A stretch of DNA of 64,000 nucleotides, taken from Elusimicrobiota bacterium (lineage in GTDB: Bacteria; Elusimicrobiota; Elusimicrobia; Elusimicrobiales; UBA9959). Numbering within the stretch: the stretch's first letter is position 1; the number at the start of each line of letters is the position of its first letter. The notes beneath the pieces were generated by a model, which did no database searches, was not told where the DNA came from, and saw nothing but the letters and a program-made list of their open reading frames with translations. The stretch covers positions 1 to 64,000 of the forward strand of contig JBAXKK010000001.1 in NCBI GenBank assembly GCA_037137395.1, in the 5' to 3' direction. Positions 1 through 64,000 of this stretch are shown piece by piece. The position numbers and the translations under genes are program-made.

Positions 1-55
1 ACCCATGATCTCTGCCTTGAGAGGGCAGCGTCCTAGACCACTAGACGAACAGGCC
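1..55 (-). tRNA. tRNA-Glu (anticodon CTC), 3' part runs off the window
   Basis: Reverse complement GGCCTGTTCGTCTAGTGGTCTAGGACGCTGCCCTCTCAAGGCAGAGATCATGGGT: D-arm, anticodon stem CTGCC/GGCAG with loop CT-CTC-AA, start of T-arm. Confidence 0.93.
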
Positions 56-65
56 GTACAAACAA

Positions 66-74
66 ATTATAGCA
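66..74 (-). promoter_or_regulatory. Extended -10 promoter (TGC-TATAAT) for tRNA-Glu
   Basis: Minus strand TGCTATAAT 10 nt upstream of the tRNA 5' end. Confidence 0.6.
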
Positions 75-86
75 AAAGGCCGGGGG

Positions 87-1184
87 TTAAAAAATCAGTT
101 TTACGGAGAACTGGTAGTTCATGGATGAGCGTGTAACGCTGTCTTTGTATCGTGTTTCCAACGAGGCGATCTCAAGACCGGTTTCCACGCAATCGTCAAA
201 TTTTACAACCGCGTTGACGAGCGCGGTGGCGTTTCTGCTCCTGCCATTCTGGGCTACTTTTGAATTATCCGGATCGTCTACGCCGTAGATCGTATTGAAC
301 CATAGCGTGTCCCTGGGCTTGTATTTCAGAGCCAGGTATCCGCCGCTGGACCGCACAGCCTTATCCCCATAACCAGTGTTGCCTAGCCCGCCGAGGAAGT
401 CTGAGAGGTTGCGCCCCGTCCAGGCCTCGCCGTACATTGTGAAACCCGAATACGGTATATTAAAAGCCGCCACCACCGCGGACACATCGGCGTTTTTATG
501 CGTTGAAGTGCTTTTCCAGACGCCGGAGGCCCCGGCCAGGCTTACCTTGGCCTTGTCCAACTCCTTTTCTATCTTTCCCTGCAGGCCAGGAAGAGCCGAG
601 AGCGTGCCTTCGGCGTCCGTGAGTTTGGCTGTGGGTCGGACTATGGCGGCGATAAATTTCAACTTTTCTACGGGCCTGTATGTGGCGCGCAACTGCGGTG
701 CCCTGGACCATAGGGCGCCGGAATTACCCAGGAAGTAGTCGTTAAATGTTTCCGGTATATCGGCAGTCAGCGGATAGAAGGTCTGACCGGCCAGGAACTC
801 TGTTTTGCCGGCGGTCATTGTGACGTATGCGTGCCGCAGGCGCAGGTCGGCTGTCGTCCCCGCCGCGCCGGCCAGGCTGTCAGTAAGGCCCAGAAAATCC
901 GCCTCTATCTTGCCGGCCACATTGGCGCCATTGCTAATATCAAAGCCTAAGCGCGTGCCCCTGGAGGAAACCCTGAAGGCTCTGTCCTTGCGGCCGCCGG
1001 ATGTATAGATGCGATACTCGTTGGTTGAGATGCCGTGGTCGGAGTATATAAAATCGGTCTTTACAGAACCATAGATATTTAATTTGTATTTAGAGCCCAT
1101 CTCAGCCGAAGCCGGCAGCGCGGACATCGCCAGCAGAAGACAGGCGCGGAGCAGATTGGTTTTCACTTTACTCGTCATTTGCAT
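87..1184 (-). CDS. DcaP-like outer-membrane beta-barrel porin (start uncertain)
   Basis: Signal peptide; YGSVKTD, TRLGF, KIEADF, LRLRHAY, AGQT and RAPQLR motifs typical of DcaP-like porins; C-terminal Phe. Confidence 0.75.
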   Translation of the reverse strand: MQMTSKVKTNLLRACLLLAMSALPASAEMGSKYKLNIYGSVKTDFIYSDHGISTNEYRIYTSGGRKDRAFRVSSRGTRLGFDISNGANVAGKIEADFLGLTDSLAGAAGTTADLRLRHAYVTMTAGKTEFLAGQTFYPLTADIPETFNDYFLGNSGALWSRAPQLRATYRPVEKLKFIAAIVRPTAKLTDAEGTLSALPGLQGKIEKELDKAKVSLAGASGVWKSTSTHKNADVSAVVAAFNIPYSGFTMYGEAWTGRNLSDFLGGLGNTGYGDKAVRSSGGYLALKYKPRDTLWFNTIYGVDDPDNSKVAQNGRSRNATALVNAVVKFDDCVETGLEIASLETRYKDSVTRSSMNYQFSVKLIF

Positions 1185-1246
1185 TTCGGGAACCCCGAAG
1201 AAAAGTTTTTTTGGAGGAATCAAAAAAAGCGGTTAAAATTAAAATT

Positions 1247-1318
1247 AGCCGACTATCGGATTTGAACCGATGACCTGCTGTTTACAAAACAGCTGCTCTA
1301 CCGCTGAGCTAAGTCGGC
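1247..1318 (-). tRNA. tRNA-Thr (anticodon TGT), CCA not encoded
   Basis: GCCGACTTAGCTCAGCGGTAGAGCAGCTGTTTTGTAAACAGCAGGTCATCGGTTCAAATCCGATAGTCGGCT folds as a cloverleaf. Confidence 0.96.
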
Positions 1319-1350
1319 ATTGTTTACAGACAATTCTACAATATTTAAGG

Positions 1351-1392
1351 AAAAGGTGTCAGGCTGCTTTTTCAACAAAGCGGCCTGACACC
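1351..1392 (-). terminator. Intrinsic terminator after the 1414-2022 gene
   Basis: Inverted repeat GGTGTCAGGCTGCTTT / AAAGCGGCCTGACACC followed on the minus strand by TTTT. Confidence 0.7.
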
Positions 1393-1413
1393 CGGTGTGG
1401 ATTGCTGACAATG

Positions 1414-2022
1414 TTATTTAGAGAGCTGCTCGTATAGGTACGTCATCATTAATAGCGACATCGCCTGATATTCCGCGGCAGAGCCGTTGCCGGAAAGCGC
1501 GAAAAGGCCCTTTTCCTTATTAATTGTGGTTAAAGCTAAATTGCCCAATCCATTAGGGCCTTTGAGTCTAATGGTATTTCCGGACTGCACCACAGGCAGG
1601 TATTCCTCCTGAGTGCCAGAAATATTGAGCGTTATGCGGGTAAGCCCGGCGCTAATAAGCATGCTGCCGGTATCAGCCGTTATGCGGAGGGTGCCCTGTT
1701 TTGCGACAAGTCTTGCGTTAATTGTTTTCTCTCCTGGTATCTTAATGGTGCCGCGGTACACGACAAATCCAGACCCCGCAGTAGCGGCCGAATCATTTGT
1801 GACCAGTTGAAGTGTCACGGTCGGAAGTCCATTCCCGCCAATCATGCCGCTGGCTCCTTCAACAGAGGGGTTATAACCCCAAAACTCCGCGTAGGCCTTA
1901 ACTACAGGAATATCAATCCGTACGCCATCACCGGCGGCGGTATTTAATTCCTTTAACGCGCCGGCGCTAGCACAGGACGCGAGTAACAGCAGGCTAAAAA
2001 TAGCATTCATGATTGTTTTCAT
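1414..2022 (-). CDS. Secreted hypothetical protein
   Basis: 202-aa ORF with hydrophobic signal peptide (ASA cleavage site, or LASC lipobox); GGAG RBS. Confidence 0.7.
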   Translation of the reverse strand: MKTIMNAIFSLLLLASCASAGALKELNTAAGDGVRIDIPVVKAYAEFWGYNPSVEGASGMIGGNGLPTVTLQLVTNDSAATAGSGFVVYRGTIKIPGEKTINARLVAKQGTLRITADTGSMLISAGLTRITLNISGTQEEYLPVVQSGNTIRLKGPNGLGNLALTTINKEKGLFALSGNGSAAEYQAMSLLMMTYLYEQLSK

Positions 2023-2077
2023 TTTTTTCTCCCAGATATCGGTTCAACCCCAGCAAACTGCTTTCGTGCTAATCATA

Positions 2078-2120
2078 AGTTTAGTTTACTTTCGCTTTGC
2101 CCGTCTAAGGCAAAAGACCT
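2078..2120 (-). promoter_or_regulatory. Putative activator-dependent promoter: palindrome AGGCA-AAA-GACCT, 24 nt, then TAAACT -10
   Basis: Same layout and spacing as 35480-35522. Confidence 0.45.
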
Positions 2121-2241
2121 GATTAAAAAACACTTTTAGGCCTATGCGGGCATAGTCCTTTCGGGAAGCGTTATGGGAGAGAGTATTACCTAAATATCGC
2201 TTTAGGGATTATCGCAAATAATTTATAATAGAGTTCACGAT

Positions 2242-3471
2242 ATGAAATGCGTAAAATGCGGCGGTGAAAACAGGTCAGATGCCAGGCTCTGCGAGCTTTG
2301 CGGCGCCCCTGTGGCCGGGAGTATGGCTAAAAACCTGGCGCTGGCCGCCGCGGGTCTGGCGCTGCTTGGCGCGCTTGGCTGGGGAGGCTATGCGGTTTGG
2401 TATAGGAGGGTAATGCCCGAACGGACGCAAAAGGCTATAACAGAAAGCGCGCAATTGGCGGGATTGCTTAAAAAAGCGGATGGCTCATTTAAAAACAATA
2501 CGGAATTTGAACAGGTAAAGAGGCTTAACGCCCGCGCCGAATCACTGCGTTACTCCGGGGATTATAAAAACGCCCTCATAGCCGCAGGGCAGTCCCGCGC
2601 GCTGGGCCTTGCCGCGAAGAAAAAAATAGAGATTAAAAACAGCGCGCTTTGCGCGAGCCTGCTGACAGAAGCGGAGGATCATTTAAATTCCGGTCAATGT
2701 GTCGCCGCGGCCGTCGCCTATGGCAAAGTTTTGAGGCTTAAACCCTCGGAGGAGACCGCATCCAGGCAAACTGATGTCGCGCTTGGTTTAGCCGGATGCA
2801 GGGAAGAGTTGAAAAAGGTGGCATTAATACCGGCCGGCGAGTTTCAAATGGGGGCGACTGACGGTGAGGGGGAATCAGGCGAGAATCCCCGACACAGGGT
2901 CCGCCTTGACGCCTATTACATTGATAAGTATGAAGTAACAGCGGGGCAGTATAAAAAATTTGCCAAAGCTACAGGCCGGGCTGAGCGCGAGTTGGAAAAC
3001 CCAAATGCGGACCGCCAGCCCGCGGTGAATGTGAACTGGTACGACGCCGCCGCCTATTGTCAATGGACCGGCGGCCGCCTGCCTACGGAAGCGGAATGGG
3101 AAAAAGCCGCGCGCGGGCGGACGAACACAAAATATAATTTTGGCGTCAATGAGCGCATGATTGACAAGTACGTCTGGTACGATGGGAATTCAGACAACCA
3201 GCCGCATCCCGTGGGACAGAAGAAGCCGAACCAGTATGGTTTATATGATATACACGGCAATGTGTGGGAATGGGTGGCTGACTGGTACGATGAAAATTAT
3301 TATAAAAAAAGCCCTAAAAATAATCCGAAAGGGCCTGATTCCGGGCTGCTGCGCGGCCTGCGGGGCGGGTCATGGAGCAATTTTCCTGACGACCTGCGTG
3401 CGGCTCTGCGCAGCAGAGATAACCCCGGCAGCCGGAGTTTGAATTACGGTTTCCGTTGCGTGGTTCCTTAG
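2242..3471 (+). CDS. Zinc-ribbon + TM + formylglycine-generating-enzyme (FGE-sulfatase) family domain protein
   Basis: CxxC..CxxC N-terminus, TM helix, FQMG, YEVT, RLPTEAEWEKAARG, GNVWEW, RGGSW, GFRC. Confidence 0.9.
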   Translation: MKCVKCGGENRSDARLCELCGAPVAGSMAKNLALAAAGLALLGALGWGGYAVWYRRVMPERTQKAITESAQLAGLLKKADGSFKNNTEFEQVKRLNARAESLRYSGDYKNALIAAGQSRALGLAAKKKIEIKNSALCASLLTEAEDHLNSGQCVAAAVAYGKVLRLKPSEETASRQTDVALGLAGCREELKKVALIPAGEFQMGATDGEGESGENPRHRVRLDAYYIDKYEVTAGQYKKFAKATGRAERELENPNADRQPAVNVNWYDAAAYCQWTGGRLPTEAEWEKAARGRTNTKYNFGVNERMIDKYVWYDGNSDNQPHPVGQKKPNQYGLYDIHGNVWEWVADWYDENYYKKSPKNNPKGPDSGLLRGLRGGSWSNFPDDLRAALRSRDNPGSRSLNYGFRCVVP

Positions 3472-3497
3472 GGATGTGCGGGGGGTGGGTGCTGACG

Positions 3498-3526
3498 AAC
3501 CGGAGGTTTTACCCTCCGGTTTTTTT
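3498..3526 (+). terminator. Intrinsic terminator overlapping the aroA 3' end
   Basis: AACCGGAGG/CCTCCGGTT 9-bp stem followed by a T run. Confidence 0.65.
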
Positions 3527-4780
3527 ACAAAAAACTTTTTTAAAATCAGTGAAGAAGGCCGGATAGGATTTGTTTACGCAGTCCGGACCTTTTATTTTCA
3601 CAGGTTTGGCCGCTAGCAGGCCGGCTACCGCGGCCGCCATGGCCACGCGGTGGTCGTTAAATGTCTCGGCCGGTTTTCCGCCCAGGATGCGCTGGTTCCC
3701 CTTGATGATAAGACTGTCTTTTCCGATTTCGGCCTTCAGGCCGAGAGTCTTGAACAGCGCCAGAGTTGTTTTCAGCCGGTCAGATTCCTTGTGACGCAGT
3801 TCACCCAGGCCGCTTATGACGGTGACGCTTTGGGCGCCGGAGGCTGCCAGGGCCAGCAGCGGCAGTTCGTCTATCATGGACGGGACCTCATCCGGGCGTA
3901 TCCTTACGCCCCTTAGGTCGGAGCCGTAGACTATTATCTCCCCTTCCGGTTCCAGGGCGGCGGCCGCGGGTTTCACCGTTATTCTGGCGCCCATGGCTTT
4001 AAGCGCGCTTATCAGACCCGTGCGGCCAGGGTTTAAACCGACCCCTTTTATTATAAGTTTGAAGCCCGGCAGCAGGCAGGCCGCCACTATGAACGGCGCG
4101 GCCGCCGAAATATCTCCCGGAACTTTTATATTCTTCGCGGTTAATCGCCCCGGCCTTAAATAAAGGTTCAGTCCGCTTGATGAGATGCGCGCGCCCAGAT
4201 GTTTAAGCATTCGCTCCGTATGGTCGCGGGTGGACAGCCGCTCCGTGATGGACGTTGGTCCTTCCGCGTAAAGGGCTGCCAGCAGTATGGCTGATTTAAC
4301 CTGCGCGCTGACGACCGAAAGTTTATGGTTTGTTCCGATCAGCCCGGACCCCCGGATGGTTAGCGGCGCCCGGCCTCCCGAGGAGCTTATTTTAGCGCCC
4401 ATGGCCGCAAGCGGGTCAGCGACGCGGGCCATAGGCCTTTTTAACAGCGAGCCCTTTCCGGTCAGAATAGAATCGAATTCCTGTCCGGCCAGTAGGCCCG
4501 CCAGCATGCGCAGGGTTGTCCCCGACTCGCCGGAGCTAAGGGGGCCAGAAGGTTTTCTCAGGCCGCGCAGTCCGACGCCTTTGATCGTAAGTTTGCCGGG
4601 AGAGGCCGAGATTTTCACTCCCATTTTTTTCAGGCAGGCGGAGGTCGCGGTCGTATCCGCGCAGATGGACGGGCTTGATATAACGGTGGAGCCTTCGGCG
4701 ACGGCGGCCAGTATAAGCGCGCGGTGGGTGATGGATTTATCCGGAGGAGGAGTGTAGGTTTTATTCTCGGCTTTTATCAT
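3509..4780 (-). CDS. aroA: 3-phosphoshikimate 1-carboxyvinyltransferase (EPSP synthase)
   Basis: DKSITHR, GESGTT, SAQVKS, RDHTE, KESDR, DHR motifs. Confidence 0.96.
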   Translation of the reverse strand: MIKAENKTYTPPPDKSITHRALILAAVAEGSTVISSPSICADTTATSACLKKMGVKISASPGKLTIKGVGLRGLRKPSGPLSSGESGTTLRMLAGLLAGQEFDSILTGKGSLLKRPMARVADPLAAMGAKISSSGGRAPLTIRGSGLIGTNHKLSVVSAQVKSAILLAALYAEGPTSITERLSTRDHTERMLKHLGARISSSGLNLYLRPGRLTAKNIKVPGDISAAAPFIVAACLLPGFKLIIKGVGLNPGRTGLISALKAMGARITVKPAAAALEPEGEIIVYGSDLRGVRIRPDEVPSMIDELPLLALAASGAQSVTVISGLGELRHKESDRLKTTLALFKTLGLKAEIGKDSLIIKGNQRILGGKPAETFNDHRVAMAAAVAGLLAAKPVKIKGPDCVNKSYPAFFTDFKKVFCKKTGG

Positions 4781-4789
4781 TTTCCCTTT

Positions 4790-5215
4790 TTATTGGCCCG
4801 CGCAGAAGTCTATGGCTTTAATATATGAGTTATGCCCCAGGCCTTTTATCTGCTTCACGCAGACGGCCGCTGTGACGGATCTCTTTCTGAAATTTTCGCG
4901 TTTTGAGATGTCTGAGAGATGTACCTCCACCGCGGGCAGTCCGGAGGCTTTTATCGCGTCCCTTATGGCGTAGCTGTAATGGGTGTAGGCGGCCGGATTT
5001 ATGATCAGCCATTCGGCCCAGGTCATGTTGGCGGCTATGAGATCGATTATGCGGCCTTCGCAGTTGGACTGGAACACGCGAACCTTCGCTTTTTTTGAGG
5101 CGGCGTGTTTTTTTATTAAGGAGTTAAGTTTTTTCAGAGTGAGACTGCCGTATATTTTCGGTTCTCTTTCCCCCAGAAAATTAAGATTGGGACCGTGGAT
5201 TATTAATATTTTCAT
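4790..5215 (-). CDS. aroQ: Type II 3-dehydroquinate dehydratase
   Basis: HGPNLNFLGEREP.IYG, NPAAYTH, VEVHLS. Confidence 0.96.
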   Translation of the reverse strand: MKILIIHGPNLNFLGEREPKIYGSLTLKKLNSLIKKHAASKKAKVRVFQSNCEGRIIDLIAANMTWAEWLIINPAAYTHYSYAIRDAIKASGLPAVEVHLSDISKRENFRKRSVTAAVCVKQIKGLGHNSYIKAIDFCAGQ

Positions 5216-5218
5216 GAT

Positions 5219-6313
5219 CTAAGCCAGCTCCCTGAGGGTTTGTCTTAAGATTCTGTCCGGGATGTTGTTGACCCCTTTAAGCACGCCGGGCCTGACTATA
5301 AGTATGAATCTGTTGGAATGGCCGGCGGATTTCTTGTCGCGCCGGACAAACATATTAAACCGCTCAAAATTCAGGCATTGGGTTTTAAGCGCCTGCGGCT
5401 CTGTAATTTGCAGAGCGGCCTGTACAGCCGGCGCCGCTTTTCGGTCCATAACTCCGAGTTTGTATGAAAGCATGGCGGCGTAACGCATGCCCCAGAGTAC
5501 CGCGTCCCCGTGGCTGAGAGAGCCATTTGAGGCGGCTTCGAAAGCATGTCCGGCGGTATGTCCGAAATTGAGAGCTTCTCTCAGGCCGGTTTCCTCTCTT
5601 TCGTCGCGGGAAACCAGATCCAGCTTAAAGATGGCGCAGGCGGAGGTTATCGCCGAGAGTTCTTCTTTTCCGCCTTTGAGGGCGGCAGGCAGGTTGCGCA
5701 AAACCACGCGGCCGGGTTTAACGGGAGCTATGAGCGCGTATTTTAGCAGTTCGCCCGCGCCGGCCCTAAGATCAGTCGCGTTTAAGCTGTCCAGGAAGAC
5801 GGTGTCGCATATGGTTAACTCCGGCTGGTAGAAAGCGCCGGCTATGTTTTTCAATCCGCCCAGATTCACGGCGGTCTTTCCGCCTATGCCGGCGTCCGCC
5901 TGCCCCAGCAAAGTGGTGGGGACGCTTACCCATTTTATCCCGCGCATGTATAGCGCAGCCGCAAGCCCGGCGAGATCTGTAACCGAGCCGCCGCCCGCCG
6001 CGATTATAATCGAGCTGCGCGACATCCCGTTTTTCAGCATGAAAGAGAGCAGCCTCTCAAGAGTTTTGAAATTCTTGGCTGCGGCGCCGTTCGGGGTTTC
6101 AAAGACCACCGTCCGGCCTGAGGCGCCTCCCAGCAGCCTGTCAAAGCCGCGCTTGAAAGCGCTGAAGCATTTGCGATCCGTGACCAGGCAGAATTTATCC
6201 GCGGCAGACAAAAGCCCTGGCGCCAGCAGCGGCAGGGGGGCGAGGCCCCGGCCGCAGATCAGCGAAACGCTCTTTGAGGATGAGAAAGTTTTATTAACGG
6301 AGATATGTTTCAT
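5219..6313 (-). CDS. aroB: 3-dehydroquinate synthase
   Basis: GGGSVTD, PTTLL, GGKTAVN, KNIAGAFYQP, LNFGHT.GHA.E. Confidence 0.95.
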   Translation of the reverse strand: MKHISVNKTFSSSKSVSLICGRGLAPLPLLAPGLLSAADKFCLVTDRKCFSAFKRGFDRLLGGASGRTVVFETPNGAAAKNFKTLERLLSFMLKNGMSRSSIIIAAGGGSVTDLAGLAAALYMRGIKWVSVPTTLLGQADAGIGGKTAVNLGGLKNIAGAFYQPELTICDTVFLDSLNATDLRAGAGELLKYALIAPVKPGRVVLRNLPAALKGGKEELSAITSACAIFKLDLVSRDEREETGLREALNFGHTAGHAFEAASNGSLSHGDAVLWGMRYAAMLSYKLGVMDRKAAPAVQAALQITEPQALKTQCLNFERFNMFVRRDKKSAGHSNRFILIVRPGVLKGVNNIPDRILRQTLRELA

Positions 6314-6824
6314 GATTGCCCAGCAGTTTGCATATTTTAACGGCCGCCGCTTCAGGCGTCAGTCCGGAGGTGTCCAGTTTTAAATCAGCTTGCTCGTAAT
6401 AGGGCCGCCTTTTTTTGAGCAGGCGCGCCAGCGCGCGCTTCGCTTGTTCCGGGCTGCCGCCGAGAAGAGGCCGGCGCGCTATATTTTTTATAAGTCTCGC
6501 ATAAAGCGCCGCCTGAGCGCACTTGAGGTATATCGTCACGCCGCTTTTTTTAAGCTTAGGCCCGCGGACGCTGGTTGGTATTATTCCGCCGCCAAGCGCT
6601 ATCACGCGTCCCCCGGAGCCGACGACCGTTTTAAAGACCGAATTCTCGGCGTCGCGGAACGCCTTCAGCCCCCGGGTTTTTATAAAGTCCCCGGCAGGCA
6701 GGCCGTAAATGTTTTTTACCAGCAGATCCGTGTCCGCGAACGGCATTCTGAGTTTTTTTGCCAGGACGCGGCCGATCGTCGTTTTGCCCGAGCCCATAAG
6801 GCCGAGGAGATAAATGTTCTTCAT
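6294..6824 (-). CDS. aroK: Shikimate kinase
   Basis: P-loop GLMGSGKTT, DTD, FR..E, GGG, RPLL. Confidence 0.95.
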   Translation of the reverse strand: MKNIYLLGLMGSGKTTIGRVLAKKLRMPFADTDLLVKNIYGLPAGDFIKTRGLKAFRDAENSVFKTVVGSGGRVIALGGGIIPTSVRGPKLKKSGVTIYLKCAQAALYARLIKNIARRPLLGGSPEQAKRALARLLKKRRPYYEQADLKLDTSGLTPEAAAVKICKLLGNHETYLR

Positions 6825-7876
6825 CTTCCGCGCAGGAGTTTCGCGGTCTGCCTGCGCCAGGCGTCCACCCGGGTCTTTATTTCCTTAAGGGAATCTCCTC
6901 CGAACTTCTCCAATACGGCGTCCGCCAGCTCAAAAGCTATGAGATGCTCGGCGATGACAGCGGCGGCAAAGACCGCCGTAATATCGGAGCGCCCGGGCGC
7001 GGCAACGGCTGTTTTCCCGGTTTTTAAATCTATGGACCGGACCGGGGAGCCCTGGCCGGGTACCGGCCGTACCGCCGCCCGCAGGACCAGCGGCATTCCG
7101 TTGGTCATTCCGCCCTCCATGCCTCCGGCCAGGTTGGTAAGCCGCTTTAGCGGGTTTCCTTTTTTATAAAAATCCAGAGCTTCTTCGCCATGCATAGCTG
7201 CCAGCTCGAAGCCGGAGCCGAACTCAACGCCTTTTACCCCGTTTAGGCCCATGAGCTGCGCGGCGAGACGGGAGGGGAGACGCCTGTCCCACTGCGCGTG
7301 AGAGCCCAGGCCCACCGGCAGATTCTCCGCCTTTACTTCCAGCACCCCGCCCAGCGAACGGCCCGACTTCGCGGCCTGCTGCAGCTCGCGCAGGATTGTG
7401 CCGGCGTCTTCGCTCCGGAGATGTCCCAGCTTTATTACGCGGCTGGTTATAGTGATATTCAATAATTCCAAAAGCCGCACGCAGAACGCGCCGAGCGCGG
7501 TGCGCACGGCCGTTTCCCGCGCGCTGGCCCTTTCACGGATCACGGCCGAAGCCGAGATGCCGTACTTCAGCATGCCGGCGAGATCAGCGTGTCCCGGCCG
7601 CGGCACGGAAGACGGATCCAATACGGCGAACTGGCTGACATTCTTCAGCATCACGGCCACGGGCGCGCCGGTGGTTGTGTTTTTATAAAGTCCGCAGGAG
7701 ATGTAGAAAGAATCTGTTTCCTGGGTCTGCCGTGAACTTCTGCCCGGCACGGTCCTGCGCCGCGCCAGGCTTTTGGCGACATAATCTTTATCTATTTTTA
7801 CGCCGGCGGGAAAGCCGTCCATGATTCCGATAAGTGCCGGGCCATGTGCTTCTCCGGCAGTAAGATATCTAAGCAT
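6821..7876 (-). CDS. aroC: Chorismate synthase
   Basis: MLRYLTAGEAHG, RPGHAD, ERASARETA, AGGMEGGMTNG; ATG at 7876 with GGAG RBS. Confidence 0.93.
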   Translation of the reverse strand: MLRYLTAGEAHGPALIGIMDGFPAGVKIDKDYVAKSLARRRTVPGRSSRQTQETDSFYISCGLYKNTTTGAPVAVMLKNVSQFAVLDPSSVPRPGHADLAGMLKYGISASAVIRERASARETAVRTALGAFCVRLLELLNITITSRVIKLGHLRSEDAGTILRELQQAAKSGRSLGGVLEVKAENLPVGLGSHAQWDRRLPSRLAAQLMGLNGVKGVEFGSGFELAAMHGEEALDFYKKGNPLKRLTNLAGGMEGGMTNGMPLVLRAAVRPVPGQGSPVRSIDLKTGKTAVAAPGRSDITAVFAAAVIAEHLIAFELADAVLEKFGGDSLKEIKTRVDAWRRQTAKLLRGR

Positions 7877-7891
7877 AAGGTTCTCCAAAGG

Positions 7892-7960
7892 ATAGTGTTA
7901 AGTGGTAGGTGTTAAGTGATAAGTGGGGGGTGACTGACCACTATTCACTATTCACTATCA
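7892..7960. repeat. Inverted heptamer tandem array (AGTGNTA units, then TTCACTA units)
   Basis: agtgtta agtggta ggtgtta agtgata ... accacta ttcacta ttcacta. Confidence 0.7.
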
Positions 7961-8797
7961 CGGCCACACTCTCTCTTCAAGGCGTGCCTTGAGGGTATCC
8001 TTTAATTTTACAATTTCGGTGGCCTTTATGCGCCGGCCGCCGTACAGCTCTGAACTTTTTAAGGCCTGGTAGATCAGGAGGTCTATGCCTGATATGACTC
8101 TGCCGGCCCGATTCTTTAAAAAGGGCGTTAAACTCCGCGCGTAGGCGAAATCCAGATAGAAAGAACCAGCGGGGCCGGAAAAACGCATATTAACGGGCAG
8201 CGGTTTATACATGCCTAACGGGGTGGCGTTCACGAAAAGAGTCGCGGCGCCAACGGGAACATCGGCTAATTTACGCGCCCTGAAAGCTGTTCGCGGGAAG
8301 ACTCCGGAAAGATATTTAACGAGGGCGGCGGCCCTGGGAAAAGAGCGGTTGTGGATGTCCACCGCTTTTGCGCCGGCTGAGCCAATCACGCAGGCGGCCG
8401 CTCTCGCGGCGCCTCCGGCCCCCCAGATGACGCAAGTTCTGGAGCGGAGCCGGCACCCGGCTTCTTTAAGAGCGAGTTTTAAGGCGCCGGCGTCGGTATT
8501 GTGGCCTTCTAATTTTCCATGCCTTATACGGACGGTGTTCACGGCCCCGATAGTTTTGGCCTCGGGGCTTAAAGAATCCAGGAAGGGGAGAATTTTTTCT
8601 TTCAGCGGCAAAGTGACATTGAAGCCGGCCCAACCGAGGGTTTTTATTTTTTTTAGGGTCCGTGCCAAGGCGGGTCCGCCGGTTTCCATGAGGGCGTAGG
8701 AATATTTCCCCCCGGGCTCGTCTGAGAAGAGCCTGAAGAGGCGCGGAGAAAAGGATTTTTTTAGAGGGCAGCCTATCAGTCCCGCTTTAATAATCAC
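7958..8797 (-). CDS. aroE: Shikimate dehydrogenase
   Basis: GFNVTLPLK, GAVNT, GHNTD, GAGGAA, NATPLGM. Confidence 0.93.
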   Translation of the reverse strand: MIIKAGLIGCPLKKSFSPRLFRLFSDEPGGKYSYALMETGGPALARTLKKIKTLGWAGFNVTLPLKEKILPFLDSLSPEAKTIGAVNTVRIRHGKLEGHNTDAGALKLALKEAGCRLRSRTCVIWGAGGAARAAACVIGSAGAKAVDIHNRSFPRAAALVKYLSGVFPRTAFRARKLADVPVGAATLFVNATPLGMYKPLPVNMRFSGPAGSFYLDFAYARSLTPFLKNRAGRVISGIDLLIYQALKSSELYGGRRIKATEIVKLKDTLKARLEERVWP

Positions 8798-9786
8798 AGT
8801 CCTCTCAGTTTTTTTATTTGTTTTACCAGAGCGGAGAATTCCGGGATATTCAAGGTCTGGCGTCCATCGACCAGGGCTTTTTCCGGGCGCAGGCAGGCTT
8901 CTATCATGAGCCCGTCGGCGCCGGCTTTAACGGCGGCCAGAGCCTGGGCGCTCACCAGCGCCCGGTCGCCTGCCGCGTGGCTGGGATCAGCTATGACCGG
9001 CAGGGCTGTGGCTTTAAGGGCGGCGCGGAGGATCTCAAGATTCAGGCCGCGCCGGTCGGGTTTTGAGAAGGAATCTCCGCGTTCGCAGAGTATTACATCG
9101 CCATTGCCGTGCTTAAGCAGGTATTCAGCCGAGAGTAGCCATTCTTTCAGCGTGGCGCCCGGCGCGCGTTTCAGGAGGACAGGCAGGCCTGAGCGGGCGG
9201 CGGCCTTTAAAAGCTCGTAATTGCGCATGTTCCTGGCGCCTATCTGCGCGATGTCGCAAAACTTACTGATGGCGGCAAGCTGGCTTTCCGACGTGGCTTC
9301 GGTGACCGCGGGAAGTCCCGTGGCGCGCCTGACTTTTTTAATAATGCCGAACCCTTTCGCGCCGAGGCCCTGGAAAGCGTAAGGCGAAGTGCGCGGCTTG
9401 AATATCGCCGCCCTTAAGGCGCAGGCCCCGGCAGCTTTGAGCTTTATGGCGGAAGCGAGATAGGAGGCTTCATCTTCCACGGCGCAGGGGCCGGCTATCA
9501 GGATAAAATTTTTGCGATCAGTTTTTTTGAACAATGCGTTCAGATCAGGCGGCGCGGCTTTAACGACCATAGGGCAGGCTTCGCCTATTGAAAACTCCGT
9601 GGAAAATACGCCCGGGAGGTTCTCGATGGCGGCGCTTTGTTCGCTCAGTAGTTCGGGCGCGGGAGTCTGCACCGTGATAAAACCGCGTCCCCTTATGAAA
9701 GCAACGGAAGGCAGCAGTTCCGTGAGAGCGTGGCAAAGGCGGTCAAAATCTTTGGCTTTAATGCCCGGCTTGAGTTTTATTATCAT
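8794..9786 (-). CDS. aroF: DAHP synthase class I-beta with N-terminal regulatory domain
   Basis: IAGPCAVE, KPRTSPYAFQG, IGARNM, CERG, DPSH. Confidence 0.92.
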   Translation of the reverse strand: MIIKLKPGIKAKDFDRLCHALTELLPSVAFIRGRGFITVQTPAPELLSEQSAAIENLPGVFSTEFSIGEACPMVVKAAPPDLNALFKKTDRKNFILIAGPCAVEDEASYLASAIKLKAAGACALRAAIFKPRTSPYAFQGLGAKGFGIIKKVRRATGLPAVTEATSESQLAAISKFCDIAQIGARNMRNYELLKAAARSGLPVLLKRAPGATLKEWLLSAEYLLKHGNGDVILCERGDSFSKPDRRGLNLEILRAALKATALPVIADPSHAAGDRALVSAQALAAVKAGADGLMIEACLRPEKALVDGRQTLNIPEFSALVKQIKKLRGL

Positions 9787-9793
9787 ATCGCGG

Positions 9794-10078
9794 TCAGGCT
9801 GACGGTTTTAATCTGCCAGGTCGTTTGGTGGCTTGCTGCAGGCTACGTCCCTGCTTTATGAGTTCCCGGTATACGGCCAACACTGCCGGCCGCAATTCGC
9901 GGTTCTTTACGAGGCTAGCCACGCGTCTGAGAACGGAGGCTTCACGCGCAGAGTCCCGCACCTTCTTTTTTAATCCAGTCATGGACGCGGCCACGGAGAG
10001 CCTTTCGGCCAGCATCCCCGCCAGGAGGCTGTCTATGGCGTCTATTTTCTTCCTCTTATCTTTCAGCGGATTCCCCAT
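9794..10078 (-). CDS. Chorismate mutase (CM_2 type), monofunctional
   Basis: L...RKKIDAID..L...LAER, VRDSARE motif; first gene of the aro operon. Confidence 0.88.
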   Translation of the reverse strand: MGNPLKDKRKKIDAIDSLLAGMLAERLSVAASMTGLKKKVRDSAREASVLRRVASLVKNRELRPAVLAVYRELIKQGRSLQQATKRPGRLKPSA

Positions 10079-10296
10079 GATAAAGTAATTCTATTAAATT
10101 TAGCGGCCGTCTGATAGGGCGCCAAGCGGGTGATGCGGTACATTAATTCAAATATCTTGTAGAATATTGATGTGGTGTAACTGTTTAGCAACTCATTACA
10201 GGGTGTTAAAGCTAATACGAGGGTAAGAGGGGTGTTCGGACCGAAGACGGCAGCCCTCTTCCGGCAGTGAGGCTGTTTACCAGTTGGAGGAAATCA

Positions 10297-11433
10297 GTGA
10301 GAAAATCAATATTTACCCCTATTTTTTTTATAACGGCTTTAACGCCATTTTTTGTCGCGGGCTGTTCTGATAAAAACTCCAAAACTACGGCAGGATTGCC
10401 TGAGGTTGCAGTTCGGGTGGGGGAGGTTTTGGTAAAAACCGTCCCCGTGACCGTGGAAGTGGTGGGAACAGTGGAAGCTTATAACTCCGTGCCGGTGCTT
10501 CCCCGCGTAACCGGGCAGATTATTAAAAGCCATTTCAAAGAGGGTCAGGCCGTCGCCGCCGGGGAACTTTTGTTCAGTATCGATTCCGCCCCGTTTGATC
10601 AAAAACTAAAAGAGGCCGCGGGGCAGCTTGCCGTGAACCAGTCGAAGCTTAAGTTCAGCAAGGCCCAGGCGGAGCGGTTTACTTTTCTGTTGGAGAGGGG
10701 GGCGATATCCCGTTCTGAGTGCGACAAAAGTCAGTCCGAGGCTGTTCAGCTCGAACAGACCGTGGAGTCGGATAAAGCGGCGGCGGAGCAGGCGCGGCTA
10801 AATCTTTCCTACTGCGAAGTGCGCGCTCCTGTTTCCGGCAGGGCCGGGAGTTTTCTCGCCGACCAAGGGTCGGTCGTGGAGGCTTTCAAAACCAGGCTCG
10901 TGCAGATTAACCAGATTCAGCCCGCGAAGGTCGTGTTTTCGGTGTCGGAGAAATATTTGCCCGATATGAAGAGTCTGATGTCTCACGGAGCCCGAGCTGT
11001 CTCCGTGTCCATTCCCGGAACAGCGCTGAAGTGTGATGACGGGAGAATTTCCTTCCTCGACAATTCCGTAGACCAGGGAACCGGCATGGTGCGGCTCAAG
11101 GCGGAGTTTCCCAATAAAGATACGCTGCTCTGGCCTGGGCAATTCGTGCGTGTGGTGGTGCTCATCGCCAATCTCCCGAATGCGGTCGTGGCTCCGGCCG
11201 AAGCGGTGCAGGCCAATCAGACGGGCAGCTATGTTTTTGTCGTGAAATCCGACGACACTGTCGAGCTTAGGCCGGTTACCGTGGACAGGGCTTATGGTTC
11301 GCTCGCTGTGGTGAGCCTGGGGCTGGCGGCGGGAGAAATAGTGGTGACGGACGGTCAGAATAAACTTAAGGGCGGCCGCAAAGTTAAGGTGCTCGCCGCG
11401 GACCAGGCCGGCGGCGCTCCCGCGGGCAGGTAA
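10297..11433 (+). CDS. RND efflux membrane fusion lipoprotein (MdtA-like)
   Basis: GTG with GGAGG RBS, VAGC lipobox, hairpin/lipoyl pattern, LWPGQF. Confidence 0.9.
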   Translation: MRKSIFTPIFFITALTPFFVAGCSDKNSKTTAGLPEVAVRVGEVLVKTVPVTVEVVGTVEAYNSVPVLPRVTGQIIKSHFKEGQAVAAGELLFSIDSAPFDQKLKEAAGQLAVNQSKLKFSKAQAERFTFLLERGAISRSECDKSQSEAVQLEQTVESDKAAAEQARLNLSYCEVRAPVSGRAGSFLADQGSVVEAFKTRLVQINQIQPAKVVFSVSEKYLPDMKSLMSHGARAVSVSIPGTALKCDDGRISFLDNSVDQGTGMVRLKAEFPNKDTLLWPGQFVRVVVLIANLPNAVVAPAEAVQANQTGSYVFVVKSDDTVELRPVTVDRAYGSLAVVSLGLAAGEIVVTDGQNKLKGGRKVKVLAADQAGGAPAGR

Positions 11434-11440
11434 ATTCCAC

Positions 11441-14400
11441 GTGAATATCTCAGAAATCTGGATACGCCGGCCCGTCATGACAACGCTTGTCATGGGCGGG
11501 ATACTTCTCTTCGGACTGCTTAGCTACCGCAAACTTCCAGTTAATAATCTTCCGGACGTGGACTTCCCCACTATATGTGTAACAGCCGCCCTTCCCGGGG
11601 CGAGTCCCGAGACCATGGCTTCCACGGTCGCCACTCCGCTGGAAAAACAATTCTCCACTATCGCCGGCATCGAGTCTATGACGTCGGCGAGCACGCTTGG
11701 CGCCACCACCATCAATATCCAGTTTTCTCTTAACCGCAAAATAGACGCCGCCGCGCTCGACGTCAATTCCGCTATTTCCGCCGCGCTGGGCGTGTTGCCG
11801 CGCAATATGCCCAACCCGCCCACCTATCAAAAGGTTAATCCCGCCGACATGCCGATAAGTTTTATCGCGCTGACTTCGGAGAGCCTGCCGGTCACGGCAC
11901 TTAACGATTTTGCGGAGAATGTTCTTATAGCCCATCTTTCTTCCATTGACGGAGTAGGTCTGGTGGATCTGATTCCGTCGCAGCGATACGCGGTGCGCGT
12001 GCAGATCAATCCGGACCTCCTTGCCAAACGCGGCGTGGGAATTAACGAGGTCGTAAAGGCTTTGCAGAACGGCAATGTTAATATGCCGGGCGGCACGCTC
12101 AACGGGCCGCGCACCTCTTATACGCTGGAGTCAAACGGCCAGCTTAGCAGCGCTGCGGAATATAACTCGCTCATCGTCAGTTATCAGAACGGATATCCGC
12201 TGCGGATACAGGATCTGGGTAGGGCGGTGGATGGTGTGGAAAACGAGCGGTCGGCTGGCGCGTATTATAAAGACGGCAAAAGGCACCCCGCCATTATCGT
12301 TCGCGTGCGCAAGCAGATTGGCGCCAATACGGTGATGGTGGCTCAAAAGGTAAAGGCTAAGCTTGCAGAACTTAGGGCCGGCATGCCCGGCGCGATGAGC
12401 CTCAACCTTTGTTATGACCAGTCTGAGTTTATCCGGGAATCAATCAACGACATGCAGTTGACGATGCTCCTGACGATCGGGCTGGTTGTGGCGGTGGTAT
12501 TTGTTTTTATACGCGCTCTGCGGCCCACTATTATTCCCAGTCTGACGGTTCCTCTGTCGCTGGTGGCGGTTTTTCCGCTTATGGTATTGCTTGGCTACAC
12601 GCTTAACAATCTTTCCCTGATGGCCCTTACTTTGGCAATCGGGTTCGTGGTTGACGACGCGATAGTGGTGCTGGAAAATATTATCCGCCGCATGGAGGCG
12701 GGGGAGACGGCCATGGAGGCCTCGCTGCGGGGTTCGCGCGAAATCGGCTTTACAATTTTTTCCATGACGCTGTCGCTCGCCATAGTTTTTATCCCGATCA
12801 TGTTCATGGATGGCATTCTTGGGCGCCTTTTCCGTGAATTTTCCGTCTGCATCACGGCCGCTATCCTGTGTTCGGGTTTTCTTTCCCTCACGCTGACTCC
12901 GATGATGGCGGCCCGCATGCTTGCCGGTTTTGCTCAAACAAAACACGGCCGATTTTTTACGGCTACCGAGCGGGCTTTTGACCGGCTGCGGGGGGCTTAT
13001 GAGAGGAGCCTGCGCCGGATGATGGATCACCGCGGAGCGGCACTGCTATTAACCGCGGCCGTCACCTTAGCGATGGTGATTGTTTTTCGCGCCCTGCCCA
13101 AAGGATTCATTCCGCCGCAGGACCAGTATTTCTTCCGCATATTTTCACAGGTGGACGATAAAACTTCGTTCAGCGACATGGCGCGGCATCAGCAGATCCT
13201 GGACGATATTTTGCTGCAGGATCCGGATATCGCCGGAGCTGAGTTCGCTTCCATCGTCGGCATGGGCGGAGACAATAAGGCCCTAATCTTCGTGAGCCTG
13301 AAACCCAGAGGGCAGCGCAAGCACACGGTGGATGAGATCATCGCCCGGCTCCGGCCTAAGCTGAACCAGGTGCCCGGACTGGTGGTGTCGCTTGTGAACC
13401 CTCCGGTTATCTCGATCGGCTCGCGGCTGGCGACGGCTCAATGGCAGTTCACGCTGCAGTCCACCGATATAGACGGGCTCTATAAATATGGCGCGCAGTT
13501 GGAGGATAGGCTGCGCTCTATCCCCGCCCTGACGGATGTGAAGTCCGACCTTGAGATACGCAAGCCAAAGATTACCATTGAAATTGACAGGGACAAAGCC
13601 TCGCTGCTCGGCCTCTCGCTTGAGCAGGTGCAGGACGCGTTCTTCTCGGCTTACGGCTCGCGGCAAGTGTCCACCATTTTTACCGCTACTAATTTTTACT
13701 ATGTCATAGCGGAGCTCGCGCCCGAGTTCCGGCAGAACCCGGTGTCGCTTGATAAGCTCTATCTTAAATCTTCCGGCGGAAATCTGGTGCCGCTTGGAAC
13801 GGTGGCTAAACTTAATCAGACGGTCGCGCCCCTTTCAGTGAACCATTCGGGGCAGATCCCCTCCGCCACCATAGCGTTCAACCTTAAACCGGGGGCCTCC
13901 ATCGGCCCGGCGATGGAAGAAATTAACCGCTGCGCCCGCGAAATTCTGCCCGCGGGCATCAGCACGGGTTTCCAGGGAACGGCGCAGGCTTTCAAATCTT
14001 CGCTTTCCAGCATGGGTTTTTTGCTGTTCATCACCGTGATACTCATTTACATGGTACTCGGCATTCTGTACGAGAGCTTTATCCACCCGCTTACGATCCT
14101 GACCGCTTTGCCGTTGGCCGGCTTTGGCGCTCTGGCCGCGCTCAAGGCGCTTAACATGGAATTAGACATGTACGCCTATGTAGGCATAATTATGCTGGTG
14201 GGAATAGTAAAAAAGAACGGCATTATGATGGTTGATTTCGCCCTTGAGGCTGAGCGCGCCGAAAATCTGGGCTCCGAACAGTCCATCATCAAGGCTTGTC
14301 TGACGCGCTTTAGGCCTATTCTTATGACGACTTTCGCGGCCATCTTTGGTACGCTCCCGATCGCGCTGGGGCTGGGCGCTGGCGGCGAGGCCCGGCAATC

Positions 14401-14551
14401 CCTCGGAGTCGCGGTAGTGGGCGGGCTTGTGTTTTCGCAGTTGTTCACACTTTATATAACCCCGGTCTTTTATGTTTACATGGACGGATTGTCCCGCTGG
14501 GTGGCGCAGCGAAGCGCTCGGCGCGCGCGATCCGCTGGAGGCGGTTTATGA
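11441..14551 (+). CDS. RND efflux permease (MdtB/MdtC-like)
   Basis: IRRPVMT, PDVDFP, GFVVDDAIVVLEN, GIVKKN, RFRPILMTT. Confidence 0.95.
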   Translation: MNISEIWIRRPVMTTLVMGGILLFGLLSYRKLPVNNLPDVDFPTICVTAALPGASPETMASTVATPLEKQFSTIAGIESMTSASTLGATTINIQFSLNRKIDAAALDVNSAISAALGVLPRNMPNPPTYQKVNPADMPISFIALTSESLPVTALNDFAENVLIAHLSSIDGVGLVDLIPSQRYAVRVQINPDLLAKRGVGINEVVKALQNGNVNMPGGTLNGPRTSYTLESNGQLSSAAEYNSLIVSYQNGYPLRIQDLGRAVDGVENERSAGAYYKDGKRHPAIIVRVRKQIGANTVMVAQKVKAKLAELRAGMPGAMSLNLCYDQSEFIRESINDMQLTMLLTIGLVVAVVFVFIRALRPTIIPSLTVPLSLVAVFPLMVLLGYTLNNLSLMALTLAIGFVVDDAIVVLENIIRRMEAGETAMEASLRGSREIGFTIFSMTLSLAIVFIPIMFMDGILGRLFREFSVCITAAILCSGFLSLTLTPMMAARMLAGFAQTKHGRFFTATERAFDRLRGAYERSLRRMMDHRGAALLLTAAVTLAMVIVFRALPKGFIPPQDQYFFRIFSQVDDKTSFSDMARHQQILDDILLQDPDIAGAEFASIVGMGGDNKALIFVSLKPRGQRKHTVDEIIARLRPKLNQVPGLVVSLVNPPVISIGSRLATAQWQFTLQSTDIDGLYKYGAQLEDRLRSIPALTDVKSDLEIRKPKITIEIDRDKASLLGLSLEQVQDAFFSAYGSRQVSTIFTATNFYYVIAELAPEFRQNPVSLDKLYLKSSGGNLVPLGTVAKLNQTVAPLSVNHSGQIPSATIAFNLKPGASIGPAMEEINRCAREILPAGISTGFQGTAQAFKSSLSSMGFLLFITVILIYMVLGILYESFIHPLTILTALPLAGFGALAALKALNMELDMYAYVGIIMLVGIVKKNGIMMVDFALEAERAENLGSEQSIIKACLTRFRPILMTTFAAIFGTLPIALGLGAGGEARQSLGVAVVGGLVFSQLFTLYITPVFYVYMDGLSRWVAQRSARRARSAGGGL

Positions 14552-15186
14552 GACGCTCAGGGGATAGTTTGTTCAGCGCGGCCTTTCCGTTCAATGAACT
14601 TTTTCGCAGGCAGGGGGGGAGGCTTGCGGAGAGCGCCGCCGTGCTAGATTCTATTTTTAACGAGTTCAAAGATGTCAGCGGCAAGTGCGCCCGCATTCAC
14701 GCTCTTGCGTCTGAGGCCGACCTGGACGCGCGGGAGATAACGCGACAGCTTTCGCTCGTTCTTATTCTGCAGGGCGACCGCGGCGATATTCACGAACTCA
14801 ATATGGCGTTTGAATCGTCCTGCAACTCTGTGAAGGCGGCCGCCGCGCGCATCGGCCTTTACGGTTTTGCGGAGATTCGGGCTTCCGCGAGGGAACTGAC
14901 AAAAGACCTTGTGGGAATGTCGGCCGAGATTCAGAAGATGCTTGAGATAATGGGCCGCGGCACCGGCGCGCAGGAGGCGGCGCGCGGCGCGGTGAAAATA
15001 CGCAGGGAGGCGGAAAGCTTTCTGCTTGTGGGGCTGGGCGAGCTCTATGAACAGCAGGATATCAAGGCTGATGTGGTACTGGATATCGTGAAGTGGTCGC
15101 AGATATATGACCGTCTTGAGGATGCGCTCAACCGCGTCGAGCGCGTTGCCCAGATCATAGAGGGCATAACGCTTAAACAGTTGTAA
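14548..15186 (+). CDS. DUF47 / PhoU-like phosphate-transport-regulator family protein
   Basis: F.ELF, EAD, DRGDI..L, KW..IY..LE.A...E pattern; ATGA overlap with the permease. Confidence 0.75.
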   Translation: MRRSGDSLFSAAFPFNELFRRQGGRLAESAAVLDSIFNEFKDVSGKCARIHALASEADLDAREITRQLSLVLILQGDRGDIHELNMAFESSCNSVKAAAARIGLYGFAEIRASARELTKDLVGMSAEIQKMLEIMGRGTGAQEAARGAVKIRREAESFLLVGLGELYEQQDIKADVVLDIVKWSQIYDRLEDALNRVERVAQIIEGITLKQL

Positions 15187-15248
15187 GAGTTGCGAAACCT
15201 TACACTTTAACCATAGAGAACCGAAACTTGCCGAAAAACGGGGACGAA

Positions 15249-16565
15249 ATGTTGAAAATAGTAATACAATTTTTTCTTTTCTCGATATTGTTGCCGGCGC
15301 TGCAGCCTGTATCCGGCCGGTCCGCTGAGACGGCTGATTTGACGGTGGTGGAAGGGTCAACCCTGACGCTGTCACGCTGTCTCGACATCGCCCTTGCCAA
15401 CGCCCCGGATATTAAGGGCGCGGAATTCACGGTTCGAGCCGGTCGCGCCCGTCTTAAAGAGGCTCAGGCCGGCTGGTATCCGTCGGCAAATATAAATGCC
15501 GGTTATACAGTAAACAGGGCGGTGCATAAAAATATCGCCGATCTGTTCAGCTCGAATATCGCCACATATGACGCCAGGTCCGCGGGGCTTGCCGTTAACC
15601 AGATGCTGTATGATTTCGGGCGGACAAAGGCCGCCGCGGGAATCAGCGCCGATTCGTTGGGTTTCGCGCAGCGCGGCAAAGAGCACGCCGTGCTTTCTCT
15701 GGTGACGAACGTGAAGATGAATTACTACGGCTTGCTGGGGGCTCAGCGGCTGCGCGAGGTGCAGAAAGAAACTGTCGCACAATACAATAAACAGCTTCTT
15801 GTGGCGCAGTCGCATTTTTCAGCGGGAACAAAACCGAAATACGATGTGACCAAGGCCGAGGTTGATTTGAGCAACGCCCGGCTGCAGCTTATACAGGCGG
15901 AGCATCAGGTTCAGCTCGCCCGCGCCGCGCTTAACGCGGCCATGAACAAGATCTCCGCTCCTGATTATTTTATTGAAGATGCCTTAGATTATGTTAAGCT
16001 GGAGATCGCGTTCGACGATATAGTGGCGGCGGCCAGCGGCTTTAATCCGGAAATAAAAGCGCAGGAAGAAGTTATACAAGCCGGCCAACATAAATTAATT
16101 TTATCCCGCTCAAATTATTATCCCGTTTTGAAAGGGTTCGCCGGATATGATTTTTTCGGCAGCGTCTCGCCGCTTTCCGAGGGCTGGAACGCGGGGCTTG
16201 CTGTGTCTATGAATTTGTTTAACGGGTTTTCGGATAATAATAAACTGGCGGAAGCGGAGAACAACCTGAGCGCCGACCGCATGAAACTGGATAATCTTAA
16301 ACTTCTCATCTCCCTAGAGGCTCGGCAGTCGTTCCTCTCTTTGCAGAACGCGGAGGATTCCATAGAATCCGCGACTCTTCAGGTGAAACAGGCCACGGAA
16401 AACATGGAGATTGCCACCGCCCGTTACGAAACCGGGCTCGGCAGCCCCGTGGAAGTGGCTGACGCCACGGTGTCCTACGGCAAAGCCAAGCAGGCTCTTA
16501 TTCAGGCGCTTTACGACTACAAAGGATCACAGACCGATATTGAAAAGATTATGGGTAAAAAATAA
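15249..16565 (+). CDS. TolC-family outer-membrane efflux protein
   Basis: Signal peptide, ALANAP, YP motifs, LYDFG, duplicated OEP halves, RYETG. Confidence 0.9.
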   Translation: MLKIVIQFFLFSILLPALQPVSGRSAETADLTVVEGSTLTLSRCLDIALANAPDIKGAEFTVRAGRARLKEAQAGWYPSANINAGYTVNRAVHKNIADLFSSNIATYDARSAGLAVNQMLYDFGRTKAAAGISADSLGFAQRGKEHAVLSLVTNVKMNYYGLLGAQRLREVQKETVAQYNKQLLVAQSHFSAGTKPKYDVTKAEVDLSNARLQLIQAEHQVQLARAALNAAMNKISAPDYFIEDALDYVKLEIAFDDIVAAASGFNPEIKAQEEVIQAGQHKLILSRSNYYPVLKGFAGYDFFGSVSPLSEGWNAGLAVSMNLFNGFSDNNKLAEAENNLSADRMKLDNLKLLISLEARQSFLSLQNAEDSIESATLQVKQATENMEIATARYETGLGSPVEVADATVSYGKAKQALIQALYDYKGSQTDIEKIMGKK

Positions 16566-16740
16566 GAGTATTGCTCCGGCACTTGCATTGTCCGTGCGGG
16601 CAAAGTTATGGTTTTTACAAAATCACACAGACTTTTTGTATTATAGATAGGCGGGAATCCGCGCAAATAGTTTCCAGGAGATTGGAAGTTTTAAGCGTGC
16701 AACCTGCGGCAGTCCGGGCTCATGTCGCCCCGAATCAAAT

Positions 16741-17862
16741 ATGGCAGAACTTGAATTTAAAGATATAGCAAACAAACTGGAACATCTCGATAAGTTTTTG
16801 GGAGATGTCACGCGGCTTTACGGCCTCGAGAAGAAGCGCGAAGAGCTCAATAAAAAGGAAGCCGGGGCGTCTTCAGCCGATTTCTGGACCAACACCGAGA
16901 AAGCGCAGGCTCACCTTAAAGAATTAAACGATATCAAGAAAGATATAACTCTCATAGACGGCATAAAGACGGAGCTTGAGGATTTTAAAGTGCACTTTGA
17001 GCTGGCGCGCGACTCAAATGACGCCGCCGAGCTGGCTGTGGTCATGTCCGGCCTCAATCAAACCGAAAAAAACCTTTCCGCTCTGGATTTTGAGCTCAAA
17101 CTTTCAGACCCCCTGGACAAGGAGGACGGCATAATCAGCATTCATTCCGGCGCCGGCGGCACCGAGGCGTGCGACTGGGCCCAGATGTTGCTTCGGATGT
17201 ACACGCGCTGGGCGCAGAACAGGGGTTTCACTTTCAGCATCACCGACATTCTGCAGGGAGAAGAGGCCGGCGTAAAAAGCGTGACCGCTTTTGTAAAGGG
17301 CAAGTACGCTTACGGCTACCTTAAGAGCGAGATAGGCGTGCATCGGCTGGTGCGCATCTCGCCGTTTGACGCAAATAAAAGGCGCCATACCTCTTTCGCT
17401 TCCATAGATGTATTGGCCGATATCGGTGAAGAAATAGAGATAAAAATAGAGGATAAAGATATAAAGCTCGACACTTTCCGCTCAGGCGGGGCCGGCGGCC
17501 AGAATGTCAATAAAGTGGAGACCGCGGTGCGCCTTACTCATATCCCCAGCGGCATAGTCGTGGCCTGCCAGATAGAGCGCTCGCAGCATCAGAACCGCGA
17601 GACTGCCATGAAGATGCTTAAAGCCAAACTCTATGAGGTGGAGATGGATAAGAAACGCTCCGAGCAGGAGCGCCATTACGATGCGAAAGGCGATATCGGC
17701 TGGGGCCACCAGATACGGTCTTATGTTTTTATGCCTTACCAGCTGGTCAAAGACATGCGCACTGATTTTGAAACTTCTCAGATAGACGCGGTTATGGACG
17801 GCAACCTGGACGGCTTCATGCATTCATTCCTTACCTGGCGCGCCGCCGCTAAAAAGCAATAA
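16741..17862 (+). CDS. prfB: Peptide chain release factor 2 (uninterrupted ORF)
   Basis: [13 protein letters not shown] anticodon motif, GGQ. Confidence 0.97.
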
Positions 17863-17909
17863 TCCGGGTATTGAATGTGCCAGATATTATTTCCGTTTTA
17901 CGGCCTATT

Positions 17910-18710
17910 ATGTTCATAGACACTCATTCCCATCTTAACGATAAATCGTTCGACGCCGACCGCGCCGGCGTCATTGACAAGGCTTTCAGGAGCGGGGTAA
18001 CCAGAATAATCGAGATAGCCTGCGCCGCCGCGGAATGGGGGCCGGCCGAGGATCTTTGCGCCTCGCACAAAGGCATGATGCGCGCCGCTTTTGGCATCCA
18101 CCCGCAATACGCCGAAGATCTGACACCTGAAAATCTCACTAAGCTTTCAGGCTTTTTGAAAAAAGATATTTGCGCCGCGATCGGAGAGATAGGCCTGGAT
18201 TATTACTGGGATAATTCCAAAAAAGAGGCCCAGTTTAAAACGCTGGACGCCCAGCTGGAGATGTCTAACTCATCGGGCCGCGTCTGCGTCTTCCACGCCA
18301 GGAACGGTAAAGAAGCCAAAACTGATAACGCTTATCTTGATCTTATCCTTAAGTTGAAAGAAAAATGGACTCTCAATAATCATAAGCGGGCGCGCGGGGT
18401 TCTCCATTGCTTCTCAGGGACCTGGGAAGACGCCAGAGCGGGTCTGGACCTGGGCATGTTCCTGGGTGTTAACGGAACATTTACCTATAAAAAAAATTAT
18501 GACTTGCGCGCGATAATTAAAAAAGCGGGTTTCGCTAATATAGTTTTAGAGACGGATTGCCCGTATCTGCCGGTGCAGAGTATGCGCGGCAAAAGGAACG
18601 ACCCTTCAAGCATTCCCGAAATCGGCCGTGCTGCGGCGGAATACCTCGGAGTGAAGCCGGAAGGCCTGGCGGAATTCACCTGCGTCAACGCCGAAGAACT
18701 GTTCTTTTAA
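17910..18710 (+). CDS. tatD: TatD-family hydrolase/nuclease
   Basis: DTHSH, GEIGLDY, HCFSG, LETDCP. Confidence 0.92.
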   Translation: MFIDTHSHLNDKSFDADRAGVIDKAFRSGVTRIIEIACAAAEWGPAEDLCASHKGMMRAAFGIHPQYAEDLTPENLTKLSGFLKKDICAAIGEIGLDYYWDNSKKEAQFKTLDAQLEMSNSSGRVCVFHARNGKEAKTDNAYLDLILKLKEKWTLNNHKRARGVLHCFSGTWEDARAGLDLGMFLGVNGTFTYKKNYDLRAIIKKAGFANIVLETDCPYLPVQSMRGKRNDPSSIPEIGRAAAEYLGVKPEGLAEFTCVNAEELFF

Positions 18711-18895
18711 TCTGAATCCTGCAGTTTTAAGGTATATCTCATTGATGAAATTAAGGAACAGAATTATTCTGCAGGATTCCCCGCAGTAGCGGGGCGAGGA
18801 TCAAGCGCTATGCGCGATGTATCCGAGAAGATGTAGGTCTCCCGAATGGGCGCCCGCTATGCGGGCGGGAAGTTACAACTGCAACTTTCAGGCTA
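18708..18895. repeat. Structured ~188-bp dispersed element (MITE-like or ncRNA), copy 1
   Basis: Homologous to 59173-59357; TA-bounded imperfect 19-bp terminal inverted repeats; internal stems. Confidence 0.85.
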
Positions 18896-18993
18896 ATCGG
18901 TATTTTATATACTTTAAAAGTCTTATTGGCGAAAGATTAGAAAATATTTGCAAGTTTTCAAGCCTTAGCTTTCAGCTTTCCCAGGCGGAATAA

Positions 18994-21900
18994 ATGCACA
19001 CTGAAGAAAAATTCCATCAAATTTTAAAAAGCAAGATTCTTATCTTTGACGGCGCCATGGGCACATATCTTGGCAAATTTAATCTCAAGCCGGAGGATTT
19101 CAGGGGCTATGAGGGATTAAACGAGTATCTTTCCATCTCAAGGCCGGATGTCGTAAAGCAGGTGCATCTGGATTATCTCGCCGCCGGCGCGGATGTGGTG
19201 GAGACAAACACTTTCGGCTCCAATCGTTTCGTGCTTTCCGAATATGGTTTGGGTGACAAAGTGAAAGAGTTGAACCTGGCCGCCGTAAAGCTGGCCAGGG
19301 AGGCGGCATCGGCTGTTTCCACTCCGGAAAAGCCCAGGTTTGTGGCCGGCTCCATCGGGCCCACCAATAAAGCGCTCTTCGTGACCGGCGGAGCGACCTT
19401 CGACGAATTCACCGGCGTTTATTTAGAACAGATCTCGGCCCTGATGGAAGGAGGAGCCGATCTTCTGCTTATAGAAACCGCGCACGATATCTCCAACATC
19501 AAGGCGGCGCTGGCGGCTGCCTCGAAAGCCTTTTCAAATGCCGGACGCAGATTACCCGTGATAGTTTCCGTCACCATGGACCGCAAAAACGCCATGCTGA
19601 GCGGACAGAATATCGAAGCGGTTTGCGTGGCGCTGGAGCATTTTCCGCTGCTCGCCCTCGGCTTTAACTGTTCAACCGGACCAAAAGACTTAGCTCTACG
19701 CCTTGAGACTCTTTCAAATATTTCGCGGTTTCCGGTATTCATAATGCCCAACGCCGGTCTGCCGGATGAGAATGGCAAATATACCGAGACTCCTGAAGAA
19801 TTCTCCGCCACGATAAAAAAATACGCCCTGGCCGGTCTGCTGAACGCGGCCGGCGGCTGCTGCGGTACTGGTCCGGACCATATAAAAGCCCTGGCCGGCG
19901 CGCTTGATGGTTTAAAGCCCCGCGCTTCCGTGCCTGCCGGTGCCTGGGCCGTGTCCGGCATAGAAGCCCTTTATTACAGTGAGATAGATCCGCCTCTGCT
20001 TGTCGGGGAGCGTAATAATTCTATCGGGTCAAAGAAATTTCGGGATATCGTGGCCGCGGGAGACTGGGATAAGGCCGTTGATATGGCTAAGTCGCAGGTC
20101 CGCGCGGGGGCGCACGTATTGGATATCTGTCTGTCAAACCCCGACAGAAACGAACTTGAAGACGCCGGGATCTTCCTGCCCAGACTTTTCCACGCGGTGC
20201 GGGCGCCGGTTATGATCGATACCACCGATCTAAAGGTGATGGAGGAGGCGCTTAAGCTCGCTCCCGGACAGTGCATCCTGAACTCCGTTAATTTTGAGTT
20301 TGGTGAGAGCAGACCGCGCGAAACCGCCGCGCTCATAAAACTTTACGGCGGCAAGCTGGTGTTCGGCCTGATAGACGAAGACAAAGACAGAGGCATACCT
20401 CTGACGGCTGAGCGTAAGCTTGCGATAGCCAGGCGCGGGTATGAATTCTTTACTAAAAAATGCGGGCTTGCGCCTGAACATATAATCTTTGACGCGCTGG
20501 TATTCCCGGTGGGCGTCGGAGGGGAATACGTTAAAAGCGCCAGTGAGACTTTGAAAGCTATGGAGCAGCTTAAGAGCGAATTTCCGCTTTCAAAAACAAT
20601 ACTCGGAGTGAGTAACGTTTCTTTCGGCCTCCCCCCGGCCGGGCGCGAGGTGCTGAACGCCGTGTTTCTGCATCACGCCATCAAGGCTGGCCTGGGCCTG
20701 GCTATCGTTAATACTGAAAAACTCAAACGGTTTGCGCAGATTACCGCGCATGAATTAAAGCTGTCAGAGGACCTGCTTCTGGCGCGCGCGCCGGACTCTG
20801 CCGGGGTCTTCGCCGCATACTTTAGAGAGAAAAAAAATAGCGGTGTGACGGCAGCCGGACGGTCGGAATCCGTTTCTCCGGAAGACACGCTTTATGGAAT
20901 GATATTAGATGGTTCTAAGGGCGGGGTCCGGGAGGCCGTGAAAGCGTTATTGGCAGGTGGCATGAAGCCGCTAGCCGTGATCAATGGGCCGGTCCTGAAA
21001 GCCATGGGTGAAGTAGGCAAGCTTTTTTCAGGAGGCAATTTAATAGTCACGGAAGTTCTGCAGAGCGCTGAAGCTGTCAGAGAGGCAGTGTCGGAATTGG
21101 AACCTGCGCTCAAGGCCGGCAACATCCCTAAGCGCGGCAAATTCCTGCTTGCAACGGTTAAAGGCGATGTTCACGATATCGGTAAGAACCTTGTTAGCAT
21201 TATTTTTGAATCCAACGGCTTTGAAGTTATAGACCTGGGCGTTAAAGTGGCGCCTGAGGCAATCGTGGCTGCCGCGCTGAAGGACGACCCCGATTTTATC
21301 GGCCTTTCCGGTTTGCTGGTCCGTTCCACGGAGCAGATGGCCATCACCGCCCGTGAGTTGGCCGGGGCCGGAATATCGGTTCCCCTGCTGGTCGGCGGAG
21401 CGGCTTTGACGGCAAAATTCGTTGAAACTAATATGGCGCCGGTTTATAACGGCCCGGTTTTCTACGCGTCCGACGCCATGGATGGACTCAACAGCGCGCT
21501 CAAATACATCGTTGACCGCGGTCATAAATCGGATGCCATAGGCCATAAGCCATATGCCGTAAGCCGTAAGCCGGATCAGACGGGGATTGCTCCCTGCATC
21601 CCGCTCCCCGCATTTCGTGGCGGGCTGTTCAGGCCGGATGAGATTCCTGTTCCTAAGGACCTCGCGAGGCATTTTTTCGGGGAGTATGACCTGAACGAAT
21701 TGTTCGCCAATATGGATCTGGACTTGTTCAACCTTCGTTTTCTGAAACTGAAAAAAAATAACAGCGAAAAAGCTGACGAGACAAAAAAAATAGTGGACGA
21801 TATTAAGGCCGAAGTGACGCGCGAGGCCATAATCAGACCGCGCGGGGTATATCAGTTTTTCAAAGTGAACGCAGACGGCGACCGGCTGTGCTTTTATGGC

Positions 21901-22404
21901 TCGGAGGGCGAAGCCGCGGAGACCGTGAATTTCCCGCGCCAGCATAAAGACGAGCGCCTCTGCGTAGCCGATTTCTTTTCTCAGCGCGGGGGAGATGGTG
22001 ATTATGCCGCGCTTATGGCTGTCACCTGCGGTGATGGCGTGGCGGAATTCGCCCGCCGGGAGCGGGCAAAAGGCAATTACCTCCGGTCTTACATCGTGGA
22101 GGCTCTGGCCTTAAGTCTGGCCGAGTCTTTCGCCGAGGTGCTGCATTACAGGATACGGGAGGACTGGGGTTTTGCGGAGCCGCGCTCCGACAGGCCTTTG
22201 CATAAGGTTTCTTACAGAGGGAGGCGCTATTCCTTCGGGTATCCGTCCTGCCCGGATCTGGCTGACCAGAAAAAACTTTTCAACCTGCTTAAGCCGGAGA
22301 GCGACGTTAAAATAACGCTTACGGATATGTATATGATGGATCCGGAAGCCTCAGTCTCGGCTTTCGTCACCCATAATCCTAAAGCTAAATACTTTAACAT
22401 CTGA
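18994..22404 (+). CDS. metH: B12-dependent methionine synthase
   Basis: DGAMGT, NCSTGP and GGCCGT Zn ligands, pterin-binding domain, DVHDIG, activation domain RYSFGYPSCPD. Confidence 0.96.
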   Translation: MHTEEKFHQILKSKILIFDGAMGTYLGKFNLKPEDFRGYEGLNEYLSISRPDVVKQVHLDYLAAGADVVETNTFGSNRFVLSEYGLGDKVKELNLAAVKLAREAASAVSTPEKPRFVAGSIGPTNKALFVTGGATFDEFTGVYLEQISALMEGGADLLLIETAHDISNIKAALAAASKAFSNAGRRLPVIVSVTMDRKNAMLSGQNIEAVCVALEHFPLLALGFNCSTGPKDLALRLETLSNISRFPVFIMPNAGLPDENGKYTETPEEFSATIKKYALAGLLNAAGGCCGTGPDHIKALAGALDGLKPRASVPAGAWAVSGIEALYYSEIDPPLLVGERNNSIGSKKFRDIVAAGDWDKAVDMAKSQVRAGAHVLDICLSNPDRNELEDAGIFLPRLFHAVRAPVMIDTTDLKVMEEALKLAPGQCILNSVNFEFGESRPRETAALIKLYGGKLVFGLIDEDKDRGIPLTAERKLAIARRGYEFFTKKCGLAPEHIIFDALVFPVGVGGEYVKSASETLKAMEQLKSEFPLSKTILGVSNVSFGLPPAGREVLNAVFLHHAIKAGLGLAIVNTEKLKRFAQITAHELKLSEDLLLARAPDSAGVFAAYFREKKNSGVTAAGRSESVSPEDTLYGMILDGSKGGVREAVKALLAGGMKPLAVINGPVLKAMGEVGKLFSGGNLIVTEVLQSAEAVREAVSELEPALKAGNIPKRGKFLLATVKGDVHDIGKNLVSIIFESNGFEVIDLGVKVAPEAIVAAALKDDPDFIGLSGLLVRSTEQMAITARELAGAGISVPLLVGGAALTAKFVETNMAPVYNGPVFYASDAMDGLNSALKYIVDRGHKSDAIGHKPYAVSRKPDQTGIAPCIPLPAFRGGLFRPDEIPVPKDLARHFFGEYDLNELFANMDLDLFNLRFLKLKKNNSEKADETKKIVDDIKAEVTREAIIRPRGVYQFFKVNADGDRLCFYGSEGEAAETVNFPRQHKDERLCVADFFSQRGGDGDYAALMAVTCGDGVAEFARRERAKGNYLRSYIVEALALSLAESFAEVLHYRIREDWGFAEPRSDRPLHKVSYRGRRYSFGYPSCPDLADQKKLFNLLKPESDVKITLTDMYMMDPEASVSAFVTHNPKAKYFNI
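21521..21576 (+). repeat. Heptamer tandem array inside metH
   Basis: gtcataa atcggat gccatag gccataa gccatat gccgtaa gccgtaa gccggat. Confidence 0.75.
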
Positions 22405-22407
22405 AAT

Positions 22408-22842
22408 ATGGTAAATTTTTTCGAACTGCGGCACAAAGTCACGCCTGATGAGATAGACGGTTTAGGCCATGTGAACAACCTTGTCTATCTGGGCTGGTTT
22501 ATGGACGCGGCCACGGGCCACACTGAATCTTGCGGGATGTCCGGCGGATTAATACTAAGTGAGAGCGAGGGGTGGGTGGTGCGTCGCCATGAAATAGATT
22601 ATCTGGCGCAGGTGAAGCCGCAGGACACCGTCACCATAAAAACATGGATAGAGTCGGCGGAAAAAGCCTCGTCCGTCCGCCGGTATGAGATAGTGAACGC
22701 TGCCGACGGCAAGCTTGTCTGCCAGGGGCTGACTTTGTGGGTCTGGATAAATTACGGGACCGGCCGCCCCGCGCGTATCCCTGAAAAAGTTTACAAAGCT
22801 TACGGCGTTGAGCCCGGCAAGACGGTTATCCGCCCAGGATGA
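22408..22842 (+). CDS. Acyl-CoA thioesterase (4HBT/YbgC-like hotdog fold)
   Basis: IDGLGHVNNLVY motif, HEIDY, GRPARIP. Confidence 0.88.
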   Translation: MVNFFELRHKVTPDEIDGLGHVNNLVYLGWFMDAATGHTESCGMSGGLILSESEGWVVRRHEIDYLAQVKPQDTVTIKTWIESAEKASSVRRYEIVNAADGKLVCQGLTLWVWINYGTGRPARIPEKVYKAYGVEPGKTVIRPG

Positions 22843-22892
22843 AAATTTTACATTTGGTAACGCTCAGATATTACGTCTAAAAGGGAATTAAT

Positions 22893-24101
22893 ATGAAAAA
22901 CGGGCATATGTCGGAAGAGAATGGCGGCGAAGAAAATTTCGCGGAGATGTTTGATAAAAATTATAAAGAGCCTTCCCGAATGGAGCCGGGCCAGAAGATA
23001 GAGGCAACGATCGTTAAAATAACCGCCGATTGGGCGTTTCTGGAAGTGGGGGGCAAGGGTGAGGGATATCTGGATAAAAAAGAACTACTGGACGGTAAGG
23101 GGAACCTGTCCGTTAAAGAGGGTGACAAGATCCGGGCCTGGTTTTTGTTTTCCGAGAATGGTGAAATGCACTTTACAACCAGGATCGGTTCCGGCCCCGC
23201 GGCGCGGGCACAGCTTGAGGACGCTTTCCGCAGCGGCATTCCGGTTGAGGGGGCGGTGACTAAAGAATTAAAGGGCGGATTCGAGATCACTATCCTTGGC
23301 GGCGCGCGCGCTTTCTGTCCGTTTTCACAGATGGGCCTCCGCCGCGATGAAAATAAAGAGAATTATTTAGGCAGAACCCTGACTTTCGAAATCATAGAAT
23401 GCGGCGACAGGAACGTCGTTCTTTCCCGTAAGGGTATAGTGGAGAAAGGGCGTCAGGCGGCGGCGAGGGCGTTGAAAGCCACGCTGAAAGAAGGGGATAA
23501 GATAAAAGGTTCCGTGACATCCATTCAGAAGTTCGGCGCTTTTGTGGATATAGGCGGAGTGGAGGGGCTGCTTCCTGTTTCCGAGATCGCCTGGAGCAGG
23601 ACAGAGAATGTTGGTGATATACTTTCCGTTGGTCAGACCGTTGAGGTCATAATCAAGAAACTGGATTGGGAGAATGACAGAGTGTCTTTCAGTCTGAAGG
23701 ACGCTTTACCGGATCCTTGGGATCTGGCCGCTCAGACCTGGCCCCCAGGTTCGTATCAGACCGGGACCGTTTCCCGGCTGGCTCCGTTCGGCGCTTTCGT
23801 CACCCTAGGGGAAGGGGTGGATGGGCTTATACATGTTTCCCGGCTAAGCGGTGAAAAAAAGATACAGCACCCGGACGAAGTCCTAAAAGTGGGGCAGAGC
23901 ATAGAGGTCAAAATTGAGTCGGTGGACCGTGAAAGTAAAAGAATATCGTTAGTGCCGGCTGATATCAGCCGCGAAGCGGACGAAGACGCCGCCGCGCTGA
24001 AGAGCTATCAGCAATCCGGAGCCGCTGGATCTGAGACCATGGGCACGCTGGGCGAAATGCTTAAAAAACAGCTGGAAAACAAGGGTACGGGACGGCGTTA
24101 A
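22893..24101 (+). CDS. rpsA: Four-domain ribosomal protein S1-like protein (possibly a paralog)
   Basis: Four S1 repeats (FGAFVDIGGVEGLL, FGAFVTLGEGVDGLIH), C-terminal MGTLGEML. Confidence 0.75.
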   Translation: MKNGHMSEENGGEENFAEMFDKNYKEPSRMEPGQKIEATIVKITADWAFLEVGGKGEGYLDKKELLDGKGNLSVKEGDKIRAWFLFSENGEMHFTTRIGSGPAARAQLEDAFRSGIPVEGAVTKELKGGFEITILGGARAFCPFSQMGLRRDENKENYLGRTLTFEIIECGDRNVVLSRKGIVEKGRQAAARALKATLKEGDKIKGSVTSIQKFGAFVDIGGVEGLLPVSEIAWSRTENVGDILSVGQTVEVIIKKLDWENDRVSFSLKDALPDPWDLAAQTWPPGSYQTGTVSRLAPFGAFVTLGEGVDGLIHVSRLSGEKKIQHPDEVLKVGQSIEVKIESVDRESKRISLVPADISREADEDAAALKSYQQSGAAGSETMGTLGEMLKKQLENKGTGRR

Positions 24102-24179
24102 GTTTATGACAGGCCAGAGACAATTTGTAAAGAGGGGCCGATGCATTAATTAATGGCGTAAAACGCTCTGAAAACGCTA

Positions 24180-24208
24180 TTGACTTTTTCGAAAATAGGC
24201 TGTATGCT
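24180..24208 (+). promoter_or_regulatory. Sigma70-type promoter for the peptide genes
   Basis: TTGACT-17 nt-TATGCT. Confidence 0.65.
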
Positions 24209-24232
24209 ATAACTACGACTGTGGAGGATAAT

Positions 24233-24478
24233 ATGAAAACGCGAATGACGAAGTGTTTTGTCGTACTGTTTGCCTTTGCTGCTATCGGGTATATGGCTGT
24301 TTCAATGGGGCGGGTCAGAGTGGCCAATGCCGATGATGTTTCGACCAGCAGCGTGGTTAGCACGAGCGGCAGCAACACTACCACTGACTCGAGTGGCAGC
24401 TCGAGCAGCGATTCAAAGAAAAAGGATAAGAAGGACAAAAAGAGCAGCGGCGGTAGCAGCGGCGGATGTTGCGGTTAG
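24233..24478 (+). CDS. Secreted Ser/Thr-rich peptide with C-terminal GCCG (paralog 1, 81 aa)
   Basis: GGAGG RBS; signal peptide ending ANA; paralogous to 24625-24804. Confidence 0.85.
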   Translation: MKTRMTKCFVVLFAFAAIGYMAVSMGRVRVANADDVSTSSVVSTSGSNTTTDSSGSSSSDSKKKDKKDKKSSGGSSGGCCG

Positions 24479-24624
24479 AGTTTATCCTATATAAGGCTTT
24501 CATAGCGGCCGTCTTACGGACGGATACATGTTTCGGATAATAAGCTCCCCCTGTATTTGTGTGTTAGGGGGGTGGTGTTGTTTTTAAAAACATAGTGGGA
24601 ATCACATGGCTGTGGAGAATTGAT

Positions 24625-24804
24625 ATGAAAACTCGAATGATGAAGTGTTTTACCGTACTGTTTGCCTTTGCTGCTATCGGGTATATGGCTATTTCGATGG
24701 GTGTGGTCAGGAGTGCCAATGCCAGCAGCACCGGGACGACAACAACAGATAGCACTGGGAGCAGCGGCAGCAGCAGTGGAAAGAGCAGCGGTTGTTGCGG
24801 TTAG
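24625..24804 (+). CDS. Secreted Ser/Thr-rich peptide with C-terminal GCCG (paralog 2, 59 aa)
   Basis: GGAG RBS; near-identical leader MKTRM.KCF.VLFAFAAIGYMA.SMG.VR.ANA. Confidence 0.85.
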   Translation: MKTRMMKCFTVLFAFAAIGYMAISMGVVRSANASSTGTTTTDSTGSSGSSSGKSSGCCG

Positions 24805-24836
24805 CCCGGGTTTCGCATAGTCACCACAGATAGGTG

Positions 24837-24878
24837 AAAACAAGTCCCGCCCAAAGTTTGGGACGGGACTTGTTTTTT
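24837..24878. terminator. Bidirectional intrinsic terminator
   Basis: AAAACAAGTCCCGCCCAAA / TTTGGGACGGGACTTGTTTT between convergent genes. Confidence 0.85.
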
Positions 24879-24908
24879 GTGAATTGGTGTATCCAACCGA
24901 TGTCGGGA

Positions 24909-25712
24909 TCAGTGGGTTCGGCCGGCGGATATTTGCTCGCCTATTTTTTGAAGAGGAGTAAGATCCATCCCCGGTGTTATCGCGGAGGGAAGGCTTGAGG
25001 CCATGTTGCTTACAACCGTCATTGACATGGCGTCCACATAAGGCGAGGCCTGCTTATCCGCGCACAAGAAGTTCATTACTTCATTATATATTGCGTCCGG
25101 TGGAGGGTTGCGCATCGCCTCCAGCGATACCGATAATATCCCCTTCACCACTTCCGGGTCAGCGCTGGCTCTTATCAGCTTATTGCGCACTTCCGGCAGC
25201 GCTATAGTTCCGCGAGCCCATTTATAAGCGTCTTTATCTTTGTCGTATTGTTTTTTCAGCGCCATATACCTGTCCATTTTTGAAAAATCGGCATTGAGCT
25301 TGCGAAGCGCCGGATATTGCGCCTTGTATTTCAGCCCAAGACGATAAAGATAGGCCTGATACTTTTTGATTTCGCGGCCATGCTTGCGCAGAAACTCCGC
25401 TTCAGTTAGTTTTTTTGCCGAAGTTTCGTCCCCGCGGACCTGCGCCGCCGCGGATCTGGTGGCAGGTCGGGTTTGTGCCATATTCGGTTCCGATTCTGTT
25501 CTTTTAGCTTCGTTCTGAGTAGGTTCCGAACTCTCTTCGAAACCTGAGGCCTCATCGGTTACGGGAATCTCTTCCGCGCTGTACTCTTCCGTTAAACCGG
25601 CATGAGAACCGGAATTGCTGCTGAGAAACCATTTTGTCAGTAATATCGCGGTTAGAGCGCAGATAGGCAGTATCAGCCATATAGCCCAATTGTTTTTTTT
25701 CTCTTCTTCCAT
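24909..25712 (-). CDS. Membrane-anchored hypothetical protein
   Basis: ATG 25712 with GGAGG RBS; N-terminal TM, acidic linker, helical domain. Confidence 0.75.
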   Translation of the reverse strand: MEEEKKNNWAIWLILPICALTAILLTKWFLSSNSGSHAGLTEEYSAEEIPVTDEASGFEESSEPTQNEAKRTESEPNMAQTRPATRSAAAQVRGDETSAKKLTEAEFLRKHGREIKKYQAYLYRLGLKYKAQYPALRKLNADFSKMDRYMALKKQYDKDKDAYKWARGTIALPEVRNKLIRASADPEVVKGILSVSLEAMRNPPPDAIYNEVMNFLCADKQASPYVDAMSMTVVSNMASSLPSAITPGMDLTPLQKIGEQISAGRTH

Positions 25713-25905
25713 AAGTCCTCCGTAAAATTTGTCTCGCACGAGCTTGTTCCCGTGCGACACACTAATAATATAACAAAGGAACAATGCAGTCAAGAAGCCG
25801 CAGGATGCCTTATGGGAGTCTTTAAATAATGTGGCATCCGCTTCAGAGATCAAGTCTGGTTAAGAAAACAAAACGGCGAAGCCGGATTTACATTGCGCGG
25901 CTGAA

Positions 25906-26700
25906 CTATTGATTGGCAGGTGTCCGTCCTGATATTCGTTTGAGATATTCGGCTGCTTTGATGCCGGCCAGGACTATGGCGGAATCAAACACGCATCCGA
26001 ATAGTATCCCATACGCTGTCCCGAAGCGGGCGGCTTGCGTGTGATAGGTCCAGCAATTATTGGTTGTTCCCCACAGATCCGCAAAAAAAACGCAGGCCGT
26101 CCCTGTAAAAACAATCCTCATATATCTGATGCGGTGTTTTTTGCCGGGAAAAAGGATCGCCGCGGTTAAAAGTATGGGCAGTACGCATGCCGGCGCGGAC
26201 AGTTTTGTCGCGATAAAAGGCACAAAAACGCAGTAAAACAGGGCTACCCACGCCCAATAAAAACGTTCGCTGTTCAACTTCGCTAAAATGCCGTCCGGCT
26301 GTTCTCCGGCGCGGCGGGCGAGGCGTTCCACTACCAGGACGCCCAGGGCCCAGGCTGGGACTATCCAATACGGAGGTTTTTCGCCGGTGTAATATGTCCA
26401 AAGTCCAGACTGTGTCCCCCATAGCTCCGCCAAAAAGCCGAAAAAAGAGGTGATTAAGACGGTGAGGCAATCTGTTAGTGGGTCCGCGGCGAGCGGAATC
26501 GCGCGGACGGTCAGAAATAATATGGCCGCGAACAATATCATCTCAAAAATAACTTTCAGCCTCGGCCCCCAGCCCGCCGCGAGGCTTGCCAAAGTTGAGG
26601 TGCAGGCGCCAGTCACCAGGTCGGCCCTCAGCAGCGCCAGGCCGGCGAACACCAGAATCAGCGCGGCCAGATATATCTTTTTGTAGTTTTTTTGTGTCAT
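25906..26700 (-). CDS. Polytopic membrane protein with duplicated (E/D)LWGTxxxxWTY motif (DUF2878/CruF-like)
   Basis: AELWGTQSGLWTYY and ADLWGTTNNCWTYH; ATGA overlap with the lgt stop. Confidence 0.7.
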   Translation of the reverse strand: MTQKNYKKIYLAALILVFAGLALLRADLVTGACTSTLASLAAGWGPRLKVIFEMILFAAILFLTVRAIPLAADPLTDCLTVLITSFFGFLAELWGTQSGLWTYYTGEKPPYWIVPAWALGVLVVERLARRAGEQPDGILAKLNSERFYWAWVALFYCVFVPFIATKLSAPACVLPILLTAAILFPGKKHRIRYMRIVFTGTACVFFADLWGTTNNCWTYHTQAARFGTAYGILFGCVFDSAIVLAGIKAAEYLKRISGRTPANQ

Positions 26701-27461
26701 AAGCGGCGGTACCATAATAAACTCCCGGCAGCGCTTGCTATTGATATAAGCTGGGCTGTAGTGAGCTGACACGCCCAGGAAATACCAGCGTCTCCGGCCC
26801 GGATAAAATCTACGGAAAAACGCAGAATGGAATAAAGAACAACCGTGATAACAAACGCTCCGCCCGGCTTCAGGCGTTCATTTTTTACAAAAACAAAATA
26901 TACCATAAGAAATATAGCGAGGCTGCCCAGAGACTCATAAAGCTGGGTGGGGTGAACGACCTTCCCTGACAGGAATCTGTACGAGGAGCAGTGCGGGTCG
27001 GTGTATCTGACCCCCCAGCTGCGAGCCGTGGCAGCGCCGTGGCAGCATCCGTGCATGAAGCATCCTATACGCATTATGGCCAGGGCGAGGACGGCGGACA
27101 GGCCGATTGAATCAGCGACCCTCTTAAAATCAATTTGCTTAACGCGGCAATAGATATACGCGAAGGCGAAAGGCGTCCAGAAACTACCCCAGAAGGAACC
27201 GCCCGGAATTCTTTTGGTTTTAGCAAAAAAAGACAGATTGTTGGCCAATCCTCCGTTGTAAAAAATCGCGTAAAACAGAAGAGCGCCGCCTACGACCCCC
27301 AGCGCGATAAGGAGCACCAGGTTCCAGAAATCGTCAAGCGAAAGTTTCATGCGGCGCGCGGAAGCTTTAAAATATAAAAACCCCGCCAGGCTGGACAAGC
27401 CCGCGAAAAGGGGTGCGGCAAAAACATCAAAACCCATCACTGAAAATAAAACAGGTCTCAT
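26697..27461 (-). CDS. lgt: Prolipoprotein diacylglyceryl transferase-like protein (divergent Lgt)
   Basis: RIGCFMHGCCHG, HPTQLYES, Y...RF.VDF.R; N-terminal YG motif absent. Confidence 0.8.
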   Translation of the reverse strand: MRPVLFSVMGFDVFAAPLFAGLSSLAGFLYFKASARRMKLSLDDFWNLVLLIALGVVGGALLFYAIFYNGGLANNLSFFAKTKRIPGGSFWGSFWTPFAFAYIYCRVKQIDFKRVADSIGLSAVLALAIMRIGCFMHGCCHGAATARSWGVRYTDPHCSSYRFLSGKVVHPTQLYESLGSLAIFLMVYFVFVKNERLKPGGAFVITVVLYSILRFSVDFIRAGDAGISWACQLTTAQLISIASAAGSLLWYRRL

Positions 27462-29116
27462 AATAAACGGGCGTTACCGGGAGATCTTATCATGGCTAAA
27501 AACACAAAAAATGATACCAATAAAATTCCGAAAAGGCATAAAAGGTTCCCGTGTTTTGAGTAAAAAGTCCGATGCTCCATAAGCTGAATTTTGGCGGTCA
27601 TGGAGCCGCGCTCTTTTACCTCCAGCCTTCTCACAACCCGCCCTGTCGGATCTATCACGGCGCTTATGCCGGTGTTTACTGCTCTTATAAAAAACCTTCT
27701 GTTCTCTATGGCCCGCAAAGCGCTTAGATTTAAATGCTGTTCGGGCGACATGGTGTATCCGAAGCGCGCCTCATTAGTGATATTAAACAAAACATTTGCC
27801 CCTTTTGAAGAGAATCTTCTTGAGGCTTCGGTATAGAGGTCCTCGTAGCATATCACCACTCCCGCTTTGACCTTGGCGAAGTTCAGGGGCGCCGAAATAG
27901 CGCCGGGTGAAATATCGTCGGAGTATGGGAATATCCTGTATAAACGAGGAAAGAGGCCGCCCAGCGGTATGAATTCCCCGAAGGGGAAAAGATATCTCTT
28001 TTCCGTCAATCCTAAAAGTTCCCTTTCCGGGCCGGTAATAAACGCGATATTGCGCTTGGACGCGCTCTGCGGCGGAGGTCCTTCCGATTTGCCCGTAAAA
28101 CGGCCCTTTGCCCCCATAAGCATCGTCGTCTTGTAGGGGACCTCGGCTTTTAAAGTGCGCGCGAAGCCGGGATTGAATATTGATTTTTCTCCGGAGGAAT
28201 CCCTGAATGTTCCATACTCGGCGATCCGGTCATATACGGATTCCGGCCAGATCACAATATCGGTAGCGGTTGTCTTTAAAACTTCAGACGTCAGCCGGCG
28301 GTATACGCCAAGTGTTTCGGCATCTTCAACCTGGCCGGCGCCCTGTATTACTGATACGTTGATGGAATGCCCGCGCGCGGTTTCGGTTTTCATGAGGGCG
28401 TCTATTTGTCTGATCCTCAGAGACCCGTAATACTCGTTAAGCGAGATCAGGCCACAGAACGCGCCGAAGATAGCTATGGCGGAAGAAAGGCCGCGCAAAC
28501 CGCTGGGTATGGGTTCAGATTTGCGCTCCCATAATGTCTTTACCAGAAGACAAGCCGCCGCGTTGAACCCGAGTATGAGCCAAAGCAGGCCGGGCGGCCC
28601 GAAAACTTCCAGGATTTGCACTTGCGGAAGATGAAAATACTGGGTGTTGGCGAAATAAACTGGGAAAAGCATGGGAAAAAAGCGTTCTACCGCCGCCATT
28701 ACAGGCGCGGCGGCCCAGATAAGGGTGATCTCCTTGCGCCAACCCATGCGCTTAAATAAATAATCACTCAAAGCGCTTGCGGCGCCTGTTAAGATGGCGA
28801 ACATGAGGCCGTGCCAGGCGAAGAAGGCCAGGAGCAGCGGCAGCGCCGCCGCAAAATTAATCCCAAGGAATTTTAAAAGGGGCGAGATGAACCAGTATAT
28901 TCCGGACAGCCAGGCGAAAATGCCGAAGAGCCAGCCCTTTAAAAAAGCCGTTTTCCAATCCCCTCTCAGAATTATCCAAAAAAGCGGCACAAAAACAAAC
29001 CAGAACAGCCAGCCGTAATTTCCGGGCCAAAAACAAATTCCCGTCGCGATGCCGGCCGCGATAAGCGCGCAAGTCTCAATTAAAGCTGGGAGCCTAAAGG
29101 GATTTAATCGTTTCAT
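27458..29116 (-). CDS. lnt: Apolipoprotein N-acyltransferase paralog
   Basis: TM domain + nitrilase triad WPES, KRYLFPFGE, ICYE; RAIE, NTGIS. Confidence 0.88.
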   Translation of the reverse strand: MKRLNPFRLPALIETCALIAAGIATGICFWPGNYGWLFWFVFVPLFWIILRGDWKTAFLKGWLFGIFAWLSGIYWFISPLLKFLGINFAAALPLLLAFFAWHGLMFAILTGAASALSDYLFKRMGWRKEITLIWAAAPVMAAVERFFPMLFPVYFANTQYFHLPQVQILEVFGPPGLLWLILGFNAAACLLVKTLWERKSEPIPSGLRGLSSAIAIFGAFCGLISLNEYYGSLRIRQIDALMKTETARGHSINVSVIQGAGQVEDAETLGVYRRLTSEVLKTTATDIVIWPESVYDRIAEYGTFRDSSGEKSIFNPGFARTLKAEVPYKTTMLMGAKGRFTGKSEGPPPQSASKRNIAFITGPERELLGLTEKRYLFPFGEFIPLGGLFPRLYRIFPYSDDISPGAISAPLNFAKVKAGVVICYEDLYTEASRRFSSKGANVLFNITNEARFGYTMSPEQHLNLSALRAIENRRFFIRAVNTGISAVIDPTGRVVRRLEVKERGSMTAKIQLMEHRTFYSKHGNLLCLFGILLVSFFVFLAMIRSPGNARLL

Positions 29117-30318
29117 GACAGGGGTTTCGCTTCTATATGGTCTGCCGAGTGAATCAGATACCGATAGCCGCCCCAAACCACTTCACGCCGGCACAGCGAA
29201 GCGATAAAATTAATAGCATAAACGAGTTGCAACGAAACAGCCAGCAATGGGTAATAGATAGCGGCGCGTAAAATACCGCGGATGGAGAGCCTGGCCTGAT
29301 TTCCAGTGTCGCCGCGCCAGCATGATTTAAAGGCGCGTGAAATTAAGGAGAGGTTCGCTATGTCGGCCAAAAAAAGAGCCGTTACCGGTACAAACTCGGC
29401 GCGTTGCAGCGCCCACCAGACGGCATAAAACTTGAAAAAAGTAAGCAAAACCCCCGGGAGCCATACGGCTTTTGCGTAGAATCGGAAATATAGCGTCCAC
29501 CGATTCAGAATCAAAAAAAACCGGCGCCTGTCCCAGCTGTCCATGGAGCGCGGGATCGCGCGGGATACAAAATAGACTTTCCTGCCGGACCGCCTCACCA
29601 ATCGCGTCAATGTTAAGTCCTCGCAAAGGGAAGTCCGCCATGCGCGCGGTACATTCAGGAGCGCAAAATCCTTCCTGCTTATCGCCAGGGAGTTGCCTGA
29701 AATGATATTCATGAGCTCCATATATATGACGCCGCCGGAAACCCATGCTTGCATCAGGTGCCCCCAGAGATCATCCGGGGCTGGCGCGGGTAAAGTATGG
29801 GCTGTGGTCACTATTACATCGGGATTTTCCAACGGACGGACCATGCCTGTCAGCCAGTCGCGCGGAACGGTAAGATCGCAATCGGCAAAAAGCAGGACTT
29901 CCGAATTTTCCGACACATGTTCGCAGCCGTATAATATGTTCAATATTTTCTCGCTGCAGGCTGAAGCTGAGGCGCCGGAAGATATGAGAACGCTCCGGCG
30001 CGGCCCCGGCCGGGAAAGAATGGCCTCCAGTTTTTTAAAAGCCGGATCGCCGCGTGACGGGACGACAAAAATATATTCGGCCTCACCGGGATAATCCTGT
30101 TCTAAAATGGAGTTGATGTTGGATTCTAAATTTTCCGGGGATCCCTTGCAGGGAACAATAACCGACACGCGGGCGGGAGGATCGCGGAAAGGTTTTGCGG
30201 GCCGGGGTCGGGCGCGAAAAAAGAAACGCAGGGTGATCAGCAACTGCGCTGTTCCGACCGCGAGACAAGCGGATAACATTTCAACAGAAGAGGGAACGAT
30301 CATATATTGATCCCGCAC
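29113..30318 (-). CDS. GT2 glycosyltransferase, ceramide-glucosyltransferase/HpnI-like (start may be 30303)
   Basis: VSVIVPCKG, QDYP, CSEKILN, FADCD, CED, xxRW; N- and C-terminal TMs. Confidence 0.82.
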   Translation of the reverse strand: MRDQYMIVPSSVEMLSACLAVGTAQLLITLRFFFRARPRPAKPFRDPPARVSVIVPCKGSPENLESNINSILEQDYPGEAEYIFVVPSRGDPAFKKLEAILSRPGPRRSVLISSGASASACSEKILNILYGCEHVSENSEVLLFADCDLTVPRDWLTGMVRPLENPDVIVTTAHTLPAPAPDDLWGHLMQAWVSGGVIYMELMNIISGNSLAISRKDFALLNVPRAWRTSLCEDLTLTRLVRRSGRKVYFVSRAIPRSMDSWDRRRFFLILNRWTLYFRFYAKAVWLPGVLLTFFKFYAVWWALQRAEFVPVTALFLADIANLSLISRAFKSCWRGDTGNQARLSIRGILRAAIYYPLLAVSLQLVYAINFIASLCRREVVWGGYRYLIHSADHIEAKPLS

Positions 30319-30506
30319 TTTCCCGAAAGGGGGTGAGAAGCGGGGGTCACCGGCTTATTTCCTTTAAGCGCCGAGAATAATGTGCCTGCGCCTATAATAC
30401 CAAAAATGGTTTCCGAGCGCACGGCGCGCGCAGCGCATTAAACGCATCCCTGTTTTAAGTCCTGTAGAACAGGCTTGAAGGGTGGTTTCCGCGTATAATT
30501 CCGTGG

Positions 30507-31553
30507 TTATTTTTGGAAGTATTCCGCGCCGGTGTTGTCTATGTAAAATACTTTGCCCTCAAACACGGCTTTGGCCGCGCCGTTTTTGAAGCCCGAGACC
30601 TGATCATACTTAAATGGTATAACTTCCTTGCCAGTTTTATCAATGAAACCCCATTTAGTTTTCTGAAGGTCGCAGGCCTTTGTTACGGTGCCTTTGCAGA
30701 TATTGCCGCTGCGCGGCTTTAAGACCGGGGCTAATCCTTCGCTGAAAGATGCGCACATAAAATAAGAAAATGGTATTTTTTCAAGTCCTTCCGTGTCTAT
30801 GTATCCGCATCGGCCGGATGCGTCCAGTTGTCTTTCCGCGTGCGCCAGACCTTCGGTATAAGGCCCGATGTTGAAAAATTCTTTTGCCTTGAAAGATTTT
30901 GTTTCCAGACTGATAAATCCGTACTGCACGCGCAGGCGGGCTGAAGCGAAACCATCCTGAAAAGAAAAAGCTTCTTCATATACGGGGGGAATGGCCTCAA
31001 CGCCGGTTTTGTAGATGTATCCGTATAAGCCACCCGTCTTTACTCTGGCCAAGCCCTGGCTGAACTGAAAGATTTCATCATATTTTGTAGGAGTGAACCG
31101 TTTGGAAGTAATATCCAACACACCCCAGCGCCCGTCTTTTTTTGCCCCTGACAGGCCTTCGCTCACCTGCATAGCGCTTTCGTATTCAAAAGGGATCACG
31201 GTACGCCCGGTCTTGTCTATATACCCCCATGCGCCTTTCAGTTTTACCGGGGCCAAACCTTCGCTGAATTCCCCGGCAGCCTGGTAGGATATTGGTGATA
31301 TCAGTTTGCCGGCCGTGCCTATATAATTGTATCTGCCTCCGGATATCACCATGGCCAGGCCCTCACGGAATGGCCAGGCAAAATTAAAGCGCGGCCGGAT
31401 AATGACTTTTTTAGCTTTATCCGCGTAACCCCATAGGTGCCCGAATCTGTAGGGCATGAGAGGAGTGTCCGTTCCCTGGGCGTAAAGCACGGGCGTATAA
31501 GAAGATAGCAGGCAAATACAAAGGATGAGAGGTTTCATTTTGCGGCTCCCCAT
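30507..31553 (-). CDS. Secreted WG-repeat protein
   Basis: Repeated FSEGLA.V...G.WGYID..G...IP..Y units. Confidence 0.9.
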   Translation of the reverse strand: MGSRKMKPLILCICLLSSYTPVLYAQGTDTPLMPYRFGHLWGYADKAKKVIIRPRFNFAWPFREGLAMVISGGRYNYIGTAGKLISPISYQAAGEFSEGLAPVKLKGAWGYIDKTGRTVIPFEYESAMQVSEGLSGAKKDGRWGVLDITSKRFTPTKYDEIFQFSQGLARVKTGGLYGYIYKTGVEAIPPVYEEAFSFQDGFASARLRVQYGFISLETKSFKAKEFFNIGPYTEGLAHAERQLDASGRCGYIDTEGLEKIPFSYFMCASFSEGLAPVLKPRSGNICKGTVTKACDLQKTKWGFIDKTGKEVIPFKYDQVSGFKNGAAKAVFEGKVFYIDNTGAEYFQK

Positions 31554-31767
31554 TTTTACCAGAACATTGCTCCACCCGCGGCACCTCGCCGGATCCGCAG
31601 GCTGCTATTGGTGGAACTGATTTAATCTTATCACCTTTTCCCGGTATTATTCAAACTTCGGCATGCTATCATCCCCGCCGCGGCCGGCGCATTTTTGTAT
31701 AATGGATTTTCACCCCGATGCTTTGGCTTTCTTTGGAAAAAATGAGGGGGTTAAGTCAGGAGAACGC

Positions 31768-32253
31768 ATGAAAAAAAAGGTAGCCGTTTATCCGGGCAGT
31801 TTTGACCCCGTAACTTTCGGGCATCTTGATATTATAGATCGCGCCTCAAAGATCTTTGACCAGTTAATCGTAAGCGTTTTCGTGAACAGCGCGAAAAAAC
31901 CGATGTTCACGGTTGAGGAGCGCGTAGCCATGCTTAAGGCCGTGCTGAAAGGCAGAAAAAATGTGACAGTGGACTATTTTGAGGGGCTGCTGGTGGATTA
32001 TGTACGACGCAAAAAAACCAAGGTTGTAGTGCGGGGCCTGCGGGCTATCTCAGACCTTGAGCATGAGTTTCAGATAGCCGGAATCAACCGCACTCTTTAC
32101 CGCGAAATAGAGACCGTGTTCTTCATGCCGCGACAGCGCTACTCCTACCTGTCATCAAGCGTGGTGCGCGACATCGCTCATTTTAAAGGCGACGTTTCAA
32201 AACTGGCGCCGCCTTCCGTTGTTAAAGCCATCTCGGCTAAGAGAGCCGGATAA
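31768..32253 (+). CDS. coaD: Phosphopantetheine adenylyltransferase
   Basis: YPGSFDPVTFGH, RGLR, SSS; GGAG RBS. Confidence 0.96.
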   Translation: MKKKVAVYPGSFDPVTFGHLDIIDRASKIFDQLIVSVFVNSAKKPMFTVEERVAMLKAVLKGRKNVTVDYFEGLLVDYVRRKKTKVVVRGLRAISDLEHEFQIAGINRTLYREIETVFFMPRQRYSYLSSSVVRDIAHFKGDVSKLAPPSVVKAISAKRAG

Positions 32254-32286
32254 AGGAAAGTCGGCGTCAGTCTTTTTGTCTAAGAA

Positions 32287-32934
32287 TTAATGATCAGTGC
32301 TGGCCGGCGGCCACTGGAACTCTGAAGCCTGCCAGCGACAGCGCGCATCCGGGGTTTCACATTCGGATTTTGTCAAACGATTAGAACAATAGGTAAGTTC
32401 GTGTCCGCCTGTATTGTCCACGCAGTTACCATTTACCGTCTCCCTTCTAAAGGGCTCCTGCGCGAAGCCTTTTAAAACAATTTCCCAGCTTGCCTTGGAA
32501 ATATCGCCGCCGGCGAAAGAATCTGGAACGCTAAATTGTTCACATGTTCTGAACGGGTGGTAATTCGCCTTATATCCTCCGTTATTATCCCACTCGGTCC
32601 GTATGAAAAAGGCCATCTCCGCCTTTTTGGGGGATATGCCGGGATCGTTTGTCTTGAGCATATAGCCCGCTCCTGTATTCTTAAGAGGCAAAATCAAGGG
32701 GTTTGTCTCCACTCCCACCCAGGCGTTGATAACATCAGGGCCTTGTTTTGCCAGTTTACCGTTCGCGCGATAGCCGAACACTTTATACACGCTGTTGGCG
32801 TGCGTATTAACTTCAGCGTAGAATGATGGTCCGTCAGAGCAGGTTGTCACCGTCTGGTCTCCGGGGGCAAATTGCGCGCTTGCCGCGGAAATAGGCATGA
32901 CGCAGAACAACAACAGGATCGCTTTCTTTTTCAT
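32287..32934 (-). CDS. Secreted hypothetical protein with Cys-rich C-terminus
   Basis: Signal peptide, GAGGAG RBS, four Cys in the last ~45 aa. Confidence 0.75.
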   Translation of the reverse strand: MKKKAILLLFCVMPISAASAQFAPGDQTVTTCSDGPSFYAEVNTHANSVYKVFGYRANGKLAKQGPDVINAWVGVETNPLILPLKNTGAGYMLKTNDPGISPKKAEMAFFIRTEWDNNGGYKANYHPFRTCEQFSVPDSFAGGDISKASWEIVLKGFAQEPFRRETVNGNCVDNTGGHELTYCSNRLTKSECETPDARCRWQASEFQWPPASTDH

Positions 32935-33072
32935 ATACTCCTCCTCTGGGGATTTGACTACAAAAATATTATATCGCGGGAATTAAAAAATACGGTATCG
33001 CTATATCCTCAAAAAATAATCCGGTGGGTTTGCGCAAAACAAAAGGCCTGCTTAATTGCTAGTATTGGAGAT

Positions 33073-33999
33073 ATGAACGCAACACCGGAACACAAATTAA
33101 AGTCCGTCTCTTCTAAGGACATATCTTTTCAGGCCGAAGGCCTGATAGTGGATGAATTTAAGGACCTTAAATCTTCATTGGGGATAGTTTATTACAAGGT
33201 AGGGCCTGATTTCGCGAGTTCGGAGGCTTTGCCGCGCCCAGCGCTCATATTCGCGAGATGTCATTCAATAATTGACGTCGCGATTCCCGGCTCCAATCCT
33301 CCCGTTCAGCTTGACGCGCTTGCGACCATGCTAATCCCCGCAGGAACCGGGATCCGATTGAAATCCGTAACCGAGATATCGCATTTGGCGGTATTATGCC
33401 CAAGTCGTGCGCTGATTAAAAAAACCGCGAAAATTTACAAGATCCCCGCCAAATCACTTCTTGCTGTTTTCGGCAAGACAAAAATAATTAAGCGGACGAA
33501 CTGGCTCAATGAAATCGTCCATCGCTTTATCTTTGAGCGCATTGAGGCCGGCAACAGCGCCAATGAGGCGACCGCGTTTTTGGAGACGGAAATTTTGAAG
33601 GAAATTTATTACATCGCGGAAACATTTAAACCGTCAAAGAATGTTTTTAATCTGGAGGCGGGCAGCTTGTATGATAATGTTCCGATACTTAAGCGGGCGT
33701 TAAATTATATAGAAACCCATCTTTTTTCCGAGGTGACGATGACCGAGCTGGCAAAACACGCTCTTACCAGCGAGGCTACATTGCTAAGGGTTTTCAGCAA
33801 AGAATTTTCGAAATCACCGTTTAACTATATCGCTGACCGGCGCCTTGATGAATCTCTGGCGCTGATCCGCAATAAAAAATATTCCGTCGGCGAAATTTCC
33901 GACATTGTCGGCTATAAAACAGTCAGCGGATTTATATCGGCTTTCAGGAAAAGATTTAAATCAACTCCTTTAGCGTGGCGAAACAGCCGAAAAAAATAA
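33073..33999 (+). CDS. AraC-family transcriptional regulator
   Basis: C-terminal double HTH (VGY.TVSGFISAFRKRF..TP..WR); GGAG RBS. Confidence 0.9.
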   Translation: MNATPEHKLKSVSSKDISFQAEGLIVDEFKDLKSSLGIVYYKVGPDFASSEALPRPALIFARCHSIIDVAIPGSNPPVQLDALATMLIPAGTGIRLKSVTEISHLAVLCPSRALIKKTAKIYKIPAKSLLAVFGKTKIIKRTNWLNEIVHRFIFERIEAGNSANEATAFLETEILKEIYYIAETFKPSKNVFNLEAGSLYDNVPILKRALNYIETHLFSEVTMTELAKHALTSEATLLRVFSKEFSKSPFNYIADRRLDESLALIRNKKYSVGEISDIVGYKTVSGFISAFRKRFKSTPLAWRNSRKK

Positions 34000-34020
34000 A
34001 AAATGCGGAGAGCGCGGGGC

Positions 34021-35451
34021 TCACTTGCTCCACACGGCGTCGGTCCAGGTCACGAATTCATCCCACTGTGAGGCCCTGGAAAGCGCCAGGTCCGCGTACT
34101 TGGTTTGGGAGACGGCTGCCAGTTGAGGGGGCACGGGTTTTATTTTCATGGTCATATTGATGGCTATGCCTCCCACTTTACCGTAGTCGTAGCCGTTTAC
34201 GGTGTCGCTGTTAAGGCCCAGGCTGCGTATCACAAGCTTGTTTTTTATGAAGGTCCGCAGGCTTTCGGCGGCCTGGCGGGTTTCCTGATTCTTAGCGTTA
34301 GCTCCCGTTATGCCGGCAAAGTCGTAAAGATCTGCGTAAGGGGCTATCATCTTCTTCTTGTCCTTCTTCGGATCGAGGCTGGCGAAGCGGATCGTTCCGG
34401 CTATCGCGGTTTTTACGGCCTCAGTTTCGTTATTGCGCATGGCCGCTCCCGCGAAGGCGTCAAGGTAGGCCGGCAGGTCGTTAAGTGCAGCCGGGCGCAG
34501 GGTTGAAATGGTGGCTGTTATGGTATTAAGCGGCATATGCGCGAAGCCCACGCTGGCGCCTTCCGCGTAAAAATCGCGCTCCCAATTGATGAAGAAATCG
34601 CTTATTTGCACGTTGTCGGCGCCGGTGTTGGCGTTCATAAAGTTCAGGAGTTTCTCGTAGTCAAAGCCGTAGGCCAGCATAGTCTCTTCAGAGGCTATTA
34701 TCAGTCCGGTGTTATCCTTAACTTCATAGGCCACTTCGGCCATCTGCATCAGGCAGGCGTTCATGGCGAACACATCCACATATCCGCCCTGGCGCAGTAT
34801 TTCGCCCAGTTCGCCGGTGCGGACATAGTTCTTGGTCTCATCATCAAAAAGTATGCCCTTGTCGGTAGTGGCGGTTCCGGCCCCCGGAATCTCCATCACC
34901 GGGTCTATCCAGCCGAGGCCGTGGTTCCAGAGGATGAGCATATATTTCCTGGAGGGGAAGGTTTGCTTGGACCATTTTACGAAGTCTATAACGCGCTTAT
35001 AGTCCCCCATGTCGGCTTTGGGGTCCTGGCTGTAAACTTTTTCGCCGCTGGAGAAAAGGCCACCCTTGCCCACCAGCATGCGCTTTGAGCCCTTGCCCGT
35101 GGTGCCGAATTCCACTACCACGTTTACTTTGTCGGTGGTTCCGACTTTTTTCATTTCGGCTATATCTTTTTCGGCCCATTTGCCGGCAAGTCCAAACGCG
35201 GCGCTTTGGCTGAGGTTGTTTTTTGAATTCATAAAGACCATTATGGTCCACTCTTTCTGAATATCGGCCCTTGACGGGGCTATTTGTTTTTGGGAAGCGG
35301 GCGCGGCGAACCGATCAGCCGCGATAGCGGCCTTTATTTCATCCGCGTTTATTTCATTAAGGTTGAAAGAGTTCTGCGCCTTTAAACCTGAAACTATAAA
35401 AAACAGGAAAGCCGGGGTGGCTATAGCGATTTTGCCGATAATTTTTTTCAT
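34021..35451 (-). CDS. Secreted clostripain-family (C11) cysteine peptidase
   Basis: KEWTIMVFM, LWNHGLGW (His), NACLM (Cys), ASEE. Confidence 0.88.
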   Translation of the reverse strand: MKKIIGKIAIATPAFLFFIVSGLKAQNSFNLNEINADEIKAAIAADRFAAPASQKQIAPSRADIQKEWTIMVFMNSKNNLSQSAAFGLAGKWAEKDIAEMKKVGTTDKVNVVVEFGTTGKGSKRMLVGKGGLFSSGEKVYSQDPKADMGDYKRVIDFVKWSKQTFPSRKYMLILWNHGLGWIDPVMEIPGAGTATTDKGILFDDETKNYVRTGELGEILRQGGYVDVFAMNACLMQMAEVAYEVKDNTGLIIASEETMLAYGFDYEKLLNFMNANTGADNVQISDFFINWERDFYAEGASVGFAHMPLNTITATISTLRPAALNDLPAYLDAFAGAAMRNNETEAVKTAIAGTIRFASLDPKKDKKKMIAPYADLYDFAGITGANAKNQETRQAAESLRTFIKNKLVIRSLGLNSDTVNGYDYGKVGGIAINMTMKIKPVPPQLAAVSQTKYADLALSRASQWDEFVTWTDAVWSK

Positions 35452-35479
35452 TTGATGCCTCCGCATTATTTATAAATAT

Positions 35480-35522
35480 AGTTTACCCGTTATTCCCGAG
35501 GGCCATAAGGGGCCAAAGGCCC
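35480..35522 (-). promoter_or_regulatory. Putative activator-dependent promoter: GGGCC-AAA-GGCCC, 24 nt, then TAAACT
   Basis: Same layout as 2078-2120; related site near 35554-35566. Confidence 0.45.
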
Positions 35523-35687
35523 AGAAAGGGCCGCTTTAGGACCCATGGCGGTGTGGGTCTTATGCCATAATCTGAAAACGATTGGGAATGGGCGGCGCTT
35601 TGGCAATTTTACCAACTGATGAAATTAGGGCTATAATATAGACATTCGTTACGAATCATTCCAAGTCTTGGCGTAGATGGAGGACAT

Positions 35688-37649
35688 ATGGACGATAACG
35701 CTCCTGTTTTTGATTATACACCTGAGAGCATCAGGGCTTTGGCCGACAAGGTCATAAACGATTTTGAGTCCGGCGTAAAAGGTCTTGCTCTCCTCTCCAA
35801 AGAAAATCGGGATTTCAATAACACTGTGCTGGCTTTTGAGCGCGCGGTAAGCGATTTCAGCGAAGCTGTTAACATCCCAATAGCCATGGCTTATGTTTCG
35901 GATAACGCCGAAGTGCGTAAAGCCGCGCAGGAGCTGGAGTTGAGGATCAGCCAATATTCGGTGGATATTTTTACCCGGGAGGATATTTTTAACGCTCTAA
36001 ACGAATACGCCGCCAAAGGAGAGAAACTCGGGGAGGTTGAAAGCCGCCTGCTTTCAAAAACTCTGCTGGATTTTAAAAAGAACGGCCTCGGTCTGGAGCC
36101 CAAAAAAAAGAACAAGGTCAAAAAACTACTGAAGGAGCTTATAGAGCTGGAACTCAGTTTCTCCAAAAATTTGCGCGAAGTCAACGATAGCCTGCAACTG
36201 ACCCTTGAAGAGCTGAAGGGGATGCCGGAAGACTTTATCAGCCGCCTTAAAAAAAATTCGGACGGCAAGTATCTCGTCACTATGAATTATCCGGATTATA
36301 TCCCGTTCATGGACAACGCGGAATCGGACGGGGCCAGAAAGCGGTTGGAAGCCATGTTCAACGACCGCTGCGCTGCTGTCAATGTCAGGCTGATGGAAGA
36401 CGCAATCGTCCTCAGGCGCAAGATCGCCGTGCTTATCGGCTATCCTAACTTCGCGGATTACATGCTGGACGACCGCATGGCCAAGAACAGCGCTAATGTA
36501 ATAGAGTTTCTTGAACGCACCTGGGCCAAGCTCAGGAAGAAGGGCCGCAAAGAACTGCGCCAGCGGGCAAAGTTGAAGAACACGCGCGTCGGCGGGCTGG
36601 ATAAGACACTGGACGCTTGGGAATGGCGCTATTATAACAACCAGCTCAAGAAAGAAAAGTACGCCCTGGACCACGAGAAGATAAAGGAATATTTTCCGCT
36701 GGAGACCGTAATCAAGGGGATGTTTGATGTTTTCGGGCGCGTGTTCGCCGTAAAGTTTGAGCCGGCGGATCTGCCCGTATGGCATAAGGACGCGCGCGCT
36801 TACAAGGTGAAAAATGTTGACGGGTCCACGGCCGCCTATTTCTACTTTGACCTGTTCCCGCGCGACGGAAAGTACAAGCACGCCGCGTGCTTCGGGCTGC
36901 GCCACGGCCGCGAAGACAAAGACGGAGCCTACATCGTGCCGGCCGCGGCTATCGTGGCTAATTTCCCCAGCCCATGCGCCGGCGCTCCTTCGCTGATGAA
37001 ATTCGACGATCTGGTGACGCTGTTCCACGAATTCGGCCATGTCACGCATAATATTTTCACAAAGGCTAAATACGGCAAGTTCTCCGGCACCAGCGTCTCG
37101 CGCGATTTTGTGGAAGTGCCCTCCAAGATGCTGGAGAACTGGGCCTATTACGGCGAAGTTCTTAAGCAGGTCTCCGGGCATTATAAAAGGCCGGAAGAGA
37201 AACTTCCGGACGGCCTCATAAAAAAAATCATAAGCACTAAAAACATGGACTCAGGGCTGGTTTATCTCAGACAGATCTTTTTCAGCATTCTTGACCTCAG
37301 GTATCACACCGCTAAAGGAAAGGTGGACACCACCAGGCTTTATGAGAAGCTGATGAAAAAAATATCCCTCATCCCGATGAGTTCCGGCACGCACCCGGCC
37401 GCGAGTTTCGGCCACCTGATGGGCGGCTACGAGGCCGGCTATTACAGCTATCTCTGGTCTGAGTTGATCGCGGCGGACCTTTTCTCCGTTTTTGAGGAGA
37501 AAGGGATCATGGATCCCGCCACCGGCGCCCGCTACCGCGAACTTATACTCGCGCCGGGCAGAAGTTACGACGAGGCCGGCCAGGTGGAAAAGTTTCTGGG
37601 CCGACCCGCCGCAGAAGAGGCGTTCCTGAGGAGCATAGACGCTGCGTAA
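35688..37649 (+). CDS. M3A metallopeptidase (thimet oligopeptidase-like)
   Basis: FHEFGH, DFVEVPS, PRDGKYKHAA, GYYSYLWSE. Confidence 0.93.
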   Translation: MDDNAPVFDYTPESIRALADKVINDFESGVKGLALLSKENRDFNNTVLAFERAVSDFSEAVNIPIAMAYVSDNAEVRKAAQELELRISQYSVDIFTREDIFNALNEYAAKGEKLGEVESRLLSKTLLDFKKNGLGLEPKKKNKVKKLLKELIELELSFSKNLREVNDSLQLTLEELKGMPEDFISRLKKNSDGKYLVTMNYPDYIPFMDNAESDGARKRLEAMFNDRCAAVNVRLMEDAIVLRRKIAVLIGYPNFADYMLDDRMAKNSANVIEFLERTWAKLRKKGRKELRQRAKLKNTRVGGLDKTLDAWEWRYYNNQLKKEKYALDHEKIKEYFPLETVIKGMFDVFGRVFAVKFEPADLPVWHKDARAYKVKNVDGSTAAYFYFDLFPRDGKYKHAACFGLRHGREDKDGAYIVPAAAIVANFPSPCAGAPSLMKFDDLVTLFHEFGHVTHNIFTKAKYGKFSGTSVSRDFVEVPSKMLENWAYYGEVLKQVSGHYKRPEEKLPDGLIKKIISTKNMDSGLVYLRQIFFSILDLRYHTAKGKVDTTRLYEKLMKKISLIPMSSGTHPAASFGHLMGGYEAGYYSYLWSELIAADLFSVFEEKGIMDPATGARYRELILAPGRSYDEAGQVEKFLGRPAAEEAFLRSIDAA

Positions 37650-37665
37650 GCGGCTGTTCCAGCCG

Positions 37666-37792
37666 CGCTATAAGGCCGTAAGCCATAAGCAGAAAGACAG
37701 CGGTCAAAGAAGCTATACGTTCAGAGATAGCGCGACAGAGTATCTGATTTGAGGTTTCTGCGTATGGCATAACGCATATGGCGAGTGGCAAA
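37666..37792. repeat. Inverted heptamer array (GCCRTAA units / TATGGC units)
   Basis: gccgtaa gccataa gcagaaa ... tttctgc gtatggc ataacgc atatggc. Confidence 0.65.
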
Positions 37793-37810
37793 AATGCCCG
37801 GCATTTTTTT

Positions 37811-38809
37811 ATGAAAACCAAATTATCCATCATCGGCGGCCTGGTAATCAGCGCGGCATTACTTTATTTTGCCTTCAGGAATATTAATTTCAGCAAGCTG
37901 GCTGAAATATATTCGCGCGTCAATCCTCTGATCATAATACCGGCCTTTTTTGTTGTGCTGTTGGAGATGTCCCTTAGGGGGCTGAGGTGGAAACTTCTGC
38001 TTGACCCGGCCAGGCCCGTGCGGTTCTGGGACGCGTTTCGGCTGGAAGCCGCGGGATTGGCTTTAAGCAATGTTCTGCCGCTGCGTCTGGGCGAAATAGT
38101 CCGCGGCACTTTCGGCGCCGGGCTTTTCGGTATCCCGGTAGTTACGGTTTTCGCCACGATCCTTGTTGAGCGCGCGCTGGATACCATCGTTCTGGTCATC
38201 CTCTTCGTGCTGGCGGCCAGATTAGGCGGCATTACCGGGGGTTTCATCAGCTACGGTGGCTATTTCTGGGTCCTGCTCGGGGGGCTTCTGGCCGGCCTGC
38301 TGACACTGGTGTTTATAGATGAAATCATGACCCACCGGTTCTTTTCCGGATTTTTCAATAAATTTCCGCGCGTAACCAAAGGGCTGGGGCATCTGGCCCT
38401 GGGGGTCAGAGCCTTCCATTCCTTTAAGACCGCGGCCGCCGTGGTCGCGCTGGCGGCCGGGCAGTGGATGCTTGACGCGCTGAACTTCTACCTGGTGGCC
38501 CGCGCCTTCGGCATAAGCGACATAGTAAATGGTTTCAGGTGTGTGATCCTGCTTTTCAGCTCCGCGGTTGCGGTATCCATCCCCGGCATGCCGGGGTATT
38601 TCGGCAATTTTGAATTTGCCATCGCCAAAGTGGCCGGTTCCTGGGGAGTGAACCGGGAAGTGGCTTTCGCGTACGCCACCTTTGTGCATGTGCTTGGGTA
38701 TATTTTTGTCACCGTCGCCGGCATGATATTCGTTTACCAGATGGGCCAGTCGCTCGGCAAGGTGTGGGCGCAATTTTCGGGGAAAAAGATTGACGGGATT
38801 AAGGGTTAA
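37811..38809 (+). CDS. Lysylphosphatidylglycerol-synthase-TM-like (UPF0104) flippase-family protein
   Basis: RW..LL, NVLPLRLGE..R, ER..D, PG..G.FE. Confidence 0.85.
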   Translation: MKTKLSIIGGLVISAALLYFAFRNINFSKLAEIYSRVNPLIIIPAFFVVLLEMSLRGLRWKLLLDPARPVRFWDAFRLEAAGLALSNVLPLRLGEIVRGTFGAGLFGIPVVTVFATILVERALDTIVLVILFVLAARLGGITGGFISYGGYFWVLLGGLLAGLLTLVFIDEIMTHRFFSGFFNKFPRVTKGLGHLALGVRAFHSFKTAAAVVALAAGQWMLDALNFYLVARAFGISDIVNGFRCVILLFSSAVAVSIPGMPGYFGNFEFAIAKVAGSWGVNREVAFAYATFVHVLGYIFVTVAGMIFVYQMGQSLGKVWAQFSGKKIDGIKG

Positions 38810-38847
38810 GGATCTATGCTCAGGGCTGACCCTACCGACTGTTGATT

Positions 38848-40005
38848 ATGCTAGAGATAAAATCCGTTCTGATGCTGATACAGAGCTTTTCACCGGCCAT
38901 CGGGGGCGCGGAAAAACAGGCGCTTGAATTATCGCGCTCGCTGGTTTCAAGGGGGATCCGGGTGACGGTTATTACCCGGCGTGTGGGAGATACCGCGGCT
39001 GAAGAAATGATGGGCGGCGTGCGAGTTGTAAGGTTGAAGGTTTTGGGTTCGGGATTTATGGACACCTGCTCTTTTATGGCCGGAAGTTTTTTTTATCTTC
39101 TAAAACATGCCGCGCAATACGATGTTGTGCATGTTCATATAGCCTCATCTCACACCGTAGCCGCGCTGCTGGCCGGGTGGTTTACCGGCAAAAAAACGCT
39201 GGTGAAACTTGCCGATGGGAAAGAACAAAATGAAATAACGCTGTCAAGAAAAAATATTCTGGGCCGCATGAAACTTAAATTTTTCCAGTTCTCCAAGCCG
39301 CGGCTTATGGTGCTGAACGGCGAAGTTTTCGACTGGCTGAGCGGAATGGAGGAGTTCAGAGGGCTGCGTCTGATCCGGTTCCGTAACGGGGTGAATACGC
39401 TTAAATACGCGCCGGTGTTGTATCAGGCAAAAATAAACGCCAAGACCGTGCTTGGCTTTGATAACGCTCCAATTTTCCTATTTGTGGGCCGGCTTGATCC
39501 TAAGAAAAGAATAAAGGAATTTGTTGAACTCTGGGCTGAGATATTTTCAGAAGCAATGCTGAAACCAAAAATACGCCTTGTGATAGTCGGGACCGGCCCG
39601 GAAGAAGGGCAGATACGAGATGCCGTCTCAAGCCTGGGGCTTAAAGAGAGCGTGACGCTGACGGGCGTGCAGCATGATTTGCTGCCGTATTACAGCGCCG
39701 CCGACGTTTTTATCCTGCCGTCTATAGCGGAGGGGCTCTCTAATTCCATGCTGGAGGCGATGTCTTGCGGCCTGGCCATTATGGCTAGCCGGGTGGGCGG
39801 GGCCAGAGAAGCGGTTATAGAGGGAGAGAACGGATGTCTTTTTGATCCATTGAACCGTGGTGAGATAAAAGAGTGTTTGAGAAAATATATCGTCGACAGC
39901 AATCTGGCGGTAAGAATGGGTGAAAAATCGCGTGAAATAGCCGTGAATACCTATTCCATGGCAAAAGTCACGGATGAGCTGATAGAGATATATAAAAGGC
40001 GCTAG
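38848..40005 (+). CDS. GT4 glycosyltransferase
   Basis: GGAEKQ, FVGRL...K, EGLSNSMLEAM. Confidence 0.92.
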   Translation: MLEIKSVLMLIQSFSPAIGGAEKQALELSRSLVSRGIRVTVITRRVGDTAAEEMMGGVRVVRLKVLGSGFMDTCSFMAGSFFYLLKHAAQYDVVHVHIASSHTVAALLAGWFTGKKTLVKLADGKEQNEITLSRKNILGRMKLKFFQFSKPRLMVLNGEVFDWLSGMEEFRGLRLIRFRNGVNTLKYAPVLYQAKINAKTVLGFDNAPIFLFVGRLDPKKRIKEFVELWAEIFSEAMLKPKIRLVIVGTGPEEGQIRDAVSSLGLKESVTLTGVQHDLLPYYSAADVFILPSIAEGLSNSMLEAMSCGLAIMASRVGGAREAVIEGENGCLFDPLNRGEIKECLRKYIVDSNLAVRMGEKSREIAVNTYSMAKVTDELIEIYKRR

Positions 40006-40100
40006 ACGCAAAGCAGTCTAGAGGCAAAGCACGTTAGCTTATGGGTTTTGCATCTAAACTGCTTTAGCGCTACACTGGCTGATAAAAGGAAGTTGCTTAT

Positions 40101-42005
40101 ATGTGCGGAATCTGCGGAAAATATAATTACGCCGGCACTGAGCCCGTCACAAAGGAAGAGCTCAGAAAAATGAACGATCTTCTGGAGCACCGGGGGCCGG
40201 ACGACGAAGGCTTTCACTCCGAAGGCAATATCGGACTGGCCATGCGCCGGCTTTCCATTATAGACCTTGCCACGGGGCATCAGCCCATCTCCAACGAGGA
40301 CGGTTCCATCTGGATAGTTTTCAACGGCGAAATCTATAATTTTCAGGAGCTGCACGAGCGGCTTATCCTCAAAGGGCATGTCTTCAAAACAAAGTCCGAC
40401 ACCGAGACCATTATCCATCTTTATGAGGAGATGGGGACAGATTTCGTCAAAGAGCTCCGGGGGATGTTCGCCATCGCGATCTGGGACAGCCGGAAAAAAA
40501 GGTTGGTGCTGACCCGGGACAGAGTGGGCAAGAAACCTCTTTTTTATTCCATGAACGGAACATTTCTCGCTTTCGCCTCGGAATTAAACGCGCTCCTGGC
40601 GGTCAAAGGCGTTTCCCGCGACATAGATCTGCGCGCCGTGGACGCCTACCTCACGCTCCAGTACATCCCAAGCCCGCTCAGCATCTTTAAAAGCGTGAAA
40701 AAACTTGAGCCGGCGTCTATCCTGACGCTGGAGAACGGGAAAGTTACGATTGAAAGATATTGGGACCTGCCGCTCGGCGCCAATAAGCTGGATCTGCCGC
40801 TGGATGAAGTAAAGGAAAAGCTTTATGACGAACTTCTTGAGGCCACCAAAATCAGGATGATATCTGAGGTTCCGCTTGGCGCCTTTCTGTCTGGCGGGAT
40901 AGATTCTTCAGTCGTAGTAGCGCTGATGGCCAGGAGCTCCGACCAGCCGGTAAAGACTTTTTCCATAGGTTTCAAGGAAGCCGGGTTTTCTGAACTCGGT
41001 TACGCCCGACAGGTGGCTGAGATGTACGGCACTAAACACACGGAATTTATAGTCGAAGCAAATATGGCGGATATGCTGGAGAAGCTGGTGCGGCATTACG
41101 GTGAACCATACGCAGACGCCAGCGCGCTGCCTTCTTATTTCGTTTCCCGCGAGACCAGAAAAGCTGTGACCGTGGCCCTGAACGGAGACGGGGGGGACGA
41201 GGCCTTCGGCGGCTATTTGCGCTATGTCGCGATGAAGCTGGATTCTTATTGCGGCGTAATGCCGGCAATCTTTAAAAAAGGGCTTCTGAATTTTACACGG
41301 ATTTTCCCCAAAAAGGCGCCGTACGGCGTTTTCTGGCGCGCAGGGAAATTTATGAAGGCTTCCCTATATGAAAATCTGCCTCTCAGTTATTTATCCACAG
41401 TCTCATTTTTCGGGCCGGATGAAAAACAGGGCCTGTTCACCCCGGCTTTTGAAAATGCGCTGGGCAAGGATATCCGCTACGGTGAAAGGTATATAACCGA
41501 ACTATTCAAGGCGCCGGCCGGACAGGACCTCATGGGCAAACTATCCTATGTTGATTTCAGATCTTATCTGCCGGAATGCCTGATGACCAAGATGGATATT
41601 GCCTCCATGGCAAATTCCCTTGAGACGCGGTCCCCGTTCCTTGATCATAAGGTGGTCGAGTTCGCGTATCGCCTGCCAAGCCATCTGAAGCTCAAGGGGA
41701 TTAACGGAACCAAGTGGATATTAAAAGAAACCTTTAAAGATATGTTGCCCAGACAGATATATAAAAGGGGTAAGATGGGTTTTGGAATACCGCTGGGGCC
41801 CTGGTTTAGGGGAGAGTTAAAGGATTATTGGGCGGGAACATGCCTTTCCGCCAAGGCGCTGGGGCGTGGCTATTTTAACAGGGAACACCTTTTTATGTTG
41901 TGGGACGAACACCAGAGCGGCGCGTGCGACCACGGGTACAAACTCTGGGCGCTCCTGATGCTTGAATTATGGCATAAGGAATTCGCGGATGATTTTAAAC
42001 TGTAA
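40101..42005 (+). CDS. asnB: Asparagine synthase (glutamine-hydrolysing) family amidotransferase
   Basis: MCGICG, HRGPD, RLSIID, LSGGIDSS, GDGGDE. Confidence 0.92.
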   Translation: MCGICGKYNYAGTEPVTKEELRKMNDLLEHRGPDDEGFHSEGNIGLAMRRLSIIDLATGHQPISNEDGSIWIVFNGEIYNFQELHERLILKGHVFKTKSDTETIIHLYEEMGTDFVKELRGMFAIAIWDSRKKRLVLTRDRVGKKPLFYSMNGTFLAFASELNALLAVKGVSRDIDLRAVDAYLTLQYIPSPLSIFKSVKKLEPASILTLENGKVTIERYWDLPLGANKLDLPLDEVKEKLYDELLEATKIRMISEVPLGAFLSGGIDSSVVVALMARSSDQPVKTFSIGFKEAGFSELGYARQVAEMYGTKHTEFIVEANMADMLEKLVRHYGEPYADASALPSYFVSRETRKAVTVALNGDGGDEAFGGYLRYVAMKLDSYCGVMPAIFKKGLLNFTRIFPKKAPYGVFWRAGKFMKASLYENLPLSYLSTVSFFGPDEKQGLFTPAFENALGKDIRYGERYITELFKAPAGQDLMGKLSYVDFRSYLPECLMTKMDIASMANSLETRSPFLDHKVVEFAYRLPSHLKLKGINGTKWILKETFKDMLPRQIYKRGKMGFGIPLGPWFRGELKDYWAGTCLSAKALGRGYFNREHLFMLWDEHQSGACDHGYKLWALLMLELWHKEFADDFKL

Positions 42006-42097
42006 CCGTAAACACTAAATCGGAAAGCGTGAATAGCGTAAGAGTTTAGCAGGCCTTAAAACTATTGCCGATTTGCGATTGCCGATTCACGACCCTT

Positions 42098-42553
42098 ATG
42101 AAAATTGTCCTTATCAATCCCGATATACCGTGGAACGCGGGCAATATAGGCCGCACCTGCGTGGCCACAGGCACTGAGCTGGTTTTTGTGGGTAAAATGG
42201 GGTTTGAGATAAATTCAAAGGAAATACGGCGTTCAGGCCTGGATTACTGGCAGTACCTGAAATACTCCATTCACGCAGATTTTGAAAGTTTTTTAAGAAC
42301 CCTTGGTGAAAATCCGCCGCTTATTTTCCTTTCCACTCGCGGCAAAGCGGCTTACTGGGATGCTCCGTACCGGGAGGATTCCTGCCTTATATTCGGCAGC
42401 GAGGGGGCCGGTCTTCCTGATTTGATGTATGAAAAGTACGCCGATAATCTTTACCGCATACCAATGTGGTCCGACCATGTACGCTCGCTAAATCTTTCCA
42501 CTTCCGCCGGAGTTGTTCTCTACGAAGCTCTAAGACAGATAAAACGGTTATAG
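42098..42553 (+). CDS. trmL: tRNA (cytidine34-2'-O)-methyltransferase
   Basis: PDIPWNAGNIGRTC, RRSGLDYW, FGSE..GL, RSLNLS. Confidence 0.92.
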   Translation: MKIVLINPDIPWNAGNIGRTCVATGTELVFVGKMGFEINSKEIRRSGLDYWQYLKYSIHADFESFLRTLGENPPLIFLSTRGKAAYWDAPYREDSCLIFGSEGAGLPDLMYEKYADNLYRIPMWSDHVRSLNLSTSAGVVLYEALRQIKRL

Positions 42554-42601
42554 CGGCCGCCATCCAGTAGTTCGGGCAGAAGGTCTGCTCAGGACTGCTT
42601 T

Positions 42602-43109
42602 TTATATGCCGGGTTTTCCGTTTAAAAACTCTTTATTTATAAGCCGAAGGGAGCGGTTGATGTCCGAATAAACCCTCGGTCTTTTATGAAAGAATTTACG
42701 CCTTAACAGATCCATCAGGCCGGATACTCCATAGTGCCTTACAACTGTGTAGTATTTGAGCAGGAATTTTCTGACTCTCCTGGGAAACACGTTATAAATG
42801 GCCGCGTAATAAAACCGCTTTGATCTCTTGCAGTTTAAAACTTTCAGAATACCATGCTTGCGCAGGTAAGCGCAAAGCAATTCAAGGACGATGTAATCCT
42901 TCCAGTGCAACACCTCCTCCTTCTCATAATCCGTGAAATTTAAATAATGGGAAATTTCATTGGCAGCGGCCTCGTGCAGGCTCTTGATATATTCTTCCTC
43001 CCCGGAAAGAGAAGATTTAATTATCCCCAATAACTCGTGAAATGGCGACAGGGGGATAATCCGTGGGAGCGCGGCCGCTGGGTAGATTAATAAGTAAAAC
43101 TCTAATCAT
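42602..43109 (-). pseudogene. Internally deleted remnant, probably a B12-binding radical SAM gene
   Basis: ATG 43109 gives MIRVLLINLP...DYPPVAI then stop; an out-of-frame C-terminal fragment (EEEYIKSL..NFT) follows. Confidence 0.55.
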
Positions 43110-44334
43110 TTGATTTAAAAATCACTTTTTTTAAAAAAGCTTTCGTAGCCGGGAACTTGTCAACTACTTCCTCTACGAAAAACGTGTAAAGCTGGGAAAG
43201 GTCTATTGTTCGCAACTTCAAAATTATAAAGAACTCTTCCAGGGCGAATGCGAATTGAAGGCGTTTGAGAAATTTTATTATATATAACATCCTGTATGAA
43301 GCGAAATTTTTTTTAAAAATGGCGTCTGCGTGTATCCCGGGCCATCCCGGCATCTTCTTCTGCCGACGGGCCTCGATTTCGGCCAGGAGTTTCGGGATCG
43401 CAATGCTGATGTCGTAATCTTTAATGGCTCTCCGGTAACCGCGGTCCGCTATGGCTTCTCTTTCGGCACTGTTTGAAAGATAAAATTGTATTTTATCTAA
43501 TAGCTCCGCTTTTGTGGAAAACACGGCCATCTCTTCGCCTGGAAGAAACATTTGTTCGATGTTTGGAGCGTATTCGGATAGCGCAAAAGATCCGCATAGG
43601 GCCACTTCGGTTATTCTGCCCTTCAATTGCTTGCTGTTTGCGGGCATGCCGGTAGTTCTGTATAGGTGGGTGAGCGCGGTCGCACCCGTAAAATTAAGAT
43701 TGATTTTGCTTTTGTTGAAAATTTCAACCATTTGCCCCAGCGTAACCTGACCTCCGGGAGCGCCAAAACCGAAAACCTGGACATTAATACCGTTTTTGCA
43801 AAGATAGTCAACATACGCGGCCCGATCTTTTCTTCCAAGGAACCCGCCTACGAAAGAAACATCAATTGTTTTTTCCCGGCTGGCTAATTTTAAATACTTC
43901 GCGCGGTCATACGCGCTTAAAAACATTAAAGCGTCTCCGCCCATTTTTTTAAAGGCGTGCAATGTTTCAAAAGAATCGTAAATGATGAATAAATCCATGA
44001 TCCCGGCGTAGTATTTATCTCTGGGCTCAAAGTAATAAACCGTGTCACCAGCCATCATCGCCGTGAAAACATGGGATCTCAGCTCAGCGAAAAAAGCAAG
44101 TGGGAAATGAAATGAAATAGGGTCGGCCGCGAAGATTATGGTTTTAATATCTTTTTCTCGGATAAAATTACTTATAAACTTCTGGGAGCCATAGTGGCCA
44201 TGCTTTAGGTATAACACGCGGTAGTCAAGGAAAAGAGCGCCATTTTTTTCGAATTCGCGCTGATAGCCATTGCCGACGTCATTCGGCGTGTCGGAGTTCT
44301 GATGAGATAAGAGCAGCGTTTTCCCAGGTGTCAT
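43102..44334 (-). CDS. CgeB-like glycosyltransferase
   Basis: DVSFVG, SKINLNF, KGRITE, F.PGEE motifs. Confidence 0.85.
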   Translation of the reverse strand: MTPGKTLLLSHQNSDTPNDVGNGYQREFEKNGALFLDYRVLYLKHGHYGSQKFISNFIREKDIKTIIFAADPISFHFPLAFFAELRSHVFTAMMAGDTVYYFEPRDKYYAGIMDLFIIYDSFETLHAFKKMGGDALMFLSAYDRAKYLKLASREKTIDVSFVGGFLGRKDRAAYVDYLCKNGINVQVFGFGAPGGQVTLGQMVEIFNKSKINLNFTGATALTHLYRTTGMPANSKQLKGRITEVALCGSFALSEYAPNIEQMFLPGEEMAVFSTKAELLDKIQFYLSNSAEREAIADRGYRRAIKDYDISIAIPKLLAEIEARRQKKMPGWPGIHADAIFKKNFASYRMLYIIKFLKRLQFAFALEEFFIILKLRTIDLSQLYTFFVEEVVDKFPATKAFLKKVIFKSND

Positions 44335-44420
44335 AGAATTACCTTTTTTGCTTTGCCCTGCAAAACATGTTCCCGGCGGATAGTGAAAAAGCATTTAATT
44401 CATTAGGCATGATGGTTGTG

Positions 44421-45992
44421 TTATGTGGCGTCGGCGGGATTTGCGCGGAATCTTGTTTGTATAAGCTGATAAATTTTTAAGAACTCCGGGAGTCTGAAAA
44501 AAGCGGATATGGCAAGGAAAACTATAATTCCCGCGAGAACGGATGAGGCAAGAGTTATCGTCTGGCTTAAGATGGTGTTATCAAAAATACTGTGCATGCC
44601 GGAATATGTGAAAAAAACAGCCATGCCAGATACAATGGCAAAAGCCGTTATTTTGGATAAAGATCTTAGGATTGATACACCGTGAAGGTTTGATATCCTC
44701 CTTTTCAGAATAACGAAGTAGAGCACGGCTGCGATAAATGAGCTTGCGGCGGTTGAAAGCGCGATACCGCATGCCGGCGTGCTCATTAGTTTCATCAAAA
44801 CAAAATTTAAAACTATGGTTACAATTAGGGAGGTGATTACCACTTTGATAATATTTTTCATGTCCTGGAATGCAAACATGAGCCTCAACATTATCGCGAC
44901 TGCGTAGTTGGAGAAAAGCTGGAGGCAGCAGAACACGAATATTTTAGAGGTTAACTCCGTGGCGGCCGCATCAAAGGCGCCCCGCTGAAATATAAGCTGT
45001 ATGGAAGGTTTTGCCAAAATCATCATTGTGACAGCCAAGGGGATGAAAATGAATCCGGACATCCTTATGCTCAGAGAAATGGTGGCCTTGATATCCTCTA
45101 TCTTGTTTTCCGCGGCCTGAGCGGATAAGAAGGGGTATATTGAGGCAGCAATAGCGCCAGAAAATATTATCAAAGGAACCTGCACCAGTTTGTCCGCATA
45201 TGCGAGCGCCGTTATGCTTCCGCCCGGGAGCCAAGATGCCATAAACCTATTGACCACTGCGTTAAGCCCCCCCGAAATCGTGATTATCAGGAAAATGCCC
45301 GCCAGATTTAATGACCTTTGTATTTCGGGGTGGGTCAGGTCTAAAACGGCGGAATGACGGAATCCGTACTTTTTCGGGAAAGGCGCAAGGAATAAGAATT
45401 GAAGGATGGTGCCGGCAAGCAGGCCCCAACCCAGCACAAATATCCCCAAGCGGGCGGTGAAAAAGAGCATGAAAAAAATAGTGCTCAACGTTATAAATAT
45501 CCCCGAAATCGCCGGCCATAAAAAATGCTCAAACGCGTTGATTATGCCTGACAAAATGTTCACCGCGCCTGTGAAAATTATTCCGGCGCTTATTATTCTG
45601 AGCATTTTCGCCGCGTTCACAGCGGTGTCCGCGTCCAACCCGGGAGAAAAAAGGTTAATAACATGGCCAGAAAAAGAGAAGGTGAGAATAGCTGCGACTA
45701 AGAGGATAAGAATAATAATGTTTGAAACCGTGCTTATGATATGGTTCGCCTCCTCCATGTTTTTTAGCTTGTATTTGACTAGAACCGGGATGAATATTAT
45801 TGCGAAAGGGGACAGAAAAACACTGTTTATCAGGTTCGGCACGGTCAGCGCCGCATAGAAGGAGTCCATGGCTCGTGAGACGCCAAAATAACTGGCGCCG
45901 AGCATTTCCTTCACCATGGATAAGGCGTGGCCGAGTATGCTTGCGGCGACAAGTATCGTGTAGGCTTTTGCAATTTTTAGATTTGTGCTCAT
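44421..45992 (-). CDS. MurJ/MviN-family flippase
   Basis: Polytopic TM protein; YFG....DSFYAA, L.YADKL.Q.P, FQRGAFD. Confidence 0.85.
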   Translation of the reverse strand: MSTNLKIAKAYTILVAASILGHALSMVKEMLGASYFGVSRAMDSFYAALTVPNLINSVFLSPFAIIFIPVLVKYKLKNMEEANHIISTVSNIIILILLVAAILTFSFSGHVINLFSPGLDADTAVNAAKMLRIISAGIIFTGAVNILSGIINAFEHFLWPAISGIFITLSTIFFMLFFTARLGIFVLGWGLLAGTILQFLFLAPFPKKYGFRHSAVLDLTHPEIQRSLNLAGIFLIITISGGLNAVVNRFMASWLPGGSITALAYADKLVQVPLIIFSGAIAASIYPFLSAQAAENKIEDIKATISLSIRMSGFIFIPLAVTMMILAKPSIQLIFQRGAFDAAATELTSKIFVFCCLQLFSNYAVAIMLRLMFAFQDMKNIIKVVITSLIVTIVLNFVLMKLMSTPACGIALSTAASSFIAAVLYFVILKRRISNLHGVSILRSLSKITAFAIVSGMAVFFTYSGMHSIFDNTILSQTITLASSVLAGIIVFLAISAFFRLPEFLKIYQLIQTRFRANPADAT

Positions 45993-46061
45993 TTTGCAGG
46001 ATTCAGTATGCAGGATTAAGGATTAAGCTGTGCCCCTTAAACCATTACTGCTTACCACTTA

Positions 46062-47273
46062 CTACTTGGTCGTCAGCTTAACCAGGATGTTTCGAATGAC
46101 CCTTCTCATTCCCCCTGTAAACCCTGATAAGAAAATCATCAACCCATGCTTAAATAGAAGATGGAATGTTTCAAAGGCGGCTTTAAGCTTGCGATTCTTA
46201 GCCATAACGCACATTGAGAAGGTAAGGCTGTTTATCTCTCTGATCTTAAAATTTCTGCTGAGATATATTTTATCCGCTTTGGCATTTGCTCCGCCCGCGT
46301 TTGAGAGACAGCACGCCATATTTTCCAACATCCTTGGTATATAAATTTCCTCGCGGTAGTTTTTGACTGCGTACTCATGCGCGGCCAAAGCCAGGGCCTC
46401 TCTTTTTTCAGGGTTGGCGAGATAAAATCTCACCTTTTCAAGGAGTTCCGCTTTATCGCGGAAAAAATCCATCTCTTCTCCAAGCTTGAACACTGTCTCC
46501 AGAGCGGGAGAATATTCTGAAAGGCAGAACGAACCTGTTAGGGCTATTTCCCTCGGTCTGCCGGTGTTCTGGCGCACTCTGTTTAATAGCGGTTCATCCG
46601 CATTTCTCCACTCTAAGTCCCCGAGTCGGCTGAAATTAAGATTAATCCTGCTTCTGCAGAAATATTCCGATATTTTTTCAACAGGAAGATAGCCGTTACT
46701 TGATCCCTGCCCGTAAACCGTCACAGCTACCCCGGCATTCCTGAGGAATTCAACATATTCCCGCCTGCCGCGCTTGCTCATATCGCCGATAAAACAGACA
46801 TCTATGTCTTTGTTAATTTTAACGGGGAAGTATTTGTTGCTGGCGGTTAAATCCTGGCACACCAAGGCCTGTATCTCCAGCCTTTTGTATGCGAATGAGG
46901 CAAAATAATCCGCGGTTATGACTGCGTCCGCAGTCTGCGCATAATACCTGTTGTAGCTCTCAAAGTAGGTCGGGTCGTCCGCGAACCAGAAAACCGTTGT
47001 TAGTTTTTTTCGCAGGGAACTGTAAAAATCAACGGAAAGCTGGTAATCGCTGGCAAAAGGGCAGCATAGTGTGATGTCTATTTTTTTTTCGGTTATGATG
47101 TTGCGTATGCGCCGCTCGGTGTTCTTTATCCCTTCGGTGTGGCAGGTCTGGGCGTAATTTAACAGGTGTACTGATCTGAAATATCTCTTAAGGGGCGTGA
47201 ACCGCATGGGAAAACCGCTGTTCTCCGCCGGATAAAGCGCCAGGATGTTTTTATCCTTAAAAAAGTCTGTCAT
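46062..47273 (-). CDS. CgeB-like glycosyltransferase
   Basis: WFADD, DVCFIG, SRINLNF, GRPRE. Confidence 0.85.
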   Translation of the reverse strand: MTDFFKDKNILALYPAENSGFPMRFTPLKRYFRSVHLLNYAQTCHTEGIKNTERRIRNIITEKKIDITLCCPFASDYQLSVDFYSSLRKKLTTVFWFADDPTYFESYNRYYAQTADAVITADYFASFAYKRLEIQALVCQDLTASNKYFPVKINKDIDVCFIGDMSKRGRREYVEFLRNAGVAVTVYGQGSSNGYLPVEKISEYFCRSRINLNFSRLGDLEWRNADEPLLNRVRQNTGRPREIALTGSFCLSEYSPALETVFKLGEEMDFFRDKAELLEKVRFYLANPEKREALALAAHEYAVKNYREEIYIPRMLENMACCLSNAGGANAKADKIYLSRNFKIREINSLTFSMCVMAKNRKLKAAFETFHLLFKHGLMIFLSGFTGGMRRVIRNILVKLTTK

Positions 47274-47381
47274 AATCGATAATTCCGGGGTGCGGCGTGT
47301 TGTAAACGCACGGATTAAATTATACTATATGAAAATAATAACAAATATATATCATTGTTCGTACGCTAAGAGGTTGTAGAT

Positions 47382-48335
47382 ATGAAAAGATCTGCCAAAA
47401 AAACGAAAGTTGTTGTAACCGGGGGAGCCGGATACATCGGGTCCATCCTTGTTCCAACCCTTCTCAGGGAAGGGTATAGAGTGCGCGTTCTGGATAGTTT
47501 TATGTTTGGGCAGACATCCCTGTTGGAATGCTGCTCCTCGCCTGATTTTGAAATAACACGGGGGGATGCCCGCGATGAGAGGCTGATAAAAGCGTGCGTG
47601 GCGGACGCTGACTATATTATTCCGCTCGCCTGTCTTACCGGAGCTCCCATTTGTGACCGCAATCCGGGCGAGGCCAGAGGCGTTATTCTGGACGCGTTGG
47701 ATGTTATTCTAAAATTCCGTTCGAAAGAACAGCGGCTGATATACCCGACCACCAACAGCGGCTACGGCCTGGGGGAAAAGGGTCGTTTCTGCACCGAGGC
47801 TACGCCTCTGCGCCCGGTTTCACTTTACGGCCAGCTTAAAAACGCTGCGGAGGAAAAAATATTGTCTGCCGGTAATTCCGTCTCCTTCCGTCTTGCCACG
47901 GCTTTCGGCGTAAGCCCCCGCATGCGCCTGGACCTGCTGGTTAATGATTTTACCTACCGGGCGGTTACAGACAGGTTTATTGTGTTATTTGAAGCTCATT
48001 TTAAACGGAACTTTATACATGTGCGTGATGTCGCAAAGGCGTTTCTCCATGCCATGGATAATTTTGACAGGATGAAGGGGGAAATGTTCAACCTGGGCCT
48101 GAGCGACGCGAACCTGAGCAAAATGGAACTCTGTAAAGAGATACAAAAACAGCTCCCTGATTTCTATTTTTCCGAGTCAGCTATCGGTAAGGATCCAGAC
48201 AAGCGGGATTATATCGTCAGCAACGCCAAGATAGAGAAGACAGGTTTTAAACCCGATGTTTCTCTGCAAAATGGGATAACAGAACTGATAAAAGGATTTC
48301 GCATAATCAGGCGTAACCAGTATTCTAATGTCTAG
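47382..48335 (+). CDS. NAD-dependent sugar epimerase/dehydratase/reductase
   Basis: GGAGYIG, YGQLK, SPRMRLDLLVN. Confidence 0.9.
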   Translation: MKRSAKKTKVVVTGGAGYIGSILVPTLLREGYRVRVLDSFMFGQTSLLECCSSPDFEITRGDARDERLIKACVADADYIIPLACLTGAPICDRNPGEARGVILDALDVILKFRSKEQRLIYPTTNSGYGLGEKGRFCTEATPLRPVSLYGQLKNAAEEKILSAGNSVSFRLATAFGVSPRMRLDLLVNDFTYRAVTDRFIVLFEAHFKRNFIHVRDVAKAFLHAMDNFDRMKGEMFNLGLSDANLSKMELCKEIQKQLPDFYFSESAIGKDPDKRDYIVSNAKIEKTGFKPDVSLQNGITELIKGFRIIRRNQYSNV

Positions 48336-48364
48336 TTTGGATAGACTGACGCGGGAAGGGGAAA

Positions 48365-49183
48365 GTGAAAAAAGATCTCTTAGCTGAACTTCGGCGGCAG
48401 GCCTCGCGGGTCAGGCGGGAAACATTACGCCTGCATAAACTGGCGCCTGAAACCCGCGTCGCGTCCTCTCTTTCTGACGTCGAGGTGTTTGTGGCCCTGT
48501 ACTACGGCGGCCTCCTTAAATTTAATCCATCAAATTTCCGGGACGAAGGCCGGGACCGCATGATAGTCAGCAAGGGGCATGGTGGCATATCGCTGTATCC
48601 CATATTGGCCGATTTGGGTTTTTTTGACAAGGCGGAATTGGGCAGAATCGGAAAACACGGTTCGCTCCTCGGCGGCATCCCTGACGACATCCCGGGCTTT
48701 GAGACAATAAATGGCTCGCTCGGTCACGGCCTGGGAGTTGGCTGCGGGATGGCGCTAGCGCTTAAACACAAGGGCTCCGCGGCTAATGTGGTCGTGCTTG
48801 TCGGTGACGGCGAATTGTTTGAAGGCGCCGTTTGGGAGGCGGTCATGTTCGCCGGGCATCACCGGCTGGACAATGTGACGCTAATAGTTGATAGAAATAA
48901 AATTTCTATGCTGGGGCTGACCAGAGAAATATTGGATTTAAGCCCGTTAGCTGTCAAGTTCCGGTCTTTTGGTTGGGCGGACAGCGTCGCTGATGGCCAT
49001 GACATTGGAACCATATACGGGGCTCTTGCCAGGATTATCCCTGCCCGCGGCGGTAAGCCGAAGGTTTTAATCGCGGAAACGGTTAAGGGTAAAGGCGTGC
49101 CCTTGCTCGAAGAGGACACGCTTTGTCATATTCGCACGCTTACTCCAAATCAAGTGGACGCGTTGATGGAGAAACATAAATGA
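48365..49183 (+). CDS. Transketolase-like N-terminal (ThDP-binding) subunit
   Basis: SKGH, GSLGHGL, GDGE..EG..WE...DRN, TVKGKG. Confidence 0.88.
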   Translation: MKKDLLAELRRQASRVRRETLRLHKLAPETRVASSLSDVEVFVALYYGGLLKFNPSNFRDEGRDRMIVSKGHGGISLYPILADLGFFDKAELGRIGKHGSLLGGIPDDIPGFETINGSLGHGLGVGCGMALALKHKGSAANVVVLVGDGELFEGAVWEAVMFAGHHRLDNVTLIVDRNKISMLGLTREILDLSPLAVKFRSFGWADSVADGHDIGTIYGALARIIPARGGKPKVLIAETVKGKGVPLLEEDTLCHIRTLTPNQVDALMEKHK

Positions 49184-50154
49184 CCGCTACAAGCACGGAA
49201 AAAAAATCCATGCGCGATGTTTTTATCGGTAGCGTTCTTAAAGCTATGGCGTCCAGGCCCGACCTTTATTTCCTCTCTGCTGATTTCGGGGCTCCGCTGT
49301 TGGATGAGATTAGAACACGCTTTCCCCGCCAATTTATTAATGTCGGCATAGCAGAACAGAACCTCATTAATGTCTCCGCCGGAATGGCTTTTGAGGGTAT
49401 GACTGTTCACGCTTACGCCATTTCTTCATTCCTGGCAACCCGGGCGTTTGAACAAGTTAAGATAAACCTTTCTCTTCACTCTCAGATTCGGAAGTTTAAC
49501 GTTAACCTGGTGGGCGTCGGAGCGGGTTTGAGCTATGATATTTCCGGACCCACCCACCATTGCCTCGAGGACATATGTGTCGTGAATTCCCTGCCGGGAA
49601 TAACTTTATTTTCCCCCAGCGACTGGGTTCTTGTGGAAAAATTCCACGATTACGCTTTGAGGCATAAATGCCCCAAATACCTGCGTCTTGACAGCAAGCC
49701 GGTCTCGGCGCTGTACGACAAGCGCCGCGGGGTAAAAATAGCGGATTGTTTTTGCGAATTAGAGAAGGGCAAGGATGTCTGCATTGTTTCCACCGGCTTT
49801 ATGACGCATGTTGCCCTCGACGCTGTTAAGCTTGCCGCAAAAAAAGGTCTGCGGCCGGGACTGATAGATCTCTTTCTGCTGAAACCTCTGAGCGGGCGCG
49901 GCCTGGCCAAGGCGCTTTCCCGCTATAAAAAGGTTATAACTGTTGAGGAAGGTTTTGTCGGCAAGGGCGGCATGGATTCCATCGTGTCGAATCTTATTAA
50001 TGAATACTGCCCGGCCGTTAAAATGAAAGCCCTGGGTTTCAGGGATAGATACGTTTTTGAACGCGGAGACAGGGCGTATCTGCATAAACTTTACGGGATA
50101 GATGCCGGCAGTATCTCCGGGTTGGTTTCGCGCCTCGCGGGGGGCGGCAAATGA
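49180..50154 (+). CDS. Transketolase-like C-terminal subunit
   Basis: NVGIAEQN, GPTHH..ED, TVEE. Confidence 0.88.
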   Translation: MTATSTEKKSMRDVFIGSVLKAMASRPDLYFLSADFGAPLLDEIRTRFPRQFINVGIAEQNLINVSAGMAFEGMTVHAYAISSFLATRAFEQVKINLSLHSQIRKFNVNLVGVGAGLSYDISGPTHHCLEDICVVNSLPGITLFSPSDWVLVEKFHDYALRHKCPKYLRLDSKPVSALYDKRRGVKIADCFCELEKGKDVCIVSTGFMTHVALDAVKLAAKKGLRPGLIDLFLLKPLSGRGLAKALSRYKKVITVEEGFVGKGGMDSIVSNLINEYCPAVKMKALGFRDRYVFERGDRAYLHKLYGIDAGSISGLVSRLAGGGK

Positions 50155-51635
50155 ACGGACAGGCCGTGGATCTGCTTATAGTCAAACCTGGAAGCGGTAG
50201 AAAGCAATACGGAGCCTTCAGTTCTACGCTGTCCGCCGTAGAGCCGCCGCTGTGGGGAATAATGCTCGCGGCCTGCGCGCGGGAAAAGGGCTTTTCCGTG
50301 CGGGTTTTAGACGCCGAGGCCGAGAATATAACTCCGGAAGAAGCGGTTGAGATAATTGTTTCCCTTAAACCTGTCCTGTGCGGAATTATCGCGGCAGGAT
50401 CCAATCTTTCAGCCTCTACGCAGGCCATGCCTGGAGCCGGACAGTTGCTGGGTCTGCTAAAATCCATCGCTCCGGAAATTAAAACTTTTATTTGGGGCCT
50501 TCATCCTTCGGCTTTGCCGGAACGGACACTGGAAGAGGAAAAAGTGGATTTTCTAATTCAGGGGGAAGGGTTTTCCGAAGTTCCGGAACTTTTATCCCGG
50601 CTTAAATCAGACTCGGGTTGCTTAAAGTACGATATCTCTGGCATATGGTTTAAAGAGGGCGCTCAGGTTCGTTCAAATCCCAGGGCGGAACTTGAGGCAA
50701 ACCTTGATAAACTGCCGATGGCGGCATGGGACCTCCTGCCGATGTCTAAATACCGCGCGCACAACTGGCATTGCTTTGACGACCTTGATAAAAGATCTCC
50801 GTACGCCGTCATATACACAAGCCTCGGATGCCCGTATAATTGCCATTTTTGCGCCCTTAAGGCGCTGTTCGGGAAGCCGCAGGTTCGCTATCGGAGCCCG
50901 GAAAGCGTGATAGCTGAAATAGATGTGCTGGTTAATCATTACGGGGTGCGGAATATAAAAATCCTGGATGAATGCTTTGTGTTAAATGCGGCGCATGTCG
51001 GGAAGATCTGTGAGCTTATTATAGCGCGGAAATACGATCTGAATATCTGGGCCTATGCCAGGGTGGATACCGTAAATCCGGATTTGCTGTCTAAACTTAA
51101 ACAGGCCGGGGTTAATTGGCTTGCGCTAGGGATAGAATCCGGAAGCAAGAAAGTACGAGACAGTGAAAAACAGCGCAACTACGGACAGGAAAAAATATTT
51201 GAGGCTATTAATCAGATACATGGCGCAGGTATTCATGTGTGTGCCAACTTTATTTTCGGCCTTCCCGAAGATACAAATGAAACCATGGCGGAAACATTTG
51301 AAATGGCGTCGGAATTGAACTGCGAATACACCAATTTTTATGTGGCGATAGCGTACCCTGGCTCGGACCTTTATAATGAAGCTCTTGCGAACAATATCCC
51401 GCTGCCTGAAACATGGCTTGGCTACGCGCAGTTCAGCGAAGATACTTTGCCTTTGCCTACCCGGCACATTTCCAGTGCTGAGGTTCTGGCCTTCCGCGAT
51501 AAGGCTTTTTCGGACTATCACGGCAGCGTTAAATATCTTGAGATGATAAAGGATAAATTCGGCGGGAAAACGGTGGAGCATATAACGGAAATGCTAAAAC
51601 TGAAAATAAAGCGCAAGTACGGGGAGAAAGTATGA
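50151..51635 (+). CDS. B12-binding radical SAM protein (class B methyltransferase-like)
   Basis: EPPLW, G.HPS, GEG, CPYNCHFC, GIESG, FIFGLP. Confidence 0.9.
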   Translation: MNGQAVDLLIVKPGSGRKQYGAFSSTLSAVEPPLWGIMLAACAREKGFSVRVLDAEAENITPEEAVEIIVSLKPVLCGIIAAGSNLSASTQAMPGAGQLLGLLKSIAPEIKTFIWGLHPSALPERTLEEEKVDFLIQGEGFSEVPELLSRLKSDSGCLKYDISGIWFKEGAQVRSNPRAELEANLDKLPMAAWDLLPMSKYRAHNWHCFDDLDKRSPYAVIYTSLGCPYNCHFCALKALFGKPQVRYRSPESVIAEIDVLVNHYGVRNIKILDECFVLNAAHVGKICELIIARKYDLNIWAYARVDTVNPDLLSKLKQAGVNWLALGIESGSKKVRDSEKQRNYGQEKIFEAINQIHGAGIHVCANFIFGLPEDTNETMAETFEMASELNCEYTNFYVAIAYPGSDLYNEALANNIPLPETWLGYAQFSEDTLPLPTRHISSAEVLAFRDKAFSDYHGSVKYLEMIKDKFGGKTVEHITEMLKLKIKRKYGEKV

Positions 51636-52615
51636 TAATAAGCAAGACGCCGTATCGGATCTCGTTTTTCGGCGGAGGAACGGATTATCCCTGCTGGTAC
51701 AATGAGAATAAGGGACAGGTGCTTACCACATCCATTGATAAGTACTGTTATATTACCTGCCGGCCTTTGCCACCATTTTTCAAGCACAAACACCGGATAG
51801 TGTATTCAAAAATAGAAGATGTGCGGAGCATTTCAGAAATACAGCATCCTTCGGTCAGGGCCTGCATGCAGTTTATGCGCATAACAGAAGGTCTTGAAAT
51901 ACACCATGACGGCGATTTGCCGGCCCGCTCGGGGCTCGGTTCCAGTTCAGCTTTTACAGTGGGGCTTCTCAACGCGCTTTATGCCTTAAAAGGGAAAATT
52001 GTTTCTCCCGCACAGCTTGCCTCCGATGCTATACATGTGGAGCAGGAGCTGCTCAGAGAAAATGTGGGGTCTCAGGACCAGGTTATTGCCGCCCACGGGG
52101 GGTGCAATATCGTGACTTTTGGAGAAAAGAACCACCTCCAGGTCCGTCCGCTTACACTGTCCACTGCCCGGCTGGAAGAGCTTCAGAGTTGTCTGATGCT
52201 CTTTTACACCGGAATAGTTCGCACCGCCTCCGATATAGCCGGTGCGCAGATAAAAAAAACGCCAGCGCGCGGAAAAGAGCTTTCGGCGATGTACGATATG
52301 GTGGACCGTGCCGTGAAAATTATAGGCGGCAGGACGGATATTTCCGAATTCGGCAGGCTGATGAATGAGAACTGGAAGATAAAAAGAAGCCTTACTGATA
52401 AAATAACCAGCCCGGTTATAGACGAGGTATATTCTTCCGCGATGAAAAGCGGGGCTCTCGGCGGGAAAATTCTGGGCGCCGGTGGCGGCGGGTTCATGCT
52501 GCTTTTTGCCGAGCCTGGCGTGCAGCCTAAAATACGGGCGGCGCTTAAAAAACTACTGCATGTTCCGTTTAAATTTGATTATTCAGGCAGCTCGATAATA
52601 TTTTACCGGCCATGA
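51632..52615 (+). CDS. GHMP sugar-phosphate kinase (HddA-like)
   Basis: TPYRISFFGGGTD, PARSGLGSSS, GSQDQ, GAGGGG. Confidence 0.88.
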   Translation: MIISKTPYRISFFGGGTDYPCWYNENKGQVLTTSIDKYCYITCRPLPPFFKHKHRIVYSKIEDVRSISEIQHPSVRACMQFMRITEGLEIHHDGDLPARSGLGSSSAFTVGLLNALYALKGKIVSPAQLASDAIHVEQELLRENVGSQDQVIAAHGGCNIVTFGEKNHLQVRPLTLSTARLEELQSCLMLFYTGIVRTASDIAGAQIKKTPARGKELSAMYDMVDRAVKIIGGRTDISEFGRLMNENWKIKRSLTDKITSPVIDEVYSSAMKSGALGGKILGAGGGGFMLLFAEPGVQPKIRAALKKLLHVPFKFDYSGSSIIFYRP

Positions 52616-53322
52616 GCGACACTGTTATGGATGCTGTGGTTTTGTGCGGCGGAAAGGGAACCAGGCTTAAAAGCGTGGTTCCAGATTTGCCTAAGCCGAT
52701 GGCCGCGCTTAATGACAAACCTTTTATTCAGGTGCTGATGGAATACGCCGCCGCTTTCGGGGTTAAAAGATTTATCCTGGCGGCAGGGTACATGGGCGAT
52801 GTGATAGAGAAGTATTTTTCAGATAAGTCGCTTGGTTTTGAAGTAGTTGTTTGCCGCGAAACGGACCCGCTGGACACCGCCGGCGCCCTTAAGAACGCTT
52901 CCGGTTTGATACGGACCGACCAATTTCTGGTTATGAACGGTGACTCCATTTGCCGGATAGACCTGAGGGCTTTCATGGATTTTCATTTTTCAAGGAAGGG
53001 ACTGGCCTCGGTCGCTGTGGCCAAAGTTGCCGATGCCGGAAGTTCGGGCTCCGTAACAAAGGATGCCGGTGACAAAATATTATCTTTCAGGGAAAAGGCT
53101 GTAGCCGGGCCCGGTTATGTGAACGCCGGTATCTATATACTGGATAAGACAACGCTGGATACCGTTCCGCCGGGTGTCAGATATTCCATGGAGCGGGATC
53201 TTTTGCCGGCTTTGATAAACGGCGGAGAGGTGTACGGGTATGCTACCGAGAGCCGTCTTTTTGACATAGGCACGCCGGAAGGATATAGGCGCCTTCGCGA
53301 AGAGGGAGAAAAATTAAAATGA
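52612..53322 (+). CDS. Sugar-1-phosphate nucleotidyltransferase (HddC-like)
   Basis: GGKGTRL...PKP, NGDS, NAGIY, DIGTPE. Confidence 0.88.
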   Translation: MSDTVMDAVVLCGGKGTRLKSVVPDLPKPMAALNDKPFIQVLMEYAAAFGVKRFILAAGYMGDVIEKYFSDKSLGFEVVVCRETDPLDTAGALKNASGLIRTDQFLVMNGDSICRIDLRAFMDFHFSRKGLASVAVAKVADAGSSGSVTKDAGDKILSFREKAVAGPGYVNAGIYILDKTTLDTVPPGVRYSMERDLLPALINGGEVYGYATESRLFDIGTPEGYRRLREEGEKLK

Positions 53323-54527
53323 AAATACCATTCGGCACCATCGCCGTCACCAAAAAATCGCGCAGGTTTATAGACGAAGCTCTCGATACGCTCAAACTCT
53401 CCAGCGGCCGGATGGTGCGGGAGTTTGAGTCCGGTTTCGCCGGGCTTATAGGCGTAAAAGAGGCGGTCGCGGTAAGCACCGGAACCGACGCCGATATTCT
53501 GGCTTTGGCGGTGCTTCATGATTTCGGGGCCAAAAGGGGCGACGAGGTTATTATTCCAGCTCTTTCTTTTGTGGCCACCGGCAACGCCGTGCTGCACGCG
53601 GGTTTTAAGCCGGTTTTTGTAGATGTTGAGCGCCATACATTGAATATCAATCCTAAGAAGATAGAGAAGGCTATAACTGCCCGGACCAGGGCTATCATGC
53701 CTGTGCATCTCATGGGTAAACCGGCCGACATGGACGCCATAAACCGGATAGCTAAAAAACACGGCCTTTTTGTTGTCGAGGATGCCGCTGAAGCTCATGG
53801 CGCCGTGTATAAAGGCAGAAATGTGGGAAGCCTGGGTGACATGGCCGCTTACAGCCTTTACATAGCTCACATTATAACCACCATAGAGGGCGGAATTGTT
53901 ACAACCAATCGTCCGGACTTCGCGGAAGTGCTGCGCTCTTTGAGAAGTCATGGCCGCGCATGCAAATGCAAGGTTTGCGTAGTGAATACCTGTAACGCCT
54001 ATTGCGAAAAGAGATTTAAGTATGGTGAAGGCTCGGATATCAGGTTTGTTTTTGAGCGCATAGGATATTCCTGCAAGATGAACGAATTGGAGGCCGCGGT
54101 GGGATTGGGCAGTTTGGACACATATAAAAAAATAATCGACAAGCGCCGTAAGAACCTGCTGGCGATGATCGCTAAGTTCCAAAAATTCGGGCCCTGGCTT
54201 ACAACAATAAAAGAAGAGAAACACGAGCAGATAGGCCCGCACGCGTTTGCTGTTATTCTGGGAGAAAAAGCGCCCTTTTCAAGGAATGATCTCGGTATTT
54301 ATCTTGAAAAGAATGGAATAGAAACGCGGCATCTGTTCTCGTCCATGCCTACGCAGTGCCCCGGCTTCGCTTTTTTGAAGCATAAGCTTGGGGATTTCCC
54401 CGAAGCGGAATACATCGGAAATAATGGCCTGCACATCGGAGTGCATCAGGATTTGGGAATGAAGCATGTGAATTATTTTATCGGAAAAGTGGCGGAGTTC
54501 TTGGGCGAAAAAGGCGTAAAGCTGTAA
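53319..54527 (+). CDS. DegT-family PLP/PMP enzyme, E1(DdhC)/ColD-type dehydratase-like
   Basis: EDAAEAHG; SLYIAHII has His at the Schiff-base Lys position; Cys cluster GRACKC..C. Confidence 0.8.
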   Translation: MKIPFGTIAVTKKSRRFIDEALDTLKLSSGRMVREFESGFAGLIGVKEAVAVSTGTDADILALAVLHDFGAKRGDEVIIPALSFVATGNAVLHAGFKPVFVDVERHTLNINPKKIEKAITARTRAIMPVHLMGKPADMDAINRIAKKHGLFVVEDAAEAHGAVYKGRNVGSLGDMAAYSLYIAHIITTIEGGIVTTNRPDFAEVLRSLRSHGRACKCKVCVVNTCNAYCEKRFKYGEGSDIRFVFERIGYSCKMNELEAAVGLGSLDTYKKIIDKRRKNLLAMIAKFQKFGPWLTTIKEEKHEQIGPHAFAVILGEKAPFSRNDLGIYLEKNGIETRHLFSSMPTQCPGFAFLKHKLGDFPEAEYIGNNGLHIGVHQDLGMKHVNYFIGKVAEFLGEKGVKL

Positions 54528-54553
54528 AAGTGCGTCAAAAAAAGGAAGTTGCC

Positions 54554-55483
54554 TTATAGCGGTCTTGCTGATATGTTGTTTTTGCCGGTGACCGCGGAGC
54601 CGAAAATATATTTTAGCGAAAGGTTGAAGTATGGCGCCCCGCCTATATTAACCTTCTCATGGTTGTCGGCGTAAGTGGTCCCTCTGTAATAATTACCCTT
54701 GAAAAAATATCCCAGCGCGCCGGCCAGGCGCAAATCCTTACATAGCCGAAAAGACGGTTTAACTGCCGCGGTGTAGCGCTGGTAGTAGAACCGTTCGCTT
54801 TTGTCGGTGCGGCGCGCCAACAGGAACTGGTCCAGCTCGCCGCCGACCTCAAGGTCAGCGTGGAAATCCGGCCAGGCCTGATAGCGCAGGGATGCTTTCA
54901 GGTTTTTGACCGGGAAGTAGGTGAGGCTGAGCGAAGTTTTTTCTGAAAGTTTGAAGCGGTACAGGAAGGGGAAGATCATGAAAAAATCCCCGCTCTGGTA
55001 GCGGTAGATAATAAACGGGATAGGAATATTGCGCGCGAAGCTCCGCTGGGAGGAGTAATTAAGGCCGCCGAGCAGCGAGTGGCCCTTTTTTTCGCTCAGC
55101 GTGAAAGTGTAGGTGAAGTCAAAGTTTATCGTGTCCAAACCATAGAAGGGGATGTCGGAGTTGGAATCAAAACCCATTTTAAAGCTCCGGCCCCCGTTTT
55201 CCGCCATGATTTCCGCGCCGCCCTTATAGAGTTCGCCGGGGGCGGAGAGTGTGTCCGTAACCGACAGGCGCGAGAAGTTGGCCGCGGACCTGAAGGTGTA
55301 ATTCCCGGCTTTGCCCAGAGGCAGTTCCAGCTTGGAGAAAACCTCGCTGGTCCGGAACCCGGCAGGTTCGCTCAGCTGGAACCCTGATTCTACCGAAGGA
55401 CCGGTTGCGAGGGGCGGTCTTTGGGCCTGCGCGGCGGGCGTAAGGAGGACTGACAGCAGACATGGCAGGAAAAGATATTTCAT
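54554..55483 (-). CDS. Putative outer-membrane beta-barrel protein
   Basis: Signal peptide, alternating aromatic strands, PIPFIIY. Confidence 0.6.
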   Translation of the reverse strand: MKYLFLPCLLSVLLTPAAQAQRPPLATGPSVESGFQLSEPAGFRTSEVFSKLELPLGKAGNYTFRSAANFSRLSVTDTLSAPGELYKGGAEIMAENGGRSFKMGFDSNSDIPFYGLDTINFDFTYTFTLSEKKGHSLLGGLNYSSQRSFARNIPIPFIIYRYQSGDFFMIFPFLYRFKLSEKTSLSLTYFPVKNLKASLRYQAWPDFHADLEVGGELDQFLLARRTDKSERFYYQRYTAAVKPSFRLCKDLRLAGALGYFFKGNYYRGTTYADNHEKVNIGGAPYFNLSLKYIFGSAVTGKNNISARPL

Positions 55484-56238
55484 TTATTTGATTTAAGAAC
55501 CAGCAGAGTCTCAATGCCGTCCCGTGCGATAAGATACAGGCTCCAGAATATAATCGCGGAGCCGGTCAGGAATATGGCTTTAGCCGTGGCTGGAGTATGG
55601 GCTATAAGGTGCGTTACCGTGAGCAGGTAAGTCCAATCGTGCTCTCCGCCGCCGACCAGCGGTAGGGCTTGGTTTATCGCGTCGCCAGCGTAAATGCTGA
55701 TATTTAACAGGCTTTCACCGAACCAAAATACGCAGAGCTGCCAGCCGGTACGGTTATCCTGACGCCATAGATGGACCGCGCAAACCGCGGGTATTATCAG
55801 TTGGAATATGGTTCCGCCCAGCATCATGATGAAGCGGCCGAAGAATCCCAGGAACAGATGTCCTGCTTCATGGAAAGCCAGGTTTATGAAATCCAGAAAT
55901 GAAAAATAGTTCTCTTTTCTTATCCATTGAAGATAAAAAATGAACAGTCCGGCGACCAGCGCGAAACGGCCCCAGGATGCTAAGCATGAAGGACTTAAGA
56001 TTCCGGATTCAAGATTGCGGATTGGGTGAGATTCCTTTTCAGTCTTGAATCCTTGATCTGGAATCTTAATTCCCGCATCTTGAATCTTGGATCCTGAATC
56101 TTGGCTCTCAAATCTTGAATCTTCAATCTTGGTTCTTAAATTTTTATAGCAGGCCCAGCAGAACTCACTTTCCTGGAAATTTGCTTCGCCGCAATAAGGG
56201 CATTTTGGTTTTTCAACCCGGGCCGCTGTATCTGTCAT
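55480..56238 (-). CDS. Zinc-ribbon + M50-like membrane metalloprotease-family protein
   Basis: CPYC..CWAC, HEAGH in TM, GGGEHDW; heptamer-derived linker. Confidence 0.7.
   Translation of the reverse strand: MTDTAARVEKPKCPYCGEANFQESEFCWACYKNLRTKIEDSRFESQDSGSKIQDAGIKIPDQGFKTEKESHPIRNLESGILSPSCLASWGRFALVAGLFIFYLQWIRKENYFSFLDFINLAFHEAGHLFLGFFGRFIMMLGGTIFQLIIPAVCAVHLWRQDNRTGWQLCVFWFGESLLNISIYAGDAINQALPLVGGGEHDWTYLLTVTHLIAHTPATAKAIFLTGSAIIFWSLYLIARDGIETLLVLKSNK
56000..56135. repeat. Inverted heptamer array (GATTCAA/TCTTGAA) inside a CDS
   Basis: gattccg gattcaa gattgcg ... tcttgaa tcttgga tcctgaa tcttggc tctcaaa tcttgaa tcttcaa. Confidence 0.8.
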
Positions 56239-56376
56239 ATGTAAATTATATAAAAGCCGCGGCGTAAAATATTGAAGCTCAAGCCGGAATATAATGATAT
56301 GGATCTGCCATCGTCGGGGGAATGGTTATAAGCAGAGAAGGCTTGTGCGTGAAGGCTTCGGGGACAGAGCGCGGGG

Positions 56377-57336
56377 TCAGACCTTTACGGACTGAATAAG
56401 CGCCCCGGAAACCGTTAAATCATCTTCAGACAAATGCCTGAATTTGCGCGACAGTTGCCCGGTCTTAAGGCGGGACGCGGATAGAACTTTTTGCACCGAT
56501 ATGATTTTGAAGCCAGCTTCTTTTTGAAGGGCGATATGCGCTGATAGTGGCTCACGATTTATTAAATATGGTTTTCTGCCTTTTATCAATTTCCACATAA
56601 GGGCGGAATATCCCCAATGGCCGTTCCAGTCAGCTGCGGTGCCGTGGCTGCGGAAATCTATCTGGTGCGACATAAAGCCGCCAGGCTTAAGCCATTTGTA
56701 AAGATTGCCATAGATTTCGCCAAGGGGCTCCGCATGCTCCATCACGGCCTGCGTGTATATCATGTCAACCGCTGACAGCTTTATGTTGCCCGCGTCATTC
56801 CAGGGCGCGAAGTAGTGTATCTGCCGGGTTTGAGACAGGTGTTCCTGGCCCAGGCTGATAAGGTCTGCACGCAGTTGCGCGATGCGCTCCGGGGCCAGCG
56901 CTTTTTTGAGAAGTTCTTCTGAAAGTATATGCCTGGGGAAAGCGTAGGATTTTAATATTGGTTTTATCTGGGGGAATTCATTCTCGTCCGGTATGGGCGC
57001 CCTAGCCTGGAAGAGGCCGACAAGCTCGTCAAAAGTTTCAAGATTACGGTTATCGCGGCAGTATCTGACGATATCCAATCCGTAGTACGTATAAGCTCCT
57101 GAAATAAGCCCTGCAAGCCCTGTCCCCAGCGAGTTTCCAGGCCCCAGTTCTGCAATAGTTTGCGGAAAAACAGGAATTAGTCCGCTTTCATGAGCGGCCA
57201 GCAGATGCCGCAGCCAGACGCTATAGCAATACCTCGCGTTCGCGTAAGATATGTTTTTTTTCGCCAGCAGATAATGCGCGATCTGCGAGCCCGGCAGCAG
57301 GCTTAAAATCCCGGTAATCAAAGGTCGTATGAGCAT
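56377..57336 (-). CDS. Class I SAM-dependent methyltransferase-like protein
   Basis: ELGPG, QAVMEH, LKPGG, H.IDF..H. Confidence 0.8.
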   Translation of the reverse strand: MLIRPLITGILSLLPGSQIAHYLLAKKNISYANARYCYSVWLRHLLAAHESGLIPVFPQTIAELGPGNSLGTGLAGLISGAYTYYGLDIVRYCRDNRNLETFDELVGLFQARAPIPDENEFPQIKPILKSYAFPRHILSEELLKKALAPERIAQLRADLISLGQEHLSQTRQIHYFAPWNDAGNIKLSAVDMIYTQAVMEHAEPLGEIYGNLYKWLKPGGFMSHQIDFRSHGTAADWNGHWGYSALMWKLIKGRKPYLINREPLSAHIALQKEAGFKIISVQKVLSASRLKTGQLSRKFRHLSEDDLTVSGALIQSVKV

Positions 57337-57459
57337 AAATGGGTCTATTGTCCGCTCCGTCTATACAAGTATGATTATATAAAAGTTGCGGTGTAAATAT
57401 CAGTTACAGGTTTACCCGAGGTTATTCAAAACTTGGTTAAGATTTTGTAACATTCAACT

Positions 57460-58212
57460 ATGCCTGATAGAAATCCCGGAACGATCAAGTTTAAAAAAAT
57501 GATAAACAGGCAGCGGATATCTCCCCGCCTTTGGGACTATTCCTGCCCGGTTATGAAGTCGCATCTTTCTGCTTTCCTTTTTTTCAGGGACCTTGTGCTC
57601 AACGAGGGGCGGGCGCGGGTGCTTGATATTGGCTGCGGATTTAAACCCTGGCTGGAACTTTTTCCAAAGGGGCGGTTGGAATACGTGGGGATAGACTTTG
57701 ATCTTGAGCGCTCTGACGCTGATGTAGCCGGTTCTGCGGAAGCGCTGCCGTTTGGTGAAGGGGAATTTGACGCTGTTATCTGTTCTGAAGTGCTGGAACA
57801 TGTGGCTGATGTGCAAAAAGCCCTGGCCGAACTGAGAAGAGTCTCTAAGAACGGGGCGCTTGTTTATATAACTTCACCGTTCATGTTTCCGAATCACGGC
57901 GTCCCGCACGACTATCAGCGGTTTACCAGATATTTTTATCTCAGCGCTTTTTCCGCTGACGAAGTTCTTTGGCTAAAGGAAACAAATTCTTCAGCCGCCA
58001 CCATGTTTTTAATGCCTAATTTTTTTCTGGAAAGCTCGCCTTTCTGGGCCATGAAAGGGGTTAAATCCATTTGCTATGCTTTAATGAATTCTCTGGCGTG
58101 GCTGGCCGATAGGGCGACTGAAGCGGCGATCCGGCTGCTGGGTTCGAGATTTAGAGAGTCTTTCTATCGTATGCCGGCGGGATATTCCCTGGTGATCAGA
58201 TTGAAAAAATAG
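57460..58212 (+). CDS. Class I SAM-dependent methyltransferase (type 11)
   Basis: VLDIGCG..P, LPF....FD, EVLEH, H..PHDY.RFT. Confidence 0.88.
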   Translation: MPDRNPGTIKFKKMINRQRISPRLWDYSCPVMKSHLSAFLFFRDLVLNEGRARVLDIGCGFKPWLELFPKGRLEYVGIDFDLERSDADVAGSAEALPFGEGEFDAVICSEVLEHVADVQKALAELRRVSKNGALVYITSPFMFPNHGVPHDYQRFTRYFYLSAFSADEVLWLKETNSSAATMFLMPNFFLESSPFWAMKGVKSICYALMNSLAWLADRATEAAIRLLGSRFRESFYRMPAGYSLVIRLKK

Positions 58213-58252
58213 CATTTTCACGGAACTGCCATTTCCCCCTGTTTTTTTGGCG

Positions 58253-59149
58253 TCATCCCTTATTCACTAGGTCCGAAAAAAGTGTGGAACTCATGTAAGG
58301 CAGCAGTTCGTGGCTGTTGAGCTCTTCGCGCAGGATGAGAACGCCGCCCTGCTTCTGAAGCGCCAGGTACGCTTCTCCATCCCTATATTTTTCATGATTC
58401 TGCGAGATGAATATCCAGCCGGAGTCTTTAAGATTTTTGGAAAGGTTCTCCATGGCCAGTTTTGCCTCTTGCGGGGAAAAATAAACGCTATTAAGCACAT
58501 TCGCGCATTTGATGATATCGGCCTTAAAGTTTAGAGTGCCGGAAAAAACATCAAACTGTTGTATTCCGGCCGCGCCTAGTTTTTCGCTGATGAGAGGGTT
58601 CAGAAGAGATATTTGCCCCGCGGTTGCCGGCGCGGCGCCGGTTTTTACGCCCGTGCAGATATAGAAGAAGAGGAATTTGAACGAAAGACAGAAGTCTTCC
58701 TTGTTGTAGAAGATTCGGGCCGGTCCGAAATCCTTGTAGAGAAAAGAGATCTGGATATCGGTCAATATCACTTTCTTGTTCCCGGCATTAGCCAGGAGGC
58801 CGAAGGCCGATATGCCGTCCGAGACCCCGGTTTCGCATATGATATCTCCGGCTTTAGACTTAGAGAGGATGGCGCGATCTGTAAGCGGGCTGCGCCCGGC
58901 CGCAGTTGTCTTATAGGAGGGGCCGCTTCGAAAAAGGGTCATTACTTCCGAGAAAAGGGAGCTTTTTTTATCCAGAGGAAGCGCCGATAGGCGGATGTTT
59001 TCCAGTATATCCGGGCTGAATTTTATACGCAGGGCGATCAAAAGGGGTCTCAGGACCGGGTTTTTCAGCGCGGACAGATAAAACCTGAGAAAGCGCGCAT
59101 TGTCCACGCAAAATCCGCTTCTGAAGATGAGTTTTTTAATTTCCAGCAT
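58253..59149 (-). CDS. Hypothetical protein with methyltransferase-like fold
   Basis: YKTT..GR, ETGVSDG, DIIKCANVLN..YF. Confidence 0.6.
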   Translation of the reverse strand: MLEIKKLIFRSGFCVDNARFLRFYLSALKNPVLRPLLIALRIKFSPDILENIRLSALPLDKKSSLFSEVMTLFRSGPSYKTTAAGRSPLTDRAILSKSKAGDIICETGVSDGISAFGLLANAGNKKVILTDIQISFLYKDFGPARIFYNKEDFCLSFKFLFFYICTGVKTGAAPATAGQISLLNPLISEKLGAAGIQQFDVFSGTLNFKADIIKCANVLNSVYFSPQEAKLAMENLSKNLKDSGWIFISQNHEKYRDGEAYLALQKQGGVLILREELNSHELLPYMSSTLFSDLVNKG

Positions 59150-59172
59150 ATTTTTACGCCGCGTCAGCGTGC

Positions 59173-59357
59173 TAACCTGAATTCCGCAGTTCGACGTGTT
59201 TTTTATTGCGGAAATCAGGGAACAGAATTATTCTGCGGAATTCCCCGCGAAGCGGGCGGAGGGCCCAGTGCTATGCGCGCCAGACCCGAAGAAGTGTATG
59301 CCTCCCGAAGGGCGCCCGCTATGCGGACGGAAAACTTCAACTGAAGTTTTCAGGCTA
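59173..59357. repeat. Structured ~185-bp dispersed element, copy 2
   Basis: Homologous to 18708-18895, same orientation. Confidence 0.85.
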
Positions 59358-59585
59358 AACACGCCGCAGAAATATTATCACACATTGAGCTTGTTGGGGT
59401 CAATCTTTGAACATCGGATAAAACACAGGCTCTTGAACTGATATTATACAATTGACCGCCGCGTTTTAAGCGACCGCCACCCTTTGGGCGGCTCCTATTG
59501 AGTAGTGAAGGACTATTTTGGCACAATATAGTTACATGGCTATTTGCCGCCTACAAATAATTTGGCGTATTCGCTGAAGGATATT

Positions 59586-62234
59586 ATGCTTAAAAGACTT
59601 GTTGAATCACTCATCGGCTCTAAAAGCGAACGCGATTTAAAGAAGATCCACCCCATCGTGGATCAGATAAACGCTTTTGAAGACGAGTTCTCAAAGCTCT
59701 CCGACGGACAGCTCAGCGCTAAAACCACGGAATTCCGGGAGCGCCTCGCCAAGGGTGCAACGCTGGACGATTTGCTGCCGGAAGCTTTTGCCGTTGTTCG
59801 CGAATCAGCCAAAAGGACGCTTAAGATGCGTCATTACGATGTGCAGATGGTGGGCGGCATAATCCTGCACAAGGGCAAGATCGCCGAGATGCGCACCGGA
59901 GAGGGAAAAACTCTGGTGGCAACCCTGGCCGCGTATCTTAACGCCCTTACGGGAAAGGGTGTACATGTTGTAACGGTTAACGATTATCTGGCCAAACGCG
60001 ACCGCTTCTGGATAGGTCCCGTGCACGAGTTTCTGGGTCTCACAGTCGGATCCGTGCAGCACGACATGCGCAACGAAGAACGCCGGGCCATGTACAACTG
60101 CGACATTACCTATGTCACTAATAACGAGATCGGCTTTGATTACCTGCGCGACAACATGGTTATGGATAAGTCCGAGCGCGTCATGCGCGAGCGCAACTAC
60201 GCTATCGTGGACGAAGTGGACTCCATTCTTGTGGACGAGGCCCGGACTCCGCTGATCATCTCCGGCCCGGCGGAAGAGTCCACCGACAAATATTACATTG
60301 TCAATCGTGTCATTCCGCTTCTGAACGTTCGCTTTATAACCGAGAAAGAGGAGATTGACGCTAAGCGCGAGGGTACTGATCTCGGCGTGGGGTATGACGC
60401 CGTCATAGATGAGAAGAACCATTCCGTAATTCTAACCGAAGAGGGAGTGAAAAAGGCCGAAAAAATACTTAGTGTCGGTAATATTTACGATGATGTCGGC
60501 GCCGAATGGGTGCACCATTTGAATCAGGCACTGCGCGCCTACCACCTGTTCAAGAAAGACGTGGAATATGTGGTGAAAGAAGGTGAGATCATCATCGTGG
60601 ATGAGTTCACCGGACGCTTGATGCCGGGCCGCCGCTGGTCGGACGGCCTTCACCAGGCCATAGAAGCCAAGGAAAACCTGCGCATAAAGGAAGAGAACCA
60701 GACCCTGGCCACTATAACTTTCCAGAACTATTTCAAGCTGTACAACAAGCTTTCCGGCATGACCGGTACGGCTCTGACCGAAGCCGACGAGTTCTGGGAG
60801 ATCTACAAGCTGGATGTGGTTGAGATACCGCCGAACCGTCCCATGGTGCGACAGGATTCTCCGGATCGGATATACCGGACCGAGCGCGAGAAGAACGCCG
60901 CCATAGTCGCCGAGATAGAGGAGCGCTGGAAGAAGGGTCAGCCGATGCTTGTGGGCACCCGTTCCATAGATAAATCGGAGAAGCTGTCCACGATGCTGCG
61001 CCACAAAGGCGTGCCGCATGAAGTTTTGAACGCCAAATACCATGAGATGGAGGCCCAGATCATCGCCCAGGCAGGCCGAAAGAACCAGGTGACAATCGCC
61101 ACCAACATGGCGGGTCGCGGCACCGATATCATTTTAGGCGGCAACCCTCCGGATGAGGCTAACCACCAGTATGTCGCCTCAGTGGGCGGCCTGCATGTTA
61201 TGGGCACCGAGCGCCACGAGTCGCGCCGTATAGATAACCAGCTGCGCGGCCGCTGCGCCAGGCAGGGAGACTCCGGTTCTTCCGTTTTTTATGTGTCGTT
61301 GGAGGACGAATTGATGCGCCTGTTCGGTTCGGACAGGATCTCCATGATCATGGAGAAGCTGGGCATGGAAGAAGGCGAGGTTATAGAGTCCGCTATGGTC
61401 AGCCGCCAGATAGAGGGCGCTCAGAAGCGGGTGGAGGGCATGAACTTTGACGCCCGCAAACAGCTTTTGGATTACGACAACGTGATGAATAAGCAGCGCA
61501 TGGCCATCTATGAATTGCGCAATGTTATTCTGGACGGGGCCGACGTTACCGTTCGCGTGAAGAGCATGATTCAGGAAGGAGTAGAGGAGCAGATAGACTT
61601 TTGCGCGCCGGCCGATCAGTCCTCCCAGCTCTGGAACATGGAGAACCTGAATATTTATCTGGCCAAGACCTTCGGTTTCACGCTCGAATACACTAAAGAT
61701 CAACTGCATAGTATGCAGCAGGCTGAACTGAAGAAAGAGCTGCACGAAAGAGTGGAAAAGGGCTATGATAACCGCGTCCGTGAATTTGCGGAGCGCGGCG
61801 TGAATTTTAACGATATGCAGCGCGTGCTGCTGCTCCAGATCATAGACCATATCTGGAAGAACCATCTCTACGATCTCGACCACCTTAAGAAGGGCGTGGG
61901 CCTGCGCGCTTACGGCCAGAAAGATCCGCTCATAGAATATCAGAAAGAATCCTATGCCATGTTCGAGAAAATGCTTGGGCGCGTCAGGGATGAGATGGTT
62001 GAATATGTTTTCAGGATACAGCTTCCGCCCGTGGCTGCGGCAAAGCCTCATGTAACCCGGGAAGAGGGCGCTGAACCAGAAGCCGACGGTATGGTGAAAG
62101 CAGGCGCGGAGCAGGTTGGTAATTTGGCGACCAAGAAAAAACCGCAGGAAAAGTATGTCAATCTCAAAACAGGCAGAAACGACCCCTGCCCCTGCGGCTC
62201 CGGCAAAAAATACAAGAAATGTCACGGGGCGTAG
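59586..62234 (+). CDS. secA: Preprotein translocase subunit SecA
   Basis: [47 protein letters not shown]. Confidence 0.98.
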
Positions 62235-62237
62235 GGG

Positions 62238-62430
62238 ATTTAAGATTTAAGATTGTCAGATTTAAGATTCAAGATTTAGGATTCAGGATTGAAGATTTAG
62301 GGGTTAAGATTGGTGAGTTGGGGCTGCGATGGAGATGGGCGGTAAATAGAAAATGGGGTCTAAATCAAAATCTCAGCGATTCGGATTCCGTAATCTTAAA
62401 TCTGGAATCTTGAATTTTGAATCCGCAACC
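62238..62430. repeat. Inverted heptamer array (GATTTAA/GATTCAA, then TCTTGAA/TCTTAAA)
   Basis: About ten GATTNNN units followed by reverse-complement units running into the lnt 5' end. Confidence 0.85.
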
Positions 62431-63843
62431 ACCCTGCTTCTGCCAGCGCTCACAGCACTGCTTCTTATCTTCAGCTATCCAAAGTTTAATCAAGGGTGGT
62501 TGGCGTGGCTGGCCCTGGCCCCGCTCACGGTCTCACTCTGGAAAGTTAAAAGCCTCAAACAAGCCCTGATAGCCGGTCTCGTGGCCGGTTTCTTTTTTTA
62601 CGCCGGCATCCTTTATTGGATCTATCCAACCATGCGCGCCGGAGGGGTTATCCCGGTTGTTTCCGCTTTCGGTCTGGCGGCTTTAAGCCTGTTGATGGCG
62701 TGCGAGTTCATTCTTATCGCCGGTTTCGGCTTTTATCTGAAAAGGATAGGGCCCCGGATCTGGCCTTGTGTTTTTGCCCTGGGTTGGGCTCTGCTGGAAT
62801 ATGGCAAGATTTACCTAAGCCTTAAGGCGGTATGGTTTCCCTGGTTCATGCTTGGTTATACGCAGTGGGAGTACACGCCCATCATCCAACTTGCCTCCCT
62901 GACCGGAGTTTACGGCCTTAGCGCGGCAATCTGTTTCACCGGCGCGCTGGCTGGAAGTATTTTAGTCGCGGATATCACCACTCTTAAAAAATTTTTGCGC
63001 TTTATCCCCGCTCCGGCTCTGATAGGTTTGATATTTTTTTACGGAGGTCGGGAACTTAAAACAGCCGACAATGCCGTGGCACCAAAATCGTTTAATGTCG
63101 CCATACTGCAGCCATCCATAGACCTTTACGCGAAATGGGACGCGGCTCAGGCTCGTAATATTCGCGCAGACATGGAGGGGCTGGCTGCCGCGGCCAAAAA
63201 CTCTGATCTGGTCGTCTGGCCGGAAAACGCTCTGCCGTGCTGGATAGATGAGCCCGAATGCTATGCCTGGCTTAAAGCCGCGACGCTCCGCCCCGCCGGC
63301 GTGAGTATCGTGGGATCCGTGTCTAAGGGGGACGGACGCCATGTGTCCGCGTTCCTGCTGGATGAGAAGGGTGAAATAAAAGGTTCTTATGATAAACGCC
63401 AACTGGTGCCTTTCGGGGAGTATGTGCCACTGCGGGGTTTGCTGGGAAGATATATTAAGCCCGTGGCCGCGCTGGGGGAATTTCTGCCGGGTGCTCCTGC
63501 TCAGGGGCTTATGACATTCGGTGATTTTAAAATAGGCGCGGCCATTTGTTACGAATCGGTTTTCCCTTACCTGTTTGCCGGCGACACCCTGGCCGGCGCC
63601 GAAGTCTTTGTTAATATCACCAACGATGGCTGGTATCTGGATACCGCCGCGCCGTATCAGCATTTTCTTGTTAACATTTTTCGGGCGGTTGAAACCCGAA
63701 GACCGGTAATCCGCGCGGCCAATAACGGCATCTCGGCGGTTATAGATCCCTGGGGCCGAGTGTTGGTCAGGAAAGATCTGAACGAGCGCGGCGTTCTGAA
63801 GGTGAAGGTTCCCGTTTATTCCGATCTCGGCCTCAGCTTTTAA
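62353..63843 (+). CDS. lnt: Apolipoprotein N-acyltransferase (probably housekeeping; start uncertain)
   Basis: WPEN, KRQLVPFGE, ICYES, NDGW, RAVE, NNGIS. Confidence 0.92.
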   Translation: MGSKSKSQRFGFRNLKSGILNFESATTLLLPALTALLLIFSYPKFNQGWLAWLALAPLTVSLWKVKSLKQALIAGLVAGFFFYAGILYWIYPTMRAGGVIPVVSAFGLAALSLLMACEFILIAGFGFYLKRIGPRIWPCVFALGWALLEYGKIYLSLKAVWFPWFMLGYTQWEYTPIIQLASLTGVYGLSAAICFTGALAGSILVADITTLKKFLRFIPAPALIGLIFFYGGRELKTADNAVAPKSFNVAILQPSIDLYAKWDAAQARNIRADMEGLAAAAKNSDLVVWPENALPCWIDEPECYAWLKAATLRPAGVSIVGSVSKGDGRHVSAFLLDEKGEIKGSYDKRQLVPFGEYVPLRGLLGRYIKPVAALGEFLPGAPAQGLMTFGDFKIGAAICYESVFPYLFAGDTLAGAEVFVNITNDGWYLDTAAPYQHFLVNIFRAVETRRPVIRAANNGISAVIDPWGRVLVRKDLNERGVLKVKVPVYSDLGLSF

Positions 63844-63862
63844 AAAGGCAGCATCAGTTTAT

Positions 63863-64000
63863 ATGAAAATTGTTTTTTCAAGCGATTATACGGTAAGTAA
63901 TTGCCGGCATATTTTCAGGACCGATAAATTTTCGGCGGTCCTGAAGTTGCTTTTGGAAGAGGGGTTGGTCACAAAAAAAGAAATTATTGAGCCAAAGCCT
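63863..64000 (+). CDS. Probable histone-deacetylase-family protein, 5' fragment
   Basis: MKIVFSSDY...HIF...KF......L...G......IEP resembles HDAC-family N-termini; open to the window end. Confidence 0.5.
   Translation, partial: MKIVFSSDYTVSNCRHIFRTDKFSAVLKLLLEEGLVTKKEIIEPKP

Follow-up and report, generated by a model that had tools for sequence, protein, structure and literature searches.

Our study reports on a gene unit of Elusimicrobiota in which small secreted peptides with a Gly-Cys-Cys motif are encoded beside a paralogue of Lgt, a polytopic membrane protein (mem) and a membrane-anchored partner (unk), in many genomes together with an extra Lnt and a glycosyltransferase (GT). Judged from sequence, lipidation of the motif Cys is the best reading that we can infer for this unit, which appears to be an undescribed variant of lipoprotein/RiPP lipidation. 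With confidence just above even, we lean towards a dedicated, lipobox-independent Cys-lipidation system, in which the lipoprotein pathway would have been rebuilt for substrates with a displaced acceptor Cys. In the window, the whole stretch of 64,000 nucleotides that was analysed, two tandem peptide genes, both preceded by a GGAG(G) ribosome-binding sequence, converge on a minus-strand operon, and the run of GT, lnt, lgt and mem is joined by ATGA overlaps at all three junctions (Table 1), both as described in the initial annotation. The long hairpin is probably a bidirectional terminator separating the convergent peptide and enzyme units. For GT, an alternative GTG start at 30318 is possible. 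As had also been claimed, lnt is an extra copy: a second Lnt, at 62587-63759, adjoins a secA-like gene. Nor is lgt the genome's only copy: the window Lgt, which falls in a clade of its own in the tree (100/97), is extra to a second Lgt on contig C53 of the source genome. LspA is present there in one copy, and stand-alone GT21-type genes also occur.

Table 1. Features of the candidate Cys-lipidation locus in the window.
Feature	Position	Strand	Evidence
Sigma-70-like promoter consensus upstream of peptide 1, candidate	24180..24208	+	Consensus match alone, 9/12
Precursor peptide 1, 81 aa	24233-24478	+	ORF, family-profile match; terminal G-G-C-C-G
Precursor peptide 2, 59 aa, paralogue of peptide 1	24625-24804	+	ORF; terminal S-G-C-C-G
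Long hairpin, A and T runs on flanks	24836-24877	.	Fold -28.2 kcal/mol
Anchored partner unk, 267 aa	24909-25712	-	N-terminal anchor
Sigma-70-like promoter consensus before unk, candidate	25765..25793	-	Consensus match alone, 10/12
Polytopic membrane protein mem, 264 aa	25906-26700	-	
Dedicated lgt paralogue, 254 aa	26697-27461	-	PF01790, 139 bits
Extra lnt paralogue, 552 aa	27458-29116	-	TIGR00546, 196 bits
Membrane glycosyltransferase (GT)	29113-30303 (ATG at 30303)	-	PF13506/PF00535

Both window peptides run from a basic and then hydrophobic N-terminus, of the Sec-type signal kind, through a Ser/Thr/Gly-rich low-complexity linker to Gly-Cys-Cys-Gly at the stop codon, and neither has an N-terminal lipobox, as first observed. 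Only 2 of 1,046 signal-like short ORFs, taken from all six frames of the whole genome, carry the motif, and both lie at this locus. Across 40 aligned cluster peptides a relaxed lipobox pattern, with Cys directly after the hydrophobic segment, was found in none (0/40), and the motif is positioned at residue 41-126. The last Cys is retained in every motif variant seen, single-Cys forms (G-G-S-C-G) adjoining GT-Lnt included. The linker conserves neither sequence nor length (14% identity, against 36% for the signal). After the hydrophobic segment, small-x-Ala or Ala-x-small sites are present in 34/40 peptides and strict A-x-A in 14/40. The motif had been taken for a strictly C-terminal signal, a description that proved too narrow: 23/40 peptides terminate immediately after CC[G/S], with almost no payload left, and the other 17 run on past it. 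The tail of some longer peptides is a two-Cys module common to ordinary lipoproteins, and the conserved folded piece, where present, is C-terminal to the Cys and corresponds to the payload portion of ordinary lipoproteins.

A sister module forms a natural before/after pair with the cluster. In 17 of its 27 loci the gene for a distant homologue of the partner (hhalign 99.1%) is convergent with genes for small Cys proteins, and lgt, lnt, mem and GT are absent from the DNA fetched for all 27. A lipobox is present in 26/26 of these small proteins, with a second Cys no more than 14 residues away in 25, and over their full length they match the cluster peptides that have a tail (hhalign 98.1%); the cluster peptides are shown to be homologous to small ordinary lipoproteins. 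Loss of the lipobox coincides exactly with the dedicated Lgt. Since the sister proteins have a lipobox without a nearby Lgt or Lnt, and the cluster displays the reverse, the Cys motif can be read as a relocated lipobox, no longer joined to the signal peptide, that the dedicated Lgt serves. The pair would set a lipobox with housekeeping enzymes against a displaced motif with dedicated ones.

The initial annotation linked operon and peptides by adjacency and took homologous operons that never co-occur with Cys-tailed peptides as a case against the link; in a survey of 401 Elusimicrobiota genomes the clusters carry such peptides, and co-occurrence bears out the two as one system far more strongly than adjacency does. 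The partner is present in 20 genomes (E<1e-30), mem in 19, and the peptide profile matches 21 (E<=1e-4), namely the 20 partner genomes and one match without Cys; these genomes are kin, not independent, and the profiles were built partly from genomes that they detect, with 7 of the 20 peptide genomes contributing no peptide to the profile's alignment. The extra Lgt occurs as a single copy in 25 of 251 genomes of the class, in which extra Lgt copies are common regardless (2-5 per genome). A peptide lies within 1.5 kb of it at 18 of the 25 loci and farther away in the same genome for five, and the contig ends at the cluster in two. This link persists in several gene orders, and Lgt and peptide remain adjacent where mem, GT and Lnt have moved off; in G378 and G319 the peptide directly follows lgt and mem is elsewhere. 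In G351 lgt-mem lies about 26 kb from the peptides, and two mem homologues (L042, L043) have none of the cluster with them. The extra Lnt was detected in 16 genomes, all within the 20 and all with the peptide; with GT, it was not found in the other four peptide genomes, and it went undetected in G342 (99% complete), G161 (97%) and G006 (96%). Peptide, partner, Lgt paralogue and mem are therefore shown to be a conserved unit, whose core is Lgt, peptide and anchored partner (with mem), and to which the GT-Lnt pair is an optional add-on. The membrane-anchored unknown of the initial annotation is present as noted, but had been overlooked as the most constant neighbour of the peptide.

The dedicated Lgt scores well above the family cut-off (PF01790, cut-off 24.9) and below the TIGR00544 equivalog cut-off (88.6 vs 118.9). 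The window protein retains R143, G154, Y235, R239 and R246; in its clade R143 is found in 24/25 members, Y235, R239 and R246 in 25/25 and G154 in 24-25/25. The published Lgt motif of 13 residues includes R143, Y235, R239 and R246, and also Y26 and G142 (bioRxiv 2025.03.27.645668). The last two are present in 34/34 other Lgts of these genomes and in 0/25 of the clade, which has Pro at the G27 position. In the E. coli enzyme, mutants Y26A/F/Q, G27L/Q/W and G142A/I/V are inactive (PMC4728403), and the dedicated Lgt may therefore use a different lipid donor, or be an inactive enzyme.

The window Lnt likewise exceeds its curated cut-off (TIGR00546, 132.9), and its Glu292-Lys373-Cys423 triad is intact. 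In the cluster Lnts, a clade separate from housekeeping Lnt, Cys and Lys are conserved in 20/20 and Glu is replaced in 5/20. A K-W loop equivalent to W237, which is required in E. coli Lnt for transfer onto the lipoprotein amine (PMC6971011), is found in 9/10 housekeeping Lnts and 0/27 cluster-type rows, in a region that aligns with gaps. Its best matches (PF13506, TIGR03472 and ceramide glucosyltransferase) place the GT among GT21/ceramide-glucosyltransferase/HpnI-like enzymes. HpnI itself was considered and rejected: TIGR03472 scores 87 bits against a cut-off of 310, and the squalene-hopene cyclase family PF13243 was not found in genome G000, 98.9% complete. The initial annotation had drawn a parallel with Ppm1, the actinobacterial pairing of Lnt with polyprenol-phosphate-mannose synthase, and in the part of the source available the likeness is that of a GT adjacent or fused to Lnt (PMC3850990). 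The parallel is unsupported, because the cluster GT is GT21-like and, in the fusions seen in several relatives, N-terminal to an Lnt that is extra and not of the housekeeping type.

mem contains an internal repeat with a conserved acidic residue in each half (E92, D208), within an x-W-G-T motif, and is fused to Lgt in two records and to a methyltransferase in one. Insig/MvINS was the top match in two structure searches, at levels under those trusted for helical bundles (Foldseek E 0.08; against MvINS, PDB 4XU4, a middling Z of 8.6, rmsd 5.4, 166 aligned residues, 12% identity). The two share a two-fold internal repeat in the membrane; mem differs in two additional N-terminal helices and in its invariant acidic residues, which suggest an enzyme. 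The accessible part of one report describes diacylglycerol-like density in MvINS (bioRxiv 10.1101/2021.06.03.446951). The partner has one N-terminal transmembrane helix, a disordered linker and an all-helical domain (model pLDDT >87 at residues 101-250), for which a profile search gave no Pfam family and a structure search no clear fold match.

From this analysis, we propose a model in which the N-terminal signal exports the precursor, and the partner and dedicated Lgt would bring the [GS]-G-C-C-[GS] motif to the membrane, where Lgt would attach a glycerolipid to a Cys thiol. The donor may be other than ordinary phosphatidylglycerol, since Lgt has changed at its donor-side residues and mem, with its possible Insig-like fold, could hold or tailor the lipid. 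The chain would then be cut before the lipidated Cys, with housekeeping LspA as the simplest candidate, and the variable linker would therefore be a disposable spacer. Where present, the extra Lnt would N-acylate the newly exposed amine, and a GT21-type enzyme would glycosylate a lipid acceptor of the same pathway. The product would be lipid-Cys-(Cys)-Gly with any tail, which for the window peptides means a lipid bearing just two or three amino acids. Of these steps, Lgt-dependent lipidation of the motif is quite probable and, given that, cleavage with N-acylation is reasonably so; that GT acts on the lipidated peptide product is a tentative suggestion. It is rather unlikely that all would combine, with a non-standard donor handled by an Insig-like mem, cleavage, Lnt N-acylation and glycosylation by a fused GT21, into a ribosomally templated membrane glycolipid, a glyco-lipo-di/tripeptide. 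Such a pathway would define a RiPP class that makes what is in essence a lipid, and its Lgt would be the first paralogue to have a cognate signal of its own.

The best surviving alternative, though improbable, is a C-terminal lipid anchor left uncut, whereby Lgt lipidates the motif, the whole Ser/Thr/Gly-rich disordered peptide hangs on the membrane by its C-terminus (or by both of its ends, should the signal be retained), and the extra Lnt and GT serve something else. The frequent terminal position of CC[G/S], the recurrent small-x-Ala-type sites, the three genomes of 96-99% completeness in which the extra Lnt was not found and the failure to recognise a peptidase gene among the neighbours scanned are consistent with it, and a similar model, lipidation by an Lgt-like enzyme before cleavage, has been put forward for MYXO-CTERM (PMC11980579). 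Against it stand the unconserved linker, the position of the conserved folded piece after the Cys, where it matches an ordinary-lipoprotein payload, and the peptide's presence with 16/16 extra Lnts. Still less probably, the enzymes' product is a membrane (glyco)lipid and no lipid stays on the peptide, the older peptide-partner module being an added regulator, or its Cys pair a transient carrier. The sister module does pair peptide and partner without the enzymes, the GT resembles ceramide glucosyltransferase, which acts on a lipid acceptor, the Lgt donor site and apparently the Lnt acceptor loop are altered, lipid-tailoring genes recur nearby (PF01593 flavoenzymes at 10 loci, geranylgeranyl-reductase-like at three, PAP2 at two, UbiA at one), and mem has its methyltransferase fusion; however, lipobox loss tracks the dedicated Lgt exactly (0/40 vs 26/26), and the Lgt-peptide adjacency survives the departure of mem, GT and Lnt. 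Cys-Cys tails of the metal-binding or disulfide/redox kind are found in mercury and arsenic proteins. Least probable is a non-catalytic Lgt scaffold with a metal-binding or disulfide/redox Cys pair in a small periplasmic protein: the three changed Lgt positions, the two close Cys of nearly all cluster and sister peptides and an ECF sigma/anti-sigma/RseB-like operon that at many loci lies upstream of lgt in divergent orientation (the RseB-like family at 11) would suit it, but R143, G145, G154, Y235, R239 and R246 are retained across 35-69% identity, single-Cys variants adjoin GT-Lnt, and none of the neighbours scanned was a metal-resistance gene.

As described, Lgt recognises a lipobox that immediately follows a signal helix. 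The proposed dedicated system shares with Lgt-LspA-Lnt the same enzyme families above curated cut-offs, the Lgt arginines, the Lnt Cys and Lys, and peptides with homologues among the small lipobox lipoproteins of this bacterial class; it differs in having dedicated paralogues next to putative substrates that lack a lipobox, in the changed Lgt positions, probably in the Lnt W237-type loop, and in the addition of an Insig-like protein, partner and GT21. DAG-RiPPs, as set out in the available portion of their description (bioRxiv 10.1101/2025.10.31.685832), likewise start from small, ribosomally made precursors that bear a signal peptide, and have a proposed N-acyl-S-diacylglyceryl-Cys product, but rely on canonical lipoboxes, the endogenous pathway and an MNIO enzyme of the cytoplasm; in the present case the cluster itself would consist of the lipidation enzymes, and no MNIO or similar RiPP-modifying enzyme was seen among recurring neighbours. 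A MYXO-CTERM-type anchor had been suggested, and the two are alike in having secreted proteins that lack a lipobox and hold one or two Cys in a Gly-rich stretch close to the C-terminus. This comparison is unsupported because no transmembrane segment (hydrophobic 15-mer) follows the Cys in any of the 40 peptides; these also lack an Arg-rich tail (0/40), are tiny and disordered, match no NCBIfam CTERM model above cut-off, and have no CPBP protease of the sortase kind among recurring neighbours or 72 scanned proteins. For MYXO-CTERM, lipidation by an Lgt-like enzyme is a published prediction (PMC11980579) and that enzyme is yet to be found, whereas in the cluster a candidate is genetically linked, which bears on the open question of which enzyme adds lipid to the Cys in signals such as MYXO-CTERM. 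If the proposal is correct, the Lgt family would be retargetable to a free Gly-rich Cys motif, five residues would serve as a useful tag for attaching lipid to proteins at sites other than the N-terminus, and the families of the Insig-like membrane protein and the anchored helical partner would gain their first functional handles. At about 6 kb, the unit is compact and should be tractable in E. coli.

The locus is present in the sequence in every part that the initial annotation described. Two peptide genes, whose products begin with a basic and then hydrophobic N-terminus and continue through a Ser/Thr/Gly-rich middle, face a minus-strand run that encodes, in order, a GT21-type glycosyltransferase (GT), an Lnt, an Lgt, a polytopic membrane protein (mem) and an N-anchored protein (partner). 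A hairpin of -28.2 kcal/mol lies between the peptide genes and this run, in which ATGA overlaps join the three junctions GT/lnt, lnt/lgt and lgt/mem. As had been supposed, the lnt is an additional copy, and so is the lgt; besides these the genome encodes a single Lgt, a single Lnt and one LspA. A six-frame scan of the whole genome gave 1,046 short ORFs with a signal-like start, and a GGCCG-type motif occurs in two of them, both of which are the window peptides. Homologues with a named source belong to Elusimicrobiales/Elusimicrobiota, which would place the window in that phylum.

Genes of the cluster in the window and the gene upstream of the operon
Feature	Position	Strand	Description
Peptide gene 1	24233-24478	+	81 residues, ribosome site, end G-C-C-G
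Peptide gene 2	24625-24804	+	59 residues, tandem with gene 1, ribosome site, end G-C-C-G
Partner	24909-25712	-	N-anchored protein
mem	25906-26700	-	Polytopic membrane protein
Dedicated lgt	26697-27461	-	Lgt of the cluster
Extra lnt	27458-29116	-	Additional Lnt
GT	29113-30303	-	GT21-type glycosyltransferase
WG-repeat gene	30507-31553		Upstream of operon

When species-representative genomes were searched with the mem alignment, 28 loci emerged, of which 26 belong to Elusimicrobia/Elusimicrobiota and 2 to other phyla. A pattern scan for a signal-like start with [GSA]-CC or -CGC after residue 30 placed at least one peptide in 20/26 of the former, and neither lgt nor peptide was found in the 2 loci from other phyla. 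Where the partner is present (20 loci) a peptide accompanies it in 19, and the remaining locus stops within the partner gene. Across 401 genomes of the phylum, which are related and thus give non-independent counts, the partner passes E<1e-30 in 20, the next match being at 9e-13 (94 genomes at E<=0.001, distant paralogues counted), and mem (19 genomes) and the extra Lnt (16 genomes) all fall within these 20. The peptide profile matches 21 genomes at E<=1e-4 (27 at 0.01), namely the 20 partner genomes and one match without Cys; the profiles were partly built from the genomes searched, and 7 of the 20 (G006, G062, G161, G319, G342, G351 and G378) contributed no peptide to the alignment. An Lgt profile at E<=1e-75 detects a single copy in each of 25/251 genomes of the class, and a peptide lies within 1.5 kb of this lgt in 18/25 loci, so that homologous operons do co-occur with Cys-tailed peptides, as the initial annotation expected; in the other seven the peptide is farther off in the same genome (5) or the contig ends at the cluster (2). 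Gene order takes four forms. In the window GT-lnt-lgt-mem-partner faces the peptides; in other loci the partner is faced by lgt-mem-peptide, by mem-lgt-peptide, or by lgt-peptide, in which case mem is located elsewhere. Fusions of Lgt with mem (P0042, L033), and of GT with Lnt in relatives, link the parts of the cluster more closely still.

In an alignment of 40 peptides, whose CC is present by construction since members were picked for it, identity is 36% in the signal region and 14% in the linker. The motif, with consensus [GS]-G-C-C-[GS], lies at residue 41-126, and 23/40 peptides terminate directly after it; the others are tailed, and four tails of 28-60 residues bear a two-Cys module. The second Cys codon is TGC in 40/40 peptides, compared with 87/103 in the cluster lgt genes. 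Variants outside the alignment read G-G-S-C-G, with a single Cys, P-C-G-N-C-G and G-C-G-C-G (L156:2325-2787; L114:10287-10550; L038:3011-3181); because they share only the last Cys with a small residue, this is the constant element. No NCBIfam family scored above cut-off for the 40 cluster peptides or for 18 of the sister proteins described below. Genomes with the cluster also encode orphan GGCC[GS] peptides at sites well away from it (L309:5847-6221, L310:1712-2281, L311:7339-7632, L312:193-381, L151:12080-12307), one of which extends about 100 residues beyond the motif as a Cys-rich tail, and a second peptide gene at L027:11100-11340 has a frame shift at its Cys-Cys motif, from pseudogenization or assembly error.

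Weak matches of the partner profile represent a homologous family (hhalign 99.1%, E 1e-18) and define a sister module, mostly in genomes of family f8, with one or two small lipoproteins per partner homologue. In 17/27 sister loci the homologue and a small Cys protein with a signal are arranged tail to tail, and no lgt, lnt, mem or GT was found in the 2-10 kb of DNA of each of the 27. Although selected only by a signal and any Cys, 26/26 sister proteins have a lipobox (relaxed pattern), and in 25/26 another Cys lies no more than 14 residues away. The second conserved Cys (G-C-G/S), 3-14 residues past the lipobox Cys, is joined by a C-G-x-G-T-x(5)-C-V module (L160:3952-4386, L163:3690-4147, L245, L246, L249, L256, L257, L260 and others). 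Five tailed cluster peptides align with the sister proteins along their full length, from the signal onwards (hhalign 98.1%, E 7e-14, such scores being inflated for short Cys-rich profiles). Five sister-only genomes have one Lnt each, and their every Lgt falls outside the cluster clade. The lipobox therefore pairs with housekeeping enzymes and the displaced Cys motif with the dedicated Lgt; from this co-variation, the main support for the idea, we infer that the Lgt acts on the motif, and the sister module would explain the origin of the cluster. As far as we searched the literature, this module has not been described. Family f1 carries a third and more remote set of partner homologues (G000 C1:121793-122710, in the window's own genome, also L165:4793-5710; L138, L140, L142, L143, L147), with no small Cys protein alongside in 6/6 loci; the G000 member adjoins a PMT_2-type glycosyltransferase.

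The Lgt and Lnt trees called for by the initial annotation set both cluster enzymes apart from the other copies. Of the 63 rows in the Lgt tree, 29 group as a single cluster clade (support 100/97), three of them not labelled beforehand, and the other 34 lie outside it. Scored on a 13-residue Lgt motif (bioRxiv 2025.03.27.645668), R143 is kept in 24/25 cluster Lgts and G104, G145, G154, Y235, R239 and R246 in 25/25 each, while H103, N146 and E151 carry substitutions, mostly of the natural kinds given in that source, whose supplementary Lgt phylogeny may include members of the clade. Y26 and G142 are lost in 25/25 cluster Lgts and kept in 34/34 others. In E. coli Lgt, Y26 touches the sn-2 ester of the donor lipid, and mutation of Y26, G27 or G142 abolishes activity (PMC4728403); the clade therefore has either altered donor entry or no activity, and the fact that the arginines persist at 35-69% identity favours the former. 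Y26 and G142 are retained in all the tandem Lgt pairs of different clades in f8 genomes (L200, L201, L213, L215, L220, L229) and in another Lgt clade, found in 8 genomes, that has Trp in place of H103.

The extra Lnts are a fast-evolving group separate from housekeeping copies (FastTree 93 and 98). They keep the Cys and Lys in 20/20 and the catalytic Glu (E267 numbering) in 15/20. The K-W loop is seen in 9/10 housekeeping Lnts and in none of 27 cluster-type rows, in a part of the alignment that contains gaps; W237 of Lnt serves transfer to the lipoprotein amine (PMC6971011). The extra Lnt is optional, yet was never seen without a peptide: no copy was detected in G342, G161 and G006 (96-99% complete), and it occurs in G409 (81% complete) only as a below-threshold fragment at a contig edge. 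The GT is nearest to ceramide glucosyltransferase and HpnI. Hopanoid tailoring was rejected, as the HpnI model scored far under its cut-off and no squalene-hopene cyclase was found in the window's genome. Given this absence, and two more GT21-type paralogues there (G000 C11:30575-31870, C85:7231-8403) that are unlinked to lgt, lnt or peptides, the acceptor is probably a lipid, and the GT is the least securely tied part.

The predicted structure of mem (pLDDT 91.8) is best matched in two structure searches by the mycobacterial Insig homologue MvINS, at a middling level (Foldseek E 0.08; Z 8.6, rmsd 5.4); MvINS contains DAG-like density (bioRxiv 2021.06.03.446951). Family searches gave only weak DUF817 matches, for 4/27 members. 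At L034:10001-11653, away from lgt and peptide, mem forms a fusion with a SAM methyltransferase and diverges from a geranylgeranyl-reductase-like gene. Such contexts outside the cluster suggest a role of mem in lipid handling rather than as the missing peptidase. For the partner, no Pfam family is common to members, an Atlas search gave no usable match, a plasmid collection gave no match, and structure searches matched the helical domain to no fold (nothing from Foldseek at E<=0.001; best Z 4.3); a weak STI1/ubiquilin-like Pfam match is confined to the distant G000 paralogue.

The cluster would be a variant of known lipidation for which we found no published description; nothing was found for Elusimicrobia with Lgt or with Lnt, nor on this cluster, in a literature search that covered few subscription journals. 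In our proposed scheme it would operate like lipoprotein maturation, but 0/40 of its peptides have a lipobox, whereas DAG-RiPPs rely on canonical lipoboxes and the endogenous pathway (bioRxiv 2025.10.31.685832). Membership among MYXO-CTERM-type signals, whose lipidating enzyme is predicted to be Lgt-like (PMC11980579), was dismissed, as these require a transmembrane tail and a CPBP protease (bioRxiv 2023.06.07.544157) and a hydrophobic segment follows the motif in 0/40 peptides. The suggested parallel with Ppm1 extends to the pairing of Lnt with a GT and fails on the GT, which in Ppm1 is of another kind (PMC3850990).

We propose that the precursor peptide is exported, that its displaced Cys would be lipidated by the dedicated Lgt, aided by mem and the partner, and that the chain would be cleaved ahead of the Cys; where present, the extra Lnt would acylate the amine and the GT glycosylate a lipid of the pathway. 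The product of the window peptides would be a lipid carrying two or three residues. On the genomic evidence, lipidation of the motif by the dedicated Lgt is probable, and the route as a whole is slightly favoured. Several observations stand against it: essential Lgt residues are altered, no peptidase was recognised among the cluster neighbours scanned, the Lnt is optional and altered, and extra Lgts are frequent in this class. Of the alternatives, a C-terminal lipid anchor on an uncleaved chain is unlikely; a pathway that makes only lipid, in which the peptide serves as a regulator or carrier, is a little less likely still; and a non-catalytic Lgt combined with a metal or redox Cys pair is quite improbable. 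A ribosomally templated glycolipid pathway, which if true would be categorically new, is a doubtful prospect.

Other genes recur around the cluster. [quoted passage not shown] In many loci of family f6 the cluster lgt is paired head to head with an ECF sigma/anti-sigma/RseB-like operon (L027:6934-9159, L032:651-2885, L036:6165-8239, L109:11163-13229). A PF01593-type flavoenzyme adjoins the GT or Lnt, once as a fusion, in 10 loci (L025, L027, L032, L036, L037, L040, L047, L060, L067, L148), and several clusters carry two or three GT21 genes.
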